A stretch of DNA of 64,000 bases from a virus (lineage: Duplodnaviria > Caudoviricetes). A program made the position numbers and the translations under genes. This document shows positions 1 through 64,000 of the stretch, one piece after another. Where the stretch lies: the IMG/VR virus record IMGVR_UViG_3300048854_000106, positions 187 to 64,186 of that record. One strand, 5' to 3'. Positions within the stretch are counted from its first letter, which is position 1. The number at the start of each line of letters is the position of its first letter. The notes under the pieces were generated by a model, which worked only from the letters and a program-made list of their open reading frames with translations, did not search any database and was not told the DNA's origin.

Positions 1-314
1 CCGCCCTTGAGATGGATAAGGAATTCGACATCGACTGGTTCGGCCTTGTGGGAACGGTGCACGACGCGGTGTTGATCGAGGTGCGCGAGGATATGGTGGA
101 ACATGTCTATCGACGTGGGCTACAAATTATGTCACGTCCTAAGTTGTTGAAGAAATTTGGTATCAAGCTCGGTGTTCCGATTGAGGCTGAAGCAAAGATT
201 GGTCCATGGGCTGCAGGAAAAGGAATTGAGAAATGGCTGGAAGCAAATCCCCAAAAGAAGCACGCAGCGAACGAAAACTCAAAGACGAGACGAAAGGACC
301 GACTGGCCGCGTAG
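1..314 (+). CDS. polA: DNA polymerase family A, C-terminal part (5' part lies at 61791-64000)
   Basis: Motif C-like GTVHDAVLIE and terminal VPIEAEAKIGPW; frame open from the window start; complements the polymerase ORF that runs off the right end. Confidence 0.85.
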   Translation, partial: ALEMDKEFDIDWFGLVGTVHDAVLIEVREDMVEHVYRRGLQIMSRPKLLKKFGIKLGVPIEAEAKIGPWAAGKGIEKWLEANPQKKHAANENSKTRRKDRLAA

Positions 315-1366
315 TCACTGTCGGCGACAACAGCGGTCCTTCCCACAACCACTCGATCCTGGTCGACGAGGCTACGGGCTTCATCAATGTCAGTCAGTCG
401 AAGGTTCGCGCTTGGCGTCAGTGCCGTCGGCAGTTCCACAACAAGTTCGAGCGCGGGCTGCAGCGCAAGAAGATCAAGCGTCCGTTCATGTTTGGTCGCA
501 TCGCGCACGAGATGATCGAGGCGAGCTATAAAGGCAAGAAGCCATTTAAGCTGCTCGACAAGATCGACCTCGACAACAAGAAATTGTTCCGTCGTGAGAT
601 CGAGATGTATGGTAACATCATCGAAGACATGAAGGACATCATGACCGACTACTTTGATTACTGGGGAGACAGTGCTGTCCCGATCAAAGGACCGGACGGT
701 GAGATGGCGGAACACGAATTCCGCATCGAGCTGCAGAAAGGCCTATGGTTCACCGGCAAGATCGACGCTATCGCGAAAGCGAAGAAGATGCGTTGGCTCG
801 TCGAACATAAGACGTTCGCGCGTATGCCTAGCGAAGATGAGCGCTGGCGCAACGTGCAGTCGGCTGTGTACTTCAAGGCGTTGTATGAACTCGGGTTCAA
901 GCGCATCGACGGTGTGCTGTGGGATTACATTTCCTCAAAGCCGCCGATGTTTCCACAACAGCTGTTGCAGAGTGGGAAGTATTCACAGGCCAAGCTGAAT
1001 ACGATCCCGGCGCGTCTCGATCGTTGGATCAAGTCCGAAGGCTTGAAGAAGGCCGACTACACGAAGCTACGTACTGAGGCGATGGAGAACCGATCCAACT
1101 GGTTCATCCGAGTGTACTCGCCCGTCAAGCCTCGTGTGGTCGATGTCATCTGGGACAACTTCGTAGATACCGCGAAAGAGATCGCTGACAACCACCAGAC
1201 CAAGTCCGATATGAATATCGGCCGTCACTGTACCTGGTGCGACTATCAGCCTCTGTGCAAAGCCGAGATGACAGGTGCTGACGTCGATTGGTTGATCGAG
1301 CGTGAGTACACCACGGAGGCTCAGCGGGCTGCAATCGAACGCGGTGACGATCGATCCGAAGATTGA
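233..1366 (+). CDS. PD-(D/E)XK Cas4/RecB-like exonuclease
   Basis: SQSKVRAWRQCRRQF, FTGKIDAI, LVEHKT and C-terminal CTWC-x5-C Fe-S-type cysteines; start uncertain, overlaps the polA end. Confidence 0.8.
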   Translation: MAGSKSPKEARSERKLKDETKGPTGRVVTVGDNSGPSHNHSILVDEATGFINVSQSKVRAWRQCRRQFHNKFERGLQRKKIKRPFMFGRIAHEMIEASYKGKKPFKLLDKIDLDNKKLFRREIEMYGNIIEDMKDIMTDYFDYWGDSAVPIKGPDGEMAEHEFRIELQKGLWFTGKIDAIAKAKKMRWLVEHKTFARMPSEDERWRNVQSAVYFKALYELGFKRIDGVLWDYISSKPPMFPQQLLQSGKYSQAKLNTIPARLDRWIKSEGLKKADYTKLRTEAMENRSNWFIRVYSPVKPRVVDVIWDNFVDTAKEIADNHQTKSDMNIGRHCTWCDYQPLCKAEMTGADVDWLIEREYTTEAQRAAIERGDDRSED

Positions 1367-1418
1367 CTTGGCAACGATCTTATGATAGACGCTTTTGTTC
1401 AACCGAGGTGAATGAAAC

Positions 1419-2249
1419 ATGGCGACGACCGGCAAGAAGAGCAAAGGTGAAAGCGCACCGGGTGCGGTACCCGTTAGTGATGTCCCACACAACCACAGCA
1501 CCGCACTTTACGGTCCGAGCGGTACCGGGAAGACCACGCTCGCTGCGACCTGGCCGCTTCCGATGCTCTACCTCAACATCAATGATGACGGGACCGACAG
1601 CATCAATGACGTAGACGGAGTCGAGGTGGTCGACATCACGACGACCGAACAGCTACGCGATCTGCTGCTCTGGTGTCACGAGAAGGCGCAGAAGGGAAAG
1701 CTGAAGTACAAGTCGGTCTGTATGGACACGATCACTCAGCTTCAACAGATGTTCGTCAATGAGATGGGCGTCAACGCGAACCTCAAGAAGCACGCCAAGG
1801 ATAAGAAGCCCGGTGACTACGGGACGCTGACGAAGCAGGACTGGGGAGTCATCGCCGGCAACCTCAAGGCTGCGATTATGGATATTCGCAATCTACCTGT
1901 TGCGAGCATCTTCATTGCTCAGCAGCGGGTATTTAATCTCAACGACGAGGAAGACGATGGGATCGATCAGCTTGCTCCCGAGGTCGGTCCTCGTCTTATG
2001 CCGTCGGTGAAGGATGACCTGAACGCCAGCGTCTCCATCATCGGCAACACCTTCATCCGCATCAAGGTGAAGAAGGAAAAGGTCGACGGGAAGAACGTCA
2101 CGACCGTCAAGAAGCTTTACTGCTTGCGTGTAGGTCCGAACGAGATCTATACGACCAAGATCCGGAAGCCGAAAAGGATCACGGCTCCTGATTATATTAC
2201 TGATCCGACCTTCGACAAGATTATGGCAATCGTGAAAGGAAAGAAATAA
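1419..2249 (+). CDS. AAA-family (Sak4-like) ATPase/recombinase
   Basis: Walker A GPSGTGKTT, Walker B-like VCMDTIT; position between exonuclease and SSB. Confidence 0.75.
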   Translation: MATTGKKSKGESAPGAVPVSDVPHNHSTALYGPSGTGKTTLAATWPLPMLYLNINDDGTDSINDVDGVEVVDITTTEQLRDLLLWCHEKAQKGKLKYKSVCMDTITQLQQMFVNEMGVNANLKKHAKDKKPGDYGTLTKQDWGVIAGNLKAAIMDIRNLPVASIFIAQQRVFNLNDEEDDGIDQLAPEVGPRLMPSVKDDLNASVSIIGNTFIRIKVKKEKVDGKNVTTVKKLYCLRVGPNEIYTTKIRKPKRITAPDYITDPTFDKIMAIVKGKK

Positions 2250-3016
2250 TGGCACGTCGCAAAGCTGCAGCGGGCACTGTTCGCGTCAACTTCAAGGACG
2301 TCGAGTCCAGGAAGACGCCGGCCGAAGGCGATTACATCGTCGAGGTTCTCGAGGCCACTTCCGAGAAGGGTCCGTCGGGTGACATGATCAAGTTCACCCT
2401 CGAAGTCGCCAAGGGTGAGTTCAAGGGCAGCAAACTCTGGTTCTATTGCCCGCTCGCCGAGAACAGCCTGTGGAAGCTGCATGGTTTCCTCGAAGCGCTG
2501 GGCGAGGACGTTCCTTCGGACGAGATGGACCTCGACCTGTCCGAGCTCGTCGGCAAGCAGTGCGTCGGTATCCTGACGCATGAGACCTACAAGGGTCGCA
2601 AGCAGGCCAAGATGACCGACTTCGACTCGGTCGACAACTATTCCGGCAAGGATGGTGACGACGACAAGAAATCGAAGAAGGATAAGAAGGGCAAGAAGGA
2701 CAAGGACTCCGGCAAGGAGGAGAAGTCCGAGAAGGGCTCGAAGAAGGACAAGGAGAAGAAGTCCGACAAGAAGGACGACGCCAAGTCCGACAAGAAGTCC
2801 GACGACAAAAAGGGCAAGGACGGGAAGAAGGACAAGAAGGAGAAGGTCAAGGCCATCTACGACTCGTCCGACATCGAGGATCTCGACGAGAAGAAGCTGC
2901 AGAAGATCATCGACAAGCACGACCTGGACGTCGACCTCGACGACTTCAAGAAGCTGCCGAAGAAGGTCTCCGCGGTGACCGACGCGCTCGAGGCCGCCGG
3001 CCTGCTCAAGGACTGA
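2249..3016 (+). CDS. DUF669-type single-stranded DNA-binding protein with Lys/Asp-rich linker
   Basis: N-terminal PAEGDY...MIKFTLEV...LWKLHGFLEALG...LSELVGKQC pattern, K/D low-complexity tract, GC3-rich codons. Confidence 0.7.
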   Translation: MARRKAAAGTVRVNFKDVESRKTPAEGDYIVEVLEATSEKGPSGDMIKFTLEVAKGEFKGSKLWFYCPLAENSLWKLHGFLEALGEDVPSDEMDLDLSELVGKQCVGILTHETYKGRKQAKMTDFDSVDNYSGKDGDDDKKSKKDKKGKKDKDSGKEEKSEKGSKKDKEKKSDKKDDAKSDKKSDDKKGKDGKKDKKEKVKAIYDSSDIEDLDEKKLQKIIDKHDLDVDLDDFKKLPKKVSAVTDALEAAGLLKD

Positions 3017-3057
3017 TGGAACGCCGCTGTCATTCAGCGGTTGCTCTATTGAACGAA

Positions 3058-3088
3058 GGAGGCGGCATCTTCGGGTGTCGCCTCTTTT
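3058..3088 (+). terminator. Intrinsic terminator after SSB
   Basis: 12-bp stem GGAGGCGGCATC / GGTGTCGCCTCT with TTCG loop followed by TTT. Confidence 0.75.
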
Positions 3089-3102
3089 ACTAGGAGAAAA
3101 CT

Positions 3103-3498
3103 ATGCCCGGTATTTACATCGCGTCGAAAGCTATCCACAGGCCGAAGTGGCGCGAGCTCCGCGACAACTACGAGGTGCCGATCATCAGTCGCTGGATCGA
3201 TGTCGAAGACGGCTTGCCCGACTCGGCGATCGACTTCGACGAGCTGTGGGATAACTGCCTCGAGGACGTTGCTCGATGCGACGTGCTGATTGCTGTCGCT
3301 CAGCCCGACGAACGCCTCAAGGGCGTGATCCTGGAAATCGGTGCAGCGTTGAGTGCCGGTAAGCGTGTGTTGCTCTACGGCGACCCAGGACGTGACAACG
3401 GCACATGGCCGCAGTACCGCCATATCGAGCGTCGCATGATCAGCGCCAACGTTGACGACATCTTCACACACCTTCAAGGGGTGCGCGTCATTGGCTAA
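3103..3498 (+). CDS. Nucleoside 2-deoxyribosyltransferase / NMP N-glycosidase-like protein
   Basis: IYIAS, EDVARCDVLIA and GVILEIGAA motifs (Tyr/Asp/Glu catalytic pattern). Confidence 0.7.
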   Translation: MPGIYIASKAIHRPKWRELRDNYEVPIISRWIDVEDGLPDSAIDFDELWDNCLEDVARCDVLIAVAQPDERLKGVILEIGAALSAGKRVLLYGDPGRDNGTWPQYRHIERRMISANVDDIFTHLQGVRVIG

Positions 3499-4000
3499 GA
3501 AAGCTGAGTCCCGCCGGCAGAAGAAAATACAGACAGACTTGAAGAAGGCTGTTGGTGGGAAGTGGTGGAAGGTTCACGGATCCATGTTCCAAGAGAGCGG
3601 GATGCCTGATATAGATGGAGTCGTCGATGGCATCCCGTTCAAGTTCGAAGTCAAAGAACCTTGGGAAGGAGAACCTTCTCCTATCCAGCTTGACTGCCTC
3701 GAAGAATGGCGCAATGAAGGATGCATCGCCTGTATCGTGGAAACGTCTGCGCAAGCAATATCCCTGGTTAAAGCAGCTCAAGAAGGTACAGCGCAGGGGC
3801 GTCGAGGCCGCAAGCTCTATAAGTGGATTTGCCGCACTCTTCGAGCAGCGCACGGGAAAGACATGGGTTACGGTCGCGCTCCTCTGCGTTCTAAGAAAAA
3901 GCCTCCACGACGTTCTGCTCGTTGGGCCACTGACCAACTTAGAAAGTACCTGGGAAAAGACTATACTGGAAAAGGCACCCTGGTTCTCGGTGCACCGTAA
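3491..4000 (+). CDS. VRR-NUC domain nuclease (Holliday-junction resolvase-like)
   Basis: ESRRQKKI...GMPDIDGVVDG...FEVK...SPIQ motif; TTG start at 3491; the frame stays open over the helicase 5' end. Confidence 0.75.
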   Translation: MAKKAESRRQKKIQTDLKKAVGGKWWKVHGSMFQESGMPDIDGVVDGIPFKFEVKEPWEGEPSPIQLDCLEEWRNEGCIACIVETSAQAISLVKAAQEGTAQGRRGRKLYKWICRTLRAAHGKDMGYGRAPLRSKKKPPRRSARWATDQLRKYLGKDYTGKGTLVLGAP

Positions 4001-5183
4001 CCTGGAAGAGTATGACAAAGCAAAGAAAGCCGATCCCACAGCTCACAGGATACTGCTGCTCAATCCCGAACAAGTCACCCCGATCCGCGCCAAGCTGCAG
4101 CGACGCAAGTGGGACTTGTTTGTGTGGGATGAAGCACAACGACTGAAGAACCGTAACTCGCGATCGTCTAAGGACGCGCACATGATCGCTAAGTCTGCCG
4201 CACGTCGCCTGGCGCTCACCGGTACACCCATGGACCTCGACCCGAAGGACCTGTGGGCAATCATGCGCTTTGTCGATCGCAGTGTGCTCGGTGACGTCTG
4301 GAAAGACTTTGGTGACTACTTCCTCGAGGAACCCAAGCTCAACGTCAAGAAGCTCGGTGCTATTGCTCGACAGAAAGAGATGCTGCGGTATCAAATCGCC
4401 AAGCGTAAGTCGCCGATGAAGGCTGAGCTCATGCAAGAGTTCGCCGACCTGATCGCACCGAACGTCGGTCGTATCACGAAAGAAGACGTCGGCATCACTC
4501 GAGCTAACACGCATGACATCTTGATCGACTTGTCTGAGCGCGAAGATCGTAACTATCGCAAGCTCGAGAAAACGATGATCCACAAATACCGAGGCGTTAA
4601 AGTAAAGACGCCACTGAAGATCACAAAGATCGGAAAGCTTCAACAGATGACAGGCGGGTTCATCAAGGACGAGGACGGTGAAGTCCACAGGATCGGGCAA
4701 ACCAAGCGCCGCGCGTTTCGACGCTTGATCGAGAAGCATGCTAAGAAAGGTGAGCCGATCGCGGTGTTCTGTAAGTTTACTCATGAAGTACACATGCTCG
4801 CCGAACTGCTCGAGAACATGGGCTATCCGCGCGTATCACGTTTGTGGGGTAAGGTGAAGGATGCGAAGAACGACAAGAAACGAACTAATATGCTTCTCGC
4901 ATTTCAGCGCGGTGAGATCGATGCGATGGTTTGCCAGCAACGAACCGGCGGCGTCGGCGTCGACTTGTATCGTGCGCGTAAGTTCTTCGTCTACTCGATG
5001 GGACATTCCTTTATCGACTTCGATCAGATGCTAAGTCGTGGGGATTACATGGAACAAACTGAGTCAGCTGATTTTTTCTTCCTGATGGTTCGCCGTTCTA
5101 TTGACACGGACATCATTACCAGTGTAAGAAAGAAAAAGTCGATCACCGACACGTTCTATGGACGATTGCAGAAGGGATCATGA
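3714..5183 (+). CDS. SNF2-family superfamily 2 helicase
   Basis: EQRTGKT, VWDEAQRLKN, LALTGTP, GGVGVDL, QMLSRG motifs; start placed at ATG 3714 (uncertain). Confidence 0.85.
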   Translation: MKDASPVSWKRLRKQYPWLKQLKKVQRRGVEAASSISGFAALFEQRTGKTWVTVALLCVLRKSLHDVLLVGPLTNLESTWEKTILEKAPWFSVHRNLEEYDKAKKADPTAHRILLLNPEQVTPIRAKLQRRKWDLFVWDEAQRLKNRNSRSSKDAHMIAKSAARRLALTGTPMDLDPKDLWAIMRFVDRSVLGDVWKDFGDYFLEEPKLNVKKLGAIARQKEMLRYQIAKRKSPMKAELMQEFADLIAPNVGRITKEDVGITRANTHDILIDLSEREDRNYRKLEKTMIHKYRGVKVKTPLKITKIGKLQQMTGGFIKDEDGEVHRIGQTKRRAFRRLIEKHAKKGEPIAVFCKFTHEVHMLAELLENMGYPRVSRLWGKVKDAKNDKKRTNMLLAFQRGEIDAMVCQQRTGGVGVDLYRARKFFVYSMGHSFIDFDQMLSRGDYMEQTESADFFFLMVRRSIDTDIITSVRKKKSITDTFYGRLQKGS

Positions 5184-5539
5184 ATATGGCGAAGGACAAG
5201 AAGGCCGACAAAAAGGCCAAGGACACCGAGACGAAGACCAAGACCGAGAAGGTCGCGGCACCCGAGTTCAAGTTCGGCGTGAGCGACGTCGCCGAGAAGC
5301 TCGACCTGAAGGAAGCCTCGGTCCGCGTGCAGCTGCGCAACAAGGGCGTGCCGAAGGCCGGCAAGAGCTACGGCTGGAACACCAAGGCCGAACTGGACGA
5401 AGTGATCGCCCAGCTCAAGTCGACCGACGAGAAGCCCGCCAAGACCGGCAAGGCCAAGAAGGGCGCGAAGGACGAAGCGCCGGCCGCCGACGAGAAGACC
5501 GAGAAGAAGGCCAAGAAGGACAAGAAGTCCAAGAAGTAA
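5180..5539 (+). CDS. Small Lys-rich HTH DNA-binding protein
   Basis: VSDVAEKLDLKEASVRVQLR...KSYGW core flanked by Lys/Ala-rich tails; highly biased codons. Confidence 0.6.
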   Translation: MNMAKDKKADKKAKDTETKTKTEKVAAPEFKFGVSDVAEKLDLKEASVRVQLRNKGVPKAGKSYGWNTKAELDEVIAQLKSTDEKPAKTGKAKKGAKDEAPAADEKTEKKAKKDKKSKK

Positions 5540-5560
5540 CGCCTGGCGTTACGACCCAAC

Positions 5561-5596
5561 AGAGCGCTCGGTGCCATCGTGCACCGGGCGCTTTTT
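5561..5596 (+). terminator. Intrinsic terminator at the end of the replication operon
   Basis: Stem AGAGCGCTCGGTGC / GCACCGGGCGCTTT, 6-nt loop, T run. Confidence 0.7.
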
Positions 5597-5719
5597 GGTA
5601 GCTGCGCTAGGTCGAGCGCATACATCCCTAGCGCATCGTGATCGACACGCCTCAGCGCTGCTCAGCGCGCGCAGGATCACGCCATAACGCCGGTGACATC
5701 GAGCGTTGATGGGTACCCG

Positions 5720-5749
5720 TTGACCAAAAGCATGAATGGGAAGTATATT
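5720..5749 (+). promoter_or_regulatory. sigma70-type promoter for the winged-helix/spanin/J-domain operon
   Basis: TTGACC-N18-TATATT upstream of GGAGG RBS and ATG 5773. Confidence 0.6.
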
Positions 5750-5772
5750 GTGCCATGGGAGGCCCGCGTACC

Positions 5773-6180
5773 ATGGCAACAGAAATATCTCGTGAACAAG
5801 AGTTGGAAGAGGAGAATGAACTCCTACGCCAACAACTCGAAGCCGTGATGGGGTCGAGCAAGGAATTGGGGGTCATCATGTCGTTGGGGTTCGGCATGAC
5901 GGATCGTATGGCAAGGATACTGTTCGTCCTCGTCAAGCGTGCGCCCGCGGTGGTGTCACGTTCAACCTTCCACACACTCATCTATGGAGCTCGTGATGAC
6001 GGCGGACCAGAACCCAAGATCTTTGATGTCCACATTGGCAGACTACGCGCATGGCTTAAAAGAGTCAATGCTCCTGTGGGTGTTGGGATCGACACGATCT
6101 GGAACGCAGGATATCGAGCCAACCCGATCCTCGCAACTTGGATCAACAACCTCTATGCCGAACGCATTAAAGGAGATTGA
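5773..6180 (+). CDS. OmpR/CtrA-like winged-helix DNA-binding protein lacking a receiver domain
   Basis: IYGARDDGGPEPKIFDVHIGRLR and IDTIWNAGY resemble CtrA [21 protein letters not shown] and IETVWGRGY (recalled); N-terminal coiled coil. Confidence 0.75.
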   Translation: MATEISREQELEEENELLRQQLEAVMGSSKELGVIMSLGFGMTDRMARILFVLVKRAPAVVSRSTFHTLIYGARDDGGPEPKIFDVHIGRLRAWLKRVNAPVGVGIDTIWNAGYRANPILATWINNLYAERIKGD

Positions 6181-6632
6181 AGATGCCGGCTTTCATGTTG
6201 AAGGAACTGTTCTCGATCTTCGGACTGAAGATCAGTGGGAAGGTATTACTATATCTGTTCCTTGGGATAGCATTGATCCTTGGGTGCTGGCTTGGTTACA
6301 AGAAGATCAGAGAGCCATACGACCAGTTAGCTACTGCCCAGAAACAAATAGCCTCCTTGTCGAAAGACAAGCAGACATTGACCCAGCAGAAATCCGAGCT
6401 CGAGCAAATCAATTCTTCGAACGCTCAAAGCTATCAAGTTCAGATCGATCAGCTGAAGGCGAGTCAAGCGATCGCTCAGAACGAAGCAACAGCAACCAAG
6501 ACTCGTGACACCAAAAGCAAGGAGGTTCGTGATGCAATCAATTCTTCTCCGGCCGACGGTAAGCCTGTGTCTCCTGTCATCATTGACACTGCTAACCGCC
6601 TGTGGAACACAACAGCCGGTAACAGTCAGTGA
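6177..6632 (+). CDS. Rz: Inner-membrane spanin (Rz-like)
   Basis: N-terminal TM helix LLYLFLGIALILGCWLGY then periplasmic coiled coil; overlaps a lipoprotein gene. Confidence 0.75.
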   Translation: MKMPAFMLKELFSIFGLKISGKVLLYLFLGIALILGCWLGYKKIREPYDQLATAQKQIASLSKDKQTLTQQKSELEQINSSNAQSYQVQIDQLKASQAIAQNEATATKTRDTKSKEVRDAINSSPADGKPVSPVIIDTANRLWNTTAGNSQ

Positions 6633-6870
6633 CGTCGTGGTTCATCAGAACTATACGGTCGCGACGCCCGACCCGTCTCTTCGGACTTGCAAAGGTCGTC
6701 CACAGCCTCGTGCGCTCGACTCCGACAAGGCGGTGTCCACATTGCTCGCCGACGCCTTCGACTACGGCGACGACTGCAGCAGCAAACTCAGCTCGACGTG
6801 GAAGTCGATCGACGACGCCAAGGCGCGCGCCGACACGTTGAACGCACAGCAACAGGCGCAACCGAAATGA
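6532..6870 (+). CDS. Rz1: Outer-membrane spanin lipoprotein (Rz1-like)
   Basis: AGGAGG RBS, signal peptide ending in lipobox LTAC, Pro/Cys-containing mature part, overlapped in a different frame with Rz. Confidence 0.8.
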   Translation: MQSILLRPTVSLCLLSSLTLLTACGTQQPVTVSDVVVHQNYTVATPDPSLRTCKGRPQPRALDSDKAVSTLLADAFDYGDDCSSKLSSTWKSIDDAKARADTLNAQQQAQPK

Positions 6871-7580
6871 ACTCGCCCTATGACGTCCTAGGCGTGCGTC
6901 GCAACGCCTCGACAAAGGACATCAAAGCGGCATATCGTCGTCAGTCGCGTACTGCGCATCCTGACAGTCCCACAGGCTCGGATGAGTCGTGGCTTAAACT
7001 GCAGGATGCGTATGAGCTGCTGATCGACAAGGAACGCCGAGCTGAGTATGACAAGACGGGTAAAACCGAGAAGTCGTCAGCTACGGCGGAGAAGGTCGCC
7101 GAATTCATCAAAGGCGAGATGCGTGCGCTGATCCATGACCATGTCAAGAAGTTTGGCAAGCGTGTCTTCGATAACGATCTCGTCTGGCAGGACATCAAGA
7201 CGAAGGTGATCCATGATATCGGCGACAGCATCGCTGCTTTGACTGTGGAGCTCGATGAAGTTCGACAGGATCGTCAGCGTGCGACGTGGCTGAAGGAACG
7301 GTTTATTACCACAGATGAGTTCGATCCTGTCGGCGAACTATGCACGGAAGAGATCAACACCGCAGACTCAAAAGCTCGACGGATCGAACAATCCATCGAG
7401 TTGGCTAAGGCTGCGGTAAAGGTATTGTCCTCGTACAAGTATAAGGTCGGACCCGCAGCGGAGGGACAAAACACCGCGGACCCGACCAACCACCCTCGTC
7501 GGGCGGATGCTTTCGCTAAGCGCCTTGGCCAGGCTCTTTCTTCTCCGGGCCGGCTAGCGTATCAGAATTCGGAACAGTAG
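6867..7580 (+). CDS. J-domain (DnaJ-like) protein
   Basis: PYDVLGV...IKAAYRR...HPD...LQDAYELL...RAEYD with intact HPD; ATGA overlap with the Rz1 stop. Confidence 0.85.
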   Translation: MNSPYDVLGVRRNASTKDIKAAYRRQSRTAHPDSPTGSDESWLKLQDAYELLIDKERRAEYDKTGKTEKSSATAEKVAEFIKGEMRALIHDHVKKFGKRVFDNDLVWQDIKTKVIHDIGDSIAALTVELDEVRQDRQRATWLKERFITTDEFDPVGELCTEEINTADSKARRIEQSIELAKAAVKVLSSYKYKVGPAAEGQNTADPTNHPRRADAFAKRLGQALSSPGRLAYQNSEQ

Positions 7581-7953
7581 GAACAGTAGGAACGGAAACA
7601 ACACCGGCGGGGGTCGTGACTGTAGTCTTGTCCTGTTGGACGTCAACATGAACTCCGTCGGTTCCCGCTGATCCCCGTATCGAGATGCCCCAGTTTACCA
7701 CCATCATCCCTATGATGACCATTCCTATGATCGCCATCAAGCCGATGTTGACATGATCACGTAGGGATAGGTTCTTCAGCAATCCGGTATAACAGATCGA
7801 CATGTTCTTTGCGGGACACCACTTCTCGGGCGGCTCGAGCAGGGACAGCTGCCAGATTAGAACGCCGAGGATCGTCAGCGCCATGAGGTAGAAGAACGCG
7901 TTGCGCCAGAAGCCGACGCTCATTGTGGGAATCTTCATGATCAACCTCTCCAC
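7516..7953 (-). CDS. Putative holin (two TM segments)
   Basis: Two hydrophobic helices; directly downstream of the endolysin. Confidence 0.55.
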   Translation of the reverse strand: MERLIMKIPTMSVGFWRNAFFYLMALTILGVLIWQLSLLEPPEKWCPAKNMSICYTGLLKNLSLRDHVNIGLMAIIGMVIIGMMVVNWGISIRGSAGTDGVHVDVQQDKTTVTTPAGVVSVPTVPTVPNSDTLAGPEKKEPGQGA

Positions 7954-8462
7954 TTCTCGCCAAGCGGCACCAGGTCCTTGACGTGCTGATATGCCTCAAG
8001 CCTTGTGACCTGACCATCCTTGTTAAAGTCAAGACCTCGGTTCTGCAAGTAGGCTGTGGGCATCGTCGCCTTGTCGAAGATCACCGAGGCGTCATCCTTA
8101 CCGATCGCAGCCGGCCACAGGATCGACATGTAGACATCGCCGAGGTTGTGTAGTCGTCCTTTGTACGGTGAGAAGTACTTCCAAACATAGTTCAGCTGCT
8201 GCACAGCGGTCATATGGGCGAGCGCGTCGGTAGTCGTGTGCAACTGCCCGGCGGTCGTTGGCATGAACTGAATAAGGCCCGTAGCGCCCGAGCCTGCGGC
8301 GTTCTTCACCGACGGGCTGAACGTCTGCCCCGACTCGAACGCCATGCAGTTCATCTGATCGTCGGCAGGAATGCCGAGGTCCTGTTCGATCCACAGGACC
8401 GACGCCTTGAAATCAGCGCCGACCTTCTTGCCCCATGCGATAGTACGATCTGTCATAATCAT
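7941..8462 (-). CDS. Endolysin, lytic transglycosylase (SLT-like)
   Basis: MAFESG catalytic Glu and GATGLIQFMP motif. Confidence 0.85.
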   Translation of the reverse strand: MIMTDRTIAWGKKVGADFKASVLWIEQDLGIPADDQMNCMAFESGQTFSPSVKNAAGSGATGLIQFMPTTAGQLHTTTDALAHMTAVQQLNYVWKYFSPYKGRLHNLGDVYMSILWPAAIGKDDASVIFDKATMPTAYLQNRGLDFNKDGQVTRLEAYQHVKDLVPLGEKWRG

Positions 8463-8467
8463 TCTCC

Positions 8468-11400
8468 TTAGATTGCTCCGGTCTTCTTTGTCTTAACTTG
8501 TGCGTTACTTGTCCAAGACCCTATTGTAATAGTGGTCAAGACGGTAAAGGTCACGCCATCGTCAGAATAGGAAAGATCGAACGACGTCGGACCGCGCTGT
8601 GAGCTTGTCGCATTCTCACCAGTGATGATAATTTCTCTTGCGTAGATTGGTGCGGCATACTGGAATACCGCTTCGTTGACGTGCCCGGTTACAGCGCTAT
8701 CAAAAGCTACGATCGTATTGATGTTTCCATCATAGAGCTGGTCCGCACCGTCTCCTCCGTAAGTCGCGGTATTTGTGGATGCTATGGGTATCTCATCCGC
8801 GCCGCCTATTGTCTGATGGATGTAAAACTCAGAGAAGCAGCAGTACTGGTTACCATTCGCGGCGTTCAGTCCTGTTCCACTCAATTTCCAATATGGGTGT
8901 GCTGTGGCGGGAATAACGGGTGCGTCAACCAGTGTGAGAATATAGATACAAGGCACGGTTCTAGAGTTACCATCGCCATTCGTCCAGGCACTGCACTGTA
9001 GCACGTCGCCTGCCTGACCGACCACATAGGGGATGCTGAAGACATCATTCGCGCCATCGCCAAGCATCCAGCCGCCGGCCCATGCTCCACCCCAACGACC
9101 ACCTATTGGATTGAATGATTCTCCTGACGTAAGATTGTTAAGCCTGTGCTGGTAATGTCCTGTATCATTCTTAAGGTTGTCGCTGTAGAATGCCCTTGAC
9201 AACACAGCGTTCTTACCAGCGGGGACGGTAAACGTTTCTGTGGCTGATACGGGTGAACCGCTAGTCGTATAAAGAAGATAAGCCAACGCTGCCGAGGAAC
9301 CCACGGTAGCTGTCACGTCAACCGTCGCACCGCCCGCGCCGTAGTTAGTGGAAGATACTTCGGCGATGGCAAGTGCGATCGCGTCATCTATACTGCCACC
9401 ACCACCGCCACCTGAACCTCCGACCTCTACCTGTTCTACCATGAATGCCAAATACGTCCACGTCACACCACTTGCGGCTAAGGCATCGTTGTATAGAAGC
9501 TCAAGCGTATGAGCGCCAGCGGTAATAGGTTCAATAATGAATGCAGATGACGATTGCCACGAGTTTTCATTCTGTGGAATAGTGTAGTAGTTCGTGTCGC
9601 CGGTGTTACCTAAATTAGAGCCATCAAGGTTCACCGATATCCGCTTCTGCCCCGAAGCAACGGTAGCGAGAACGGACCACGAAACTTTAATAAATCCAGC
9701 CTTGGCAGTGAAGTTAATCGACATCCCTGTTATTGGAAGGGCCGATCCTGTGTTAGAAGGCTGTACAACATCGTCGTCACTATAGGCGTAACCCAACAGA
9801 TTACCACCACCTCCGCCGCCTCCGCCACCCGTGATGTCAATGATCGCCTCACCCGATCCGCCGTCCGTAACGGTAACGCCTGATCCGGTAAAGTTCAGCT
9901 TCGAGGCAACCGCAACAACGGACACACCTTCGCTGTCAACTTCGACAGATCCACCACCGCCTCCGCCGCCAGCTTCGGTCGTCAGATAGATCGGCCCGAC
10001 CTCGGGACTTTCACCCGCAGTATTATACGCGGTCAGCCAGTACGTGTATTCTTGCGAAGGAATAAGACCACTGCGGGTAAAGGACGTGAGGTCTGTGGTT
10101 CCCACAGGCACGCCATCGCTGAAGGTCGACGAGTGACCTTCGAACTCATAGACCTTGTATCCTTGATGCATCGCACCCGCAGCTGCAGCAGTCCAGTGCA
10201 TCGCGTTGGACAACGTTCCGCCTGTGCCGGCAAAGGCAGTCGGCGAGTCGGGCTTGCTCGTCGCACTGATCGTCCCGGTGGACACGACAGCAGACTCGAC
10301 CCAATCACTGGGTTGACCGTTGACCGATCCTGACACCGCACGAGTGCGAACCTTGTAGTTGGTTGAAGGCATCGCATTAGAGAACGTTGTCTTGGTCGAC
10401 CCCGCACTGATCGACGGAACGTCCGTCCAGGTCGCACCGCCGTCACTCGTTTCCTGAACGTCGTAGTGATCAAGGTAGGGACCAGCGCTCGGGCCAACAA
10501 CCACAGTGCCCGTGATCGTCGTACCCGTCGGGTCAAGCGCAAAGCTCAACGTCGTAGATGTAGGCGGCGCAATCTCAAACCCAAGCCCTGTGGGAGTGTA
10601 AGTGTAGGTCACGCACTCGGACAAGTCTTCGGTCGCGTTCTGCCAGATATTGAACGACTGGAACTTGAAGTACAGCTCTTGTCCGATATACTCTTCAGGT
10701 AGCTGATACTTGAAGATGCTGTCGTCGAGACGTGCGAACGGCTTACCCACAGCATGAGCACCGTGAGGCGACTGATACAGACCGCGCCACAAAGGCGTAA
10801 GGTCATACTCGTTCGCTGAGGTTAGCGTCGCGTTCTGGAACGATAGGAACTCGCCATCGAGGTAGCATAGCGTGATGCCCGATGCTGCGTCATCCGCGCT
10901 AACGCTCATGAGGTCTGACTGATCGGACATGCTCATGTCCACGCTCAGCGTCGAGGTGTCCGGGTTCGCTGCAGCAAACGCGCTCAATGCAGACGTCGTT
11001 TTACCAAGACGTGCCGGCGAGTCAAGCTCACCGACAGCACTGAAGGTTACGTTGTCCGTCGAGATGTAGACGTAACAGCCACCCCAATAAGGATTAGCAG
11101 TTGTTCCATCACCTCCCGATACAGCAGCCCACACTTGCGGAGTGCCGTTCGATAGATTGGCCGGCACGTCGAAGATCAGCGGCGGATTAACCGGGCCAGG
11201 AGGCGCGCCCGACTGCTGACTGCCGCCTGAGTAGGTCGGCGGTGCAAAGCCGACAAGGTTGCTCGACACGGATGCCTTGACTTCATCGGCCGTGAACTTC
11301 AGGTCGCCATCGTCATCTTCCTCGATGTCGGTCACCTGAACCAAGATCGATCCAAGTTTCTTGTCGATCAGGAGCATCAGGTCCATCGGCTCATATATGA

Positions 11401-12559
11401 TGAACTGGGACGGCAGCGAGAACTGATAGCTGTTGCGGATGTACGCCTGACGCTGACCCATGATCGCGACGATCTTGGTCGCCATGTCAGTACGGGTGAT
11501 GATCTTCGTAGCATCAAACGAAGAAGCGGGCCGCAGCCCGAACTGATCGATCAATCCTTGATCACGCCAGTCCACAGGCGCGGAATTGTAATCGTTGTCT
11601 CTATTAGCCAACGTCAAGGTCAGTTGGTTGTTTGCGTCCGCGGGGTCGCTACGTTCGACTTGAACCGGGTCTTCCTTGTCCGACACAAACCAGCTGTCAT
11701 CCACTGTGACAAGTGCGTTCTGGATCGGACGATACTTATATCCGTTTCCGTCTATGTTCGATAGGTCATAAGGAATAAGCTTGACCGAGTACCCTGTCCA
11801 CACAACCGCGGTGTTCAGCACCTGCGTCCAATTATCAAGAATGTCGGACGCTGCGGTCTGATCCGAAATGATCGGCGAGATCGAGAATGACATCGCCGCG
11901 CAGTAGGTCTCGAACGATGCGTCGCCTGTGGTCGTTCCCGTCTGTGAATAGATCGACGTGTAGTCGAGATAGCTATTATCGAACCCGACGCCAAAGCTCG
12001 AGTACGTCAGGAACTCATCGACCACGACTGCTGGGTTCGCATCATCACTGCCGTCCTTTGCCGTCTTGTACTGACGAGCTAGAACCTCGAATGAGTGGTT
12101 GGGCAGCGAAGCCGACGATCCTAGATCGTAGTTAGCGATTGCAAGATACGCGACACCCGGATAAGTGCGATACTGATCGGGATGCTTTGAGTGAAGATAA
12201 CCCCAACCTGCTTGAGGCATCGTTCCCTTGAACAGTGAGAAACCCATTGCTTGATAGGTCGTGTTACTGTCGTTGTCACGATAGACAGTGCGGACATCAT
12301 GGATGCCGTCGTTGCCGCCGTCGCACAGCGCCATGATAACCGACGCGCTGTAAGTGTAGGTCGTTGCCGATCCGCCACCTTTACCAGCTTTCTGTTTCTT
12401 CTTGTGCGACTTGAAGTCACCATACCAGATCAGGTTAGGCGCAACGCGATTGGCACCCCACATAATGTAGAGTGCCTGCGTCGAGGACGCCGTCTGCATC
12501 TGAAGCCCGGTGTACTGTGGCTTGACCTTTTTGCCGCCACCACCAAAGAAGAAACTCAT
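8468..12559 (-). CDS. Central tail fibre/host-specificity protein with FN3-like and C-terminal carbohydrate-binding modules
   Basis: 1363 aa; GTA-type tail-tip N-terminus, FN3-like repeats, poly-Gly linkers, discoidin-like C-terminus (LSYSDDGVTFT). Confidence 0.8.
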   Translation of the reverse strand: MSFFFGGGGKKVKPQYTGLQMQTASSTQALYIMWGANRVAPNLIWYGDFKSHKKKQKAGKGGGSATTYTYSASVIMALCDGGNDGIHDVRTVYRDNDSNTTYQAMGFSLFKGTMPQAGWGYLHSKHPDQYRTYPGVAYLAIANYDLGSSASLPNHSFEVLARQYKTAKDGSDDANPAVVVDEFLTYSSFGVGFDNSYLDYTSIYSQTGTTTGDASFETYCAAMSFSISPIISDQTAASDILDNWTQVLNTAVVWTGYSVKLIPYDLSNIDGNGYKYRPIQNALVTVDDSWFVSDKEDPVQVERSDPADANNQLTLTLANRDNDYNSAPVDWRDQGLIDQFGLRPASSFDATKIITRTDMATKIVAIMGQRQAYIRNSYQFSLPSQFIIYEPMDLMLLIDKKLGSILVQVTDIEEDDDGDLKFTADEVKASVSSNLVGFAPPTYSGGSQQSGAPPGPVNPPLIFDVPANLSNGTPQVWAAVSGGDGTTANPYWGGCYVYISTDNVTFSAVGELDSPARLGKTTSALSAFAAANPDTSTLSVDMSMSDQSDLMSVSADDAASGITLCYLDGEFLSFQNATLTSANEYDLTPLWRGLYQSPHGAHAVGKPFARLDDSIFKYQLPEEYIGQELYFKFQSFNIWQNATEDLSECVTYTYTPTGLGFEIAPPTSTTLSFALDPTGTTITGTVVVGPSAGPYLDHYDVQETSDGGATWTDVPSISAGSTKTTFSNAMPSTNYKVRTRAVSGSVNGQPSDWVESAVVSTGTISATSKPDSPTAFAGTGGTLSNAMHWTAAAAGAMHQGYKVYEFEGHSSTFSDGVPVGTTDLTSFTRSGLIPSQEYTYWLTAYNTAGESPEVGPIYLTTEAGGGGGGGSVEVDSEGVSVVAVASKLNFTGSGVTVTDGGSGEAIIDITGGGGGGGGGNLLGYAYSDDDVVQPSNTGSALPITGMSINFTAKAGFIKVSWSVLATVASGQKRISVNLDGSNLGNTGDTNYYTIPQNENSWQSSSAFIIEPITAGAHTLELLYNDALAASGVTWTYLAFMVEQVEVGGSGGGGGGSIDDAIALAIAEVSSTNYGAGGATVDVTATVGSSAALAYLLYTTSGSPVSATETFTVPAGKNAVLSRAFYSDNLKNDTGHYQHRLNNLTSGESFNPIGGRWGGAWAGGWMLGDGANDVFSIPYVVGQAGDVLQCSAWTNGDGNSRTVPCIYILTLVDAPVIPATAHPYWKLSGTGLNAANGNQYCCFSEFYIHQTIGGADEIPIASTNTATYGGDGADQLYDGNINTIVAFDSAVTGHVNEAVFQYAAPIYAREIIITGENATSSQRGPTSFDLSYSDDGVTFTVLTTITIGSWTSNAQVKTKKTGAI

Positions 12560-13032
12560 TGCGTGTACCCCTCGAACGTATAGACTCGCGCAGGCCTAGC
12601 GGACATCGGCGTATTGCGGATGTCGACTTCCTCGACGATACCGGCTGGCAGGTATGAGTGGATCATGAAAGGCCATTGCGTTATGATACCACCGTGACTG
12701 AACGTGCGACCGACGCGAAACACTATAACTTCGCCGGCTGGGAGCGCGTAGGACGCGTCGGCGATCAATCGCGCATCGATGCTGCGCTCGGTTGTGTCAG
12801 CACGCCTCAGGACTTTCTCGACAGTGGCAATATACTTGTCATCGTCTCGATGCAAATGCCAGTCATGCGTATAGAAGTCAGGTGCTGGCGAAGAGCTGAT
12901 CGCACCCGCTTCCTCGAACGCCGCTACGATAAGCTGACCGCAGTCTACGCCAGCGCCTTTGACGCGTGCCATGTGATGGTATGGAGTACCGAGCCAGCTG
13001 CGTGCGGCTTCGATGACATCATCCTGCAGCAT
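12556..13032 (-). CDS. NlpC/P60 tail-associated peptidase
   Basis: ARSWLGTPYHH, GVDCGQL and FSHGGI motifs; GTA-like gene order. Confidence 0.9.
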   Translation of the reverse strand: MLQDDVIEAARSWLGTPYHHMARVKGAGVDCGQLIVAAFEEAGAISSSPAPDFYTHDWHLHRDDDKYIATVEKVLRRADTTERSIDARLIADASYALPAGEVIVFRVGRTFSHGGIITQWPFMIHSYLPAGIVEEVDIRNTPMSARPARVYTFEGYTQ

Positions 13033-13925
13033 TAGTATGCGGTCTCCGACTTCGGCACGAACTCGAAAGCCTGGCGCCTTGCGTTATTGTTGAAGCGGGT
13101 GCATCGATCTTCGGTTCGATCGCAGCCAGGGTAGATCGTGAAGTTCGATCCCGCAGCGGGTTCAAAGTCGAGCGGGTTGACTAGCTGAATGGTCGTGCCA
13201 ACGATCTGCTTGATCGTGCGGATTTGCGTCACTGCTTCGGCGTCAACAATATGGATCACGCCGAGCTTGAAGTCATCAGTCACCGCAGACCACTCAAGGG
13301 TGTCAAACGTCGAACCCGCATCGAGTACGCTATTGACTGCAAAGGCTGCGCGATCGAGTCCACAGTCAGGATCGAACACGGTCCACTGACACGAACCGCC
13401 GAAGATCTTGCGCGGCATATCGATGTCGGCGAGGACAAGCTCGGACTTGACTTTGATCTGCGCACTTGACCTTCCCACAGCTGATGCGGTGCTGATCTTG
13501 CCGACGAACAAGGGAAAGCCGCCGACCCAAGGAGTGTTCGATCCTTGACGGATATAGCGATCACGTCGAATGGTCGAACCGTCTAGACGTCCGCGGATGA
13601 TCGATGCGCCCATAGGTTGACCGAGATAGTTGACCGTCTCGTCCCAATCCCACTGCATCGTCTGCTCATCGACTGTCACGCCGACGCTGACCTTGCTCTG
13701 AATACCAGAAACCTTCACGCCTTTCGACGTGAAGACCTGAGTGACCGTGCTTGTGGGATCGGTGAGCGGTACGACTTCCATGTCTCGTTGAACGGTGGAA
13801 TACCGCAGAACAGTCCCATCCTTTGAGATGATCGTGTAACAGTCGGCATAGGCGTATGCTCGAGACATCAAGATACTGAGCATGTTTTCCCGGGTAAATC
13901 CGGGCATCGGGTATAGCGGACGCAT
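13032..13925 (-). CDS. Baseplate hub protein (DUF2163/BR0599 type)
   Basis: GSCQWTVFDPDCG and IYPGCDRTEDRCTRFNN cysteine motifs; GTA-like order. Confidence 0.85.
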   Translation of the reverse strand: MRPLYPMPGFTRENMLSILMSRAYAYADCYTIISKDGTVLRYSTVQRDMEVVPLTDPTSTVTQVFTSKGVKVSGIQSKVSVGVTVDEQTMQWDWDETVNYLGQPMGASIIRGRLDGSTIRRDRYIRQGSNTPWVGGFPLFVGKISTASAVGRSSAQIKVKSELVLADIDMPRKIFGGSCQWTVFDPDCGLDRAAFAVNSVLDAGSTFDTLEWSAVTDDFKLGVIHIVDAEAVTQIRTIKQIVGTTIQLVNPLDFEPAAGSNFTIYPGCDRTEDRCTRFNNNARRQAFEFVPKSETAY

Positions 13926-14971
13926 TATAGAGTACTCCTCAACGAGATCGCTTGCAGCTCCCAGAGGCGGTCCATGAACTGATCGAAGTCAGCCTGATCG
14001 TCCATGAACCGAACCGTGAAGTAGAACGAATACGTCCCCGTTACCACAGCACCCGCGGGAGGAGCCACTGCGAGTACCAGGGTGTTTGGCATACTAATGC
14101 TATACTCGGCAGGGGTCAACAAATCAGATTGATAGTGAATGGTCATAGCTTGGCCATCACGAGCGACGTTGAAGCCGAGTGTTGCAGTACCTGCATTGAA
14201 GGTATACTGGTTGGCGGTGGGTGCTGCGTCGACTTTCACCATAGTTATGCCGTCGCCGGATACCACAGACGCGATCGCTGCGTCATGCGGATAAGCCAGG
14301 GTGATCGCTTCAGCGTTGACGTTCTTTGTCTCCGTCAGCTCGATGAAGAACTGTGCGGTCGTCGGCTCGATCTGACCGATCGGCGTGCGGGCGTGATTGA
14401 ACAGAGTCACCAATGGCGCTTCGACCGTGTTGCCGTCGCCGGTCAGCAGAAGGATATCCGACACGCTATTGCAATCGGGCATGGTGAAAAGGAAGTTATC
14501 GAACGAGCCCTTGCGATCGAGGAAGAAGCCTACGATTTTCTCGAGGTCGGTGACGCCCACTTCTTTCTTGTTCGGTAGATAGTCATAGATCAGATCGAAG
14601 TCCCAGACAGGATCGTCCCAGAACATCGTCCGAGTTTCTTTACCGCTCGTATGAACTGCAACCTTCGTCGAGAACGAAGGCTTCATATGGATTTCCCAGC
14701 TCAGGCCGGGAAGCGCGGGGAAGATCTCGGTGCTCATGGTTGGCTCCACAGTTCGGATGGCGTATTGGGTAATGATGATCGGACAACGAAACTCAGGAAG
14801 GCGAAGCTGAAACTCCGCGTCCTGAGCATGGATAACAGACGAACGTAGGTTTGGCGGCGGGTCTTGAAACTTCGCTTGCTGCAGGTGGAACACCGATGAC
14901 CGGATGTTGGTAACCGGCGGAAATGCTCCGTAGCTCAGTGTGAGCGATGATACCTTTAAGCTCGGCATCAC
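13925..14971 (-). CDS. Distal tail protein (DUF2460 type)
   Basis: FPALPGL...KPSFST...SGKETR, FFLDRKG.FDNFLF, VRFMDD motifs; the core may start at ATG 14737. Confidence 0.8.
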   Translation of the reverse strand: MMPSLKVSSLTLSYGAFPPVTNIRSSVFHLQQAKFQDPPPNLRSSVIHAQDAEFQLRLPEFRCPIIITQYAIRTVEPTMSTEIFPALPGLSWEIHMKPSFSTKVAVHTSGKETRTMFWDDPVWDFDLIYDYLPNKKEVGVTDLEKIVGFFLDRKGSFDNFLFTMPDCNSVSDILLLTGDGNTVEAPLVTLFNHARTPIGQIEPTTAQFFIELTETKNVNAEAITLAYPHDAAIASVVSGDGITMVKVDAAPTANQYTFNAGTATLGFNVARDGQAMTIHYQSDLLTPAEYSISMPNTLVLAVAPPAGAVVTGTYSFYFTVRFMDDQADFDQFMDRLWELQAISLRSTL

Positions 14972-16011
14972 TCACTCCGAGCAAGCAGCGGACCCATCTG
15001 AAGGTTCTCATTCAGATCGGACTCTGTCCATGCAACGTTAGTATGGGGGTTCAAATCCCAGTAGTCGTTCTGCGCACGATAGTTCAAGCTGTTCAGGCCG
15101 CGTTCCATACCGTCGTAGTTTACGCCGCTGACGTTGAGTCGGTTCTTTGCCCATAGCTGTACGCCATCGTCCTGAGTGTAGAAACCCTTGACGCCGACGG
15201 CGAAGATCTGTCGAGCTGCGACCGAAGGCGCAGGATGATACAAGTCGTACTCACCGACTGTGGGAGTGAAGTTATAGACGGTGTTGTTGAGCGAGACGTT
15301 AATTGCTGCCTGCCAATTCTGATCAGTACTCGGCTCAGGCGTCAAGCCAATGTGATCGCCGTTCGAGACAGCGAGCTGAGGTAGAACGCGAACGTTACCC
15401 CAATAGTCGATGCCATCTACACCGCCATCAAGAATGTAGACGTCATCGGTATCGATCAGCGACTGGTTGCCGCCGAAGGCGTTGCTGAAGAACTGCATTG
15501 AGTCGAAGGTAGTCATCGGACCGGGATTGTCATCCGAGAAGATGATGTCACCATTCAACAGTACCTCGAACTTATCCTCGAGACACTTAACCGACATGTA
15601 GAACCAGGTGTTCTGTAACACAGCATAGGTTACCGAAGTGTAGGTCTTGTTCGGTGTGGTCGCCGTGACAATGCCGAACTGGCTGAACGAGATAAGAACG
15701 GGCTGATGTCCTAAAGCGGCATCATAAAGGCCAAGGCCACAAGACAAGCCATTCCTATCGATCTTCATTCTACCGCGAAAGCCGAAGATGGCACCGTGTG
15801 AGTATTGCTTACCCACAGTACGATACGCCGAACCCGAGCCGACGCCACCGAGATCGCCGTACCTCATCGCCAATCCACCGAACGCGCCTGGGATCAGCGT
15901 CATGGCCAGTGAACCCACCCAACCGTCCGCAGTGATGAACCCGTTAAAGTTCGTCGTGCCCGCGAGGTAGTCCCAACCTTCGAGAAGGATTGTCGAACCG
16001 GGAACCGTCAT
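14968..16011 (-). CDS. Virion structural protein (beta-sandwich/lectin-like)
   Basis: 347-aa beta-rich ORF coupled between tape measure and distal tail genes. Confidence 0.55.
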   Translation of the reverse strand: MTVPGSTILLEGWDYLAGTTNFNGFITADGWVGSLAMTLIPGAFGGLAMRYGDLGGVGSGSAYRTVGKQYSHGAIFGFRGRMKIDRNGLSCGLGLYDAALGHQPVLISFSQFGIVTATTPNKTYTSVTYAVLQNTWFYMSVKCLEDKFEVLLNGDIIFSDDNPGPMTTFDSMQFFSNAFGGNQSLIDTDDVYILDGGVDGIDYWGNVRVLPQLAVSNGDHIGLTPEPSTDQNWQAAINVSLNNTVYNFTPTVGEYDLYHPAPSVAARQIFAVGVKGFYTQDDGVQLWAKNRLNVSGVNYDGMERGLNSLNYRAQNDYWDLNPHTNVAWTESDLNENLQMGPLLARSE

Positions 16012-19000
16012 TTCTTCGTCACTCCTGCGAGGGCACCGTTACGAACCTGAGTCTTGAACCACTTACGCAACGTGCCGCCGTCTTTGCGAAGGAGCTCGTC
16101 AAACCCAGCTCCCATGTTCGTGTGGTTCGGCTGATAGTTGAAAGTTGCCGATCCGCCGCCGTTGCCATGCGTTGCTGCACGAGCATCAGCTCCTGACATC
16201 GCTGCACCGCCGATCAGGTTCGCGCTGCCCGGGACCGATGCACCACGTAAGCTGTCACGTAGAGGCTGCGCGATCCAAGCCGGAAGGATCATCTCCTTCT
16301 TGTGGACCATTGCCAGCTGATCGCCGGGCACTTCACCCATACCGCCCTTCGCCGAGATAAGCGTCGCAAATCCCATGACAGCAGCGAGCGCTAGGGCAGC
16401 AGCCACAGGCGCAGCAACCGGTCCGATGAAGGGAATGACGACGGTCGACGAGTACGCACCTGCTGCCGACGTTGCAGCGCGTTGTCCCAGCTCTGCCGTT
16501 GCACCCGCTGCACCGACTGCGGTCTGTGTCGTCGTTGCCGCAGCTTTCGTCGTTGTCTGCGCTGCGTCACTGGCTGCCGACGCTGCGGTCATCGCTGCCT
16601 CGTTTCCTGCGTGCGTCGCGACCTTCGTTGCGCCGAGTGCAGTGTCTGATGCCACAGCTCCAGCGTTGGCTGCCTTGCGCAGATTGATATGCAGCAACGA
16701 CGCGGCGGTCTTTGCCGTTTCAGTCGCTAGCCAATTCGACAGCATCTTGAACCCGGCCTCGACGTAAGAGTAGACGAGGTTATCAGCAAGCGAGATCATG
16801 TCCGACCCGAACTTGTGCTGATGCGTCCAGATATCTTGGAACGCGGTGTTCATCGAGTTGGTGATGCTGTCTGCACCGATCGCGGTCACGCCGCGGATAT
16901 TGTTCCACAGCTCAACCTGGTATCCGGCGCGTGTCTTGGCCAGCGTTGCCTCACGCTCGGCAATAGCGTCGTCATGTCCGAGCGTCAAGACTTGGATTTG
17001 ATCTTCTATCGCAGCTGCCTGCTTCGCATACTGATCACCGAATGCCTTGTACGCCTCAAGCTGCTTATTGAGCGACTCGAGTTGAAGGTGATAGATCGTG
17101 TCCTGTGTATCAGCTTCGATCTGAAGCTTCATTTCAGCAAGCTTCTGCGTCGCAGCGATTGCCTGCAACGGACTGATCGTTCCCTCGGTTTTCTGCTGAT
17201 CGACACTTGTCTGCGCAATGTCGACTCCAGTCTCTTGCTGGTTTTTTAGCGACTCGGCGTGGTTCTGCTGATCCTTTAGGGTTGCCTGGTAGTGTGCCTG
17301 GTCAATCTCGAGCAGTATTTGATCATGCTTCTGTTGCATCTTCTCGAGTTCGCGCTGTGCATCGATGACCTGCTTTGACTGCTCGCCGTAGAATGCGGTA
17401 AGCGACGCGATCTTCTTATTTTGCCATTCAACTTGGATCGCGAACGATTGCTGGTTATTCTGGATTTGATAGGTGTCTTCAGCAACCGCAGAATTGATTG
17501 CGTCCTGTGCTTCCTTCTTTGCTTCGGCTGCAGCCTCGCGTGCTTCCTTCCGCGCCTCGGCGTCAGCTTTCGCCGCAGCCTGCTTTGCTGCGCGTGCGTC
17601 GTCGACCGCCTTGACCATCGGACCGACAGACTTGGTGTAAGCCGCATTCGCCGTTGCGAGGTCAACGCCAGCAGCCTCAGATTTCTTCAACTCCATCGTC
17701 GCCTTGGCTGTGGTCATCTGCAGCTTTGCTTCTGCAATCTCCACAGGGTCGGTTGCGACGGACAGTTTCGCCATCGCCTGATAGTAACCATCGCCCAACT
17801 GCTCGGCGTCGGTCTTGACACCAATCAGTTTCTTCTGCAAATCGGTCAGAGGCTTACCAGCAACCTGTGCAGCAATTGCCTGCGTCTTGCGAAGCGTTGT
17901 ATCGAGGTCGATGTAGCTGTCTTCTTTACCCTTCGACCTTTCACTCAAGGTCTTGAGCAGGTCATCGTTTAGCTGTCGAACTTGCGGGTTTGTCTTCGCC
18001 ATGTTGTTAATGGCGCCGGTAAACTGATTAAGTCCAATCGTTCCCGCAGCAAACAGTGAGTTCAGCTTTTCGATCTTGGCTGCAGTTGTCGGGTCAGTGA
18101 TCTGTGCAGGAACGTTGTATCCCGTTCCCATACCGGTCGAGACGTATTGACCTTGCGTGGCTGCCTGCGCCATGTTCCGAGCGGTTGCACCACCCTTGTC
18201 AACTTTCTTCTGAAGGTCGCCAGCAGCCTGGTCCGCGTTCTTCGCCAAAGCACGAAGCTGTAGCGCGGTTGTCTGCGCATTGATCGACCCGGTAGTTGAG
18301 TCCACAGCTGTCTTGAAGTCGTTCTCCGCCGCCTTCGCTTCTTCGAGTGCGTCGCGCACGTCAAACAGCTTGGGAATAAGCATCCCGAGCACGAGTGCAG
18401 CGCCAAGGATTGCGGCGCCCCATGGTCCTGCCATGAACGAAGCGACCTCGCCTACAACGCCGCCGTAGTTCGACATCGCCGCCGCAGTCTGTCCGCCCTG
18501 CTGTGCAAGAATGACCAGCGGATTGATACCGGACGCGAGGGATGCGGTGACATCCTGTGCCTGATAACCCAGATTGATGTAAGCCTGGTTCATACGACCA
18601 AGCCCACGGGTATTGATGTCAGCCTGTGCCTGCGCAAGCTTTTGGATCTGCGTCCATTCACCCGTCTGCAGTTTGTTCTGCATCAGGAGTGCGGTGGCCG
18701 CCTGCATTGTCGAGTTGTAACGAGCCTGTGATGCGTAAGCGGGATCGATCGCGCCACGCAACTGGATGACAGCGTTATCGAGCTCACGCTCTGCGGCTGC
18801 CTGTTTCCTTGCAGCGTCAGCAGCGTCGTTGCTTGCCTTCAGTGAGGATGATGCAGCTTCACGCTTTGCAATGCCCGCCTGCTGTGCTGCGGCAGCGGCT
18901 TCCTTCGATGCAGCAACAGACTCAGCAGCTGCCGACTTGTCTGTGGCGACTGCGTCATTCGCCGCGGCCTTCGATGCGTTGGCTGCCTCGACTGCGGCGT

Positions 19001-19532
19001 TCGCTTTCTCGGCGGCAAGCGTCTTCGCAGCGGCTGCGACTGCGGCGTTGCCTTCGATCTGTGCCTGAGCTGCGTCAGCGGCAGCAGCCTTCGCCGCAGT
19101 AGCTGAAGCAATAGCCAATGCAGCTTGTGTTTGTGCGGTCTCCGTCGCAGCTGCAATGATTTGTGCCTTCTCCGCATTTGCTGCGGCAATCTTTTCAGCG
19201 GCAGCTGCTTGAGCTGCAGCACTGTTCGCCTGGACAGCGGCCGTTGCTTTCTCCAGCGCAGTGGCGGACATCTCGTTCGCCTGAGCGAGTTGCTGCGCCG
19301 ACAGAATTCCCTGACGCCACAGCTCGAAGTTCTCGGTCAGTTCCTGGTTGTACTTGGCCTGCGCCGAGAACAGTGGATCGATCGACTGAGCGACTCGCTT
19401 GAACGCGGCGTCAAGGTTCTTCGAACTTGTGACAAGTCCATCGACCGCAGCCGTGCCGTCTTTACTTGCTGAAACAAACCCCGAGGCGTCACCCCCGAGG
19501 TTTAGACTTAGCGAGTCATTCTCGTCAGCCAT
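16008..19532 (-). CDS. Tape measure protein
   Basis: 1174 aa, Ala-rich helical; lambda-type LGYQAQDVTASLASGINPLVILAQQGGQ motif. Confidence 0.9.
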   Translation of the reverse strand: MADENDSLSLNLGGDASGFVSASKDGTAAVDGLVTSSKNLDAAFKRVAQSIDPLFSAQAKYNQELTENFELWRQGILSAQQLAQANEMSATALEKATAAVQANSAAAQAAAAEKIAAANAEKAQIIAAATETAQTQAALAIASATAAKAAAADAAQAQIEGNAAVAAAAKTLAAEKANAAVEAANASKAAANDAVATDKSAAAESVAASKEAAAAAQQAGIAKREAASSSLKASNDAADAARKQAAAERELDNAVIQLRGAIDPAYASQARYNSTMQAATALLMQNKLQTGEWTQIQKLAQAQADINTRGLGRMNQAYINLGYQAQDVTASLASGINPLVILAQQGGQTAAAMSNYGGVVGEVASFMAGPWGAAILGAALVLGMLIPKLFDVRDALEEAKAAENDFKTAVDSTTGSINAQTTALQLRALAKNADQAAGDLQKKVDKGGATARNMAQAATQGQYVSTGMGTGYNVPAQITDPTTAAKIEKLNSLFAAGTIGLNQFTGAINNMAKTNPQVRQLNDDLLKTLSERSKGKEDSYIDLDTTLRKTQAIAAQVAGKPLTDLQKKLIGVKTDAEQLGDGYYQAMAKLSVATDPVEIAEAKLQMTTAKATMELKKSEAAGVDLATANAAYTKSVGPMVKAVDDARAAKQAAAKADAEARKEAREAAAEAKKEAQDAINSAVAEDTYQIQNNQQSFAIQVEWQNKKIASLTAFYGEQSKQVIDAQRELEKMQQKHDQILLEIDQAHYQATLKDQQNHAESLKNQQETGVDIAQTSVDQQKTEGTISPLQAIAATQKLAEMKLQIEADTQDTIYHLQLESLNKQLEAYKAFGDQYAKQAAAIEDQIQVLTLGHDDAIAEREATLAKTRAGYQVELWNNIRGVTAIGADSITNSMNTAFQDIWTHQHKFGSDMISLADNLVYSYVEAGFKMLSNWLATETAKTAASLLHINLRKAANAGAVASDTALGATKVATHAGNEAAMTAASAASDAAQTTTKAAATTTQTAVGAAGATAELGQRAATSAAGAYSSTVVIPFIGPVAAPVAAALALAAVMGFATLISAKGGMGEVPGDQLAMVHKKEMILPAWIAQPLRDSLRGASVPGSANLIGGAAMSGADARAATHGNGGGSATFNYQPNHTNMGAGFDELLRKDGGTLRKWFKTQVRNGALAGVTKK

Positions 19533-19949
19533 TTATATCATCCCACCTGAGCCCTGGAACATGCGGACGAGGTCATTAAGGTCGCTACCGCCAGAAGAGG
19601 CTGCAGCGGGAGTTGTGGTCGAGTCATTGCTCGGCTTGGGGGGCATAGCGTGACGAGCGAAAGGGTTGCGACTGTCGATCGGTTTCGTCGATCCTGCTTT
19701 CTTGCCTTTAGCGCCGGGCTTCTTGATCAAGCCCATGTAGGCGGCGACAGCAATGTGGACCGGCGGGCCTTGACGATCCCACAGGTCCAGCATGACAGAG
19801 TACTTCCGATAGGACCAGCGTTTCCTTACGCGGTCCCAGCTGCCTCCTTCAACTCCAGCGGCAATGAGCTCTGCGACGACTCGGTCGACATTTCCGTCAA
19901 AAGGTTCTCTGTCAACTTTGGATCCACCAGCGGTGGACGCGGTTCCCCC
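19533..19949 (-). CDS. Tail assembly chaperone, -1 frameshift extension (gpGT-like)
   Basis: G GGG GAA slippery site at 19943-19949; the -1 frame is open through to the 19533..19793 ORF. Confidence 0.7.
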   Translation of the reverse strand, partial: GGTASTAGGSKVDREPFDGNVDRVVAELIAAGVEGGSWDRVRKRWSYRKYSVMLDLWDRQGPPVHIAVAAYMGLIKKPGAKGKKAGSTKPIDSRNPFARHAMPPKPSNDSTTTPAAASSGGSDLNDLVRMFQGSGGMI

Positions 19950-20299
19950 TCGGCCGGCGACAGACCAGCCTCCTGAACCATCGTGATGACACAGAGCGTC
20001 ACGAGTCCCATCTCGCTTGCCTTGAGCTTCCGCTTCATATACATCTGCACGAGGCGATGCACCTGTGGGTCACGCTCTTCGGTCGTGGAGATCATGTCGT
20101 TGGTAATGCCGTAGTCGGCTTCCTTGAAGGAGTCCATCTCCATCAGGCCAGCGGCGATAACGGCGACAGCTGCAGAGGCGCCTTTGATCGGGTCCTGCGA
20201 TCCCATTGCGTCGACCATATAAGGCCACGCACGCTCAACAGCTACGAAGTTCATCTCGGGAACAGTGTGCTTGATCCCGTTCATCATCAGTTCAGCCAT
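19826..20299 (-). CDS. Tail assembly chaperone (gpG-like)
   Basis: Lies between tail tube and tape measure genes and contains a slippery site. Confidence 0.75.
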   Translation of the reverse strand: MAELMMNGIKHTVPEMNFVAVERAWPYMVDAMGSQDPIKGASAAVAVIAAGLMEMDSFKEADYGITNDMISTTEERDPQVHRLVQMYMKRKLKASEMGLVTLCVITMVQEAGLSPAEGEPRPPLVDPKLTENLLTEMSTESSQSSLPLELKEAAGTA

Positions 20300-20325
20300 G
20301 GTAGTCCCTCCTTGGCGTTGAAAGT

Positions 20326-20364
20326 GTAACCCCCAGGCCGTCCGCTAAGAAACCTGGGGGCTAC
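20326..20364 (-). terminator. Stem-loop after the major tail gene
   Basis: GTAGCCCCCAGG / CCTGGGGGTTAC stem on the minus strand. Confidence 0.55.
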
Positions 20365-20368
20365 GTCG

Positions 20369-21130
20369 TTAGGCGCCGCCGCCGCCGACCGAGGTCGTGG
20401 TGATGCGCCCGATGCGGTTTGCGTCGTCCGCCTGCGCCATGCCCGACAGCTCGGCGATCAGATAGTCGTCCTGCTTCAGCGGCAGCGACAGCTTGTCCGA
20501 CACGTTGCTGTAGAGGACGAGCGAGAACGCCTTACCCTCATAGACCTGCGACAGGATCAGGCGGAACTTCGGCGTGGTGCCGAGTAGCTGGTTGGTGATC
20601 TCCAGCGAACCGCCCGTGTCCGTCGACTCCCACATGTAGTTCAGCAGGACATGCTTGGTGGCATCCGCTGCGGCGAACGTGTAGGTGCCGGTTGCCGGGT
20701 CGATCATGTACTGACCCGTCGCCGGAGCAGCACTGACCTGCACGAGAGGCAGACCCGTATCGGACCAATAGACGCCGAGGTCGGCATAGAAGCCTTCCGC
20801 GTTCGCCGCGACGATCGTGTAGGGCCCAGCTGCTGCGGGGATCGTGCCCGCCTCGTTGAACACCTGGATCAGCTCGTCGCCGGTCTCGACTTCACCGCCG
20901 AAGAAGATCTGGTTGAAGGCGGTGATGTCGATATTGCCCGACGACGCCTTCCACTCGATCTTGGTCTTGCCGCGGGCCACGTCCAGCGCGAACTGGTACT
21001 GACCGTAGAGCTCCTTGATGTCACCGCTGAAGTCAACGCTGACGTCTTGCAATGCGCCGAAGCGCAGCGGGGCACCACCGCCTATGGGAGTCGCGAACAA
21101 CTGCCCAGTGCCGAAGACATACTGACTCAT
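20369..21130 (-). CDS. Major tail tube protein
   Basis: FGTGQL...FGALQDVSVDFSGDIKELYGQYQFALDVARGK; high-expression codons. Confidence 0.85.
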   Translation of the reverse strand: MSQYVFGTGQLFATPIGGGAPLRFGALQDVSVDFSGDIKELYGQYQFALDVARGKTKIEWKASSGNIDITAFNQIFFGGEVETGDELIQVFNEAGTIPAAAGPYTIVAANAEGFYADLGVYWSDTGLPLVQVSAAPATGQYMIDPATGTYTFAAADATKHVLLNYMWESTDTGGSLEITNQLLGTTPKFRLILSQVYEGKAFSLVLYSNVSDKLSLPLKQDDYLIAELSGMAQADDANRIGRITTTSVGGGGA

Positions 21131-21357
21131 GCCTCGATCTCCTTGAGGATCATTTCTTTCAGCACGGGCATCTTCGACTGAAACCAGTTGAAGGCTGCCG
21201 TGTTGCGAGCGAGCACGCTGTTGCGGACAACATTGTTCTCGAACGCGGCGAGCGCACGATCAAGGGCGGCACCGAAATCGGCGTCTTCCTTGACTTCCGC
21301 AGGACTCTCGTCCTTCGTGTCTGCGGGAAGCTGAGTCTGTTCTTCTTCGGTATTCAT
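21127..21357 (-). CDS. Hypothetical protein
   Basis: 76-aa ORF with RBS, coupled to the tail tube gene. Confidence 0.55.
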   Translation of the reverse strand: MNTEEEQTQLPADTKDESPAEVKEDADFGAALDRALAAFENNVVRNSVLARNTAAFNWFQSKMPVLKEMILKEIEA

Positions 21358-21367
21358 AACACCTCCA

Positions 21368-21838
21368 TTATGGAACCAACAGTTTAATGGGAACGATTAT
21401 CAAACCTTGCCCATCAATGTCACCCGGATCACGGATTGTTCGTCCTTGCATATAGCAGTGATGAACCAGGCCGTTAAGGGTATTCCGTTTCGGGAAACCC
21501 GGGTCGCTAGGACGCGGCGCCAGGATGTCGCGGCACGCCTTGATGATAAGGTTATTGGTAATCGTCGGCTCGAAGTCCGGGTCTTGAGCATCAGCGTGAT
21601 AGATCACCCACTGTGCTTCGAGCGTCGTCTTGTACGGCATTCCCGTAACCTGCTCTTCGCCGGATGCGTGCTCGGCCTGACCGATCCACGGCTGCTGATC
21701 CTGTGGGACGTCGGAGAACAGCTTGATGCGACGCTTGACGCCTGACACCCAAGTACGCTGCTTGCCGCCCTGTGTCCAAGTGATATTGGGCATGAGCGCA
21801 GCCAGTGCAGCATAGATCGTTTCGTCGTCGGCACTCAT
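21368..21838 (-). CDS. Tail terminator protein
   Basis: Position and size; NTLNGLVHHC...RDPGDIDGQG pattern. Confidence 0.6.
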   Translation of the reverse strand: MSADDETIYAALAALMPNITWTQGGKQRTWVSGVKRRIKLFSDVPQDQQPWIGQAEHASGEEQVTGMPYKTTLEAQWVIYHADAQDPDFEPTITNNLIIKACRDILAPRPSDPGFPKRNTLNGLVHHCYMQGRTIRDPGDIDGQGLIIVPIKLLVP

Positions 21839-22338
21839 CGACCGTTCCTCATGTGCTCACGGATACCTTGCACGATGCCCGTCTTGATGTCCCGTGACAG
21901 TTGTGGTCCCACAGAACTGAAGGCGTCCTTCATGTAACGGACACCGGGAATGTGCGCGCCCGGATGGAAGACATATTGAGCATATACCTTCTTGCCGTTC
22001 ATCATGAAGCGCAGCACGGGTGAGTTCTTCGGACGGATCATGTGAGCGCTGATCGTACCGCCGATGTCTTGCAGACGCGAGTAAGGCACGCCTTCAATAT
22101 AGACAGTACCTTCGACGCGATAACCCGCCTCACGCACATTCGACTTCAGGCCGGCGAGAAGCCGACCTGACTTAGTTTGCAGACGTGACTGGATGTTGTC
22201 TCGGACAAGTCCTTCGGCGACATCAGTCCATTGAGTTATCTTCTCATGAAGAATACGCTTGGCCGCATCAGGCAACTGCTCGAAGTTGAGCAGCGCGTTG
22301 CGTGCTCCTACGAGCTCGAAGTGATAGAAGTCAGCCAT
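21835..22338 (-). CDS. Tail completion / HK97 gp10-like neck protein
   Basis: ATG at 22338; SGRLLAGL, HPGAHIPGVRYMKDAF motifs. Confidence 0.65.
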   Translation of the reverse strand: MADFYHFELVGARNALLNFEQLPDAAKRILHEKITQWTDVAEGLVRDNIQSRLQTKSGRLLAGLKSNVREAGYRVEGTVYIEGVPYSRLQDIGGTISAHMIRPKNSPVLRFMMNGKKVYAQYVFHPGAHIPGVRYMKDAFSSVGPQLSRDIKTGIVQGIREHMRNGR

Positions 22339-23156
22339 TACACGGGCACCACGTTGAGGTACGCCTGGAACTGAAGCTTCAGTGCATCGCTCATGCCCGA
22401 TCGATCGAACGTCACAGTCTCCTGACCTGCGAGCGTCTTCGACAGAACGCCGATGCGATCCTTGCGCCGGAACGTTTCGCCGATCATCTCCAGGACAGCC
22501 TGCGACAGGTCCCAGGGCACGAATGAGTAGTCGACTAAGACAGTGACACCTACGTCGTCCTTGGCGAAGCCATAGACTCCCCATTCGTCAACGGTGTACT
22601 GGCCCGCTACCGGGTCATCGTCAACCTGGACGTAGGTGATACCACCGGCGGAGATAACGCCGAAGTTCTTGGTCCACTGTCCCTGATCATCGGGAGTGTA
22701 AGGCAGCGGATTGCCCTCGTCGTCTGCGGCGATCGTATACGAGGACGTTGCCTCATAACCCGCACGATACACGACCTGGCAGTAGGTGCCTTTATAGAAA
22801 TAGTCCCCGACCAAGTTGATCGACTGTGGGCCGTCGCGGAAGTCGCTGACGAAGTAACCCGACCCGGGCATACCGGCGTTGCCCATCGCAGACGCGGTCT
22901 TGGCTGAACCGTTAACTCCCACAGACCTGATCGAGATCACTGGCCAGTTGCGCAGCAGCATGGTGTCTTTACCATTGCCGCGGAAGTTCTGCGTGAATTC
23001 CTGTGCAGCGAACCCGTCTCGATTGAGATAGGACAGGGCGAACTGAGAGGCCGAGTTAATGATCCGCAAAAGAACACTGTCACTAGCGGTGCTACCCGTA
23101 GTGTTCAGGTTCAGCCATTCCTTAACGGCGGCCAGAGTGATCAGCCTCTCAGTCAT
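22338..23156 (-). CDS. Head-tail adaptor protein
   Basis: LITLAAVKEWL...IINSAS, YRAGY, PWDLSQAVLE pattern of gp6/gp15-like adaptors. Confidence 0.7.
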   Translation of the reverse strand: MTERLITLAAVKEWLNLNTTGSTASDSVLLRIINSASQFALSYLNRDGFAAQEFTQNFRGNGKDTMLLRNWPVISIRSVGVNGSAKTASAMGNAGMPGSGYFVSDFRDGPQSINLVGDYFYKGTYCQVVYRAGYEATSSYTIAADDEGNPLPYTPDDQGQWTKNFGVISAGGITYVQVDDDPVAGQYTVDEWGVYGFAKDDVGVTVLVDYSFVPWDLSQAVLEMIGETFRRKDRIGVLSKTLAGQETVTFDRSGMSDALKLQFQAYLNVVPV

Positions 23157-23158
23157 GG

Positions 23159-23467
23159 TTACGCCTTCTCGCCGACGATTTGGCGGGCCTGCTTGCGCAG
23201 TTCCTTCATCTTCGGCCTGCCGTCGACCGTGCCACCGCGCTCCTCGATGAACTCGACCAGATCGTCGCGATCCATGCCGTCAATGTCCTTGTCGAGCTCA
23301 CGGTCATCCAGGTAGTCCTCGAAGCCGTGACGACGCAGCGTCTCGACGTGGTCCTGGATCGCGACCTTGATCACGCCGTCTTTGCCGACGTCATACGTGT
23401 GGCCGTGGATTTCCGCGGACGATACGCCGGCGGGTCCCTTCATCTTGGCTGGAGTGATGCTACCCAT
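23159..23467 (-). CDS. Small head-associated protein with C-terminal HeH/SAP-like motif
   Basis: Between MCP and adaptor; MDRDDLVEFIEERG...MKELRKQA. Confidence 0.55.
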   Translation of the reverse strand: MGSITPAKMKGPAGVSSAEIHGHTYDVGKDGVIKVAIQDHVETLRRHGFEDYLDDRELDKDIDGMDRDDLVEFIEERGGTVDGRPKMKELRKQARQIVGEKA

Positions 23468-23519
23468 ATTCTATTCCTTCTCAAACGGTTCACGGATTAC
23501 TGAGTGGTTACGCCTTACT

Positions 23520-23553
23520 AAAAAAGTGGGAGACGCAGCGCACGCCTCCCACA
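23520..23553 (-). terminator. Intrinsic terminator after the major capsid gene
   Basis: GTGGGAGGCG / CGTCTCCCAC stem followed by TTTTT on the minus strand. Confidence 0.75.
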
Positions 23554-23571
23554 GTTCCCATGGACGACGGC

Positions 23572-25083
23572 TTACGGGCCGACGTTGTTGATCACGCCCA
23601 TCGAGGGCGGGAAGTAGTGCTGCAGCACCTCGTCGGCATAGACGCCGTACTCGTACTTACGAGTGCGGAGCGGCCATTCGATCTGGTAGTACTCCTGACG
23701 GGTACGGACCTGCATCACGTTGCCGATGCCCGAGACCGGATAAGGGATCGTGTTCGAGGTGAACAGGATCGTGCCCGCCGGCATGTTCGGGTGGAGACGG
23801 ACCTTCAGCACGTTCGCGCCGCTCATGGAGAAGCGGTTCAGGTAGGTGGCGACCATCACACCACCCGCGATCATGCCTTGCTCCATATTCACAACGATGC
23901 GGTATGCACCGGTGGAATTGGAAGCGAGGATCTTCTGCGAGATGCTGAGTGCACCCTGCGAAGATACCCAGATCGTGTCCGGGGTCAGCTTGTAGTTGTC
24001 CCAGAACGACTTGAGCGCAACGTCGATCTCGACGATACCGCCCGCATTGTCGGTCGTGAGGGAGTCACCGTCGAGCGAGCGATAGTACGAGTTCGAACCC
24101 GCCTTCATCGCCTGGGTCAGCAGGCCGTCGAAGACGAGGTTGTTGGTCGAGCTATCGGCCGAGGGCAGCGACGCGGCGGTCTGCGTTCCCGCAGCGGCGG
24201 CGGTGATCGTCACGGCGTTGACCGTGGTGATCGCACCCAGGGTCTCTGCACCCGCAGCGCCCCAGTACCAAGCATAGGCGACAGCGCCCTTCTTGGCGGG
24301 AACGGTGTTGGTGATCGAACCCGTCGTGCCGGTCGTGGTCGCCGACGAAGCAACGGACTTCTGCGCGGAACCACCACCGAAGGTATCGGTCGAGGCGTCG
24401 GCATTGGTCCGCGTCACCTGCGTCGGGATACCCGCAGTCACCGAGGCGTTGAGGTAACCCTCAAGCGTCAGGGCGACGGCGATGACCGAGTAAGTCGCAG
24501 CGGCGAGCGATCCGCCGGTGGTCACGGCCACAGATGAAGGCGTGCCGGTGACGCCGAGTGCAACGGTGCCGTTGCCGCCGAGGAGAAGAATTTCCTCGCC
24601 GAGCATCAGCGCCTGCAGACCAACCTTGGCGGCGAGGGCACGGATGTCCTCGAAGCCCTGGCCGGCATACTGCGCCTCGAAGTCCACGTTGTCTTCGATA
24701 CCGATGCCCTTGTACGCCGCAGCGTAGTCCTGCACGGTGATCGCCATGACAGCGCCGCGGTTACCGCCCGACACGCCGATACGGATACCGGACGTGTTGA
24801 TACCGGTGACGGCCTTCCAGTTCGCCTGGATACCACCCTTGCCGGTCACGCGCGGAATCTCGTTGCGCAGCGGGGTGAGGATCGGGTAAAGGAACTTGGC
24901 ACCCGCCTCGAGGTCATAGAACGTCAGGCCGGTGGTTGCCGAACCCGACTGCGAGAACGTCGACTTCTGCAGAGCCTCGGGCAGATTGGGCATGCCAATC
25001 GCGGGTGCATCGCCGAGCGCCTTCATCAGCGCGTCGAGCGAGGCCCCTGCAACGAGGTTCTGTTCCTGCTGTAGTACCTGCAT
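23572..25083 (-). CDS. Major capsid protein
   Basis: 503 aa, strongest codon bias in the window, downstream of the protease gene; TPLRNEIPRV and YEYGVYADEVL motifs. Confidence 0.85.
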   Translation of the reverse strand: MQVLQQEQNLVAGASLDALMKALGDAPAIGMPNLPEALQKSTFSQSGSATTGLTFYDLEAGAKFLYPILTPLRNEIPRVTGKGGIQANWKAVTGINTSGIRIGVSGGNRGAVMAITVQDYAAAYKGIGIEDNVDFEAQYAGQGFEDIRALAAKVGLQALMLGEEILLLGGNGTVALGVTGTPSSVAVTTGGSLAAATYSVIAVALTLEGYLNASVTAGIPTQVTRTNADASTDTFGGGSAQKSVASSATTTGTTGSITNTVPAKKGAVAYAWYWGAAGAETLGAITTVNAVTITAAAAGTQTAASLPSADSSTNNLVFDGLLTQAMKAGSNSYYRSLDGDSLTTDNAGGIVEIDVALKSFWDNYKLTPDTIWVSSQGALSISQKILASNSTGAYRIVVNMEQGMIAGGVMVATYLNRFSMSGANVLKVRLHPNMPAGTILFTSNTIPYPVSGIGNVMQVRTRQEYYQIEWPLRTRKYEYGVYADEVLQHYFPPSMGVINNVGP

Positions 25084-25181
25084 ATCAAACTCTCTTTCTA
25101 TTGCAGTTCACGGTTAACGAAAACCATACCGTTCCCGGCATGGGCAGTAAAAGGCTTCCGTTCCCGGTCGCCTCGTTGCTC

Positions 25182-27155
25182 CTACTTGATCGCACCCATC
25201 TTCACACCGCCGGTGTTGTGAGAGGCTTTGATCATCATCTCTGCCATCTTGTCCGGACCATGCGTCTTCAACATGTCCTGCAAGACTGCCATCTTATCTT
25301 CCTCGCTGGTAGCAGCCTTTCCAAGGAACGTACCGTCGCCGGTCTTATCCACAGGGGAGGTACGAGGAGCGCGCGGCATCGGCTTATTCTCGATCGTTTC
25401 GACACGCTTGGTCAACGTCTCGACTGCGGCGACAGCGGTTTCGGCCACCTTCTTCAGCTCGGTGTTCTCAGCCTGAAGATCGGTGAAGCGCTTCTCGAGC
25501 GTCGGCGAGACGACTTCGACATCACCGCCCCATGCCTTCGCCAGGCCTTCCTTCACCTCATCGGCGTCGGCCTTGTGGGCATCGATCAGGTCCACGATAT
25601 CCTGGGCATCTTGATCACCACCGTCTGCCTTTGCACAAGCATAGTAGTAATCATAGCATTCCACGATCGTATCGTCATCGATGCCGGACAAGATCTTGGT
25701 GATCTCGCTGTCGGCATACGTCTTGAACGACTCGGCCCAGGCGTTAAGCGACTCCTTCATCGCATCGGACTGATCCGTGCCGGCATCCGACTTGACCTGA
25801 GTGGTCAGGCCGGCCATGTCGGCGATCATACGAGCAAAACGGGAAACAGTATACATTCCCTTTTGCATCGCAGGCTTGCCCTCAGCATTAATGCCGGCCT
25901 CGATCGCTTCGACCGCCTTGGCGAGACGCGGCAGATCGTCCATGATGTCGGGCAGGTCTTCGGCACCGCCGTCGATTGCCTTCGCCAGACGAGCAGCAAG
26001 CTTCTCAGCGTCGGTCTTCGGCTCGACTTCAGCAGCAGCCTTGTTCAACTTCTCCTGATGTTTGTCGGCGGACGCCTTCTTCAGGAACGACTGACCGTCG
26101 GACGTGCACCACTTCTGAAGTACGCCCTGCGGCGTCACCTTCTCGGCGGTTTCGGAGGCAGCCTTGTCGGCATCCTCGTCAACAGGAGCGGCTTCACCTT
26201 CTTCCTTCGGGCGATCTCCATCCAGCGTCTCCAGCGGCTTGGGCTTCGGCATCTTCGGATCGACGGGGGCATCCTTCATCGCAGCGGACGTCGCGGTGAT
26301 GCCCTTCTTCAGCGCCTCGGTCGCAGCCGGAATGAAGTCCATCCAGTCTTTCGACGCATCGCCTGCCGCCTTGCAAAGTTCCTCCGCCTTCGCCGCGATG
26401 TCCTTGTTGGACGGCTGAGCAGTCTTCTCGACAGCGGCCGGCTTCGGGTCACCGCCACCGTTGCCCACAGGCTCGGCGGGTTTGTCCTCGGGCTTCGGGT
26501 CCGTGTCGAGCTTTTCCTCGTCTGGCTTGGCCTCATCGATCTTCGCTGCGTCGATCGGTGCGTTGGCCTGCTGCTCGGTTTCGGCGGCGTCTGCCTCGGC
26601 CTTGCTGAACGCGGGCCACTTGTCGTCGTCGTTCTCGACCTTGAATTCGACTTCGACTTCGGAACCGTCAGCCTTCGCCAGAGCGAACGTCGCCGAAGGA
26701 ACGCACGGATTGTCGACCAAGCTCACCTCGTTCGGCTTGGCGGTGAACTTCTTCACCTTCTCGCCGTCGATCGTGTCGGTCCAGCGCTTCTCATAATTGC
26801 CGCCCACACTGAAGCCGGTGTAGCAACCTTCGAGACACATGTTCCACTGCGAGTCGTCGACCACCTTAGCGCAAACCTCGATGGACTTCTCGTCGTCGTT
26901 GAATTCCATCTCGGTCACCTTGCCGGCGACGTTGAGGCTGTGCATGACGCGCAGGTTGCCTTTGCTCAGGCCGCCGCTCGCCGTGTGGATGTCGGTCGAC
27001 CACTTCTCGAAGTGAGGCTTCGAGGACTCATAGTCCATGACCTCGCCCGACTTGTCCAGGATTTCCTGGGTAATCGTACCATAGACGAGACGGTTCTCCT
27101 CGTCCACCTTCGTCAGCGGGACGAATACCCGCGCCTTCGCCTTACTCATCGTCAA
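25182..27155 (-). CDS. Prohead protease-scaffold fusion
   Basis: N-terminal LRVMH...YTGFSVGG...EVSLVDNPCVP serine protease motifs, then a long acidic scaffold-like region. Confidence 0.8.
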   Translation of the reverse strand: MTMSKAKARVFVPLTKVDEENRLVYGTITQEILDKSGEVMDYESSKPHFEKWSTDIHTASGGLSKGNLRVMHSLNVAGKVTEMEFNDDEKSIEVCAKVVDDSQWNMCLEGCYTGFSVGGNYEKRWTDTIDGEKVKKFTAKPNEVSLVDNPCVPSATFALAKADGSEVEVEFKVENDDDKWPAFSKAEADAAETEQQANAPIDAAKIDEAKPDEEKLDTDPKPEDKPAEPVGNGGGDPKPAAVEKTAQPSNKDIAAKAEELCKAAGDASKDWMDFIPAATEALKKGITATSAAMKDAPVDPKMPKPKPLETLDGDRPKEEGEAAPVDEDADKAASETAEKVTPQGVLQKWCTSDGQSFLKKASADKHQEKLNKAAAEVEPKTDAEKLAARLAKAIDGGAEDLPDIMDDLPRLAKAVEAIEAGINAEGKPAMQKGMYTVSRFARMIADMAGLTTQVKSDAGTDQSDAMKESLNAWAESFKTYADSEITKILSGIDDDTIVECYDYYYACAKADGGDQDAQDIVDLIDAHKADADEVKEGLAKAWGGDVEVVSPTLEKRFTDLQAENTELKKVAETAVAAVETLTKRVETIENKPMPRAPRTSPVDKTGDGTFLGKAATSEEDKMAVLQDMLKTHGPDKMAEMMIKASHNTGGVKMGAIK

Positions 27156-28710
27156 CTCCTTCGTCAGAGGGCGCCGTGCCCGGGATGGTCTTCAGGTATG
27201 CGGTCAGTTCGTCAACATCCCCGAGCGCAATGAGTCGCTCGAGCATCTTGCTCACCGTCTTGGGCGCGCCCTCGGCGCCGTCGACTTCTTCGAGACCCGG
27301 CTTTTTCTTCGGGTCAGGATCATTTGGATCGCCGCCACCTTGCGCCGTTGCATCGAGCTGCATAGGAGCGAAGCCGTTACTTGTCATGAACATAGGCCGA
27401 TCAAACATGGGATCATCATAGGGCTCACGGCCCGACTCGACGCGTCCCTCGTTGACCGTAACAAGACCGTCCTTGAGATAACCGGACGTGATTGCTTGAC
27501 GCTTGACCGGATCAAGCTCATCGTCACCGCGCCAGACAAACTCGAAGTCTTCGGCGTCGAGGTCTTCCTCGAGGATTTGATCCATCATGTCCTTCACCCA
27601 GGACTTGATTGGATCGAGGCCTTCAGACGCAGCCGTATCGGAGGAGTTATCCGCCGTCGCTCGGTTCATCTGCTTGATGAAAGGCGTGGGTGGGACATTA
27701 AAGGCGTAGCACGTCACACGCGCCAACCATTCTTCCGCAGCACCAAACAGCTCGGTCTCCTGTGTGGGGATATACGTCTTACCCACAGCACTGGGAACAA
27801 AGCGTGCCTTGCGACGTTCGGCGAGGTCTCCTGAGAGGATGTTGTCGAACCACTCCTGGAACACACGGATTTGATCCGGCGTCCAAGTATCGGGAACCCC
27901 GATCAGTGCCTGAGGCATATTGCCGTCGGTGAAGAACTTGAGCTGGAACACCTGCCTACGCAAGGCGATGTTAATGGTCATCAAGATTTGCTCGACAGGC
28001 GAGTAACCGTAGACTTTGTGAATACGCGGATTGCGCGGCTCATACATCAGGTCTGACTGCATATAGTTCGCAGCGGGCATTCCCTTGAGGTAAAGCTGAT
28101 AAGCCGTATCGGGCTCTTCCGGCGTGCGAGCATCGTCATCGAGGATGCGCTTGATGCAGGCGCCGTCAATCTGATCCAGCGAGATCAATTGGCCGCCCAC
28201 AGTCCGACGACGGTGCAGCGTTGCTGCGTCGATCACGAACAGGTCCTCTAGCAGCATACGCAGCCAGACCTTCCAGCGATGCTCGCCATCGGGTTTGCGG
28301 AAAAACTTCGCTAGCGTCTTGATCTTGTTCTTGACCTGCGGCGTCATCTTTTGCTTAGGGTCTTTGGCTTGGATAACCCACTTGAGGCGATCCATCTGAT
28401 CCTTGCGAGTCTCAATCACGAGACGCAGCAGGTCATACCCATCGGCGAACTGACGCAACGTATTGAAGCTGATAGCCTCATACGCACGCGGCTGGTTGAT
28501 AACGTTGTAGCCCTGCGGAAAGTCGAACGCACGGTTCGCCACTTCCTTCGGGGCCTGCGGTGGCATCGGCGCACCGGGACCAAACCAATCGGCGCCACCG
28601 CCGTTTCCGTAGGTGACGCCGACATTTTGCGGATAGGAACCTGGATTGAGGGCAATCGAACGACCACCGCCGCGAGCAGCGCGATCAGCCTTTGCCAGTG
28701 CTTTACCCAT
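27142..28710 (-). CDS. Portal protein
   Basis: 522 aa after TerL; GYSPVEQ, FFTDGNMP, CYAFNVPP, VTVNEGR motifs. Confidence 0.85.
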   Translation of the reverse strand: MGKALAKADRAARGGGRSIALNPGSYPQNVGVTYGNGGGADWFGPGAPMPPQAPKEVANRAFDFPQGYNVINQPRAYEAISFNTLRQFADGYDLLRLVIETRKDQMDRLKWVIQAKDPKQKMTPQVKNKIKTLAKFFRKPDGEHRWKVWLRMLLEDLFVIDAATLHRRRTVGGQLISLDQIDGACIKRILDDDARTPEEPDTAYQLYLKGMPAANYMQSDLMYEPRNPRIHKVYGYSPVEQILMTINIALRRQVFQLKFFTDGNMPQALIGVPDTWTPDQIRVFQEWFDNILSGDLAERRKARFVPSAVGKTYIPTQETELFGAAEEWLARVTCYAFNVPPTPFIKQMNRATADNSSDTAASEGLDPIKSWVKDMMDQILEEDLDAEDFEFVWRGDDELDPVKRQAITSGYLKDGLVTVNEGRVESGREPYDDPMFDRPMFMTSNGFAPMQLDATAQGGGDPNDPDPKKKPGLEEVDGAEGAPKTVSKMLERLIALGDVDELTAYLKTIPGTAPSDEGVDDE

Positions 28711-28724
28711 CGCGCGACAATTCC

Positions 28725-30293
28725 CTATGCCTCAGTTTCAACGAATACCCTACGAAAACCGGCGTTTTGCAAACCCGCGACGTCTTCCTCGTCGACTTCG
28801 AAATTGCCGGCTTTCGTCAACAGGTATTGCCTACCGCTGATACCGAATGCTTGATTTATACCTTGTGGACCTTGAAGAGAAACAACAGCACCAGGTAGTG
28901 CCTTGTCTGCAGTGACTCCTTTGAGCCTTTCTGTGACTGCCTTGCTCTCTGCTCGCATATAGTCCATAAGACCTTCGTAGCTGATCGCGCCTACCATCAA
29001 CTCGGTGAAACCCCACACCATGGCATCGAGGCGATCGGGCGAGTAACCCATATTGCCATCGGGCGTGAACTCGCACATCTGATCTTCCAAATTCGGAAAG
29101 CTACCGACGTGATGTATCTTGCCTTGCTCATACAACTGACTGACCGGCTCAGCCCGGATGTACTTGCCGCGAGTTGCGTGAACTGCCTTTAGTGGCACGA
29201 AGTCAGCGGTCCGTTCATTAGTCTCCTTGAGATGTCGCGCTGCACCGCGCAACACAGCTGCAACCATCTCGCCACCTTGGTTGGCTTCGTATACGAGAAG
29301 ATCAGCTTCCCATTCATCAAAGACTTGAACAGCAACCTTGCCCCATTCTTCAGGCGATCCCATCATCGATACGTCTTCGAGGACATAGCCGTGACCGCGC
29401 TGATCAATACCAGTAACCATGATGCCGCACTCAGCTGCATTCTCGCCTTGCGATGCCGGCGGATCGACGCTGACCACAATTCGACGGAAGTCAGGCAGAG
29501 TAATCGGGGTGAGCGGATCGACCGGCTTGATACGAGCACGATCGATGATGTCACGGTTCCACAGGGCGCCGGGCGTATCATCCAGCAGCTCAGCTTCAAG
29601 TTCCTGTCGACCGATACGAGTATTCTCATACTTCTCGATCACCGCCTTCTTGAAGGGCGTTGCGAGGTTGGCCAGGTTATCTCGAGTCGATCCCTTTGTG
29701 ATATACGTGTCGGTACGAAGGATGATATCCTTTAGCAGCTTCTGTGGTCGCGGCGTCGTTGTGACGATCTGACGAGGATGCTCGCCGAGACGAAGGCCAA
29801 ACTGAAGGTTATCCCAAGCTTCAGTTGCGTACCTCCACTTACAAAGCTCGTCGAGCCATGCACCATCGAACTGCGGTCCGCGGAGTGAGTCGTAGTCCTC
29901 TGCCGAGAAGAGCGTTGCGACAGCACCGTTAGGCCAAGTGAGGCGACGCTTTGAAGGTTCGTACTTGGGCTTGAAGTCGCGTGGTGAGCAAGCAAGGATA
30001 CCACTCTCACCCTCGACCATAACGTCGCGCGCATCTGCCGAGTCCTCCGCAACAAGCGCGATACGCTTGCACGTTCCCTCGCGCACCCACTTGATAACTG
30101 TCTCCGCACCGGTACGAGTCTTACCAAAACCGCGACCGGCGAGGATCAGCCACGTCGTCCAAACCTGACCGTTTTCCATGACCGACGGCGGCTCGAGCTG
30201 GTTGGGCCTGGCCCACAGTTCCCACGTGTGCAGCAGGTCATCGGCTTCTTCGTCAGATAGGTCTTGCAGCTTTTCGAGATCGAGTGACTTCAT
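28725..30293 (-). CDS. terL: Terminase large subunit with C-terminal extra domain
   Basis: LAGRGFGKTR Walker A, WLDELCKW Walker B, VSVDPP and SPDRLDAMVW nuclease motifs; start placed at ATG 30293. Confidence 0.9.
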   Translation of the reverse strand: MKSLDLEKLQDLSDEEADDLLHTWELWARPNQLEPPSVMENGQVWTTWLILAGRGFGKTRTGAETVIKWVREGTCKRIALVAEDSADARDVMVEGESGILACSPRDFKPKYEPSKRRLTWPNGAVATLFSAEDYDSLRGPQFDGAWLDELCKWRYATEAWDNLQFGLRLGEHPRQIVTTTPRPQKLLKDIILRTDTYITKGSTRDNLANLATPFKKAVIEKYENTRIGRQELEAELLDDTPGALWNRDIIDRARIKPVDPLTPITLPDFRRIVVSVDPPASQGENAAECGIMVTGIDQRGHGYVLEDVSMMGSPEEWGKVAVQVFDEWEADLLVYEANQGGEMVAAVLRGAARHLKETNERTADFVPLKAVHATRGKYIRAEPVSQLYEQGKIHHVGSFPNLEDQMCEFTPDGNMGYSPDRLDAMVWGFTELMVGAISYEGLMDYMRAESKAVTERLKGVTADKALPGAVVSLQGPQGINQAFGISGRQYLLTKAGNFEVDEEDVAGLQNAGFRRVFVETEA

Positions 30294-30318
30294 ATCCTCG
30301 ATGCGAAGGTTCCGACCG

Positions 30319-30864
30319 TCAGCGTGACTTAACTTTTCCTCGATCGCGGCGTCCCCGAGTGATGCCTGCAGCGGGGGCTTGGAGCGCCTTCGTTTCGCCT
30401 CCGCCTTTGCTTTCTTCTTCGCCTGCTTCTTCCTTAATTTCTTCAATAGCTTGTTGGGAAGCGGCTTGAAGGCGAGCAAGGCGATTGAGGAGTTTTGCTT
30501 TACTACCTTCGACATTGATATTTCCTGTCAGCTCAAGGCGACTGCCACGGTCAAACTTCTCAGGGCGACGCGCCTTGAGCATCATCATCATAAGCGGGTC
30601 AGACTTCTCGAGGGCGCGTTGAGTCGCGGTGTCCTCGATATAGTCGGTGCCGGTCTCGATTGCCTCGTCCCAGTCTTTGGCGAAGTCTTCATCGCTGTTG
30701 CGCCACGACTTGAAGAACTGTGTGGTAGCACCGGCGGCATCGGCAGCCCGAGAGATCGACATACCAACCTCGAGCATATCGAGGAAAGCCTTCCGTCGTT
30801 TGAAAGTTCGGACGTGTCGAGACATCAGCGGTTGCGTCCTGTTTTCAATCAAGATAAAATGCAC
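30319..30864 (-). CDS. terS: Terminase small subunit
   Basis: N-terminal HTH, FAKDWDEAIE...DPLMMMMLKARRPEKF pattern, directly upstream of TerL; likely ATG 30825. Confidence 0.75.
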   Translation of the reverse strand: MHFILIENRTQPLMSRHVRTFKRRKAFLDMLEVGMSISRAADAAGATTQFFKSWRNSDEDFAKDWDEAIETGTDYIEDTATQRALEKSDPLMMMMLKARRPEKFDRGSRLELTGNINVEGSKAKLLNRLARLQAASQQAIEEIKEEAGEEESKGGGETKALQAPAAGITRGRRDRGKVKSR

Positions 30865-30886
30865 ACTTCACAAATAGGAGGCGCGC

Positions 30887-31654
30887 ATGGCTCGTTCAAA
30901 ATCACATGATCCTGATGAAGAGGTTGTGAAGCATACAGGCAAGCTGCCTCGAGCCTATTCTCCTCACGTCGGAGGCAATCGCTACGTGGTCTATTGCCAC
31001 AGGCATGATAAGGAGAGCACTATCGTCGGTGCGATCGTCTGGTCGTTCAACGAGGTTTATGCAGTCAAATGGATGCTCAATCTCCTTATCGGTCCTAATG
31101 GGTCCTATGATGAACGCGAGGATTTCGGCGGGCGACGTGCGATCGTCACTGATACCGACATCGTTATCTCGATGTTCGAGAGCCAACATGATCTCTATGA
31201 GATTGCCAAGCATCGCCTCGACCTGTCACCACTCCAACAGTCCTGGTCGGATGACTCCCTGCAGAAGAATATCATGAGGTTTAAGTATGGACGACTCGCC
31301 GACGAAACGACCCCCACAAATAGCAGTGATAGCCCACAGTCACCTGAGGTCGTCAGACTTCACGGAGACCCGCCGCCTACTAAACGAGGCAAGGCTCGAC
31401 GCGACGATAATAGCGGTGGACGAGTACGAGAAGTTCGAGAAAAGCCAGATCGAAAGCCTAAACCTGATGGACTTATCTCCGCCGGAGACTTGGCTGCCGG
31501 ACTTGGAGTTGAAGCGCGAATATTCCGAGGAGCTTTACGTGCCCTCAAATTCGAGAAGCCGGCGCACGGCTGGGCCTGGTCGCCGAAAGAAGCCGAAAGC
31601 ATTAAGGCACAGGTGAAGAAGGAACTCGACGGTGGTAAGAAAAAGAAAAGCTGA
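30887..31654 (+). CDS. Hypothetical protein with C-terminal HTH-like domain (paralog of 51375..51956)
   Basis: GGAGG RBS; alignable by eye along its length to 51375..51956. Confidence 0.7.
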   Translation: MARSKSHDPDEEVVKHTGKLPRAYSPHVGGNRYVVYCHRHDKESTIVGAIVWSFNEVYAVKWMLNLLIGPNGSYDEREDFGGRRAIVTDTDIVISMFESQHDLYEIAKHRLDLSPLQQSWSDDSLQKNIMRFKYGRLADETTPTNSSDSPQSPEVVRLHGDPPPTKRGKARRDDNSGGRVREVREKPDRKPKPDGLISAGDLAAGLGVEARIFRGALRALKFEKPAHGWAWSPKEAESIKAQVKKELDGGKKKKS

Positions 31655-32138
31655 CCCGCGACAGCATGAGCTCGACATCGACATCGACTTGGTGCCGAGC
31701 GGGCCTGTAGCGGAGGGCGAGTTTCGTAGTCGAACGAAGCTCGTCGATTATCTCTACGCGGGAAAGGCGGTCATTACCATTCAGTCGAGGAAGACCGCTC
31801 AACACTTCACCTATCGCGTTCAGCGGATACCGAACAGCGACGTCTTCACCGTGGCCTATCGAGGACCGAGCATGGGATGGTTTTATCTCGCCTCGATCTT
31901 CGAAAGGTCGCGGTTCGTCATGACTCGTAAGTCTCCACAGGCAATGAGGCTTCATCCAGCTTTCGAGGCGTTCAAGTTCTTTCATGATTGGCTGTCGATC
32001 GGTAAGTTCCATAAGGACTTGCGAGTCTGGCATCACGGCAAGTGCGGTGCGTGCGGTCGCAACCTGACCGATCCTCTGTCGCTCAAAGAAGGTATTGGTC
32101 CTGAATGCAGAGTTAAGCGGTTGCGTGTGGATGTCTAA
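31632..32138 (+). CDS. DUF6011-like Zn-binding protein
   Basis: C-terminal GKCGACGRNLTDPLSLKEGIGPEC. Confidence 0.7.
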   Translation: MVRKRKADPRQHELDIDIDLVPSGPVAEGEFRSRTKLVDYLYAGKAVITIQSRKTAQHFTYRVQRIPNSDVFTVAYRGPSMGWFYLASIFERSRFVMTRKSPQAMRLHPAFEAFKFFHDWLSIGKFHKDLRVWHHGKCGACGRNLTDPLSLKEGIGPECRVKRLRVDV

Positions 32139-32155
32139 CGTGCGATGATACCTGC

Positions 32156-32686
32156 ATGAACATTCACGCTTCCTCACCGAACCCGCGCAAATGCGCTCGA
32201 GCACTTGACGACGTGCGTCTTCGCAAGATGGTGCTCGAGACTGCTCAGATGCTTTGCACTGTCCTCAACCTTCGTGCTGGCGAACAGGTCACGCCCTATC
32301 GCAACAGTCACGCAACCAACAAGCTCGTACTGTGGGCAAGCAAACGTCGCAACTATCATTGGCTATGGAGATACGGCTTTGAGCTCGGCGAAGAATACCA
32401 CAGACGATTTGGGAAAGCGCACGCATCCTTCCTCGTCATCCAGAATCTTGTACCATTCTGGGGACGGCAACCACCCGGCGAACCTCGATCCTTCTGTAAC
32501 GCCGCTAGTTCGTCGAGTTTGGGTCTTAACTTCTTGTATGAAGACAACGTTCACAAGGCATATCGAGCTTATATGACAACTCGTTGGGTGATTGACTCCA
32601 CAGTGCCTAAAGCGAAGTCGAAGAAGATTGTTCCGCCGAAGTGGACAGCCTGTCATCCGCCAAAATGGGCGAAGGTAGCACGATGA
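32156..32686 (+). CDS. Pyrimidine-dimer DNA glycosylase (DenV/Pyr_excise)-like protein
   Basis: MNIHAS..P..CA..L.D..L.KMVLETAQML, NYHWL...EEY.RRFGK.H pattern. Confidence 0.7.
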   Translation: MNIHASSPNPRKCARALDDVRLRKMVLETAQMLCTVLNLRAGEQVTPYRNSHATNKLVLWASKRRNYHWLWRYGFELGEEYHRRFGKAHASFLVIQNLVPFWGRQPPGEPRSFCNAASSSSLGLNFLYEDNVHKAYRAYMTTRWVIDSTVPKAKSKKIVPPKWTACHPPKWAKVAR

Positions 32687-32724
32687 CTACCCCCGCCCAT
32701 CCTGATACTCAGCGCGAAGCTAAG

Positions 32725-33255
32725 TTAGATACGAGTACCGGACTTCGAGGAGTTGTCCGTACCGATCGAGTCGACGTGACCGGCCGCATCCATCTGCACG
32801 CCCGCCATCGCGGCATTGAGCGTGCCCGGAGGAGCGAACGCCACCTTGCCTGCATCGTTGCGAACGGTGCCGTCAACGTGAGGACCCGTGGCAGCGCCGG
32901 CGATCTTGAGGCCGTAAGCCGTCGAAGGATCACGACGCTCTTCGTCGTAGACCTCGCGCAGCTCATTCTCGTCCTCGACCTTGCCTTCATCGTCGAGCAG
33001 ACCTTCGACCGCAGCCTGGGTCTCGATCGGTGTGACTCTCTCCACAGGCAATTCGGTGGAGGCGACATGGCGATCCGCGGTTTCACTGGCCGACTCCTCG
33101 GTGACGGTGAGAGGCTCCTGCGGATTGGCAGCCGGAGTCTCGACCTGGGACGTCGACTCGTCGGCGGCTTTCACCTCCTCGGGGGTCGGCTTATCCTTGT
33201 CCACGTTGGACTGGTTCGCTTTCGCGTTCGTCTTGTCCGTATTGAAGGTACCCAT
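32725..33255 (-). CDS. Acidic, largely disordered hypothetical protein
   Basis: AAGGAG RBS, own promoter, high-expression codon bias. Confidence 0.65.
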   Translation of the reverse strand: MGTFNTDKTNAKANQSNVDKDKPTPEEVKAADESTSQVETPAANPQEPLTVTEESASETADRHVASTELPVERVTPIETQAAVEGLLDDEGKVEDENELREVYDEERRDPSTAYGLKIAGAATGPHVDGTVRNDAGKVAFAPPGTLNAAMAGVQMDAAGHVDSIGTDNSSKSGTRI

Positions 33256-33317
33256 ATTCATCTCCTTGCAAGGTTCCCTCGGGATCATCAACGCGCGTTA
33301 TCCCGGAAGGTTCCCAT

Positions 33318-33346
33318 AATATGCCATAACGTAGTGCCAGTGTCAA
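33318..33346 (-). promoter_or_regulatory. sigma70-type promoter
   Basis: TTGACA-N17-CATATT with extended TG. Confidence 0.5.
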
Positions 33347-33356
33347 AGGAGCCGGT

Positions 33357-33578
33357 ATGCCGCGGAAGAACCTCGAAGAGAAAACGCCAAAAGGTGGATG
33401 GCTCGGTCCACCGGGCGTCGGACATATACCGCCCAGTCATGTTGCCGTCGGCAGCAAAAAAGGTACCGGCTTTAGCTGGAAGCTTTCACCTCTAACAGCC
33501 AAGCAGGAGAAGAAACGGAAGAAGTTCTTCAAGCGAATGAAGCAAGCGGACAATGAAGGTAAGTGGTCGTGGGATTGA
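33357..33578 (+). CDS. Small basic hypothetical protein
   Basis: GGAG RBS, 73-aa ORF at the start of a coupled plus-strand run. Confidence 0.5.
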   Translation: MPRKNLEEKTPKGGWLGPPGVGHIPPSHVAVGSKKGTGFSWKLSPLTAKQEKKRKKFFKRMKQADNEGKWSWD

Positions 33579-33859
33579 GGCTGAAGTTCGACAGCGATCG
33601 CTTTCGCTTTGAGGTTAACACGTTGCTTGCCATCGGTGGGCTCGGTGCTTACACAAGGTTAGAGAAAGATACGGGCTTACCCCGGAACACTCTGCATCGT
33701 ATTCTTCGAGAACATGGCAGGATCAATCAGATTGACGCGGTCATGACCATGTGCGATTATCTGTGTCTATCCATTTACGACTATATGGAGTATTACGATG
33801 GAACTGATCGGTTGGGACGTTGGAGTGATACTGACCACCAATACGCGTTGGGTCTTTGA
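33563..33859 (+). CDS. XRE/Cro-like HTH protein
   Basis: YTRLEKDTGLPRNTLHRIL...IDAVMTMCDYL pattern. Confidence 0.6.
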   Translation: MVVGLRLKFDSDRFRFEVNTLLAIGGLGAYTRLEKDTGLPRNTLHRILREHGRINQIDAVMTMCDYLCLSIYDYMEYYDGTDRLGRWSDTDHQYALGL

Positions 33860-34262
33860 AGACCAAGTCAAGATGCATCCTGGTTCCTTGGCTTACTATG
33901 AGCATCACAAGGATTGGCATGCCAAGGGGAACAAGGGCGGTCACGTCTGCGACAACCAGGATCATGCCATGGAGTTCGCGCAGGAAATGCTGCGGGACTG
34001 GTTTCAGTCGGACAAGGACAAGGTCTGCGACTTCTTCAACAAGGTTGCCGCGCTTGACATCAAGGTCCCACAGGTCACCGATATCCGCCGCGTCCTAATG
34101 CACATGGGTTTCACCGCTGAGGACGAAGCTCGCATCAAAGGATTGGCCAATGCTTCAGCGACGTCAGGGGTCAAAGACCTGATCGATGCGTTTAAGGCTG
34201 CGGGCTGGGATGTTGAGGTCGAGAGTATTAATCTCGACGACTTCCTGAAAGGCAAGCGTTAA
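33798..34262 (+). CDS. Hypothetical protein
   Basis: 154-aa ORF with GGAG RBS and biased codons. Confidence 0.6.
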   Translation: MELIGWDVGVILTTNTRWVFEDQVKMHPGSLAYYEHHKDWHAKGNKGGHVCDNQDHAMEFAQEMLRDWFQSDKDKVCDFFNKVAALDIKVPQVTDIRRVLMHMGFTAEDEARIKGLANASATSGVKDLIDAFKAAGWDVEVESINLDDFLKGKR

Positions 34263-34265
34263 TTA

Positions 34266-34329
34266 TTAGGTGGATCGAGCGTTGTCGTCAAGAGGCGTAT
34301 AGCAAAGCGATATACCTCGATCCACCTAA
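34266..34329. repeat. 14-bp perfect inverted repeat between convergent genes
   Basis: TTAGGTGGATCGAG (34266-34279) / CTCGATCCACCTAA (34316-34329). Confidence 0.8.
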
Positions 34330-34799
34330 ATCGTTGTGCGTAGCCGCTTGATCTCGGTTACCGCATCTTCCAAAGCGTTGACCATCTCTTCCTGTGTGCG
34401 ACCGTTGCGCTCAAGGACATGGATCAACAGCATAACCTGATCCCGCAGTGCGCGGTTCGAGTCAGTGTTCTCACGCAGCGACTGGTTGTCCTGCAACACC
34501 GCGCCAGCAACCTGGATATCACTGCCTTCGGCTTTGATATGACCTTCATGCTTGCGCTTCGACTTGCCTTCACCCTTGAACCAGCCGTACATGCCGGTGA
34601 TTACGGCTACAAGGCCGACGCCAACCGCCGACCCGACAGTGTGCCAATCTATGGTGGACGAGTCAGCCGTGATTTGTAAGGCTGTAGACATTGGATTTAT
34701 CCGACAAGCCATACTGCTTGAGCTTGGCTGCGAGCCTCTTGTTTGCTGAGGCCTCCGCCGCGTCGGACATTGCTCGGCTGAGTGAGAACAGGTCAGCAA
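34326..34799 (-). CDS. Membrane protein (one TM plus coiled coil), holin/antiholin-like
   Basis: VGSAVGVGLVAVITGMYGWF TM then helical tail; true start probably near MSTALQ (~34691). Confidence 0.55.
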   Translation of the reverse strand: MLTCSHSAEQCPTRRRPQQTRGSQPSSSSMACRINPMSTALQITADSSTIDWHTVGSAVGVGLVAVITGMYGWFKGEGKSKRKHEGHIKAEGSDIQVAGAVLQDNQSLRENTDSNRALRDQVMLLIHVLERNGRTQEEMVNALEDAVTEIKRLRTTI

Positions 34800-35214
34800 G
34801 CAACATCACGGGATAGACGGCAACTCCCGTATTCCAACCTGTATGGAACACTCCCAGGGAAACGCAGAACCACACACCTGCAGAAAGGAAAGCTGTGATG
34901 GCGCGTATCCAGGGAGTTAATCCCCAACGGCCATTGATGAAGAGTGCGGTGAGACGAATGAAGCCAGCTGTGAAGACGCATAGTCCCCAGTATTGCTGAT
35001 CACCCATGGCAATGAAGCCTTTGAACAGGTCAGCTTTACGAGGATCGGTAAACATGCCGGGGTGCAGAAGCACGTACTGTCCCCAGTTGATCAGGTAGAT
35101 ACCCCCGAACCATTCCAGGGATCGCGCAGCGAAGTGCGCCTTCATATCAACCCACATGCTCATCCAACTATCCTTCACGTCACCCTGCCCATACCCCCAA
35201 TCATTGAGGCTCAT
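34663..35214 (-). CDS. Multi-pass membrane protein
   Basis: Three to four hydrophobic segments. Confidence 0.6.
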   Translation of the reverse strand: MSLNDWGYGQGDVKDSWMSMWVDMKAHFAARSLEWFGGIYLINWGQYVLLHPGMFTDPRKADLFKGFIAMGDQQYWGLCVFTAGFIRLTALFINGRWGLTPWIRAITAFLSAGVWFCVSLGVFHTGWNTGVAVYPVMLLADLFSLSRAMSDAAEASANKRLAAKLKQYGLSDKSNVYSLTNHG

Positions 35215-35251
35215 TTATACCTCACAGGGATTGAAGAGGAATATATGGTGA

Positions 35252-35281
35252 TTGACGCCCGCATTTCCCGCATGATATAAC
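35252..35281 (+). promoter_or_regulatory. sigma70-type promoter
   Basis: TTGACG-N18-TATAAC with extended TG, upstream of 35291. Confidence 0.6.
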
Positions 35282-35290
35282 AGATGAGAT

Positions 35291-35653
35291 ATGAATGACG
35301 GGAACATAACGATGGCACGAACCTGGTTTGGGTTGAACAAGGTCTGCGAGGAAATGTGTGAGTTGGGCGTTGAGCTCAACAAGTTGCAAGTGTTTCCCAC
35401 AGGCAAGCATCCTGGGCGCAAACGCAACCTCGTCGTTTCGACTGAAGAAGAGTGCGCCGATGTCCTCGCTGCTGTCGAATTCTTCATCGAACGCAACGCC
35501 CTCGACCGAAAGAAGATCGAGCGACGCAAGAAAATGAAGTTCAAGAAGTTCTGTGGGTGGTGGGGATCACCTAAATCCGCCGTCGTCGCAATGCCACCAA
35601 AACAGAAACCGCTGAAGAAGCAGCCGAAGAAGGTGCGTAAAGATGCTGCATAA
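35291..35653 (+). CDS. Hypothetical basic protein
   Basis: ORF directly after a promoter. Confidence 0.55.
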   Translation: MNDGNITMARTWFGLNKVCEEMCELGVELNKLQVFPTGKHPGRKRNLVVSTEEECADVLAAVEFFIERNALDRKKIERRKKMKFKKFCGWWGSPKSAVVAMPPKQKPLKKQPKKVRKDAA

Positions 35654-35900
35654 CGCGGTGATCGAGTCAAAGATCCGTCAGCACAACACCCACGTCGAGA
35701 CCATGCTACGCGACTGCCTTAGCCGCTGGGTTAGCGAGCTCGAGCCTTGTATGGTCTACAAAGGATTAAAGTTTAAGGGCCTCGGTTTAGCCGATCGAAT
35801 TGATGGTAAGGCCAAGGTGTACGTGAAGGCACGCAAATTGGGTCCTTCAGGTCATTTCATGACGTTGCGCGCATCGAACATCGATGACGACGACGAATAA
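35643..35900 (+). CDS. Hypothetical protein
   Basis: Coupled to the upstream ORF. Confidence 0.5.
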   Translation: MLHNAVIESKIRQHNTHVETMLRDCLSRWVSELEPCMVYKGLKFKGLGLADRIDGKAKVYVKARKLGPSGHFMTLRASNIDDDDE

Positions 35901-35914
35901 ACGCCTGCGGCGCT

Positions 35915-36349
35915 CTAGGATCGACGAATTTGCGCCATTTGATGTCTTCGCAATGCGTCGATTGACGCGCGATCGATCGTTTCAGGAAAATAACGCGACA
36001 GACGCACGATCAGAGGCGCGACAAGCGTGCTGTAGGTGTGCGCGTCAGGTTTGACGCACAATCGCGACACATCATACTCGAACAACGTCTGAGAGTACCT
36101 CCACAACGCCAGATATGTGATGTAGGTATCGGGTATAGGACGCAGATCACTGAGCAATCGAAACGATAGCTCGAATGCAACCTCGGGGTCAGCAATCAAG
36201 GTACCCTTAGCCCAAAGGTTCTTGTCCCATTCCTCGGACACTTTCGCAATGCCGATAAGCTTCGCCGTCGTCGGGCGCATACCCGATCGAACTCGTTGCT
36301 GCATTGTGATGCCGTCGGCCATGTCCGCAAGCGAAGTATACTTCTGCAC
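35915..36349 (-). CDS. Hypothetical protein
   Basis: Abuts the upstream minus-strand ORF. Confidence 0.55.
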   Translation of the reverse strand: MQKYTSLADMADGITMQQRVRSGMRPTTAKLIGIAKVSEEWDKNLWAKGTLIADPEVAFELSFRLLSDLRPIPDTYITYLALWRYSQTLFEYDVSRLCVKPDAHTYSTLVAPLIVRLSRYFPETIDRASIDALRRHQMAQIRRS

Positions 36350-36730
36350 TTAGACCTCCACAGAAGGGATATCGCCTTTGTCGTCACGCATATCTTCGAG
36401 CGTGACAACGTGAGACGCCAAGGTCGCGACATCGTAGGTCGTATAAGGCTGACCTTTGAGAATACGATCAGCCAATGCCTTCGCAGTGGAATATCCGCGA
36501 CGATTAAGGGGGACCGACATGATCACAAGCTCTGCCCGGCGACTCGCATCTTCGGGAATTGCCGGATCAGCGTGTATCGCCTCGACCATACCCGCAGCTG
36601 TGGTCAAGTGTCGGAAGTCGAACTCGCGCAGTCGTCGTGCCGCTTCCGCTACGAAGGGAGCAACATCCTCTGACAGATGCAACTCCCCAAGCTTCGCAGC
36701 TAACTGCGCGTCAGTCAGTGTCCGTGGCAT
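36350..36730 (-). CDS. Hypothetical protein
   Basis: GAGGA RBS, coupled series. Confidence 0.6.
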   Translation of the reverse strand: MPRTLTDAQLAAKLGELHLSEDVAPFVAEAARRLREFDFRHLTTAAGMVEAIHADPAIPEDASRRAELVIMSVPLNRRGYSTAKALADRILKGQPYTTYDVATLASHVVTLEDMRDDKGDIPSVEV

Positions 36731-36737
36731 ATCATCC

Positions 36738-37206
36738 TCACGTTGCTTCTAGGCGAAACTCGTCGAACCACCCACTGTAAACGCCCCCGTTATGAAACCA
36801 CTCAACCTGATACATCAGACCCTGAGCCTTAATGCTGATCGCGGTGATTACACCACAGGCATCAGCCATTCCGTCGAGCTGCACATTATCGCCGATCGCG
36901 TGCGCCAGGTCAACGCTTGCGGCGCCGACGAGGTTTTCGACTGTTACCCGGCGTGACTTCGACGACTTCGAAGATACTGTCATCTCGTAATTCCTTTCGA
37001 GCTCCCTCGAGCTCATAGAGTGTGAAGAAATGATCTCGGCGTGAGCGCTGGGCGAAGCCATATAGACGTCGTATAACAGGTCCGTCAGCGAAGGCTCGAG
37101 ATATAGCTGGTGAGAATCCTGCCAAGCCCGGGAGGTATCCAGCGACCGGACCAGAGGCGCCCGTATAGGGGAGAACGATTGACGCTCGCCATGGGTAGTC
37201 ATTCCA
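36738..37206 (-). CDS. Hypothetical protein (frame/start ambiguous)
   Basis: Two overlapping long frames downstream of the 37237-37265 promoter. Confidence 0.3.
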
Positions 37207-37236
37207 GTCGGCGGACAGGACGCCACTCTTAAAGGG

Positions 37237-37265
37237 ATTGTACGCCTTAGCCCAAGAAGTGTCAA
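37237..37265 (-). promoter_or_regulatory. sigma70-type promoter
   Basis: TTGACA-N17-TACAAT. Confidence 0.7.
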
Positions 37266-37279
37266 GAGCCTCTGCAACA

Positions 37280-37621
37280 TCAGTTCGGCTTCTGATCTTG
37301 CGTACCCGGGAAGTGGATCGCGGTGACCGCTTCGCTGAGGCCGTGGGCCGGGATGATCTTGGCACAAAGGGTACTCCGATAAGGATCAGTCCAAGGAGCG
37401 TGGTATTCTCCCATCAAAGGAATGACGTTCGGGTCAGCCACTTCCTGCCAATCGAACGCAAACTGTATCCCACAGTCCGAGCAATAGACTGACACCTCGA
37501 AGACGAACGCATCGATCTTGCGTTTGTCCTCAGGAAGGCTTAGCTGATCGGCTTTGTGGACTCGATCCGTCCGCCCGTTGATCTGGAAGCTCATGTGCGG
37601 ACAGGTTTTCGGCTCGAGCAT
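37280..37621 (-). CDS. Hypothetical protein (Cys-containing)
   Basis: TAATG coupling; TCPH and YCSDCG motifs. Confidence 0.6.
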   Translation of the reverse strand: MLEPKTCPHMSFQINGRTDRVHKADQLSLPEDKRKIDAFVFEVSVYCSDCGIQFAFDWQEVADPNVIPLMGEYHAPWTDPYRSTLCAKIIPAHGLSEAVTAIHFPGTQDQKPN

Positions 37622-37887
37622 TAGTCGAGTCCTGTCTCGGGCTGAGCTTCACGAACCTTCCTCGCCATGAATTCGAAAGCACGGGCAAGGGCTTCCCGAC
37701 GGTTCTTTGATTTCGGCAACCAGAAAGTTACCGCGCTGCGATCGTCATCTCCCGACGGCGGATGATGAAGCATCGGCGAACTGTGGAGCATCAGCTGAAC
37801 CGCTGAATAGATCAAGCCGGTGTTACTTTCCTTCTCGATCAAGTGAACTTCAGTGGTCAGCTCTTGACTGTAGACGTTGATCCGCAT
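37621..37887 (-). CDS. Hypothetical protein
   Basis: GGAGG RBS, coupled series. Confidence 0.6.
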   Translation of the reverse strand: MRINVYSQELTTEVHLIEKESNTGLIYSAVQLMLHSSPMLHHPPSGDDDRSAVTFWLPKSKNRREALARAFEFMARKVREAQPETGLD

Positions 37888-38103
37888 TCATTCCTCCAGC
37901 GAGTCGGGGAATATCTTCATGGTCGAGTACAGATTACCATGAACTCCCAAGGTGGCGTTGAACTCATTGGCACACTTATCCGAGTGAGTCTTGTCGGTGA
38001 AGAACGCAATCACCGTTGCCTCCCTACCCTGTCCAAGCACGAGTGCGTACTTGAATGGATAAGGCATGCGAGGCTTGCCAACAAAGACTGGAGCAAGACT
38101 CAC
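37888..38103 (-). CDS. Hypothetical protein
   Basis: Coupled series. Confidence 0.5.
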   Translation of the reverse strand: MSLAPVFVGKPRMPYPFKYALVLGQGREATVIAFFTDKTHSDKCANEFNATLGVHGNLYSTMKIFPDSLEE

Positions 38104-38561
38104 TGCATCGTGTCCGGCTCAGCCTTTTCGAAGTGATCGAGGCTGCGAAGGAAAACGCGATACTGCTGAGCTTTTGTCTTTCCCTGGTACGCGCTGACCA
38201 TGTCGGCACCCGTTGCTTTCTGTTCCCACAGGCTGACGTGGACCGGTAGATCATCGAACGCGAGGGATAGCAAGCCGTTCTTGATGCCGGCAATGCTGAC
38301 TGAGCAGATCGTATATTCTTCACGCTGAACCTTGAGGTCGGTGCCCCCTTTCTTGAGATTGGTGATCACCTCGTCAATCTGAACGAAGGCGCGCCACCGC
38401 GCGATCGGCATCATGGTGTTCAGCATTGCGGTGCAGACAGCGGCTGCGGTCTTCACGTCCTCGAGCTGCTGGACGCCGCCCCCGATGATCAAGACGCCGT
38501 CCTCCTTGATCGCGTCGTCAGCGAGAGCGATCAAGTTCGTCAGTGCTTCAGCTCCGTTCAT
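38100..38561 (-). CDS. Hypothetical protein
   Basis: GGAGA RBS, ATGA coupling. Confidence 0.6.
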   Translation of the reverse strand: MNGAEALTNLIALADDAIKEDGVLIIGGGVQQLEDVKTAAAVCTAMLNTMMPIARWRAFVQIDEVITNLKKGGTDLKVQREEYTICSVSIAGIKNGLLSLAFDDLPVHVSLWEQKATGADMVSAYQGKTKAQQYRVFLRSLDHFEKAEPDTMQ

Positions 38562-38776
38562 TCGTAGTCTCCAAATTTGCGCGCAATGCGCTTGAGGTCG
38601 ATAGAGTCAGCTTCGATCATCGCGATGTCCTTCTGCGCAGCGATCACGTCCTGCGCATTGTTCAACGTGCCCATTTGTTCCATCATATGCGTCACGCGTT
38701 GATCTTGCATTTCAGCGTGCGTCATCAGGATCGCGCCGACAGTTGACGCGTCGGACTCGGTAAGCGAAGGGCGCAT
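38558..38776 (-). CDS. Hypothetical protein
   Basis: First gene after the 38809-38838 promoter. Confidence 0.55.
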   Translation of the reverse strand: MRPSLTESDASTVGAILMTHAEMQDQRVTHMMEQMGTLNNAQDVIAAQKDIAMIEADSIDLKRIARKFGDYE

Positions 38777-38808
38777 AACGTTTTATCTTTCATCAGAGTT
38801 GACGTTGT

Positions 38809-38838
38809 AATTTACGACGTACGGTTGCTTTCGGTCAA
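38809..38838 (-). promoter_or_regulatory. sigma70-type promoter
   Basis: TTGACC-N18-TAAATT. Confidence 0.55.
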
Positions 38839-38853
38839 CTGTCGTATACCGCA

Positions 38854-39756
38854 TCAATCTGTGATGTCGAACCCTGGGCGAAAGTCAATCCATGAAGGAT
38901 GACGTGGCCTATCCTTCTCACCGACTACTTGCTTCTTTGCTTTGCCGATGGTTTTGGCTGCGACGATCGCGTCTCGCTTGTCCCAGAACTCCTGGCGCTG
39001 TGCAGCAGAAAATCCACCACCAACCCGAACTTTCGCTCCAGTCTTAAGCTCAGTCCCAGTGAAGCCACCGAGCGTGCCTTTGCCAATCTTGTTAGCTTTG
39101 GACGAAGACCGTTTCGATTTGCCCGTTTTATCCTTCTTCGCTTCATTGTTATTCTTTTGCTCCTCGTAGTAACCCTCAATCAGGAATTCGAAGTCCTCGA
39201 ACGGCTTGACCTTGAGCAGGTACTGTTCGCGCAGTGTTGACTTACCCTGCTTGTACGTTCCTTGTGGATCACGAGTCATGATACCCTCGAAACCCAGCGC
39301 TAGCTGTTCCTCGAGGTATGCGACGAGCTGAGCATAGTTGGTGATGTAAACCTGATGCACAAGCTTGATGCGCTTATGGCCGAGCTCTTCAACGATGTCC
39401 TGCAGCTGAGCGTACCGATTGCCGAACGGCTCATCCTTGTCCCACAGGTCGAACAGCCAAAGCTTCCAATCAGGGTCGCCTTCTTTGGTGGTTAGACCGC
39501 TCGATGTCCGCGTAAGAACGCCTTTACCGCGTCGTTTACCCACGACAACCTCGCCATCGAGGAACCAAGGCTTACGAAACAGGCCAGTCGTAGCCTTCTG
39601 AAAGACCAGGTTGGGGAACAACGACAGTCTCGAGGTGTAGGCTTGATTGTGATCGAGGCCACAACGGAACCCGTCAATCTTGGGCGAAGCGTAACAGGGC
39701 AATCTGATTTTGGTCAGATCGGAGACTGCAACACCTTTTTGGAAGCGGGTGATCAT
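38854..39756 (-). CDS. ATP-dependent DNA ligase
   Basis: Motif I ASPKIDGFR, motif III FLDGEVV, motif IV FEGIMTRDP, motif V LLKVKP, OB domain VGGGFS; start placed at ATG 39756. Confidence 0.9.
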   Translation of the reverse strand: MITRFQKGVAVSDLTKIRLPCYASPKIDGFRCGLDHNQAYTSRLSLFPNLVFQKATTGLFRKPWFLDGEVVVGKRRGKGVLTRTSSGLTTKEGDPDWKLWLFDLWDKDEPFGNRYAQLQDIVEELGHKRIKLVHQVYITNYAQLVAYLEEQLALGFEGIMTRDPQGTYKQGKSTLREQYLLKVKPFEDFEFLIEGYYEEQKNNNEAKKDKTGKSKRSSSKANKIGKGTLGGFTGTELKTGAKVRVGGGFSAAQRQEFWDKRDAIVAAKTIGKAKKQVVGEKDRPRHPSWIDFRPGFDITD

Positions 39757-39823
39757 CCGAAGAAGACTCCATGAAGGAATACAAGCCCGCAGAAAACTAC
39801 GGGAAAAGCTGCGAAACCGAGGC

Positions 39824-39858
39824 AAAAGCCTACAGAACGGCCTCGATAGTAGGCTTTT
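39824..39858. terminator. Bidirectional terminator-like inverted repeat
   Basis: AAAAGCCTAC / GTAGGCTTTT arms around a 15-nt loop. Confidence 0.6.
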
Positions 39859-39885
39859 TCTATCCGATCGCGCGTAGGATACTGA

Positions 39886-40251
39886 TTAGAGCTCGAAGTC
39901 ATAGATATTATCCTCATTCAAGACCCGAAACAGTGTGGGAGTGGGCATAAAGCTCGGGAACTCGAGCCGCATGATCGATTTGGTCTCCAAAATCGGATGG
40001 TCACCCGGTATAAACCCACACAAGCCGACGTCATCGTCCGCATACCAGACCAAAGCCATGTGCTTGAGCGTCGGCACACGGAATGCGAGCGCAAGGTTAG
40101 CTCGTTGGGGAACCTGCTTAAGCAACGTCTTGCCGAGAAGACGAAATTCGCCGAAGACACTTGAGTCAAGCTGTTGCGCATTCTTGCCATAGAGCCTGTA
40201 CTTCGGCTTCTTATCGACACGCGGTGTCTTAGTGAGCATTAACGCCGGCAC
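39886..40251 (-). CDS. Hypothetical protein
   Basis: Coupled early-gene series. Confidence 0.5.
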   Translation of the reverse strand: MPALMLTKTPRVDKKPKYRLYGKNAQQLDSSVFGEFRLLGKTLLKQVPQRANLALAFRVPTLKHMALVWYADDDVGLCGFIPGDHPILETKSIMRLEFPSFMPTPTLFRVLNEDNIYDFEL

Positions 40252-40483
40252 GGCTTTCCTCCATCAGGCGAGGTGTGGTGCGACCCGTCGACCAACCCAT
40301 CGCATGGGACATTCCATCGTCGGCGTCGAAGATCGTCCACCAGTCGAAGTCGTCCTGACGCGTCTTCGCGTAGGTTGCGAGTTCCTTGAGGTCATCACCA
40401 TCGCGGACGTAAAACTGAGTGTGCGCGGTGTCACGGTTCCAGGACCGACCTTGACCAGCGTGCAAGTGATACCGCGCGATCAT
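40229..40483 (-). CDS. Hypothetical protein
   Basis: Coupled early-gene series. Confidence 0.55.
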   Translation of the reverse strand: MIARYHLHAGQGRSWNRDTAHTQFYVRDGDDLKELATYAKTRQDDFDWWTIFDADDGMSHAMGWSTGRTTPRLMEESRAGVNAH

Positions 40484-40686
40484 CAGATCAGCTCCGCAGT
40501 GATCGTTACCTCGTCGCGGTTCTGCGACAGCTTGTAGACGAACCGTTTGTCGGTCATCTTGGGGTTGAGCAAGAACATCGTCTTCTCAACCTGTTGAATT
40601 GCGGAGATCAGCTCACGAGCGCTGTCGCCTCGGTATGCCGCATCAAGCTTCGTCATTCATTCCTCCATGCGTGTCGTCAATAGCAC

Positions 40687-40716
40687 ATTATACGCTAAGA
40701 CGACATGCACGGGCAA
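40687..40716 (-). promoter_or_regulatory. sigma70-type promoter
   Basis: TTGCCC-N18-TATAAT. Confidence 0.55.
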
Positions 40717-40720
40717 CCGC

Positions 40721-41104
40721 TTATTTCTTACCCTTCTTTCGCTTTTTCAACTCCTTCTTCTTGTCCTTCTTGGTCGGGGCCTTAAAGTCCTTCTTCTCGA
40801 TGGGCTCCTTAGTGTGGTCAACCTTCGACGTGGGCTTGTCGGTCGGACGACGCGGCGGGTTCGGCGTGCTGACACGATCCTCGTCGAGCGGAATGTAGAT
40901 CACCTGTGGCCGATAGCCCAGCACTTCAGGGATCTTCAAACCAGGCGACTGAACCTTGCGATTGAACGCGCTGACCTGCTGAGGCGTGATGCCCTTGTCC
41001 TTCGACCATTCATGCGGTGACTTGTTGCCGATATTAGTCTTCATCAGCTTGCGCAGCTGAAACTCGCTGATCGCAGACTTCGGAATTTTCTTTGCAATGT
41101 CCAT
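40721..41104 (-). CDS. Basic HTH-like hypothetical protein
   Basis: SPHEWSKDKGITPQQVSAF...GLKIPEVLG HTH-like core with Lys-rich tail. Confidence 0.55.
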   Translation of the reverse strand: MDIAKKIPKSAISEFQLRKLMKTNIGNKSPHEWSKDKGITPQQVSAFNRKVQSPGLKIPEVLGYRPQVIYIPLDEDRVSTPNPPRRPTDKPTSKVDHTKEPIEKKDFKAPTKKDKKKELKKRKKGKK

Positions 41105-41236
41105 TACGGTTCTTCCTTGAAGTTGTAGTTATGGGCTCGGCCTAAGCTTCGACCATTAACCTTGGCGTTGTGACTTGAGACTTGACCCATCCACCGGATC
41201 AACGCCATCAATCGTGGATGAGTGACAATCGCGATC

Positions 41237-41500
41237 TTAACGCGGTCTGGGTCCACCCAACCCGTGGAATCCCTTGAAGGAGGCTTCATCAAATCTCTCC
41301 GCAAGCAACAACTCGTCCGAAGCATCTTGCACCGTCGAATAGGTCGGCGAGCGAGGAGCCTCGTTTGTGTGGTCCTGAAGATGCGACGCCACACAGCGGT
41401 CCAGACGCCAGAGCAATTCCTTGAGTCGATTGACTGCGTAGACGTTGAGGACTGTCAAAAACACGCAGGCACACAGGACCAAGATAAACGCAGCATTCAT
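41237..41500 (-). CDS. Small membrane protein
   Basis: GAGGAG RBS, N-terminal TM AAFILVLCACVFLTVLNVYAV. Confidence 0.5.
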   Translation of the reverse strand: MNAAFILVLCACVFLTVLNVYAVNRLKELLWRLDRCVASHLQDHTNEAPRSPTYSTVQDASDELLLAERFDEASFKGFHGLGGPRPR

Positions 41501-41946
41501 ACGACTCTCCTCATTTTATTCTTGAAGTCGCCCATCGCTCGATAGAACCGAAGCGACTCCTGGTTCGTGGTGCAAGGATCGCGCAGCTTGTACTCGATCG
41601 TCGACTCCCAGTCGTCCTCATGCTGAATAAGCTTCTCGCCCTGAAATTGGACAATCTCGTAGTAGGTGTCTTTGTATTCCCACACAGAGCCGCGCGGGAA
41701 GTCAGCCTGATCGGCGCGAATGGGAAGAATGTTGAGCCGCTTGAAGTGATCAACCATGCCGCCGATATAACCCACAAGGGCTTCATGCCCAGCCTTCAGC
41801 TGCGGGCGCTGTTCGTGCAGAGCCTTCTGTCGCTGATTGAACGCCGCGGACAGCAGCGTCTTCAAGACTTCCTCACGAAACTCCTCTGCGGTGTCGGCCT
41901 TAACAAAGACCAGACTACCGCCGCGTGCTGTGCCGTCACTGTCCAT
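41497..41946 (-). CDS. Hypothetical protein
   Basis: Coupled series. Confidence 0.55.
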   Translation of the reverse strand: MDSDGTARGGSLVFVKADTAEEFREEVLKTLLSAAFNQRQKALHEQRPQLKAGHEALVGYIGGMVDHFKRLNILPIRADQADFPRGSVWEYKDTYYEIVQFQGEKLIQHEDDWESTIEYKLRDPCTTNQESLRFYRAMGDFKNKMRRVV

Positions 41947-42178
41947 TGGGTTGAGTCCTTGACTGAGCCAGCGTGCTGATCAATCCGTAGATGTGAGCAA
42001 CACCCGTCATGATATCGCGCTGGACGACTGCGTTGTAGAGAGCGAGTCGCTGTTCAGGCTCGAGCTTGTCCCAGCCCTTGCGTTTGTCAATGAAGTCGAG
42101 CTCCATCGCGAGGCTGACAGCTTCCTGGGTAATATGTTCCTCGCGGACCATTGCGTCAGTTGCCATTGATCCGTCCAA
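41936..42178 (-). CDS. Hypothetical protein
   Basis: Coupled series. Confidence 0.5.
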   Translation of the reverse strand: MDGSMATDAMVREEHITQEAVSLAMELDFIDKRKGWDKLEPEQRLALYNAVVQRDIMTGVAHIYGLISTLAQSRTQPNGQ

Positions 42179-42415
42179 TCAAGAGATCAAGTCGTTCATG
42201 GGTATGCTTCATGTCGATTAGCCAATCGCGACCCACCTTGTCGCTGGTCAGCATGAGCACGGCGAGGCGTTGGATTTCCGAGGCGCTGTGCGCGATGTCG
42301 GAGATCTGCTGACGCTTTTCTTTCTTCATAGCTTCCTCGATGTCACGGGTAAGTGGCTGGGGACAACTCCCACTCGTTTAACTGCAGAAGGATATCTTGC
42401 TAGCAGCCCATGCAA

Positions 42416-42655
42416 TCAATCGTCGGGAGTGATGTCACTGACGTTGAAGTCGGCGACCTTCTTGTTTAGCCGGTTGTGGATGTTGGCGATCTGCTTCGCC
42501 ACCTTCTTCTGCTTTGCCGGCGTGGTGAACGTCTCGTCGTCGGCTTCACCTGCAGCGTACTTCTTGTACTGCTTCGAGATACCCTTGAGCGCGGCGAGAT
42601 ATGCGGCCTGTCCCGGAGTGGGAATCGGCGCGGGAGTGGCTTTCGCCATAGTCAT
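42416..42655 (-). CDS. Hypothetical protein
   Basis: AAGGA RBS, biased codons. Confidence 0.6.
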   Translation of the reverse strand: MTMAKATPAPIPTPGQAAYLAALKGISKQYKKYAAGEADDETFTTPAKQKKVAKQIANIHNRLNKKVADFNVSDITPDD

Positions 42656-42688
42656 GTTCCTTCTGGTTGGAGGTCGGGTGGTATCAGA

Positions 42689-42853
42689 TCACTCGATGGT
42701 GATCGTGATCGTCTCGGGAGCGTCGCCCTTGAACGCCGTCTTCTTGATGTAGAGGCTGGGGATCGCCGCGTCCTGCGCGTCGTTCTTATAGACGAACGTG
42801 CCCTTGGTGTCGCGAGCCTTCGTCAGCTTGGTCGTGATCAATGCCTTCGCCAT
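42689..42853 (-). CDS. Small hypothetical protein (54 aa)
   Basis: AGGAG RBS, biased codons, directly after a consensus promoter. Confidence 0.65.
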   Translation of the reverse strand: MAKALITTKLTKARDTKGTFVYKNDAQDAAIPSLYIKKTAFKGDAPETITITIE

Positions 42854-42887
42854 GTCGTTACTCCTGTTGCGTCGTTGTGACAGGTGC

Positions 42888-42916
42888 ATAATAACGACAT
42901 GGCGTTAGGGTGTCAA
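42888..42916 (-). promoter_or_regulatory. sigma70-type promoter
   Basis: TTGACA-N17-TATTAT. Confidence 0.7.
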
Positions 42917-42928
42917 CCCACTAAAATC

Positions 42929-43024
42929 TTAGAAGGGACTGACGCTCATACCGATAAAGACCATTGCCACACAAAGCATGATGAAGACCACGATGACGCC
43001 GACGCTGTGAGTCGTGCTGCGCAT
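42929..43024 (-). CDS. 31-aa single-TM peptide
   Basis: MRSTTHSVGVIVVFIMLCVAMVFIGMSVSPF; TGATG coupling; not in the ORF track. Confidence 0.45.
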   Translation of the reverse strand: MRSTTHSVGVIVVFIMLCVAMVFIGMSVSPF

Positions 43025-43713
43025 CACTCGAACTCCAGGCGTACCGTACCCTGCTGAGTTACGGCAACGTTGAAGGCTATGTGAGGATTGGCGTCAGCAA
43101 GCTTGATCACGCCGTTCAGGTTGCGCATCGCCTGAATCAGCATTGTGGTTAGTTCTTCCGCGCTCGGTCCTTCAGGCTTAGGAGACGCTGGAAGGAACTC
43201 ATGCATCAAGCCGTTATCCGGGTGATGTCCATGAGTAAAGCTCAAAAGCTCCACAGGTGCTGTAAGTGTGTCGCGAACAGCGCTAAGCTTCTCGGTCTTG
43301 GGCGGACGTCCTCGAGGAGGCGACACTCCCGCACGAGTCTCGGCGCCATTTGCTCTGAGCGGTTGCAGATCTTCCCACTTCGGCCAGATAAAGTATGACC
43401 CCTCATTTTCACGGCAGAGATACCGATCGGGCGAGCTGACCTTGAAGTATGGCATCTCATACATGTTATTAAAGGGCTCGACCACAATAACCGCTGTCGC
43501 CGTGAAGGTCCAGTGAACCTTACCGTTCGGCTGTCGATATGTCTTTGCTCTGCCGTGCTTGCCTTTCGTTAGCGCCGGCTTGAGCTCAAAGTGATCACCC
43601 TGGAAGGCGAGCTTGTACCGATCCGCCAACAGTTCGTTGTCATCAGGCTCTGCCTCGATCCGAACTCCTGTGGGACTCGAGCCTATGCGTAAGATCTTCA
43701 TTGTCCTCTCCAT
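43024..43713 (-). CDS. Hypothetical protein
   Basis: 229-aa ORF in a coupled series. Confidence 0.55.
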   Translation of the reverse strand: MERTMKILRIGSSPTGVRIEAEPDDNELLADRYKLAFQGDHFELKPALTKGKHGRAKTYRQPNGKVHWTFTATAVIVVEPFNNMYEMPYFKVSSPDRYLCRENEGSYFIWPKWEDLQPLRANGAETRAGVSPPRGRPPKTEKLSAVRDTLTAPVELLSFTHGHHPDNGLMHEFLPASPKPEGPSAEELTTMLIQAMRNLNGVIKLADANPHIAFNVAVTQQGTVRLEFE

Positions 43714-43790
43714 AGTGCGTAGCCGATTGCTACGATAAACATGACCACAACCGCGGCCTCGAAAATATATTGAGCGAGTCTCTCTTTCAT
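43698..43790 (-). CDS. 30-aa single-TM peptide
   Basis: MKERLAQYIFEAAVVVMFIVAIGYALWRGQ; ATGA coupling on both sides. Confidence 0.45.
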   Translation of the reverse strand: MKERLAQYIFEAAVVVMFIVAIGYALWRGQ

Positions 43791-44029
43791 CCGCTTATCC
43801 TCTTGAACATTGCCAGGTAGGTGCTCACCTCACCGTTGGCTGTGTTGGTAACTGTGTGTCCGATCCGACTAAGGGACACTGCTTGTTCCATGTGGAAGCT
43901 GTCGAGCCACCTTTCTAGAGCGTCGATCCTGTCTCTGTGGTCTTTGACGACCAGGCAAGTGTGCCGATCGTTCGATCTTTCCAGGCCGAGACCGTTCCCA
44001 CAAATGGTGACAGTGCGGACTACGGTCAT
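43787..44029 (-). CDS. Hypothetical protein
   Basis: TAATG coupling. Confidence 0.5.
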   Translation of the reverse strand: MTVVRTVTICGNGLGLERSNDRHTCLVVKDHRDRIDALERWLDSFHMEQAVSLSRIGHTVTNTANGEVSTYLAMFKRISG

Positions 44030-44283
44030 TAGTCTAGCTCCAGGTGAGAGTCCTTGGGGGACTTGGCCTTGAAAGCGGGGACTGCGAAGTTGACCTCTGT
44101 GAGAAGGGCCTCGAAGTATGCAAGGTCACCGCCCGAGCCTGCGATTATATAGCCCGCGGTATAGTACTTGCCTGTCTGTGCGACGTGCAGAATTGTTGGT
44201 GGTGGACCGGGGAATTGACTCTGGTCGATGATATGATCGGGATCGCGGGTATGGTTGTTGGGATACAGTTTGATGTCGGGCAT
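44029..44283 (-). CDS. Hypothetical protein
   Basis: AAGGAG RBS and ATG 44283 after a promoter. Confidence 0.6.
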   Translation of the reverse strand: MPDIKLYPNNHTRDPDHIIDQSQFPGPPPTILHVAQTGKYYTAGYIIAGSGGDLAYFEALLTEVNFAVPAFKAKSPKDSHLELD

Positions 44284-44304
44284 GATAGTTCTCCTTGCGT
44301 GATC

Positions 44305-44334
44305 ATTATACGACTGGAGAACGTCAGGGGTCAA
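44305..44334 (-). promoter_or_regulatory. sigma70-type promoter
   Basis: TTGACC-N18-TATAAT. Confidence 0.7.
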
Positions 44335-44452
44335 CTGTCATAAGAATTTGATAGAATACTCACGCTATGTCGTGAGATACCAAAAGCTAGAAAGTATAGA
44401 TGTGGAGCTGGTACGTGGTGTACGGATATGGGCCGATTTTTCGACCCGGCGG

Positions 44453-44467
44453 TTAATAGAACCTTAA
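44453..44467. promoter_or_regulatory. CtrA-type box 1
   Basis: TTAA-TAGAACC-TTAA, perfect TTAA-N7-TTAA. Confidence 0.55.
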
Positions 44468-44487
44468 CCGTATCCGTTCAGATGATA

Positions 44488-44700
44488 TTAATTATCGCCG
44501 ATCCGATTGCGTGCAGCAGGAACAGGCGTGTGCGACGCATCGACGTGTGCAACGCGATTGCGGATATACGTCGCGCAATGCATCGGATCGGGCGTACGGG
44601 CATTGTGAGCGATCACAAGAGCAAGGACAAGAGCGATGGTTGCGATGATCATGATACATTCCTCAATTAACGTGTGCGATGTTATTGTTATACATCGCAC
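44488..44700 (-). CDS. Small membrane/secreted peptide
   Basis: GAGGA RBS before MIIATIALVLALVIA. Confidence 0.45.
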   Translation of the reverse strand: MRCITITSHTLIEECIMIIATIALVLALVIAHNARTPDPMHCATYIRNRVAHVDASHTPVPAARNRIGDN

Positions 44701-44703
44701 ACG

Positions 44704-44718
44704 TTAAGGATTGATTAA
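44704..44718. promoter_or_regulatory. CtrA-type box 2
   Basis: TTAA-GGATTGA-TTAA. Confidence 0.55.
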
Positions 44719-45071
44719 GATTCGGAGGTTTCGTTCGTGTGCAATTCGTTGTTCACAACGACGTTGTTGTCATCGATCACGCGCGATTTGCGAGGCGTGC
44801 GCGTTGTCGCGTTACGCTTTGATGCGCGTTCGATTTTCGCGCGATAGGTCGCATCAAAATGCGAACGCACGACGTCATATTGCGATTGCGTGAACAGCCA
44901 CGACGCGTTGTGCGAATGTGCGTCACGCATGTGCGTGCGCAACCATACGCGCATTGATTTCGTCGTGATCGTTGAATTCGCGTTCGCCTTCAGGATATCG
45001 TCATGAATGGTTTTGAGGACGATCGAAGGCGTTTCAACAACAACGTTCGATTTCGCGTTACGCTTCGTCAT
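44715..45071 (-). CDS. Hypothetical early protein, first gene left of the TTAA array
   Basis: AAGGA RBS, upstream promoter, unusual dinucleotide composition. Confidence 0.65.
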   Translation of the reverse strand: MTKRNAKSNVVVETPSIVLKTIHDDILKANANSTITTKSMRVWLRTHMRDAHSHNASWLFTQSQYDVVRSHFDATYRAKIERASKRNATTRTPRKSRVIDDNNVVVNNELHTNETSES

Positions 45072-45127
45072 GTCGTGTATTCCTTTTGTGTATCGTGCGA
45101 TGCGTTATTGCGTCGTTCGATGTATTG

Positions 45128-45156
45128 AATATACGATCAATGTATTAACAAAACAA
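45128..45156 (-). promoter_or_regulatory. sigma70-type promoter
   Basis: TTGTTT-N17-TATATT with TCG before the -10, like the other early promoters. Confidence 0.5.
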
Positions 45157-45168
45157 CAACGAATTAGG

Positions 45169-45183
45169 TTAAGAACCTGTTAA
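45169..45183. promoter_or_regulatory. CtrA-type box 3
   Basis: TTAA-GAACCTG-TTAA just upstream of the 45128-45156 promoter. Confidence 0.55.
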
Positions 45184-45209
45184 CGACGATTTTATTCAGA
45201 TTTATTTTT

Positions 45210-45352
45210 ATGGTTAACGGACAAGGTTAACGGGCATTAACGTTAATAGATATAGTTAACATCGTTAACGTTAATAAATAAGGTTAAGACCCTTAACTAT
45301 ATCCGTTAACGTTAATAAAGATAGTTAAGAGAGTGGCTCATGGTTAACGGAC
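45210..45352. repeat. AT-rich TTAA repeat array
   Basis: Twelve TTAA in 140 bp; three copies of TTAACGTTAATA-N6-GTTAA (45237, 45265, 45306); flanked by direct repeat ATGGTTAACGGAC (45210, 45340). Confidence 0.85.
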
Positions 45353-45364
45353 TTTGAGCCCACA

Positions 45365-45466
45365 AGTCCGCCCAAACTCGTAGTCCGCCCACATAGTCTA
45401 TCCGTCTAGGTAGCTCTAACAATGGCCACTTGCACTATTCAGCCTACGTGTCCGCGTAGCTCTAAC
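45365..45466. repeat. Two pairs of short direct repeats
   Basis: AGTCCGCCCA at 45365 and 45382; GTAGCTCTAAC at 45410 and 45456. Confidence 0.6.
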
Positions 45467-45736
45467 GCGCGTGCATGTCACAGCTACCCATTCCGCAAAG
45501 ATCACGTAATAGCATAGTACAGACACGCACTTGCATTAGACTCCGAGAATGTGGCCGTAACGGCACGGAGCTGGACTATTCAGACACATTATCCATTTTC
45601 CGATCTTACAAGCCATACGAGACACAAGATGGCCTTCGTGTACGCGGGAACATGAATATAGCTATATTTCTCTCTCTTTTTTATTATCTGATGCCTAAGT
45701 ACCATCTTACGCAAGATAAGCTCAATTCCGCCTCTA

Positions 45737-46045
45737 TTGACAAAGACACCCACTATACCTTATACTATAGTTATGGCCTTATTCGCTCAAAAAGGGCAGA
45801 ATTTGAGCCGTATGTATGTATTCAGGAAAGCGACTCTTATGGCACGTATCTCTGAACAAAAATCAACGGTCTCTTGGTTACAGGGTTATTTGACCCGAAA
45901 GCCTGCAAAAGAAAGCAAAGTAAGAAAGGATTGTCCATATAAACCATACTGCCTCGACATCGCTATTGGACTCCTTGCTTACCACAACAAAGAGGACAAT
46001 AAGCTACATCTAAACCCAACATCTTATGTAAAGCTTGTTGGATAG
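45737..46045 (+). CDS. Hypothetical low-GC protein
   Basis: ORF in an AT-richer segment; start uncertain. Confidence 0.4.
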   Translation: MTKTPTIPYTIVMALFAQKGQNLSRMYVFRKATLMARISEQKSTVSWLQGYLTRKPAKESKVRKDCPYKPYCLDIAIGLLAYHNKEDNKLHLNPTSYVKLVG

Positions 46046-46102
46046 ATCCACCCCTATATCATAACACTTATAACCATTCGGCATTGAAAAGGTAGCCCCG
46101 GC

Positions 46103-46621
46103 ATGATCACACCTCCACAGTCCAATGAAGAACGATTCCGCATACTATATAGCGGTCTCGTAGCTATACTTGCGCCTGTACGGACAGACAATCGTAGCAC
46201 GAACTATACTGCTGTTGCCCGAATTCTTGGCATATCGGCCCGTAAGGCGAAAGAGATGGATATGACCTTTGATCCATGGCCTTGGTGGCCAACTGTTCTC
46301 GTTGCTGCCATTCGAGATGTGTTACCGCACATAGATCGGTCAAAGCGTAGCCGCGCTATAAACATCCTCAGCGATTTACCCGATGAGGTTCTTATGCCTA
46401 TTGAGAACAGCGTGCGGGGAGCTGACTACCTGAAGACTGTTCTACGCAATGGTCCTTTGTCTTCAAAGCGACTACTCGCAGCAGGTATGCGAGGCGACAT
46501 TAGCAAAGACAGCATATATCGAGCTGCACAACGTATGGGAGTGATTAAAGAATGGATGTTTAACAAGAAACGGACAGAGAAGAAGATGTTTTGGCGTCTA
46601 CCTACAGAGGATGAAGTATGA
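46103..46621 (+). CDS. HTH plus winged-helix protein sharing its C-terminal domain with the primase-helicase
   Basis: YTAVARILGISARKAK HTH; C-terminus aligns by eye to the last ~60 aa of 55282..57207. Confidence 0.65.
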   Translation: MITPPQSNEERFRILYSGLVAILAPVRTDNRSTNYTAVARILGISARKAKEMDMTFDPWPWWPTVLVAAIRDVLPHIDRSKRSRAINILSDLPDEVLMPIENSVRGADYLKTVLRNGPLSSKRLLAAGMRGDISKDSIYRAAQRMGVIKEWMFNKKRTEKKMFWRLPTEDEV

Positions 46622-46854
46622 GAAAGCAGAAACCCGCAGTCTACAAGGACATGGAGCCTGGCGACCTTGTTACCGCCTTCTTTCAGGAATGTATAAAGCT
46701 TAGGATCGGTGAAGGCTTCAGCACTCACCTGTACGTTCGACATCTTTGGCCGAAAGGAAACAAGAAGCTGATAGAACAAGCAGTCGAAAGAGAAACGGGC
46801 ATAGCTATTCAAGTAAAGCCTTCAGCCCGTTTCACGGTCAAACGAATTGGTTAG
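46618..46854 (+). CDS. Hypothetical protein
   Basis: ATGA coupling. Confidence 0.55.
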   Translation: MRKQKPAVYKDMEPGDLVTAFFQECIKLRIGEGFSTHLYVRHLWPKGNKKLIEQAVERETGIAIQVKPSARFTVKRIG

Positions 46855-47081
46855 GCTTCTCCTGCAGTAACGTCGCGCAGGTTCACGACGATAAAAGCTT
46901 CGAAGTTGTAAGCCTTATTTAGTCGTTCAGCGAGAACGTTCGCGTCGAAGCGGTTGTAGAATGCAGCTTCCACACTGCCGACAACCTTGACGGATACATC
47001 AGCCGTGAGGATTACAGCCCATTCGAGGTTCATGTCAAGCAGAGCGTCAATCTGCTCACGGTTCAGTCTCACAATGTCCAT
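46851..47081 (-). CDS. Hypothetical protein
   Basis: Last gene of the convergent minus-strand run. Confidence 0.5.
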   Translation of the reverse strand: MDIVRLNREQIDALLDMNLEWAVILTADVSVKVVGSVEAAFYNRFDANVLAERLNKAYNFEAFIVVNLRDVTAGEA

Positions 47082-47082
47082 G

Positions 47083-47388
47083 TCAAGCCCTTTCGATTTC
47101 CCAAGGCTGAAAGCTTACGCGTGATATCCAATGACGCCCCTCGGGCTGAACCACACAATTAAACGGGAAGTTGTGGGTACAGCCGTCGAGCATACGCAAT
47201 GTACCATACCCACCTGCCTTGATCCTGACCTCATCACCGACTGCGAGCGGTGCGAAAATACCTGGCAGCTGATACTTGCGCAGAGCTATCATTGCAAGTC
47301 GAGCAGCAAGACGACACTCGGGCTCTTTGGCGATGTCGAGATAAGCCTTGCGCAGTCGGCGATAGCCGTTGAGAGTGATCTGTCTCAT
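47083..47388 (-). CDS. Hypothetical protein
   Basis: GGAGA RBS, ATGA coupling at 47388. Confidence 0.55.
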   Translation of the reverse strand: MRQITLNGYRRLRKAYLDIAKEPECRLAARLAMIALRKYQLPGIFAPLAVGDEVRIKAGGYGTLRMLDGCTHNFPFNCVVQPEGRHWISRVSFQPWEIERA

Positions 47389-47678
47389 GATTGGGTCTCC
47401 AAAGGAATGGTGATGATTGCGGTAACATCGCAGATAGCTTCGCCGATGGTGAAGATATACCAATCATCGTCGCTGCCGCACTCGAAGGTGAAGTCGGTCG
47501 TGACAGCGTTGAAGCCATCGAACCCGACAACGGAAACCCAAATGGTTTCGCCATCATCACGATGCTGCACGATGATCTCATGAGCGTCGGGAAAGTAGCG
47601 AAGGAACTCAGTAGCAAGATAATGCTTCTGATGGTTGATCGACGAGTCAGTCGAGTCAGGAGGAAGAATGCAAGGCAT
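47385..47678 (-). CDS. Hypothetical protein
   Basis: ATG 47678 downstream of a TATAAT element at 47727-47732. Confidence 0.55.
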   Translation of the reverse strand: MPCILPPDSTDSSINHQKHYLATEFLRYFPDAHEIIVQHRDDGETIWVSVVGFDGFNAVTTDFTFECGSDDDWYIFTIGEAICDVTAIITIPLETQS

Positions 47679-47910
47679 TGGTCGGTTCCCATATACACGT
47701 TGCGTCATTGCATCGGGTACGCGATCATTATACACTCTTGGGAACTGGCAATATACTGTCTCAATTCTTGTATACTCCGCCATCATGAAATTGGCGCCTT
47801 AGGCAATCGTCGTTCGCGTCGTGCATCGATGTATCGCGATTGTCGCGGTGATCACCCAGAGGCGCCAATATCGCCTCCAGATTTCGCGAGATGATGCGTC
47901 GCGAACACAC

Positions 47911-47946
47911 AAAAAACGCGCACGAACCTTAATGGCACATGCGCGT
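47911..47946 (-). terminator. Intrinsic terminator
   Basis: CGCGCA...TGCGCG stem followed by TTTTTT on the minus strand. Confidence 0.5.
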
Positions 47947-47952
47947 AGAAGC

Positions 47953-48132
47953 TTATTTGCTGCTAAGAATGAGAAGTGAGTGGCTGATGTCCGTCAAGAC
48001 ATTGAGCTTGCGCTGCTCGATGGCCAACGCATATATCTTCTCGCGCTCGATACGGCCGAGCTTGTCATACTGCTTTGAGGGGTTTGGATCGAGCAGTATC
48101 GCGATCTCGTGCAGCTCTCTCTTTTCGATCAT
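47953..48132 (-). CDS. 59-aa hypothetical protein
   Basis: AAGGAG RBS; MIEKRELHEIAILLDP...; not in the ORF track. Confidence 0.45.
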   Translation of the reverse strand: MIEKRELHEIAILLDPNPSKQYDKLGRIEREKIYALAIEQRKLNVLTDISHSLLILSSK

Positions 48133-48301
48133 GCTTCTTCTCCTTGACCAATGTGTAGTCCGACCGTTGGTAGAACATCATGGACTGCGCGATGTCAGCC
48201 TTCATAGCCTTCCGCGTAGACCGCTTGGTGCGGAACTTGCCCAACGACACGCGCATTTGGCCGGGTGCCTCTCTCATGAGCTCATACTTCTTGCGGATCA
48301 T
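48065..48301 (-). CDS. Small basic hypothetical protein
   Basis: ATGA coupling. Confidence 0.45.
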   Translation of the reverse strand: MIRKKYELMREAPGQMRVSLGKFRTKRSTRKAMKADIAQSMMFYQRSDYTLVKEKKHDRKERAARDRDTARSKPLKAV

Positions 48302-48531
48302 TTCGCTGCTCCCTTGATAGCTTTGCGCATCATGGCATTCTCCGCGGCGTGTTCGGCCTTCATGCGCTGAAGCTCCTTGTCACCCGACGCACGGTAAGCA
48401 TACTTGCCGCGAGCAAGGTCACAGCCGTATTGGTTGACCTGCATGACCATCGAGACGCGGTACTGATCATCCATGACCATATGTGGGTGAAGCGCGCAGG
48501 CGGCAGCGACCATTGCGGCTGTCGTGATCAT
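48298..48531 (-). CDS. Hypothetical protein
   Basis: GGAG RBS, ATGA coupling. Confidence 0.55.
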   Translation of the reverse strand: MITTAAMVAAACALHPHMVMDDQYRVSMVMQVNQYGCDLARGKYAYRASGDKELQRMKAEHAAENAMMRKAIKGAAK

Positions 48532-48893
48532 GCCCGTGCTCCCCGCCCGCGGGTGCGAGCCATAAGACGATCATGCCGCATCTGCTTGATCTCGGCGAGC
48601 ATGCGGTTATAAGCATGGATGTCGAGCCGCGTGTGGTTCGCGATGATCGGCTCGAAGTCGGTCTTGCGTGCGTCCCATGAATGTTTGGGCAGGTTGAAGG
48701 TGCTTAGGTAAAAACCATCGATGTAATACCGATCGCCGTTATTGAGCTCGACAAAGATGGGTGAGCGCGTACCCAAATGCTTCGCAACGATTGGAGCTTC
48801 AGCACCGCCGCTTGAGTATTGACGAAAGCGAGTCGGGTATTTACCGCGATACTTGCGCGATCCGTTCGTGGGCAGTTTTACAGCGTGTGGCAT
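48528..48893 (-). CDS. Hypothetical protein
   Basis: GAGGA RBS, first gene after a promoter. Confidence 0.6.
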   Translation of the reverse strand: MPHAVKLPTNGSRKYRGKYPTRFRQYSSGGAEAPIVAKHLGTRSPIFVELNNGDRYYIDGFYLSTFNLPKHSWDARKTDFEPIIANHTRLDIHAYNRMLAEIKQMRHDRLMARTRGRGARA

Positions 48894-48939
48894 CGGTCGT
48901 TCCTCATCGCGTGCGCGTTATTGCGCAACGGGTGCCATA

Positions 48940-48968
48940 ATTATACGACGTACGGACACCAGCGTAAA
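48940..48968 (-). promoter_or_regulatory. sigma70-type promoter
   Basis: TTTACG-N17-TATAAT. Confidence 0.65.
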
Positions 48969-48984
48969 CTGTCCATATTCTACC

Positions 48985-49179
48985 TTATTCTTCGAACAGC
49001 TCATCGATGCAGATGAAGTCCATCTCACGATCAGCAGTCTCTTCAAGTTGATCTTCAAGCTGTTGAACAAAGCTGTAAAGCGGGTGGCCTTCATCCCGAT
49101 TGATGAATTGCTGACCACTCATGATCTCCTTGACCAACAGCTTGAAAGCCTGATCAGTTCCGCGTAGCTCAATCTTCAT
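48985..49179 (-). CDS. Hypothetical protein
   Basis: AAGGAG RBS, ATGA coupling. Confidence 0.55.
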   Translation of the reverse strand: MKIELRGTDQAFKLLVKEIMSGQQFINRDEGHPLYSFVQQLEDQLEETADREMDFICIDELFEE

Positions 49180-49667
49180 GACACGAACTCCTTAGCTTTG
49201 GCAAAGTCGATGGCCTTGCCGATGAATTCTTCGAGCCAACGCTGGCAGCGCTTGGTCGGACGAATGCTGGCGTCAAACATGCCATAAGCTTGAAGGCGGG
49301 TCACATCCGCATCTCTAAAGATAACGTGCTCGCGAACTTCGGTCGGATCGGCATAGCAGAGATGTTCGACGAGATCTTCATCGAAGCCTGCAACCTCACA
49401 TAGATCCGCCCAATTATGGCCGTCGAGCTCAGCAATGGCGAATTCCTTGACGGAATCACCAATCTCCTCGATCATCATGTTGAACAGCTCAGTCTGTTCG
49501 GCGGCAGGCAGCGTGCGCCATACGGGTTCTTCGGGCTGTTCAGGTATCGGCTGCTCGAATTGCTTGATCAGCTGTAAGCAGTTAGGCGTGTTGCAAAAAC
49601 GGCTCAAGGCCGTAAAGACTAGGACACGCTCGTCATTGGTCAGGTTATAGGCGCGGGTGTTAGCCAT
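49176..49667 (-). CDS. Hypothetical acidic protein
   Basis: GGAGGA RBS, TAATG coupling. Confidence 0.6.
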   Translation of the reverse strand: MANTRAYNLTNDERVLVFTALSRFCNTPNCLQLIKQFEQPIPEQPEEPVWRTLPAAEQTELFNMMIEEIGDSVKEFAIAELDGHNWADLCEVAGFDEDLVEHLCYADPTEVREHVIFRDADVTRLQAYGMFDASIRPTKRCQRWLEEFIGKAIDFAKAKEFVS

Positions 49668-49945
49668 TATACGATCCTCCGCCACGCGGCGCTGCGAGCA
49701 GTCACCTTGATCTCATAGACGGCATTCGGCACCTCGGGAACCTTGAAGGTAAAGCCGAACGGACGTTTGCTGCACTTCACAACAGGCCAACCCGTGTTCT
49801 TGGTAAACGCCTTACCGTAGTCGTTAATATCCTCGTACTCGCGTTCGTTCTGCCAACGGCCGTACAGATAGCTCAGCCAATCGGTATCGATCACCGCAGA
49901 GATTTTATCACGAACGGCTTGTGGTGTAGCAACCTTGGTAGTCAT
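49667..49945 (-). CDS. Hypothetical protein
   Basis: AAGGAG RBS, biased codons. Confidence 0.65.
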   Translation of the reverse strand: MTTKVATPQAVRDKISAVIDTDWLSYLYGRWQNEREYEDINDYGKAFTKNTGWPVVKCSKRPFGFTFKVPEVPNAVYEIKVTARSAAWRRIV

Positions 49946-50004
49946 TGTCGTGGCTCCTTCGCGTTATTGCGATGATGCATAATGCGCGCAATGGTACCCG
50001 TAAA

Positions 50005-50292
50005 TCAATCACCCATTTTCTGCGACATTCTACCCATGACCCAAGCGACACCAAGCAAGTCTCGTAGCTCTGTGGCCTTACGCTTCTTGCGATACATACC
50101 AAGAAGCTTTCTGCCTGACGTGCCGAACGGGTCTGTGTAGATCAAAGCCCAAGGCTTCTCCTCGTCCACGCTTGCGAGGTCACCATCCACGACCTTGAAA
50201 GGCTCGAACGTCTTCAAAGCCTTCTTGATCTGGGCTTGAAGCAAAACCTCAGGGTCTTGCTTCTCCATGACCATCTTCCTAGCCCTTGGCAT
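50005..50292 (-). CDS. Hypothetical protein
   Basis: Coupled series. Confidence 0.5.
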   Translation of the reverse strand: MPRARKMVMEKQDPEVLLQAQIKKALKTFEPFKVVDGDLASVDEEKPWALIYTDPFGTSGRKLLGMYRKKRKATELRDLLGVAWVMGRMSQKMGD

Positions 50293-50473
50293 AACGTATC
50301 CTCCGGATCAAGCTGTCGGTCGACTTCTCCGACACCTTACCATTCTTGATCCAAACGTTACCCCACAGAGCATGGCCGACTCTGCAGATCAGCTTGCTCG
50401 GCGTATAGACAACCGAAAAGCCTTCTTCTTTCAGCCTGCCTCGAGCTATTTCCCACAGGATTTGATTTGCCAT
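50279..50473 (-). CDS. Hypothetical protein
   Basis: AAGGAG RBS, TAATG coupling. Confidence 0.55.
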   Translation of the reverse strand: MANQILWEIARGRLKEEGFSVVYTPSKLICRVGHALWGNVWIKNGKVSEKSTDSLIRRIRYAKG

Positions 50474-50841
50474 TACACTGCTCCTTTCAGTTGTGCTAAG
50501 AGACCCTCGACATGCTTCATCATGATCATGGTCTCGATGCCCGGCAAGAAGGCATCCACGAGACCATGCTGTACGGGCATCGTATTGATGACCTCGCTAT
50601 CAAGCCCGTCGTGTCCCAGCCCGTCAAGTGACTCGCTCGAGCCGTACGCCTTGCCAGCGATCAAGCTCGACAGAAAGCCGGCGCTTGTTATGGGAGCACT
50701 GATCCGGCCACCCTGTCCAATGAGCGGATTGAGTCGGCGAGCTACGTCTACGTGGTTCAGTATGCCCGGGAAGATGATCGGGATACGGCGCGAGTAGTCA
50801 GCCGTATAAGCTATGTACTTCCAATCAGACATGGATGACAC
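50473..50841 (-). CDS. Hypothetical protein
   Basis: IIFPGILNHVDVA...SAGF...AYGSSESL pattern; coupled series. Confidence 0.55.
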   Translation of the reverse strand: MSSMSDWKYIAYTADYSRRIPIIFPGILNHVDVARRLNPLIGQGGRISAPITSAGFLSSLIAGKAYGSSESLDGLGHDGLDSEVINTMPVQHGLVDAFLPGIETMIMMKHVEGLLAQLKGAV

Positions 50842-50932
50842 CTTTCGGGAACAGGATCATAAAGACCACGAAGAAGACAGCCCAGGCTATAAGCCCGAAC
50901 GTCAAAGCGGATGCTATATCACGTTTTCTCAT
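50825..50932 (-). CDS. 35-aa single-TM peptide
   Basis: MRKRDIASALTFGLIAWAVFFVVFMILFPKGVIHV; AAGGAG upstream; not in the ORF track. Confidence 0.45.
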   Translation of the reverse strand: MRKRDIASALTFGLIAWAVFFVVFMILFPKGVIHV

Positions 50933-51149
50933 TAGTATGTTTCTCCTTATCGAGGATCAAAAGCAGGGCGACTCTGTATCGACCAACCCGATCTTCTGCA
51001 AGTGCCAGTTTAAACTGAACTACGGGTATAGCTTCGCGGATTGATTTAGTCGGCCTGCGTGCTTTTAGCTCGGTAAGGTGGTCTCGATGCCGGACGACAT
51101 CCACGTGAGCTTCAAGCATTCGCTCGATGAACTCCTCATAGACTGTCAT
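50919..51149 (-). CDS. Hypothetical protein
   Basis: AAGGAG RBS. Confidence 0.55.
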   Translation of the reverse strand: MTVYEEFIERMLEAHVDVVRHRDHLTELKARRPTKSIREAIPVVQFKLALAEDRVGRYRVALLLILDKEKHTNEKT

Positions 51150-51378
51150 TGCTGTGTCTCCTTAAACGCATGAACCTACGACGTCTGCCGTCTTCGCCAA
51201 TGAAGCCGACATGCACGACGTCGGGCTTCATGTCGAAGTGCAGCTCACCAACAGGCCTGTGGGATTTGGTGTCAGCGATGCGACGAACCACACTCTTAAG
51301 CTCATTCACAGTCGACGCCCGAATAGACTTCGGAACGTCGATCATGTGAGACTGCTCGATGATCCAACAGTCGATCAT
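51136..51378 (-). CDS. Hypothetical protein
   Basis: ATGA coupling. Confidence 0.5.
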   Translation of the reverse strand: MIDCWIIEQSHMIDVPKSIRASTVNELKSVVRRIADTKSHRPVGELHFDMKPDVVHVGFIGEDGRRRRFMRLRRHSNDSL

Positions 51379-51956
51379 GCTACACCGATCAACCGCTTGA
51401 CAGCGGGTAGCTCGTTGGGTGCGAACGCCCAGCCATAATCAGGCTTGACGTACTTGCTCGCGCGCAGCAGACCGCGTGCGATCATCGGCTTTACAGCAGT
51501 GCCTTTGCACAGTTCAGTCACGGTGACGTAGCCGGCAGGACGTTCGCCTTTCGGCACGACGACCTTGTGCTTTTTGAGTGCCGACTCATGCACGATGTCA
51601 GTTACGATCGGCTCACGAGGCTCATCCCATGTGCCGCGACGGAAACGAGCGATCATGCGGATAGCATCATCGTCGAGTCGCCACTTAGCTTCCTCAGGTG
51701 TGAACTCGTGATCCATGATCTCATGCAGCTCGAAACTGCGCAGCTTGATCCCGTCATCGAGACCTAGCTCGTGACCGCGGATAATGCCCGAGATGTCACC
51801 GACGATCGCGTTAAGCCAATGCTTCGCAGCATACAGCTCACGGAAACCTTGGGTAAACACCCGACTATGCTGTTCCATGTGAAAGCGGCGGATAGCTGTG
51901 ATCGAGTAGCGAGCCGGCCGCATCGGCGCGCTGGGATATGGGTTAGGCAGCGTCAC
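51375..51956 (-). CDS. Hypothetical protein with C-terminal HTH-like domain (paralog of 30887..31654)
   Basis: GGAGG RBS; aligns by eye with 30887..31654. Confidence 0.65.
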   Translation of the reverse strand: MTLPNPYPSAPMRPARYSITAIRRFHMEQHSRVFTQGFRELYAAKHWLNAIVGDISGIIRGHELGLDDGIKLRSFELHEIMDHEFTPEEAKWRLDDDAIRMIARFRRGTWDEPREPIVTDIVHESALKKHKVVVPKGERPAGYVTVTELCKGTAVKPMIARGLLRASKYVKPDYGWAFAPNELPAVKRLIGVA

Positions 51957-52182
51957 TGCAAAGCCTCCATTCGTTGTGTGGGGAAGAATGACGGGTCACG
52001 AGCCCGTCCGCCTCGAGCGTTTCGAGAACGACGAAGATGCGATGCGGCATCAGCTTCGTGCGCCAAGCGATGTCGCCGGCGGGCATGGGAAGACCGATGC
52101 GCATGTGAGAAAAGACGAGCCAGCGTTCCTCGAAGGAAGGCGGATCGAGATGGATCGGTGCGTCGTTGGTCGCGGTAATCAT
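51943..52182 (-). CDS. Small winged-helix-like protein
   Basis: AGDIAWRTKL...IFVVLETLEADGLV pattern; GAGGA RBS. Confidence 0.5.
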   Translation of the reverse strand: MITATNDAPIHLDPPSFEERWLVFSHMRIGLPMPAGDIAWRTKLMPHRIFVVLETLEADGLVTRHSSPHNEWRLCSDAA

Positions 52183-52216
52183 GTCATCATCCTCGCGTCA
52201 TTGCGTTGGAGTGATC

Positions 52217-52245
52217 ATTATACGATCATGGTTTGCGGATTACAA
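52217..52245 (-). promoter_or_regulatory. sigma70-type promoter
   Basis: TTGTAA-N17-TATAAT. Confidence 0.6.
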
Positions 52246-52250
52246 CCGTT

Positions 52251-52454
52251 TCATTCTTTGATCATCAACCCACGATCCAGGCGATCCTTGAGTTGTGGGC
52301 TGCTGACGTAGGCTCGACCATCTTTGTAATGACCGAGCTTACCCGCGTCACGCAGAAGCACCTTGTCCTGCATAGACGCGTTACGCCACCACCATCCTTC
52401 GGCGTCCATCTTGTGCCATTCACCACTGCCCATCTGGTTGTTATTCCACCTCAT
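52251..52454 (-). CDS. Hypothetical protein
   Basis: 67-aa Trp-rich ORF. Confidence 0.45.
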   Translation of the reverse strand: MRWNNNQMGSGEWHKMDAEGWWWRNASMQDKVLLRDAGKLGHYKDGRAYVSSPQLKDRLDRGLMIKE

Positions 52455-52626
52455 GCCTTATCCTTTATCCGCGATAGACGCGAACGATCGACCCAATCCA
52501 TATCGGTCTTACCCACCTCACGGACTGCGCACTTGTTGAACTCTGCCACGTGATAGCCACGATACTGCACTCGCAGGTATCCGTCAAGCAGAACGATGCC
52601 GTCGAGCGGCAAGTTATCCCTTGCCA

Positions 52627-53487
52627 TCAATGTAGCTCCTCGCGTAGCTTGATACGATCGCCAGCAGCGAAGCCAGCTTGTGTCCCGTTGCCAGTCGGCA
52701 GTACCCGAGCGCGCGGTCCCTTGCGCTTCGCTGCGCGACGTGCTTCCCGCTTGCGATAACGCTCAGCCTCGCGATCCTCAGCGTCACGCTGGGCCGGTGT
52801 GAGTGCATTGCGTCGCAACTCCTCACGTTGCTCGCGTTGACGCGCCTGTTCAGCGTATCGCGCCTCCTGCTCGGCAGTGGGCTTCCAGTAGTCGTTGTTC
52901 TCTTGAGCCAGCTGCTTGAAGTATCCTTGCACCACCAGTGCGTTCGATCCCACAGTTGCCTGAGCGGTGGCCTCATCCTGCTGCATCTTATACACCAGAG
53001 CGATGGCACGTTCGTAGACGCGGTGAGCGCAGGCCGCCTTGAACGTCTTGCGGAACTCGGCACGATCACGCTGAGTCATGCCCTTAGGCAGCGATTGCTT
53101 ATATAGCAGCTCGACTTGACGCATGAGCCAGAACATGGTCTTCTCAGTCAGATCGACATTCTCCTCGCGGCCGATGAAGAACACGCCGCCCTTACCATTG
53201 TCGTAGACGTACACCTCGCAACCGTACAATCGAGCGGCAGCCTGTGCGGCGAGAACCTGATGGATCTTCAACTCTTGGTTGACAGCTTTGCGAACAGCCT
53301 TGCGTTGCGCCTCGGTCTGACCGCCGGGCTTCACACTGTCAAGACTGATGCCGATGCGTGCGGCGATACCCGCAGCCATACGCATTGCAGTTTCTTGCTC
53401 GTCCTCCGAACAACCGTTCTCGACGGTCATGTTCATCAGACCCTCGAGCTTTCTGCGATACTTCGCGATCTCCTCTGCGGTCAGCAT
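52627..53487 (-). CDS. DUF2786-domain protein
   Basis: N-terminal RRKLEGLM...SEDEQETAMRMA pattern, C-terminal GFAAGDRIKL; GGAG RBS. Confidence 0.7.
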   Translation of the reverse strand: MLTAEEIAKYRRKLEGLMNMTVENGCSEDEQETAMRMAAGIAARIGISLDSVKPGGQTEAQRKAVRKAVNQELKIHQVLAAQAAARLYGCEVYVYDNGKGGVFFIGREENVDLTEKTMFWLMRQVELLYKQSLPKGMTQRDRAEFRKTFKAACAHRVYERAIALVYKMQQDEATAQATVGSNALVVQGYFKQLAQENNDYWKPTAEQEARYAEQARQREQREELRRNALTPAQRDAEDREAERYRKREARRAAKRKGPRARVLPTGNGTQAGFAAGDRIKLREELH

Positions 53488-53488
53488 G

Positions 53489-53803
53489 TCAGAGCTCCAT
53501 GACTGCGCGGATCGTGTCCGCGTGATGAGGGAAGCGAGCGGCGAATGGTCGCAGGCCACCCGTTTTCTTGATTTCCTTCGCCCAAGACGTCGCCTCGTTG
53601 GCGAACATGGTCTCGTGCTCGTCGGTCTCGATCAGGTGACCCGCGAGATACTCGACCTCGTTGCGCGCTGTGATCGGATAGGGGCTGTTGTGGTCGATAG
53701 GTCGCGTCACCTTCGCAACGTCAACGCCGTGACCGCAATTGGATACAGCCATCATCGCGGCGATGCGAGCAATGCGGCGGTCGTCATCAGTTTGCTTAAA
53801 CAT
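53489..53803 (-). CDS. Hypothetical protein
   Basis: GAGGAG RBS after a promoter. Confidence 0.6.
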   Translation of the reverse strand: MFKQTDDDRRIARIAAMMAVSNCGHGVDVAKVTRPIDHNSPYPITARNEVEYLAGHLIETDEHETMFANEATSWAKEIKKTGGLRPFAARFPHHADTIRAVMEL

Positions 53804-53841
53804 GTCGTCGTCTCCTCAATGAGTGATTGCATTGATCCAAC

Positions 53842-53870
53842 ATAATACGATGATGGGTAACCGAAGTCAC
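53842..53870 (-). promoter_or_regulatory. sigma70-type promoter overlapped by an inverted repeat
   Basis: GTGACT-N17-TATTAT; ATGATGGGT / ACCCATCAT arms at 53850-53858 and 53869-53877. Confidence 0.55.
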
Positions 53871-53880
53871 CCATCATATT

Positions 53881-54087
53881 CTATCTGCGTTCTCCGAATT
53901 TCTCGAAGATAGCTTGCTTGTCCCACAGGCTAGCCTGAATGCGGTGGAACTCAGCCTTGAGCATGAGCCGGTGAAATTCACGGTCCGCCGGCACATATCC
54001 CTTTGACTGAGCTTTCGCCTCACGCATGCTTTGCCTGTGGTTCGCTGCAACCCGCTCGCAGTGTTCTGCTCCGAGGTTGAGTGACAT
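53881..54087 (-). CDS. Hypothetical protein
   Basis: ORF directly downstream of 54091..54933. Confidence 0.5.
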   Translation of the reverse strand: MSLNLGAEHCERVAANHRQSMREAKAQSKGYVPADREFHRLMLKAEFHRIQASLWDKQAIFEKFGERR

Positions 54088-54090
54088 AGC

Positions 54091-54933
54091 TTACTTCTTC
54101 CCGGACAGGATGTCCCGAATGGTGGATTTCGCCTCGATCGGAAAAGCCCAGCGTTCGCCCTTGATCGTCTTGGGATAGCTGTCCTTGCCTTCGTAGCGGC
54201 GCAGCTTGGCACGCGCCACCTTCGGATCGATGTCGAGCTCGCGAGCCACGTCGGCAACGGTGAAGGTCTTGTCGTCTTTTTCCTTCGCCGGTTTTTCGGC
54301 ACGTGCCTTCTGCTTGTCAGCAACGTGCTTCGCCTGACGTGCCGCCTTGTCAGGTTCCTTCGCGGCGTCGACCTTGCCGGTAATGTTCCGCGAAGCTGCT
54401 TCGTCCTTGATCTGCGCCTTGTCAGTTTCGGACAGCTTGGCGAGCTTCTTCATCTTCTTGAGTCGCTTCTTTTCTTTCTTCGTTAGCGGTTTCTTGTTCG
54501 CCGCCGCCTCGTCACGCTTCTCCTGCGATCGACGGGACTGCACCGCTGCACGGGATTGAACAGCCATAGTGTCAGTCTCCAGGCCGCGGGCGAGTTTGCC
54601 CTTGACCTTGGTCACTTCCTTCTTCGGCTTGTCGTCATCCTTCGGCGTCACCATCTTACCGAGCGCGCTGTCGGCGAGCGACGGTACTTCCTCGTCCCTC
54701 GCTTCTTCAGCTGGCGGCGTCAGAGCCTTGATGATTTCGGGATCGGGCGGGAGTACAGGCGCTGCCTGTATATTAGCGCCGGGCAGCGCGTCGGTGAAAC
54801 CGTCGTCGAGGAACTTCTGGATCTGTGCGTCGAGCGACTCGCGCGATGCCTTCCAGGATTTGAGCTCGCCTTTGCCTGCATTGACGCGCAGGCGGTTAAG
54901 CTGTGCAAGATCACCCATGTGGTATCCATTCAT
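54091..54933 (-). CDS. Lys-rich protein with C-terminal HTH domain
   Basis: FTVADVARELDIDPKVARAKLR...RWAF. Confidence 0.7.
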   Translation of the reverse strand: MNGYHMGDLAQLNRLRVNAGKGELKSWKASRESLDAQIQKFLDDGFTDALPGANIQAAPVLPPDPEIIKALTPPAEEARDEEVPSLADSALGKMVTPKDDDKPKKEVTKVKGKLARGLETDTMAVQSRAAVQSRRSQEKRDEAAANKKPLTKKEKKRLKKMKKLAKLSETDKAQIKDEAASRNITGKVDAAKEPDKAARQAKHVADKQKARAEKPAKEKDDKTFTVADVARELDIDPKVARAKLRRYEGKDSYPKTIKGERWAFPIEAKSTIRDILSGKK

Positions 54934-54969
54934 CGTTTGTCCGCGTCGTGATTGATGCGTAACAGGCCT

Positions 54970-54998
54970 ATCATACGATGATGGTACTCTGATGTAAA
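54970..54998 (-). promoter_or_regulatory. sigma70-type promoter
   Basis: TTTACA-N17-TATGAT. Confidence 0.6.
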
Positions 54999-55025
54999 TT
55001 GACTTTATTCTCGTGGGAGTTTATT

Positions 55026-55292
55026 ATGGCCGAGCCAAACAAAGGAGGCATTATGACCACTCAAGTCCAAGTGACCGTTGCTGAGAAGCAGGTCCGTGTC
55101 GTCACGTCCGACGGCTCGACCGACATCGTGCTCGACACGCGCGGCGACACCACGACGTTCTGGGTTCCTCAAGGTGTGAAGCTCGGCGTTGAGGAAACAG
55201 CCGATGCGTCGATCTCGCCGATCAACAAGATCAACACCGGCGGCAGCATCAGTGAAGTCAGTGAGGATACGTTGAAGGGACTTACTTCTTAG
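55026..55292 (+). CDS. Small hypothetical protein
   Basis: GGAG/GGAGG RBS candidates before ATG 55026 or 55053; biased codons. Confidence 0.5.
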   Translation: MAEPNKGGIMTTQVQVTVAEKQVRVVTSDGSTDIVLDTRGDTTTFWVPQGVKLGVEETADASISPINKINTGGSISEVSEDTLKGLTS

Positions 55293-57207
55293 TCTTCTTC
55301 GAGGGGTCTTTCAACGACCACATCTCTACCTTGGAAGACCCCTTCCGTTCCTTCTCCTTGACGACACCCATCCGGGCAGCTGCTCGTTCGAGTAACTTCG
55401 AGCTGACACTACGTGTCTCCGCCATACGAAACAACTTTGACTTATCCATTGGTCCTTCGGCGATCTGCTCCTCAAGGAATTCCATGGCTTCCTGCATGCT
55501 GTCGCCAACCTTGCCTTCGGCACGAGCGTTTGATGCTGCGTCCATGATCTCTTGTGCGCTCAGATCGGTGTACTCTCCGAAGATGAATTCCGATTCTTCT
55601 TTCGGCCTTTCTTCGATCCTGAACGTGAGCGCCCTCGGCGCTTTCGCAAAGTTAATCTTAGTAATCGCCACTGCACGATTTTCAGTGTCAGCAGGGTCAA
55701 CGCCAACAGACATAACAACGCGAGCAGTTCCACTAAAAGCGATAGAACCTTGACCACGATACATAGCACTGCCGGACCCCTTGGTTAAGTGCCGCAAGAC
55801 TACGACCGCACAGTTGAACTGACGAGCTATGTCTGCGAAGCGATTGATTGCAGCTGTGGACTCGGACGCCTTGTGCGTATCTGCCCGACCAATATATGCG
55901 TTGAGCGTATCGAAGACAACAAGCGTCGGCTTATATATTTCGAGCGCATCATATATCTCTTCCATCGCGTCTTCATCATCGATAGTAAAGAATTGGTTCA
56001 TGACGATCAGGTCTTCGAGTTTCTTCATACCGTTCTGTTCAAGGCGCGGTTTCGTCACGGATCCTGCGCTGTTCTCCATATCGAAGTAAACGACGGTGCC
56101 TTGAACTTTATGGTTCTTGCCCACACGAGGTGACGGGAGACGTTTACCTTTCGCGATATGAGCTGCAACCATCTGCATAAGATAAGACTTGCCGAGGCCA
56201 GGATCACCTTCAACGATGCTAACTTCGCCACGCACGAGATAGGGATACCACACGAAGTCAAGCTCTTCTTTCTTGACCTCGGTCATGCGACGGAAGTTGA
56301 AACGCTTCTCGCCTTCGACTTCCTCACGACTCTCGTCAGCATCACTCTTACGCTTCAGTTTCTCCTTGCCTTTGGGAGCTTGACTGAACTGGTGGTTGAC
56401 TATCTTCGAGAGTTCGTTTCGAAGGATAGCGTCTCCGTTACGCCGGTTGCGGAACTTGTTCCAGATCGACCGCTTGATCAGTGCAAAGGCTTCATCTGTG
56501 GACAATCCTGCTTCAATACACGCATTCTCAAGCTTCCATAGCATCTCGCTGCGGTCAGCACCATGAAGGATCTTTTTCGCCATAAGCTCCCTACGAAGCC
56601 AACGAGGAAGGTTCTTCTCATGCTCTTCCCACACGTCGACCGGGTTCAGCTCGTCGGGATCAGTGTCGATCTCTTCTTCGGGAGGTAGCGCAGCCTCGAT
56701 CTGCTTGATCGAATAAGTACGACCGTCATCCCACATGCCTTTGACGCGCGGTTCCGACTTGTACTTATAATTACGCGTGCCCGGCATTCTTAATGCCTGA
56801 GTCAAATCCCAGCCGCCGTGATCGGCGTCTATCATGTAAGACATCCGCCGGTTCATGGACTCCGTCATGGTTCCCTTGAGAACCCATATGCCTACGAAGC
56901 GACCAGGCGAAGACTCGATAGCGATTGTGGGCTTCAACTTCAGCTTGCGAGGATCAGCGAAGTCGAGATCGGCCCACAGTAGGTTCGGAAGCACCGCCTC
57001 CGTTTTACTACGTGACCGTCGATTGAAACCGTGAGGACAGAAGTAGATATTCTTGTGCTCGTTGTCGAGAATGAACTGCTTGACCTTGGAGAACTCTTCC
57101 GGTGAGAAGAATGTATCCTTCCAATCGTCCTTCATGTCCTTGGTAGAGATACAGAAGAACTTGCCCGGCTGCTCTTTCCACATCCGCAGTATTGTCTTAT
57201 AGTTCAC
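55282..57207 (-). CDS. Primase (RepB-like AEP)-helicase (AAA_25/RepA-like) fusion
   Basis: LWADLD, IESSPGRF, LRMPGT.NYK primase motifs; GDPGLGKS Walker A, VVFDTL Walker B. Confidence 0.85.
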   Translation of the reverse strand: MNYKTILRMWKEQPGKFFCISTKDMKDDWKDTFFSPEEFSKVKQFILDNEHKNIYFCPHGFNRRSRSKTEAVLPNLLWADLDFADPRKLKLKPTIAIESSPGRFVGIWVLKGTMTESMNRRMSYMIDADHGGWDLTQALRMPGTRNYKYKSEPRVKGMWDDGRTYSIKQIEAALPPEEEIDTDPDELNPVDVWEEHEKNLPRWLRRELMAKKILHGADRSEMLWKLENACIEAGLSTDEAFALIKRSIWNKFRNRRNGDAILRNELSKIVNHQFSQAPKGKEKLKRKSDADESREEVEGEKRFNFRRMTEVKKEELDFVWYPYLVRGEVSIVEGDPGLGKSYLMQMVAAHIAKGKRLPSPRVGKNHKVQGTVVYFDMENSAGSVTKPRLEQNGMKKLEDLIVMNQFFTIDDEDAMEEIYDALEIYKPTLVVFDTLNAYIGRADTHKASESTAAINRFADIARQFNCAVVVLRHLTKGSGSAMYRGQGSIAFSGTARVVMSVGVDPADTENRAVAITKINFAKAPRALTFRIEERPKEESEFIFGEYTDLSAQEIMDAASNARAEGKVGDSMQEAMEFLEEQIAEGPMDKSKLFRMAETRSVSSKLLERAAARMGVVKEKERKGSSKVEMWSLKDPSKKTKK

Positions 57208-57380
57208 GCAACCCGCTCCCGACTCAAACGCTCAACCTCTGTTGCGGGAATAAGCTTCATCCGTCCCAGCGTATCATACTTAACCTTCCCTCGCGCAATG
57301 CGCTGTAATAGTGTCTTGTATTCGAGACCGACCAAGTCAGCCGCCTCTCGGACGGTATAGAAGTAACCCGGATTTAACAT
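57204..57380 (-). CDS. Excisionase-like/MerR-type HTH protein
   Basis: YTVREAADLVGLEYKTL...I..G.V...GRMKLIP..EVERL. Confidence 0.7.
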   Translation of the reverse strand: MLNPGYFYTVREAADLVGLEYKTLLQRIARGKVKYDTLGRMKLIPATEVERLSRERVA

Positions 57381-57395
57381 GAGCCCCCAGCGGCG

Positions 57396-57425
57396 TTGAC
57401 ACAACGGATTAACTTGGGTTATAAC
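57396..57425 (+). promoter_or_regulatory. sigma70-type promoter of the nucleotide cassette/polymerase operon
   Basis: TTGACA-N18-TATAAC with a TTAA half-site in the spacer. Confidence 0.7.
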
Positions 57426-57465
57426 GCCGAATGTCGACTCATGTCAACACCGCGGAGATTTCCTG

Positions 57466-57978
57466 ATGATGGTAGTAATTGAAGGTATGGACAACTCTGG
57501 CAAGAGCACGTTGGCGCTCGCGTTGTCTGATTATATGCGTCTACCAATCATGGAAAGTGAAGGGCCGCCGAAGTCTGACGAAGAGATCAATGAACGCGTG
57601 GACAAGTATGAGCGCTTCGGCGACGCGTTTCTTTATGATCGTCATCCCGTCGTGTCCAATGAGATTTACGGCGCCGTTCGTCTCGAAGGCAACCCGATCA
57701 CGCCGGGCCGGTCGATGATTTTCTACGAGTCGAAGCCGATCTTCATTTATTGTGACGCAGGTGAGCGCGGTCTTGATGCGCATGTACGCAAGGCGCACGA
57801 TACCGACAAGCATATCGATGACATCACCCGCAACTATACAGCGCTCCTCGAAGCGTATCGAACCTGGGCTGCCAAGCACGCTCATTTCATGTATAGGATC
57901 GGCGATGATATGGACGGGATCAAGGGGGCCGTTCATTACTACCGCTCATTCCTCCTGGCAGTTCAAGAACAAGGATAA
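57466..57978 (+). CDS. Deoxynucleoside monophosphate kinase (TMK-like P-loop)
   Basis: VIEGMDNSGKSTL P-loop and YDRH motif. Confidence 0.8.
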   Translation: MMVVIEGMDNSGKSTLALALSDYMRLPIMESEGPPKSDEEINERVDKYERFGDAFLYDRHPVVSNEIYGAVRLEGNPITPGRSMIFYESKPIFIYCDAGERGLDAHVRKAHDTDKHIDDITRNYTALLEAYRTWAAKHAHFMYRIGDDMDGIKGAVHYYRSFLLAVQEQG

Positions 57979-57983
57979 TATAC

Positions 57984-58718
57984 ATGGACGAAACCACACT
58001 GGTCGATCGACTTATGGCGGGCGAAGAAGTCAGCTATGAGTTCAAGATCGAACAAGCCGGCGACGTTGTCCGCATGCTGATCAAGTCAGGCAAGGGCGCG
58101 GTGAAGTCCGGTCAATCCGAAGCAGCTCGTGCGATCGTTGCTCAGGCTGAGATGATCATGCAAGAGCTGCACGTCGAGCCGCGTGCTCCAGACATCATGA
58201 AGGATGTTGTGGCATTCCACGAACAGTTCGGTCTGGCGTATCAGGGCAAGCCTCGTGACTTGCGCACCGAGGTCGAAGCGAACGGCAGCACGCTGTACGA
58301 ATTCCGCCTCGGGTTTATGCGCGAGGAGATCAATGAGTATGAAGATGAGCAGGAAGCGCTCACTATCGCTCGACTCGCCGGCGATGAAGACGAGGTTACA
58401 CTTCGTCTGCACAAACAGCTCGATGCTCTGGTAGACGCGGTCTACGTGATTGTGGGTACGGCTTACCTGCAGTTCGGCAAGGATGTGTGGAACAAGGCTT
58501 GGGATCGGGTGCAGGCCGCCAACATGGCGAAGGTTCGTACCGAGCGTCCCGAGGACAGCAAGCGCGGCTCAGGCTTCGATGTCGTCAAGCCCGCAGGGTG
58601 GGTTGAACCCGACCACAGGCCGGACCTCAAGGACCATGCCCATGTCATCTTCCGTGCGCCTGGCGAGTTGAATAAAGATCACGCGCATGATACACAGGTC
58701 ATTCCGACAGCGCAGTAA
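57984..58718 (+). CDS. MazG-like (DR2231/PRA-PH type) dNTP pyrophosphatase
   Basis: VVAFHEQFG, REEINEY, DALVDAVYV, VQAANMAK, VVKPAGWVEPD motifs. Confidence 0.85.
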   Translation: MDETTLVDRLMAGEEVSYEFKIEQAGDVVRMLIKSGKGAVKSGQSEAARAIVAQAEMIMQELHVEPRAPDIMKDVVAFHEQFGLAYQGKPRDLRTEVEANGSTLYEFRLGFMREEINEYEDEQEALTIARLAGDEDEVTLRLHKQLDALVDAVYVIVGTAYLQFGKDVWNKAWDRVQAANMAKVRTERPEDSKRGSGFDVVKPAGWVEPDHRPDLKDHAHVIFRAPGELNKDHAHDTQVIPTAQ

Positions 58719-58730
58719 AGGAGACAGCGC

Positions 58731-58961
58731 ATGAACACCGAAGCACAGCCTGAAGCCGAAACGGGACCCGCGGCAGTCTCGGAAGAGGCGACCGACGCGT
58801 TCTACAAGCTCGAGCAGGAGATCAAGGACGATTTCGAAAAGCTGAAGGCAAAGGTCGAGGCGCTCGACTCGAGTCGCTTCATCAGCGCGGCGAAGACCAA
58901 GCTCGACGAGGCGTGGCACTGGGTGCGCGATCACCTCGAAGAACGGTTCGAGAAGCTCTGA
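58731..58961 (+). CDS. Small helical protein, possible Acb2/Tad1-like sponge
   Basis: GGAG RBS; SRFISAAKTKLDEAWHW motif. Confidence 0.55.
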   Translation: MNTEAQPEAETGPAAVSEEATDAFYKLEQEIKDDFEKLKAKVEALDSSRFISAAKTKLDEAWHWVRDHLEERFEKL

Positions 58962-59146
58962 TGTTCGGCAGGACGACTCGCGAGGTTCGTGAGAGCCTCA
59001 AGAAGAAGATGCCGAAGTTCTTCGGTTCGATTGCGAAGTTGAACCGTTGGACGAATGAGCCACACAAGCACGAACGCGAACGGCGCCGCAACGGCTACGT
59101 TTGGAGAGGCGGCAAGACAAACGCCTGGGTGAAGAAGGGGAAATAA
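58961..59146 (+). CDS. Small basic hypothetical protein
   Basis: TGATG coupling. Confidence 0.5.
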   Translation: MFGRTTREVRESLKKKMPKFFGSIAKLNRWTNEPHKHERERRRNGYVWRGGKTNAWVKKGK

Positions 59147-59147
59147 C

Positions 59148-59993
59148 TTGAAGCGCGAATGGCTCGATCATGTACTCCGTATGTCTGCCAAGAAGGCTGA
59201 TCTCTACGCAGGCTGCCGCAAGATCATCATGGGAGTACAGCTCGAGTTCGACGACCTGTGGAATTACCAGGAACCTCTCGAGCTGGAGGACGCGGGTTAT
59301 ACGCGCAACAAGTTGGCTCACCTTGTTCGAGGCTACCTTCACGAAGAGTCAATCGAGAAGGCCGTGATGTTGTGGAACCTGCGCCGCCAGAAGACTTCCT
59401 ATGGCAGTGTGGGTTTCACGACGTACAACCATTTCCTCAAGAACGACGCCGTGAAGAAGTCGAAGCGTGCCTCCGTTATGGGACCATGCATCCAGGCTGT
59501 TACGATCACGCAACTCAAGGGGGTTGGTAAAAGTGGCAAGGGTGGGGCCTACCGTATCGACGCGTTTTACCGCACTACTGAGCTTCTCAAGAAGTTTCCC
59601 GCTGACCTGGTGTTTATTCGAGACGTCCTCCTCAAGGACTTTGATTTCACTGGAATGGAATTCCAAGGGCTCACTTGCCACTTCGCGAACGTCACGATCC
59701 ACCCTCAATATTTCGTGACTGCGCTGATCCATCTCGACGACTGGGAAGAACAGCTCGAAAAGTTGAAGAAGCGCGACATCTATTTCTATAATTGGTGCAT
59801 CAAGTGGACTGCTCGGTACCTGTGCGAAGAGCATTACCGCGGCATTGCCAAATTCGCACAGGCGCTGCGCGTCAAGGATCACGCCGACACGATCAAGGGT
59901 AAGAAACGCAAGAAGCTTACAGAATATCTTCGTGCTAATCACCCAGGTCACACTAAGGAGTACGTCGAGAAAGACGACGGCGATGACGAATGA
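59148..59993 (+). CDS. Divergent thymidylate-synthase-fold protein
   Basis: MGPCIQAVTI and FYRTTELLKKFPADL align by eye with ThyA LAPCHAFFQF and YQRSCDVFLGLPFNI. Confidence 0.65.
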   Translation: MKREWLDHVLRMSAKKADLYAGCRKIIMGVQLEFDDLWNYQEPLELEDAGYTRNKLAHLVRGYLHEESIEKAVMLWNLRRQKTSYGSVGFTTYNHFLKNDAVKKSKRASVMGPCIQAVTITQLKGVGKSGKGGAYRIDAFYRTTELLKKFPADLVFIRDVLLKDFDFTGMEFQGLTCHFANVTIHPQYFVTALIHLDDWEEQLEKLKKRDIYFYNWCIKWTARYLCEEHYRGIAKFAQALRVKDHADTIKGKKRKKLTEYLRANHPGHTKEYVEKDDGDDE

Positions 59994-60143
59994 GGTGGCG
60001 CCTTCGTGTCGAATGGGAAGCTGGTCGTCACGATGACTTTTGGGTACACGAAGCCCAAGACTTCATCTTTTTCTTTGAGCATCACGAAACAGAGCTGCTA
60101 AGCGGTTGCCTTACAACAGAGCAAGTCAAGAGGAGACTAGAAG

Positions 60144-61061
60144 ATGCGTCCGTACATGTTCCCGACCTTTGCCGAAGCGATCCAGCAGGCGGGTCATCAG
60201 TTGCTTTATCGTAGCGAGGTCGTCCACAGCAACCGTTGGCAAGGAATGACGATCGAAGGCAAGCCTGAGATGGCGACGCACGAGATAACTCACTGCACCT
60301 TCGGTGTCCATATGTACAAGATGATGTATGTGGGCAATGACCCATTGATGGGGAAGCTGCGGGGCAACTTCCTCGGCGTGCTGCAGAACGACATCAAGCC
60401 GAACCTGCCTTGGGCCGATGACCATTTTGATGAACGGGTCTCGGGTGCACCGATGAACCCCGGTACCGAATGGAAGAATTGGCCTTACGGCAAGAGCGCC
60501 GCACGCTTCCTCGAAGAAGGCAAGTTTAACCACAACTACATGGAACGATATTGGCCGAAGCATGCCGGCGATGTCGTTGAACCGACGGAGGACGCAGTTG
60601 ACTGGAGAGACAAATTTGATCTCCTCGAGTGGGGATCACTTCCAACAACAGAAGGAGGCGTTGTACCAAGCCATCGAGGAATTCGATACGAGTATGGGGA
60701 CCTTTCCGACGTGGTCAAGCTTCTTGCCGACGACCCACTCACTCGACAAGCATATCTACCCATGTGGTTCCCTGAGGACACCGGGGGCGGAGCGAAGCGT
60801 GCGCCGTGTACTCTTGGATACCACTTCCTTGCAAGAGACGGCTTTCTTGATATCGACTATCATATCCGATCCTGCGACTATATTCGGCACTTCCGCGATG
60901 ACATCTACCTCACCGCCAGACTCGTCAACTGGGTCCTTGGACGACTTCGTCAGCTTGATCTTGAACGGTGGCAAGACGTTCGACCTGGCAAGTTCATCAT
61001 GCATATCGGCTCTCTGCATGTCTTCCGCAATGACTTCCAAATGTTGAAGAACGGTGGGTGA
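60144..61061 (+). CDS. Thymidylate-synthase-fold C5 (hydroxy)methyltransferase, dCMP-type signature
   Basis: TRQAYLPMW, APCTLGYHF, IRSCDYIRHFRDDIY, IGSLHVF motifs. Confidence 0.85.
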   Translation: MRPYMFPTFAEAIQQAGHQLLYRSEVVHSNRWQGMTIEGKPEMATHEITHCTFGVHMYKMMYVGNDPLMGKLRGNFLGVLQNDIKPNLPWADDHFDERVSGAPMNPGTEWKNWPYGKSAARFLEEGKFNHNYMERYWPKHAGDVVEPTEDAVDWRDKFDLLEWGSLPTTEGGVVPSHRGIRYEYGDLSDVVKLLADDPLTRQAYLPMWFPEDTGGGAKRAPCTLGYHFLARDGFLDIDYHIRSCDYIRHFRDDIYLTARLVNWVLGRLRQLDLERWQDVRPGKFIMHIGSLHVFRNDFQMLKNGG

Positions 61062-61296
61062 TTTCCACAACAACGATGCGGTCGACGAGACTATCGCTGA
61101 CGAGACCCGGACCTTAGCTGAGCTGCTTTGCTTCGAAGGACGTTGCATGGCTGCTGTGGTCTCAGTCTCGATCGATCTAGCATCTCGCGATGCCGTGTCG
61201 GGTTTCACCCTTGCAGCGCCAGCCGAGATGCGAACCTACTTGATCGATAAGTTCATCGAGTATCTTGAGGAAATTCGAGATGGAAAGAAGGATTAG
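61054..61296 (+). CDS. Small acidic hypothetical protein
   Basis: GTGA-type coupling with the TS gene. Confidence 0.5.
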   Translation: MGDFHNNDAVDETIADETRTLAELLCFEGRCMAAVVSVSIDLASRDAVSGFTLAAPAEMRTYLIDKFIEYLEEIRDGKKD

Positions 61297-61798
61297 TCGA
61301 CAGCAGATGTTTTTGGGAATGAGTAGGCTCGCAGCAATGCGGGCCACTTGCTTTCGCTTGAACGTCGGCGCGATCATTACCCACAACAATAACCCTGTGG
61401 CGATTGGATGGAACGGTGCACCAAGTGGACAGGCTCACTGTGCTGGAAACGATTGTCCTGGCGTTGTTCCTGGTCACTGTTCAACAATCCATGCAGAGGT
61501 TAACGCCTTGCGAAAGGCAGAAAAACTTCTGGAGTTCGGTAGCGATGTCGATCTGTATTGCACTCATAGTCCGTGTGCTGATTGCCTTGATCTTCTAATG
61601 CAGAGCAAGCTATACGTGCGCAGCCTGTTCTTCGAGATACCTTATCGCAGCACCCAACACCTCGGTCGACTCAATGGCCCGTATAGGTACGAAGGTGATC
61701 CCATGATGAAAACCACGAGAGTGACAGGAGTTTACGAAGTCACGCCCGCAGGTTATACTGTTGAGTACTTCACGCGAAGGGTTGTTGACCTTGGGTAA
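61280..61798 (+). CDS. dCMP deaminase
   Basis: VGAII, GWNGAPSG, IHAEVNAL and HSPCADC zinc motifs. Confidence 0.9.
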   Translation: MERRISRQQMFLGMSRLAAMRATCFRLNVGAIITHNNNPVAIGWNGAPSGQAHCAGNDCPGVVPGHCSTIHAEVNALRKAEKLLEFGSDVDLYCTHSPCADCLDLLMQSKLYVRSLFFEIPYRSTQHLGRLNGPYRYEGDPMMKTTRVTGVYEVTPAGYTVEYFTRRVVDLG

Positions 61799-64000
61799 GA
61801 AATCACGGGACCAGATTATGCTGGTCACCGAGTCAAAGCAAATGAACCCGCGGGCAAAGTCGATCCTCATGGATGCGATGCTGTCCGCGGGTTTTGAGAA
61901 GAATGATTTCCGCTGGGCACGCGCATTGCCCAAGCCGCCGGAACCCGGCAAGAACGTTACCAAGACGATGATGAACGCCGCGCGTCCGATCGTGCAGGAG
62001 CGCATCGATGAGAAGGACCCGAAGTACCTTGTCCTGCTTGGCGGTACCCCACTGACAACAGTGACCGAGCTGACGGGCATCAGCAAGCTGCGCGGCAAAC
62101 CAATTAAGCATGACAATCGAATAGTCATTCCCACAATCAATCCACATCAAGCGCTCGCGGATGACCGTTGGGTGGATGCCTTGATCCGCGACATGCAGCG
62201 ACTACGCGAATGTGTGGACTTTGGCGGTATACCTGAAGAGCGTGGCCTAAACTTCGTCGTCGTGGATAATCCCGCGAAGCTGAAGGCGATGTATAAAGCC
62301 TTGCGCGGTACTGTCGCAGTCGATCTCGAAACGACACGACTCTACCCCTACTTCACGATGATGGACCAACAGATCAAAGATGGTCACGCTTCGAAGGCTT
62401 TGCTTGATGCCCACAAAGGCACTCACGGTTCAAACAATCTTCCGGCCGTTGTCGCGATGCAGTTCGGCTGCCGAGACAAGCAGTACGTGGTTCCTATGGA
62501 GACTGCGGACATCTGGTCGAAGAAGATGCTCAAGAAGATTGTCAAGAAGGTCACGCGTCTTCTCGACAACTGCTTCACCGTATTCCACAACGGTAAGTTC
62601 GACTGCCTGTGGATGCTAGTTCGGTTCGGCGCCAAGTGGACCGTCGACTTCGATACAATGCTCGCGCACTACATGTGCGACGAGAACGACCGTCATGGCT
62701 TGAAGGAACTTGCGCAGAAGTACTTGGGTGTTCCTGACTGGGACATTGGTGGCAAGGAAAAAACATCCTGGTCATATGAAAATGCCAAGTACGCTGCTCA
62801 CGACGTCTACTACACAAGGAAGCTGAGGTTCATCCTCGGTAAGTTGCTCGATGAGGACAGCGACACCAAGCGCGTCTTCGAAAAGATCATGATGCCGTGC
62901 GTGGCTCTGTTCATCAAAGCAGAGTTCCGCGGCGTCTATATTAACATGGATCAGTTCGACGAGGCTGAGGCATACCTTCGTGAGGAAGCTGCCAAGGCGT
63001 TGAAGAACTTGAAGCAGTGGGAAGGCAAGGCCACACTTCGGGATAAGAAGACCAACGAGTTCAATTGGGGTAGTGCTGATCAGCTGGCGCACCTGTTGTT
63101 CGTTGACCTCAAGATCAAGCCTATCGATAAGACCAGTGGAGGTAAGAACAGTGTTAGTGAGTCTGTGCTACTTCGCATCGATCATCCCATGGTCGGTGAC
63201 CTTCTGGCTTGGCGAGCAGCCAGCAAACAACTTTCGTCGTTTATTGATGGTTGGCGTCCTTACCTGGATCTTAATGGCCGGCTCCATCCTAGCTTCAAGT
63301 TACACGGTACTGTTACTGGGCGTTTGTCTTGTGAAAACCCCAACCTCCAGCAAGTACCTCGTGATCCTCGTATCCGTACTCTTATCACAGCTGCTCCTGG
63401 CTTCGTGCTTATCGAAATGGATCTCTCGCAGATTGAGCTACGTATCGCTGCGGAACTGGCTGATGAGCATTCGCTGCTACAGGTGTTCCACGATGGCGGC
63501 GATCCGCATTGGCAAACGGCCATTAGAGAAATCGAACGAGGCGCTGGATACAAAAAAGAAGTAATCAAAACCGCGAAGCTTCACAGCGGCGGCAAGAAGA
63601 TGCGCTACAGTGAAGCGATTGAGTATATCCTCGGCATCGGCGGTGACGCCGCAGTGGATACTGTCAGCAAATGGTCCGAGACGAAGAAGCTCAAGAAGGC
63701 GTTCATTGATTGGAAGGAAACACGTAAGAAAGCCAAGGCAATCAACTTCGGCTACCTCTACGGCATGTGGTGGAAGAAGTTCAAGATATATGCGAGAGAC
63801 AACTATGGTGTTACGGTTACGGATGATGAAGCTCAGGCTTCGAGGGAGTCATTCTTTGCGCTTTACCCGGGTTTCCCGGCGTGGCACGAGAAACAACGTC
63901 GCTTCGCTCAGGTCAACGGATACGTACGGTCTCTATCTGGTCGCAAGCGTCGTCTACCCAAGGCAGCTGCGGGAAGAGATAGCCCAGAACGCCGCGAAGC
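61791..64000 (+). CDS. polA: DNA polymerase family A with degenerate UDG-like N-terminal domain and 3'-5' exonuclease (3' end truncated by the window)
   Basis: My translation of the frame (absent from the ORF track because it has no stop): AVDLETT, FHNGKFD, YAAHDV exonuclease motifs; TGRLSCENPNLQQVP; motif A DLSQIELR; motif B RKKAKAINFGYLYG. Confidence 0.92.
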   Translation, partial: MGKKSRDQIMLVTESKQMNPRAKSILMDAMLSAGFEKNDFRWARALPKPPEPGKNVTKTMMNAARPIVQERIDEKDPKYLVLLGGTPLTTVTELTGISKLRGKPIKHDNRIVIPTINPHQALADDRWVDALIRDMQRLRECVDFGGIPEERGLNFVVVDNPAKLKAMYKALRGTVAVDLETTRLYPYFTMMDQQIKDGHASKALLDAHKGTHGSNNLPAVVAMQFGCRDKQYVVPMETADIWSKKMLKKIVKKVTRLLDNCFTVFHNGKFDCLWMLVRFGAKWTVDFDTMLAHYMCDENDRHGLKELAQKYLGVPDWDIGGKEKTSWSYENAKYAAHDVYYTRKLRFILGKLLDEDSDTKRVFEKIMMPCVALFIKAEFRGVYINMDQFDEAEAYLREEAAKALKNLKQWEGKATLRDKKTNEFNWGSADQLAHLLFVDLKIKPIDKTSGGKNSVSESVLLRIDHPMVGDLLAWRAASKQLSSFIDGWRPYLDLNGRLHPSFKLHGTVTGRLSCENPNLQQVPRDPRIRTLITAAPGFVLIEMDLSQIELRIAAELADEHSLLQVFHDGGDPHWQTAIREIERGAGYKKEVIKTAKLHSGGKKMRYSEAIEYILGIGGDAAVDTVSKWSETKKLKKAFIDWKETRKKAKAINFGYLYGMWWKKFKIYARDNYGVTVTDDEAQASRESFFALYPGFPAWHEKQRRFAQVNGYVRSLSGRKRRLPKAAAGRDSPERRE

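Follow-up and report, generated by a model that had tools for sequence, protein, structure and literature searches.

Among the closest known systems, the T4 pathway from dC to 5hmC has a matching set of nucleotide-level activities (gp56 dCTPase, gp42 dCMP hydroxymethylase of PDB 1b5d/6a9a, gp1 dNMP kinase, and cd deaminase). Previous studies reported that the Asn177Asp change makes thymidylate synthase (TS) use dCMP instead of dUMP and is a hallmark of the TS genes carried by cytosine-modified contigs (PMC8670742; PMC13326640). Two MetaGPA studies found Asn177Asp TS together with dCMP deaminase, PRA-PH/MazG, and PolA, a co-location specific to such contigs (PMC8670742; bioRxiv 10.1101/2024.12.05.627091), and in the second of them TS, deaminase, PRA-PH, and PolA ranked highest among the domains co-located on modified contigs (bioRxiv 10.1101/2024.12.05.627091). 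Of seven such TS, five produced 5mdCMP, a cytosine-first route from the 5-methyl-dC nucleotide to the dT nucleotide by deamination was proposed for Xp12-type phages, and the deaminase mSCD-B5 was active with the triphosphate but not with 5mdCMP (bioRxiv 10.1101/2024.12.05.627091). Asp at the Asn177 position is also found in the short, TS-fold, flavin-dependent 5-hydroxy-dCMP synthases (AfhB of phage HY126, RB69 gp48, and DLP3 gp80) and in the cytosine-specific MilA, the CMP hydroxymethylase of mildiomycin biosynthesis (PDB 5b6d, 5jnh). The kind of cassette described here and the cytosine-first idea are already published and are not new; the novelty lies in this TS class together with its TS-fold partner.

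The window analyzed here, a stretch of 64,000 nucleotides, is nearly the entire 64.2 kb genome (full record 64186 bases) of a virulent-type soil siphophage. The cassette genes were found where an earlier reading from sequence alone (the sequence-only reading) had located them, all on the + strand, in the order dTMP-kinase-like kinase, MazG-like pyrophosphatase, small ORF, TS-fold partner, TS homolog, small ORF, dCMP deaminase, and PolA. The P-loop dNMP/dTMP-kinase-like protein (57466..57978, 170 aa) matches phrog_761 'thymidylate kinase' (E 1.8e-12), with weak matches to Pfam Thymidylate_kin and NCBIfam dTMP-kinase, and may phosphorylate modified dCMP. The MazG/PRA-PH-like all-alpha NTP pyrophosphohydrolase (57984..58718, 244 aa) matches phrog_671 nucleotide pyrophosphohydrolase (E 3.2e-19) and PDB 3nl9 (E 1.5e-4), with a PRA-PH score (15.6 bits) under the cut-off, and is a predicted dCTP (and dUTP) pyrophosphatase. 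The zinc-dependent dCMP-deaminase-family enzyme (61265..61798, 177 aa; PF00383, dCMP_cyt_deam_1, E 1e-17; PDB 2hvv and 4p9c, E ~1e-17) has intact HAE and PCxxC motifs, and the family A DNA polymerase (PolA, 61761..64000; PF00476, E 2e-54) has a 3'-5' exonuclease (PF01612, E 4e-21) and a weak UDG-like N-terminal domain. Searches of the 64186-base record found no ThyX, second PF00303 match, or DHFR, and no GT1, GT2, Tet_JBP, C5-methyltransferase, or carbamoyltransferase, in agreement with the sequence-only reading, which recognized no canonical ThyA/ThyX and no T4-type glycosyltransferase; no glycosyltransferase or other DNA-level modifier was thus found. Unlike T4, this 64 kb siphophage has no glucosyltransferase and no td or frd, possesses a second TS-fold protein, and carries one compact operon adjoining PolA. 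As in Xp12 and the MetaGPA neighborhoods, the Asn177Asp TS adjoins a dCMP-deaminase-family gene and no other thymidylate synthase is present; as in the latter, the neighboring genes include PolA and one of PRA-PH/MazG-like type, and cytosine-first dT supply has been proposed for such cassettes.

The cytosine-type TS homolog (60144..61061, 305 aa) matches PF00303 (27.5 bits, cut-off 24.3) and phrog_160 (E 8.6e-31) and scores far under the cut-offs of the NCBIfam ThyA equivalog models. Its segment RSCDYIRHFRDDIY aligned by HMMER with L. casei RSADIFLGVPF(N/D)IA with zero gaps, and in the E. coli numbering taken from the HMMER alignment Cys222, the predicted nucleophile, corresponds to Cys146, Asp245 to Asp169, and Asp253 to Asn177. 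Asp253 was unchanged in two sets of 64 and 81 homologs, and the earlier placement of Asp at the Asn177 position holds; Cys222, Arg242-Ser243, Asp245, and His292 were likewise invariant among relatives. The N229D mutant 1njc was the second-best PDB sequence match and the top match when a single sequence was used. The homolog has Arg219 at Leu143, Thr223 at His147, Gln202 at Arg127, and Phe294 at Tyr209. Its model aligns only with residues 1-220 of E. coli ThyA (Z ~16), and 52 residues follow the cytosine-type Asp, compared with 67 in T4 gp42 and 93 in the Xp12 methylase. MilA had the top identity among structural matches of this model (19-20%, Z ~16) and differs in being bacterial, in antibiotic biosynthesis, in its ribonucleotide substrate, and in Asp at the Leu143 position.

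T4 gp42 (BLASTP, 28% identity over 80 aa, E 9e-8) shares with the homolog the Asp that reads cytosine, a Thr following the catalytic Cys, GSLHV, and the absence of the ThyA C-terminal tail, whereas gp42 Asp145 (proposed to activate water) is replaced by Arg and a conserved insert of ~90 residues precedes the Tyr94-equivalent. The Xp12 TS, a proven 5mdCMP synthase, is related only distantly (E 3e-9 against the family HMM); it retains the C-terminal segment, both Arg, Tyr209, and Gly173, is adjoined by DHFR, and has no TS-fold partner gene. The signature of the present class (Arg at Leu143, Thr/Ser at His147, and both the C-terminal tail and a nearby DHFR missing) lies outside all three characterized cytosine classes and appears to lean toward hydroxymethylation.

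The partner gene (59148..59993, 281 aa) encodes a TS-fold protein for which Pfam, NCBIfam, and PDB-sequence searches gave no match; a conserved N-terminal helix (Trp5) favors its TTG start over the database gene call of 270 aa. The AF2 model (pLDDT 92.5) indicates a TS fold, with VIA Z scores of 13.2 to AfhB 9iqu (best match), 12.7 to MilA (second best), and 10.5-11 to TS and T4 dCH. Cys114, Tyr141-Arg142-x-Thr144-Glu145, Lys149, and Asp153 were invariant in 65 partner sequences, and, unlike in the TS homolog, the pocket positions equivalent to Leu143 (Met, Phe, or Leu in 52/65) and His147 are mostly bulky and hydrophobic. The two proteins had been called paralogs; they do have a fold in common, but sequence similarity between them is not significant, and the term should be read as common fold only. 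Likewise, hhalign placed GPC114 onto APC222 and Asp153 onto Asp253 at E 0.13, which is not significant, but the two models agree in placing the Asp at the start of a helix (first turn), 8 residues past the acidic residue that ends the preceding, equivalent beta-strand; this strand-helix register matches ThyA, and the partner keeps Cys114 and Arg142 in register as well. The claim that the partner also has Asp at the Asn177 position is thus well supported by the models, not proven, and retention of the catalytic Cys and cytosine-type Asp by both proteins is supported. The partner belongs to a widespread phage family with no characterized member, looks catalytically competent, and is a predicted cytosine-reading second enzyme, which would either act second on the same nucleotide or serve as a partner subunit of the TS.

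Among 64 IMG/VR loci holding the partner gene, TS was found beside it in 63, deaminase in 61, PolA in 61, kinase in 58, and the MazG-like gene in 55. The partner was followed by this TS type in 63/64 viral loci, a firm genetic tie between the two. The pair is present in the cultured phages PMBT14, Serbin, P744, and Strzyga, and the cassette order is matched in Pseudomonas, Serratia, Yersinia, and Brevundimonas isolates. No recurrent extra enzyme was found in the cassette across the related loci, and ThyX lies inside the cassette in two relatives.

We conclude, with a probability of about 0.6, that the cassette modifies cytosine at C5 at the nucleotide level, before replication, and works like the T4 and Xp12 dC-replacement pathways, and the phage DNA would most likely have its cytosine replaced by a C5-modified cytosine. 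The substrates, products, and modified state of the DNA set out below are predicted from the observed folds, conserved residues, gene content, and linkage. First, the MazG-like pyrophosphatase would convert dCTP to dCMP and hold plain dCTP out of the pool; second, the TS homolog (Cys222, Asp253) would use CH2-THF to place a one-carbon group on C5 of dCMP; third, the kinase and then host NDP kinase would bring the product to the triphosphate; fourth, phage PolA would incorporate it instead of C; and fifth, the deaminase would shunt part of the dC/modified-dC nucleotide pool to dU/dT-type nucleotides, a diversion that the proposal pairs with a phage without its own thymidylate synthase. Against this, the deaminase may only supply dUMP to host ThyA, and in the window the partner and TS genes are separated by a 150-nt spacer containing promoter-like and terminator-like matches. 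The earlier observation of two TS-fold genes with cytosine-type Asp in a modification-like cassette is confirmed, and gene content together with the Asn177Asp TS fits such a pathway; its interpretation is partly supported: cassette composition, Cys/Asp retention, and the lack of a DNA-level modifier stand, and the cassette type proved to be already published.

The TS product would be 5-hydroxymethyl-dCMP at a little under even odds, 5-methyl-dCMP at somewhat lower odds, or else another C5 group. The lean to hydroxymethyl is suggested by the short C-terminal part of the homolog, by two features common to it and gp42 (GSLHV and the Thr at His147), by a polar residue at Leu143, and by the lack of DHFR in all 64 cassettes, whereas Xp12 has one beside its TS. 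The ThyA tail closes the active site for hydride transfer, and T4 dCH has no tail (PMC6400193). Conversely, the Leu143 position holds Arg and not the Asp/Glu of known hydroxymethylases, in which the acid activates the substrate water (PMC6400193), and a methylase could draw on host DHFR. The Xp12 methylase is also polar at this position (Asn), and the Leu143 rule is therefore soft.

The best-placed alternative, which we hold only tentatively, is an obligate heterodimer in which partner and TS pair across the usual sheet interface to make one joint product, each subunit lending Arg to the other's phosphate site. Active sites in the TS family include Arg contributed by the other subunit (PMC6400193), and the invariant Arg201-Gln202 leaves the homolog without one of the two such Arg; tight linkage (63/64 loci), a 4-nt overlap of partner stop and TS start in 28/63 loci, complementary median pI (~9.0 for the partner family and ~6.3 for the TS family), and the strongly conserved but poorly predicted TS insert around the invariant NHNYMERYW motif (pLDDT 47-75) point the same way. 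However, a purely structural subunit would not need the partner's full invariant catalytic-type set. Moreover, in 7/76 loci having enough upstream sequence, this TS class, with all catalytic-type residues, has no partner within 5 kb; therefore, the TS can probably work alone.

Two sequential enzymes yielding a previously undescribed modified cytosine are rather unlikely. The TS would make 5hm-dCMP (or 5m-dCMP), and partner Cys114 would re-attack C6 to exchange or reduce the C5 substituent, consistent with the nucleophile and cytosine-reading Asp kept by both proteins, pockets that differ at the Leu143 and His147 positions, a genome lacking a DNA-level modifier, and a TS signature unlike all three characterized classes. 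But the idea comes from chemistry alone, we know of no enzyme of this type, and the cassette has no gene supplying a co-substrate. The phage was assembled at ~1100x from a standard soil metagenome; therefore, its DNA does not resist library preparation, which argues only weakly against a bulky adduct.

A thymidylate bypass only, in which the TS methylates dCMP, the deaminase yields the dT nucleotide, and virion DNA is canonical or partly modified, is improbable: the phage has no ThyA or ThyX, 5mC-selective deaminases are known, and this route has been put forward for phages of the Xp12 type, but Xp12 combines the same route with full 5mC replacement, kinase and MazG-like genes are co-conserved, the gene set is enriched on modified and not unmodified contigs, some relatives have ThyX in addition, and the lack of both tail and DHFR speaks against a methylase. 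Least probable is a partner acting as a flavin-dependent dCMP C5-hydroxylase of the AfhB/RB69 gp48 kind that gives 5-hydroxycytosine, since, although AfhB 9iqu and 9iqc were the top structural matches (Z 13.2 and 12.9; 178 residues aligned, rmsd 3.5), identity is just 11%, the Z lead over MilA is <1, the diagnostic Asp169-to-Asn is absent from both proteins (Asp245; invariant Glu145 in the partner), and a glycosyltransferase (arabinosyl or other) for 5hoC and NDP-sugar genes are missing.

The small ORF at 58731..58961 (+, 76 aa) has an Acb2/Tad1-hairpin match (PF24729, 27.4 bits, cut-off 27) and zero homologs in the 64 related loci, and is a variable-slot gene outside the conserved pathway; that between TS and deaminase (61054..61296, +, 80 aa) has no assigned family and no homolog in related loci. 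The promoter that the sequence-only reading placed at 57396 is present as a sigma-70-like TTGACA -18- TATAAC, read directly at 57396..57425 (+) within the divergent intergenic region of 84 nt. It amounts to a consensus match and no more, and the C at position 6 of its -10 hexamer kept it off the list of the promoter scanner. PolA is split across the window ends because the record is circularly permuted, and its C-terminal end (~100 last residues) lies at window positions 3-314 and aligns to residues 758-844 of Strzyga PolA.

With the paralog as the starting point, a 281-aa protein encoded at window positions 59148-59993 (+) that shares the thymidylate-synthase (TS) fold, we collected 64 IMG/VR loci, and the gene of the 305-aa cytosine-type TS homolog (60144-61061, +) followed it in 63 of them, the exception being a locus cut by the contig end. 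The other cassette genes were present as well (dCMP deaminase in 61 loci, PolA in 61, kinase in 58, MazG-like pyrophosphatase in 55), and homologs of a dCTP-removing pyrophosphatase, a dNMP kinase and a C5-modifying TS, candidate enzymes of a T4/Xp12-type pre-replicative dC replacement, are encoded and conserved together. Within 6 kb, DHFR was found in none of the 64 paralog loci and ThyX in one. In 28 of 63 loci the paralog stop and the TS start shared 4 nt, where the window phage has a 150-nt spacer. Small ORFs, HNH endonucleases, a DEDD exonuclease and a ligase occurred sporadically within the cassette, and no recurrent modifying enzyme was seen among these accessory genes in the 64 loci. 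When the search was started from the TS, 69 of 80 loci had the paralog, 4 were cut upstream and 7 were without it; these seven were mostly large-phage fragments, and their TS retained every catalytic-type residue. A search for the paralog in five large-phage records with this TS class and no known paralog was negative, although these records are only 11-53% complete. In the IMG/VR large-phage fragments L139 and L152, the TS lay downstream of a GMP-reductase/IMPDH-like gene, without a TS-fold partner, and both these TS and those of Gordonia phages had SHTYPER instead of NHNYMER.

Phages PMBT14 of Pseudomonas, Serbin of Serratia and P744 of Yersinia also carried the pair (family HMM E 1e-53 to 1e-61), all with the order kinase, pyrophosphatase, paralog, TS, deaminase, PolA, Cas4-like nuclease and Sak4-like protein. 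The gene that lies upstream of TS in Gordonia phage Gibbous was a remote member of the paralog family (hhalign probability 57%, E 1e-4, Cys and Asp kept). Natural paralog-TS fusions were found neither among proteins of 493-2000 aa, which is weak evidence, nor in the 64 loci. Mirror-tree analysis of 40 non-redundant loci gave a paralog-TS distance correlation of 0.40 (partial 0.20), no higher than those of the paralog with PolA, kinase or primase (0.79-0.81); since TS distances correlated poorly with every gene, this analysis gives no usable co-evolution signal.

The protein at 60144-61061 belongs to the TS superfamily, as its PF00303 match exceeded the cut-off (27.5 bits versus 24.3, spanning only HMM positions 108-219) and its fold model matched MilA and many TS structures with Z of about 16. 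HMMER aligned its residues 184-301 with residues 161-268 of L. casei TS, the sole gap being one residue upstream of Cys. In E. coli ThyA numbering, the catalytic Cys146, Arg166-Ser167 and Asp169 correspond, in gap-free alignment, to Cys222, Arg242-Ser243 and Asp245, and the further equivalents are Arg201-Gln202 (Arg126-Arg127), Arg219 (Leu143), Thr223 (His147), His249 (Gly173), His292 (His207) and Phe294 (Tyr209). The sequence-only reading had placed an Asp at the Asn177 position of this protein, and that alignment was correct: Asp253 equals Asn177 and is invariant in 64 and 81 relatives, the same two sets in which all the residues listed were invariant or nearly so. The top PDB match with the single sequence was an N229D mutant. 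The protein differs from a canonical ThyA in having the invariant Asp253 at Asn177, in lacking the C-terminal tail that seals the folate site (the model aligns only to residues 1-220 of the 264 of E. coli ThyA) and in its scores of 17-23 bits with the NCBIfam ThyA models versus cut-offs of 174-327. After the cytosine-type Asp there are 52 residues in the TS homolog, 67 in T4 gp42 and 93 in Xp12. Two TS homologs (P0373 and P0374, 387 and 403 aa) were enlarged by some 115 residues inserted in frame immediately ahead of the invariant NHNYM motif; this insertion contains a LAGLIDADG motif and resembles an intein, or a homing endonuclease in frame, at a conserved site.

The paralog had no match in Pfam or NCBIfam, no significant similarity to TS by BLASTP or hhalign, and no match to PDB sequences by phmmer and profile searches, in which the family profile recovered no TS chain; none of the 92 family members matched PF00303 at E <= 1. 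Its ESM Atlas matches were unnamed viral clusters, one with PF00303 on 10% of members, and its relatives amounted to 206 representatives at 50% identity (1.84 billion representatives searched) and 883 clusters at 90% identity. An AF2 model built on the alignment of the 92 relatives (pLDDT 92.5) had only TS-family enzymes as its top Foldseek matches, and VIA-align gave Z of 13.2 to AfhB (a flavin-dependent dCMP hydroxylase) and 12.7 to MilA, while ThyA enzymes and T4 dCMP hydroxymethylase reached 10.5-11. In the models of both the paralog and the TS, a Cys precedes the same hairpin strand, the strand after it closes with an Arg and an acidic residue, and eight residues further on an Asp sits in the first turn of the helix that comes next. 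A non-significant hhalign alignment (E 0.13) paired GPC114 of the paralog with APC222 of the TS, and YRTTE...FPAD153 with IRSCD...FRDD253. We accept that, as first noticed from the sequence, the paralog probably also carries the cytosine-type Asp, a claim that draws on the predicted TS fold, the secondary-structure register and the invariance of Asp153. Cys114, Tyr141, Arg142, Thr144, Glu145, Lys149 and Asp153 were invariant in 65 sequences, and His185-Pro-x-Tyr188 was conserved at the end of the strand corresponding to the 3'-OH-binding His/Tyr pair; the Leu143 position was mostly Met, Phe or Leu, and the His147 position Ile, Leu or Met. The median pI was 9.0 (basic) for the paralog versus 6.3 for the TS. 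Purifying selection on the paralog is strong at positions of catalytic type, and this protein is locked to the TS class of 60144-61061.

Previous studies accepted Asn177Asp as the switch from dUMP to dCMP, which marks TS genes on cytosine-modified metavirome contigs, and reported that TS, PRA-PH and dCMP deaminase co-occur specifically on modified contigs (PMC8670742). A later preprint listed TS, MafB19/dCMP deaminase, PRA-PH and PolA with its exonuclease as top neighbours, showed that 5 of 7 deaminase-linked Asn177Asp TS made 5mdCMP, and found one linked deaminase that converts 5mdCTP to dTTP, proposed as the thymidine supply of Xp12-type phages (bioRxiv 10.1101/2024.12.05.627091). Both this kind of cassette and the "cytosine-first" idea had thus been published before; the observation made earlier is real, and its general interpretation as a C5-modified-cytosine cassette is reasonable and has precedent in these two MetaGPA studies.

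We consider a T4/Xp12-like replacement of dC at the nucleotide level by a C5 one-carbon derivative to be the best-supported explanation, with a probability of roughly 0.6. In the T4 system, the C-terminal tail that in ThyA seals the site for hydride transfer is absent, which is a hallmark of T4 dCH, an enzyme that releases THF and does not need DHFR (PMC6400193). T4 gp42 shares with the TS homolog the Asp179 equivalent (Asp253), the missing tail, the Thr after Cys and the GSLHV motif. Because the tail is missing, the pocket is polar and DHFR is absent, we lean towards hydroxymethyl as the added group. However, hydroxymethylases have Asp or Glu at the Leu143 position (Asp145 in T4; PMC6400193), whereas the TS homolog has Arg219, invariant in 64 and 81 sequences, which argues against a gp42-like assignment. 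The TS of Xp12, a proven 5-methyl-dCMP synthase, was only distantly related (the family HMM gave it 26 bits, E 3e-9), and unlike the TS homolog it keeps both Arg, Tyr209, Gly173 and a long C-terminal segment; in Xp12 a DHFR adjoins TS and there is no TS-fold partner, whereas the window cassette has the partner and no DHFR. Under the replacement of dC, the deaminase may supply dUMP to host ThyA or act on the modified nucleotide, and the paralog may be a heterodimer partner of TS or the enzyme of a second step.

A more tentative reading, which we hold to be possible but clearly less probable, is that the paralog, a basic protein of TS fold, and the TS homolog of Arg143 type, which has no tail, form a two-component system (a heterodimer or consecutive enzymes) making a C5-modified deoxycytidine nucleotide by chemistry unlike the 5m, 5hm and 5ho classes. 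The 5-hydroxy-dCMP synthases RB69 gp48 and AfhB have Asn at the Asp169 position (PMC13326640), where the TS has Asp245 and the paralog Glu145. Thymine hypermodification as in Carin-5 and YerA41 was rejected, these being a different kind of phage and cassette. If the two-component reading is true, it would mean a base or a biosynthetic step so far undescribed in a large and widespread siphophage group of Proteobacteria, and probably Actinobacteria; if the pair makes plain 5hmC or 5mC, the finding would come down to a known enzyme in a new clade, accompanied by an accessory subunit.

With modified cytosines, phages can evade restriction enzymes and CRISPR, and these bases have also provided tools for epigenome sequencing, such as a 5hmC carbamoyltransferase and 5mC-selective deaminases. 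The cassette type is abundant. Annotation by Pfam, NCBIfam or PHROG does not reveal the paralog, so that it would have escaped MetaGPA and other domain-based screens, and we speculate that an unnoticed partner might account for TS homologs that were inactive when expressed alone. In the literature on PMBT14, Serbin, Tlacuache, Strzyga and P744 there was no report of restriction resistance or base analysis, and in the P744 paper no mention of either was found; as the paralog occurs in cultured Pseudomonas, Serratia, Yersinia and Brevundimonas phages, the chemistry is directly testable.

Six-frame family searches of the whole record gave a single PF00303 match and no ThyX, DHFR, GT1, GT2, Tet_JBP, C5-methyltransferase or carbamoyltransferase, in agreement with the sequence-only reading, which had recognised no canonical ThyA/ThyX and no T4-type glycosyltransferase. 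A further 40 ORFs of at least 143 aa, scanned with Pfam or PHROG, yielded only replication/recombination genes (exonuclease, Sak4-like protein, helicase, ligase), a glycosylase and structural genes. The glycosylase is a T4 endonuclease-V-like pyrimidine-dimer DNA glycosylase at 32156-32686 (+) (PF03013, 23.9 bits versus a cut-off of 23), and in MW202777, a relative, an "endonuclease V" gene is likewise located near its cassette.

The record IMGVR_UViG_3300048854_000106 has 64186 bases (the window being bases 187-64186) and terminal repeats, and was judged complete. It is a circularly permuted assembly, in which the PolA gene leaving the window end resumes at 3-314 with its last ~100 residues (63999-64000 joined to 2-314); since PolA is split across the record ends, what is labelled a "direct terminal repeat" is an overlap that arose in assembling a circularly permuted genome. 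The PolA reading frame fits with a repeat of 187 bases, not 186. Among cultured phages, the closest relatives were Strzyga and Polewnik of Brevundimonas, whose cassette proteins are about 55% identical. The phage reached about 1100x in one soil metagenome, its probable source. Three 151-nt contigs of a soil metatranscriptome from another study were identical to the paralog and TS genes (59147-59499, 60565-60715); these could be RNA or carried-over phage DNA and are evidence of neither expression nor modification state.

The cassette, all on the + strand, follows a sigma-70-like promoter match at 57396 (+; perfect -35 hexamer, 18-nt spacer, TATAAC; consensus match only) in the 84-nt gap between divergent operons. 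The first gene encodes a P-loop kinase (phrog_761 "thymidylate kinase", E 1.8e-12), followed by the MazG/PRA-PH-like pyrophosphohydrolase (phrog_671, E 3e-19), and a 76-aa ORF at 58731-58961 (+) had a borderline match (27.4 bits versus the Pfam cut-off of 27) to the Acb2/Tad1 hairpin domain, which belongs to anti-CBASS/Thoeris sponge proteins. As this ORF had no homolog in the 64 related loci, the slot between the MazG-like gene and the paralog is variable, and it may hold anti-defence genes. The paralog and TS genes are followed by an 80-aa ORF, the dCMP-deaminase-family enzyme (E 1e-17; nearest solved structures 2hvv and 4p9c) and, last, PolA with its 3'-5' exonuclease. The spacer between paralog and TS (59994-60143, +) has a terminator-like hairpin at 60038-60060, and the 3' end of the paralog gene a promoter-like match (TTGAAG-18-TATAAT, 10/12) at 59763-59792 (+), both as consensus matches only. 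An excisionase-family HTH protein and a primase-helicase are encoded on the opposite side of the 57396 promoter; the HTH gene (57204-57404, -; TIGR01764, 29.8 bits versus 28.8) is upstream of the primase-helicase and divergent from the cassette, and it probably starts with the ATG at 57381 rather than the TTG at 57404.
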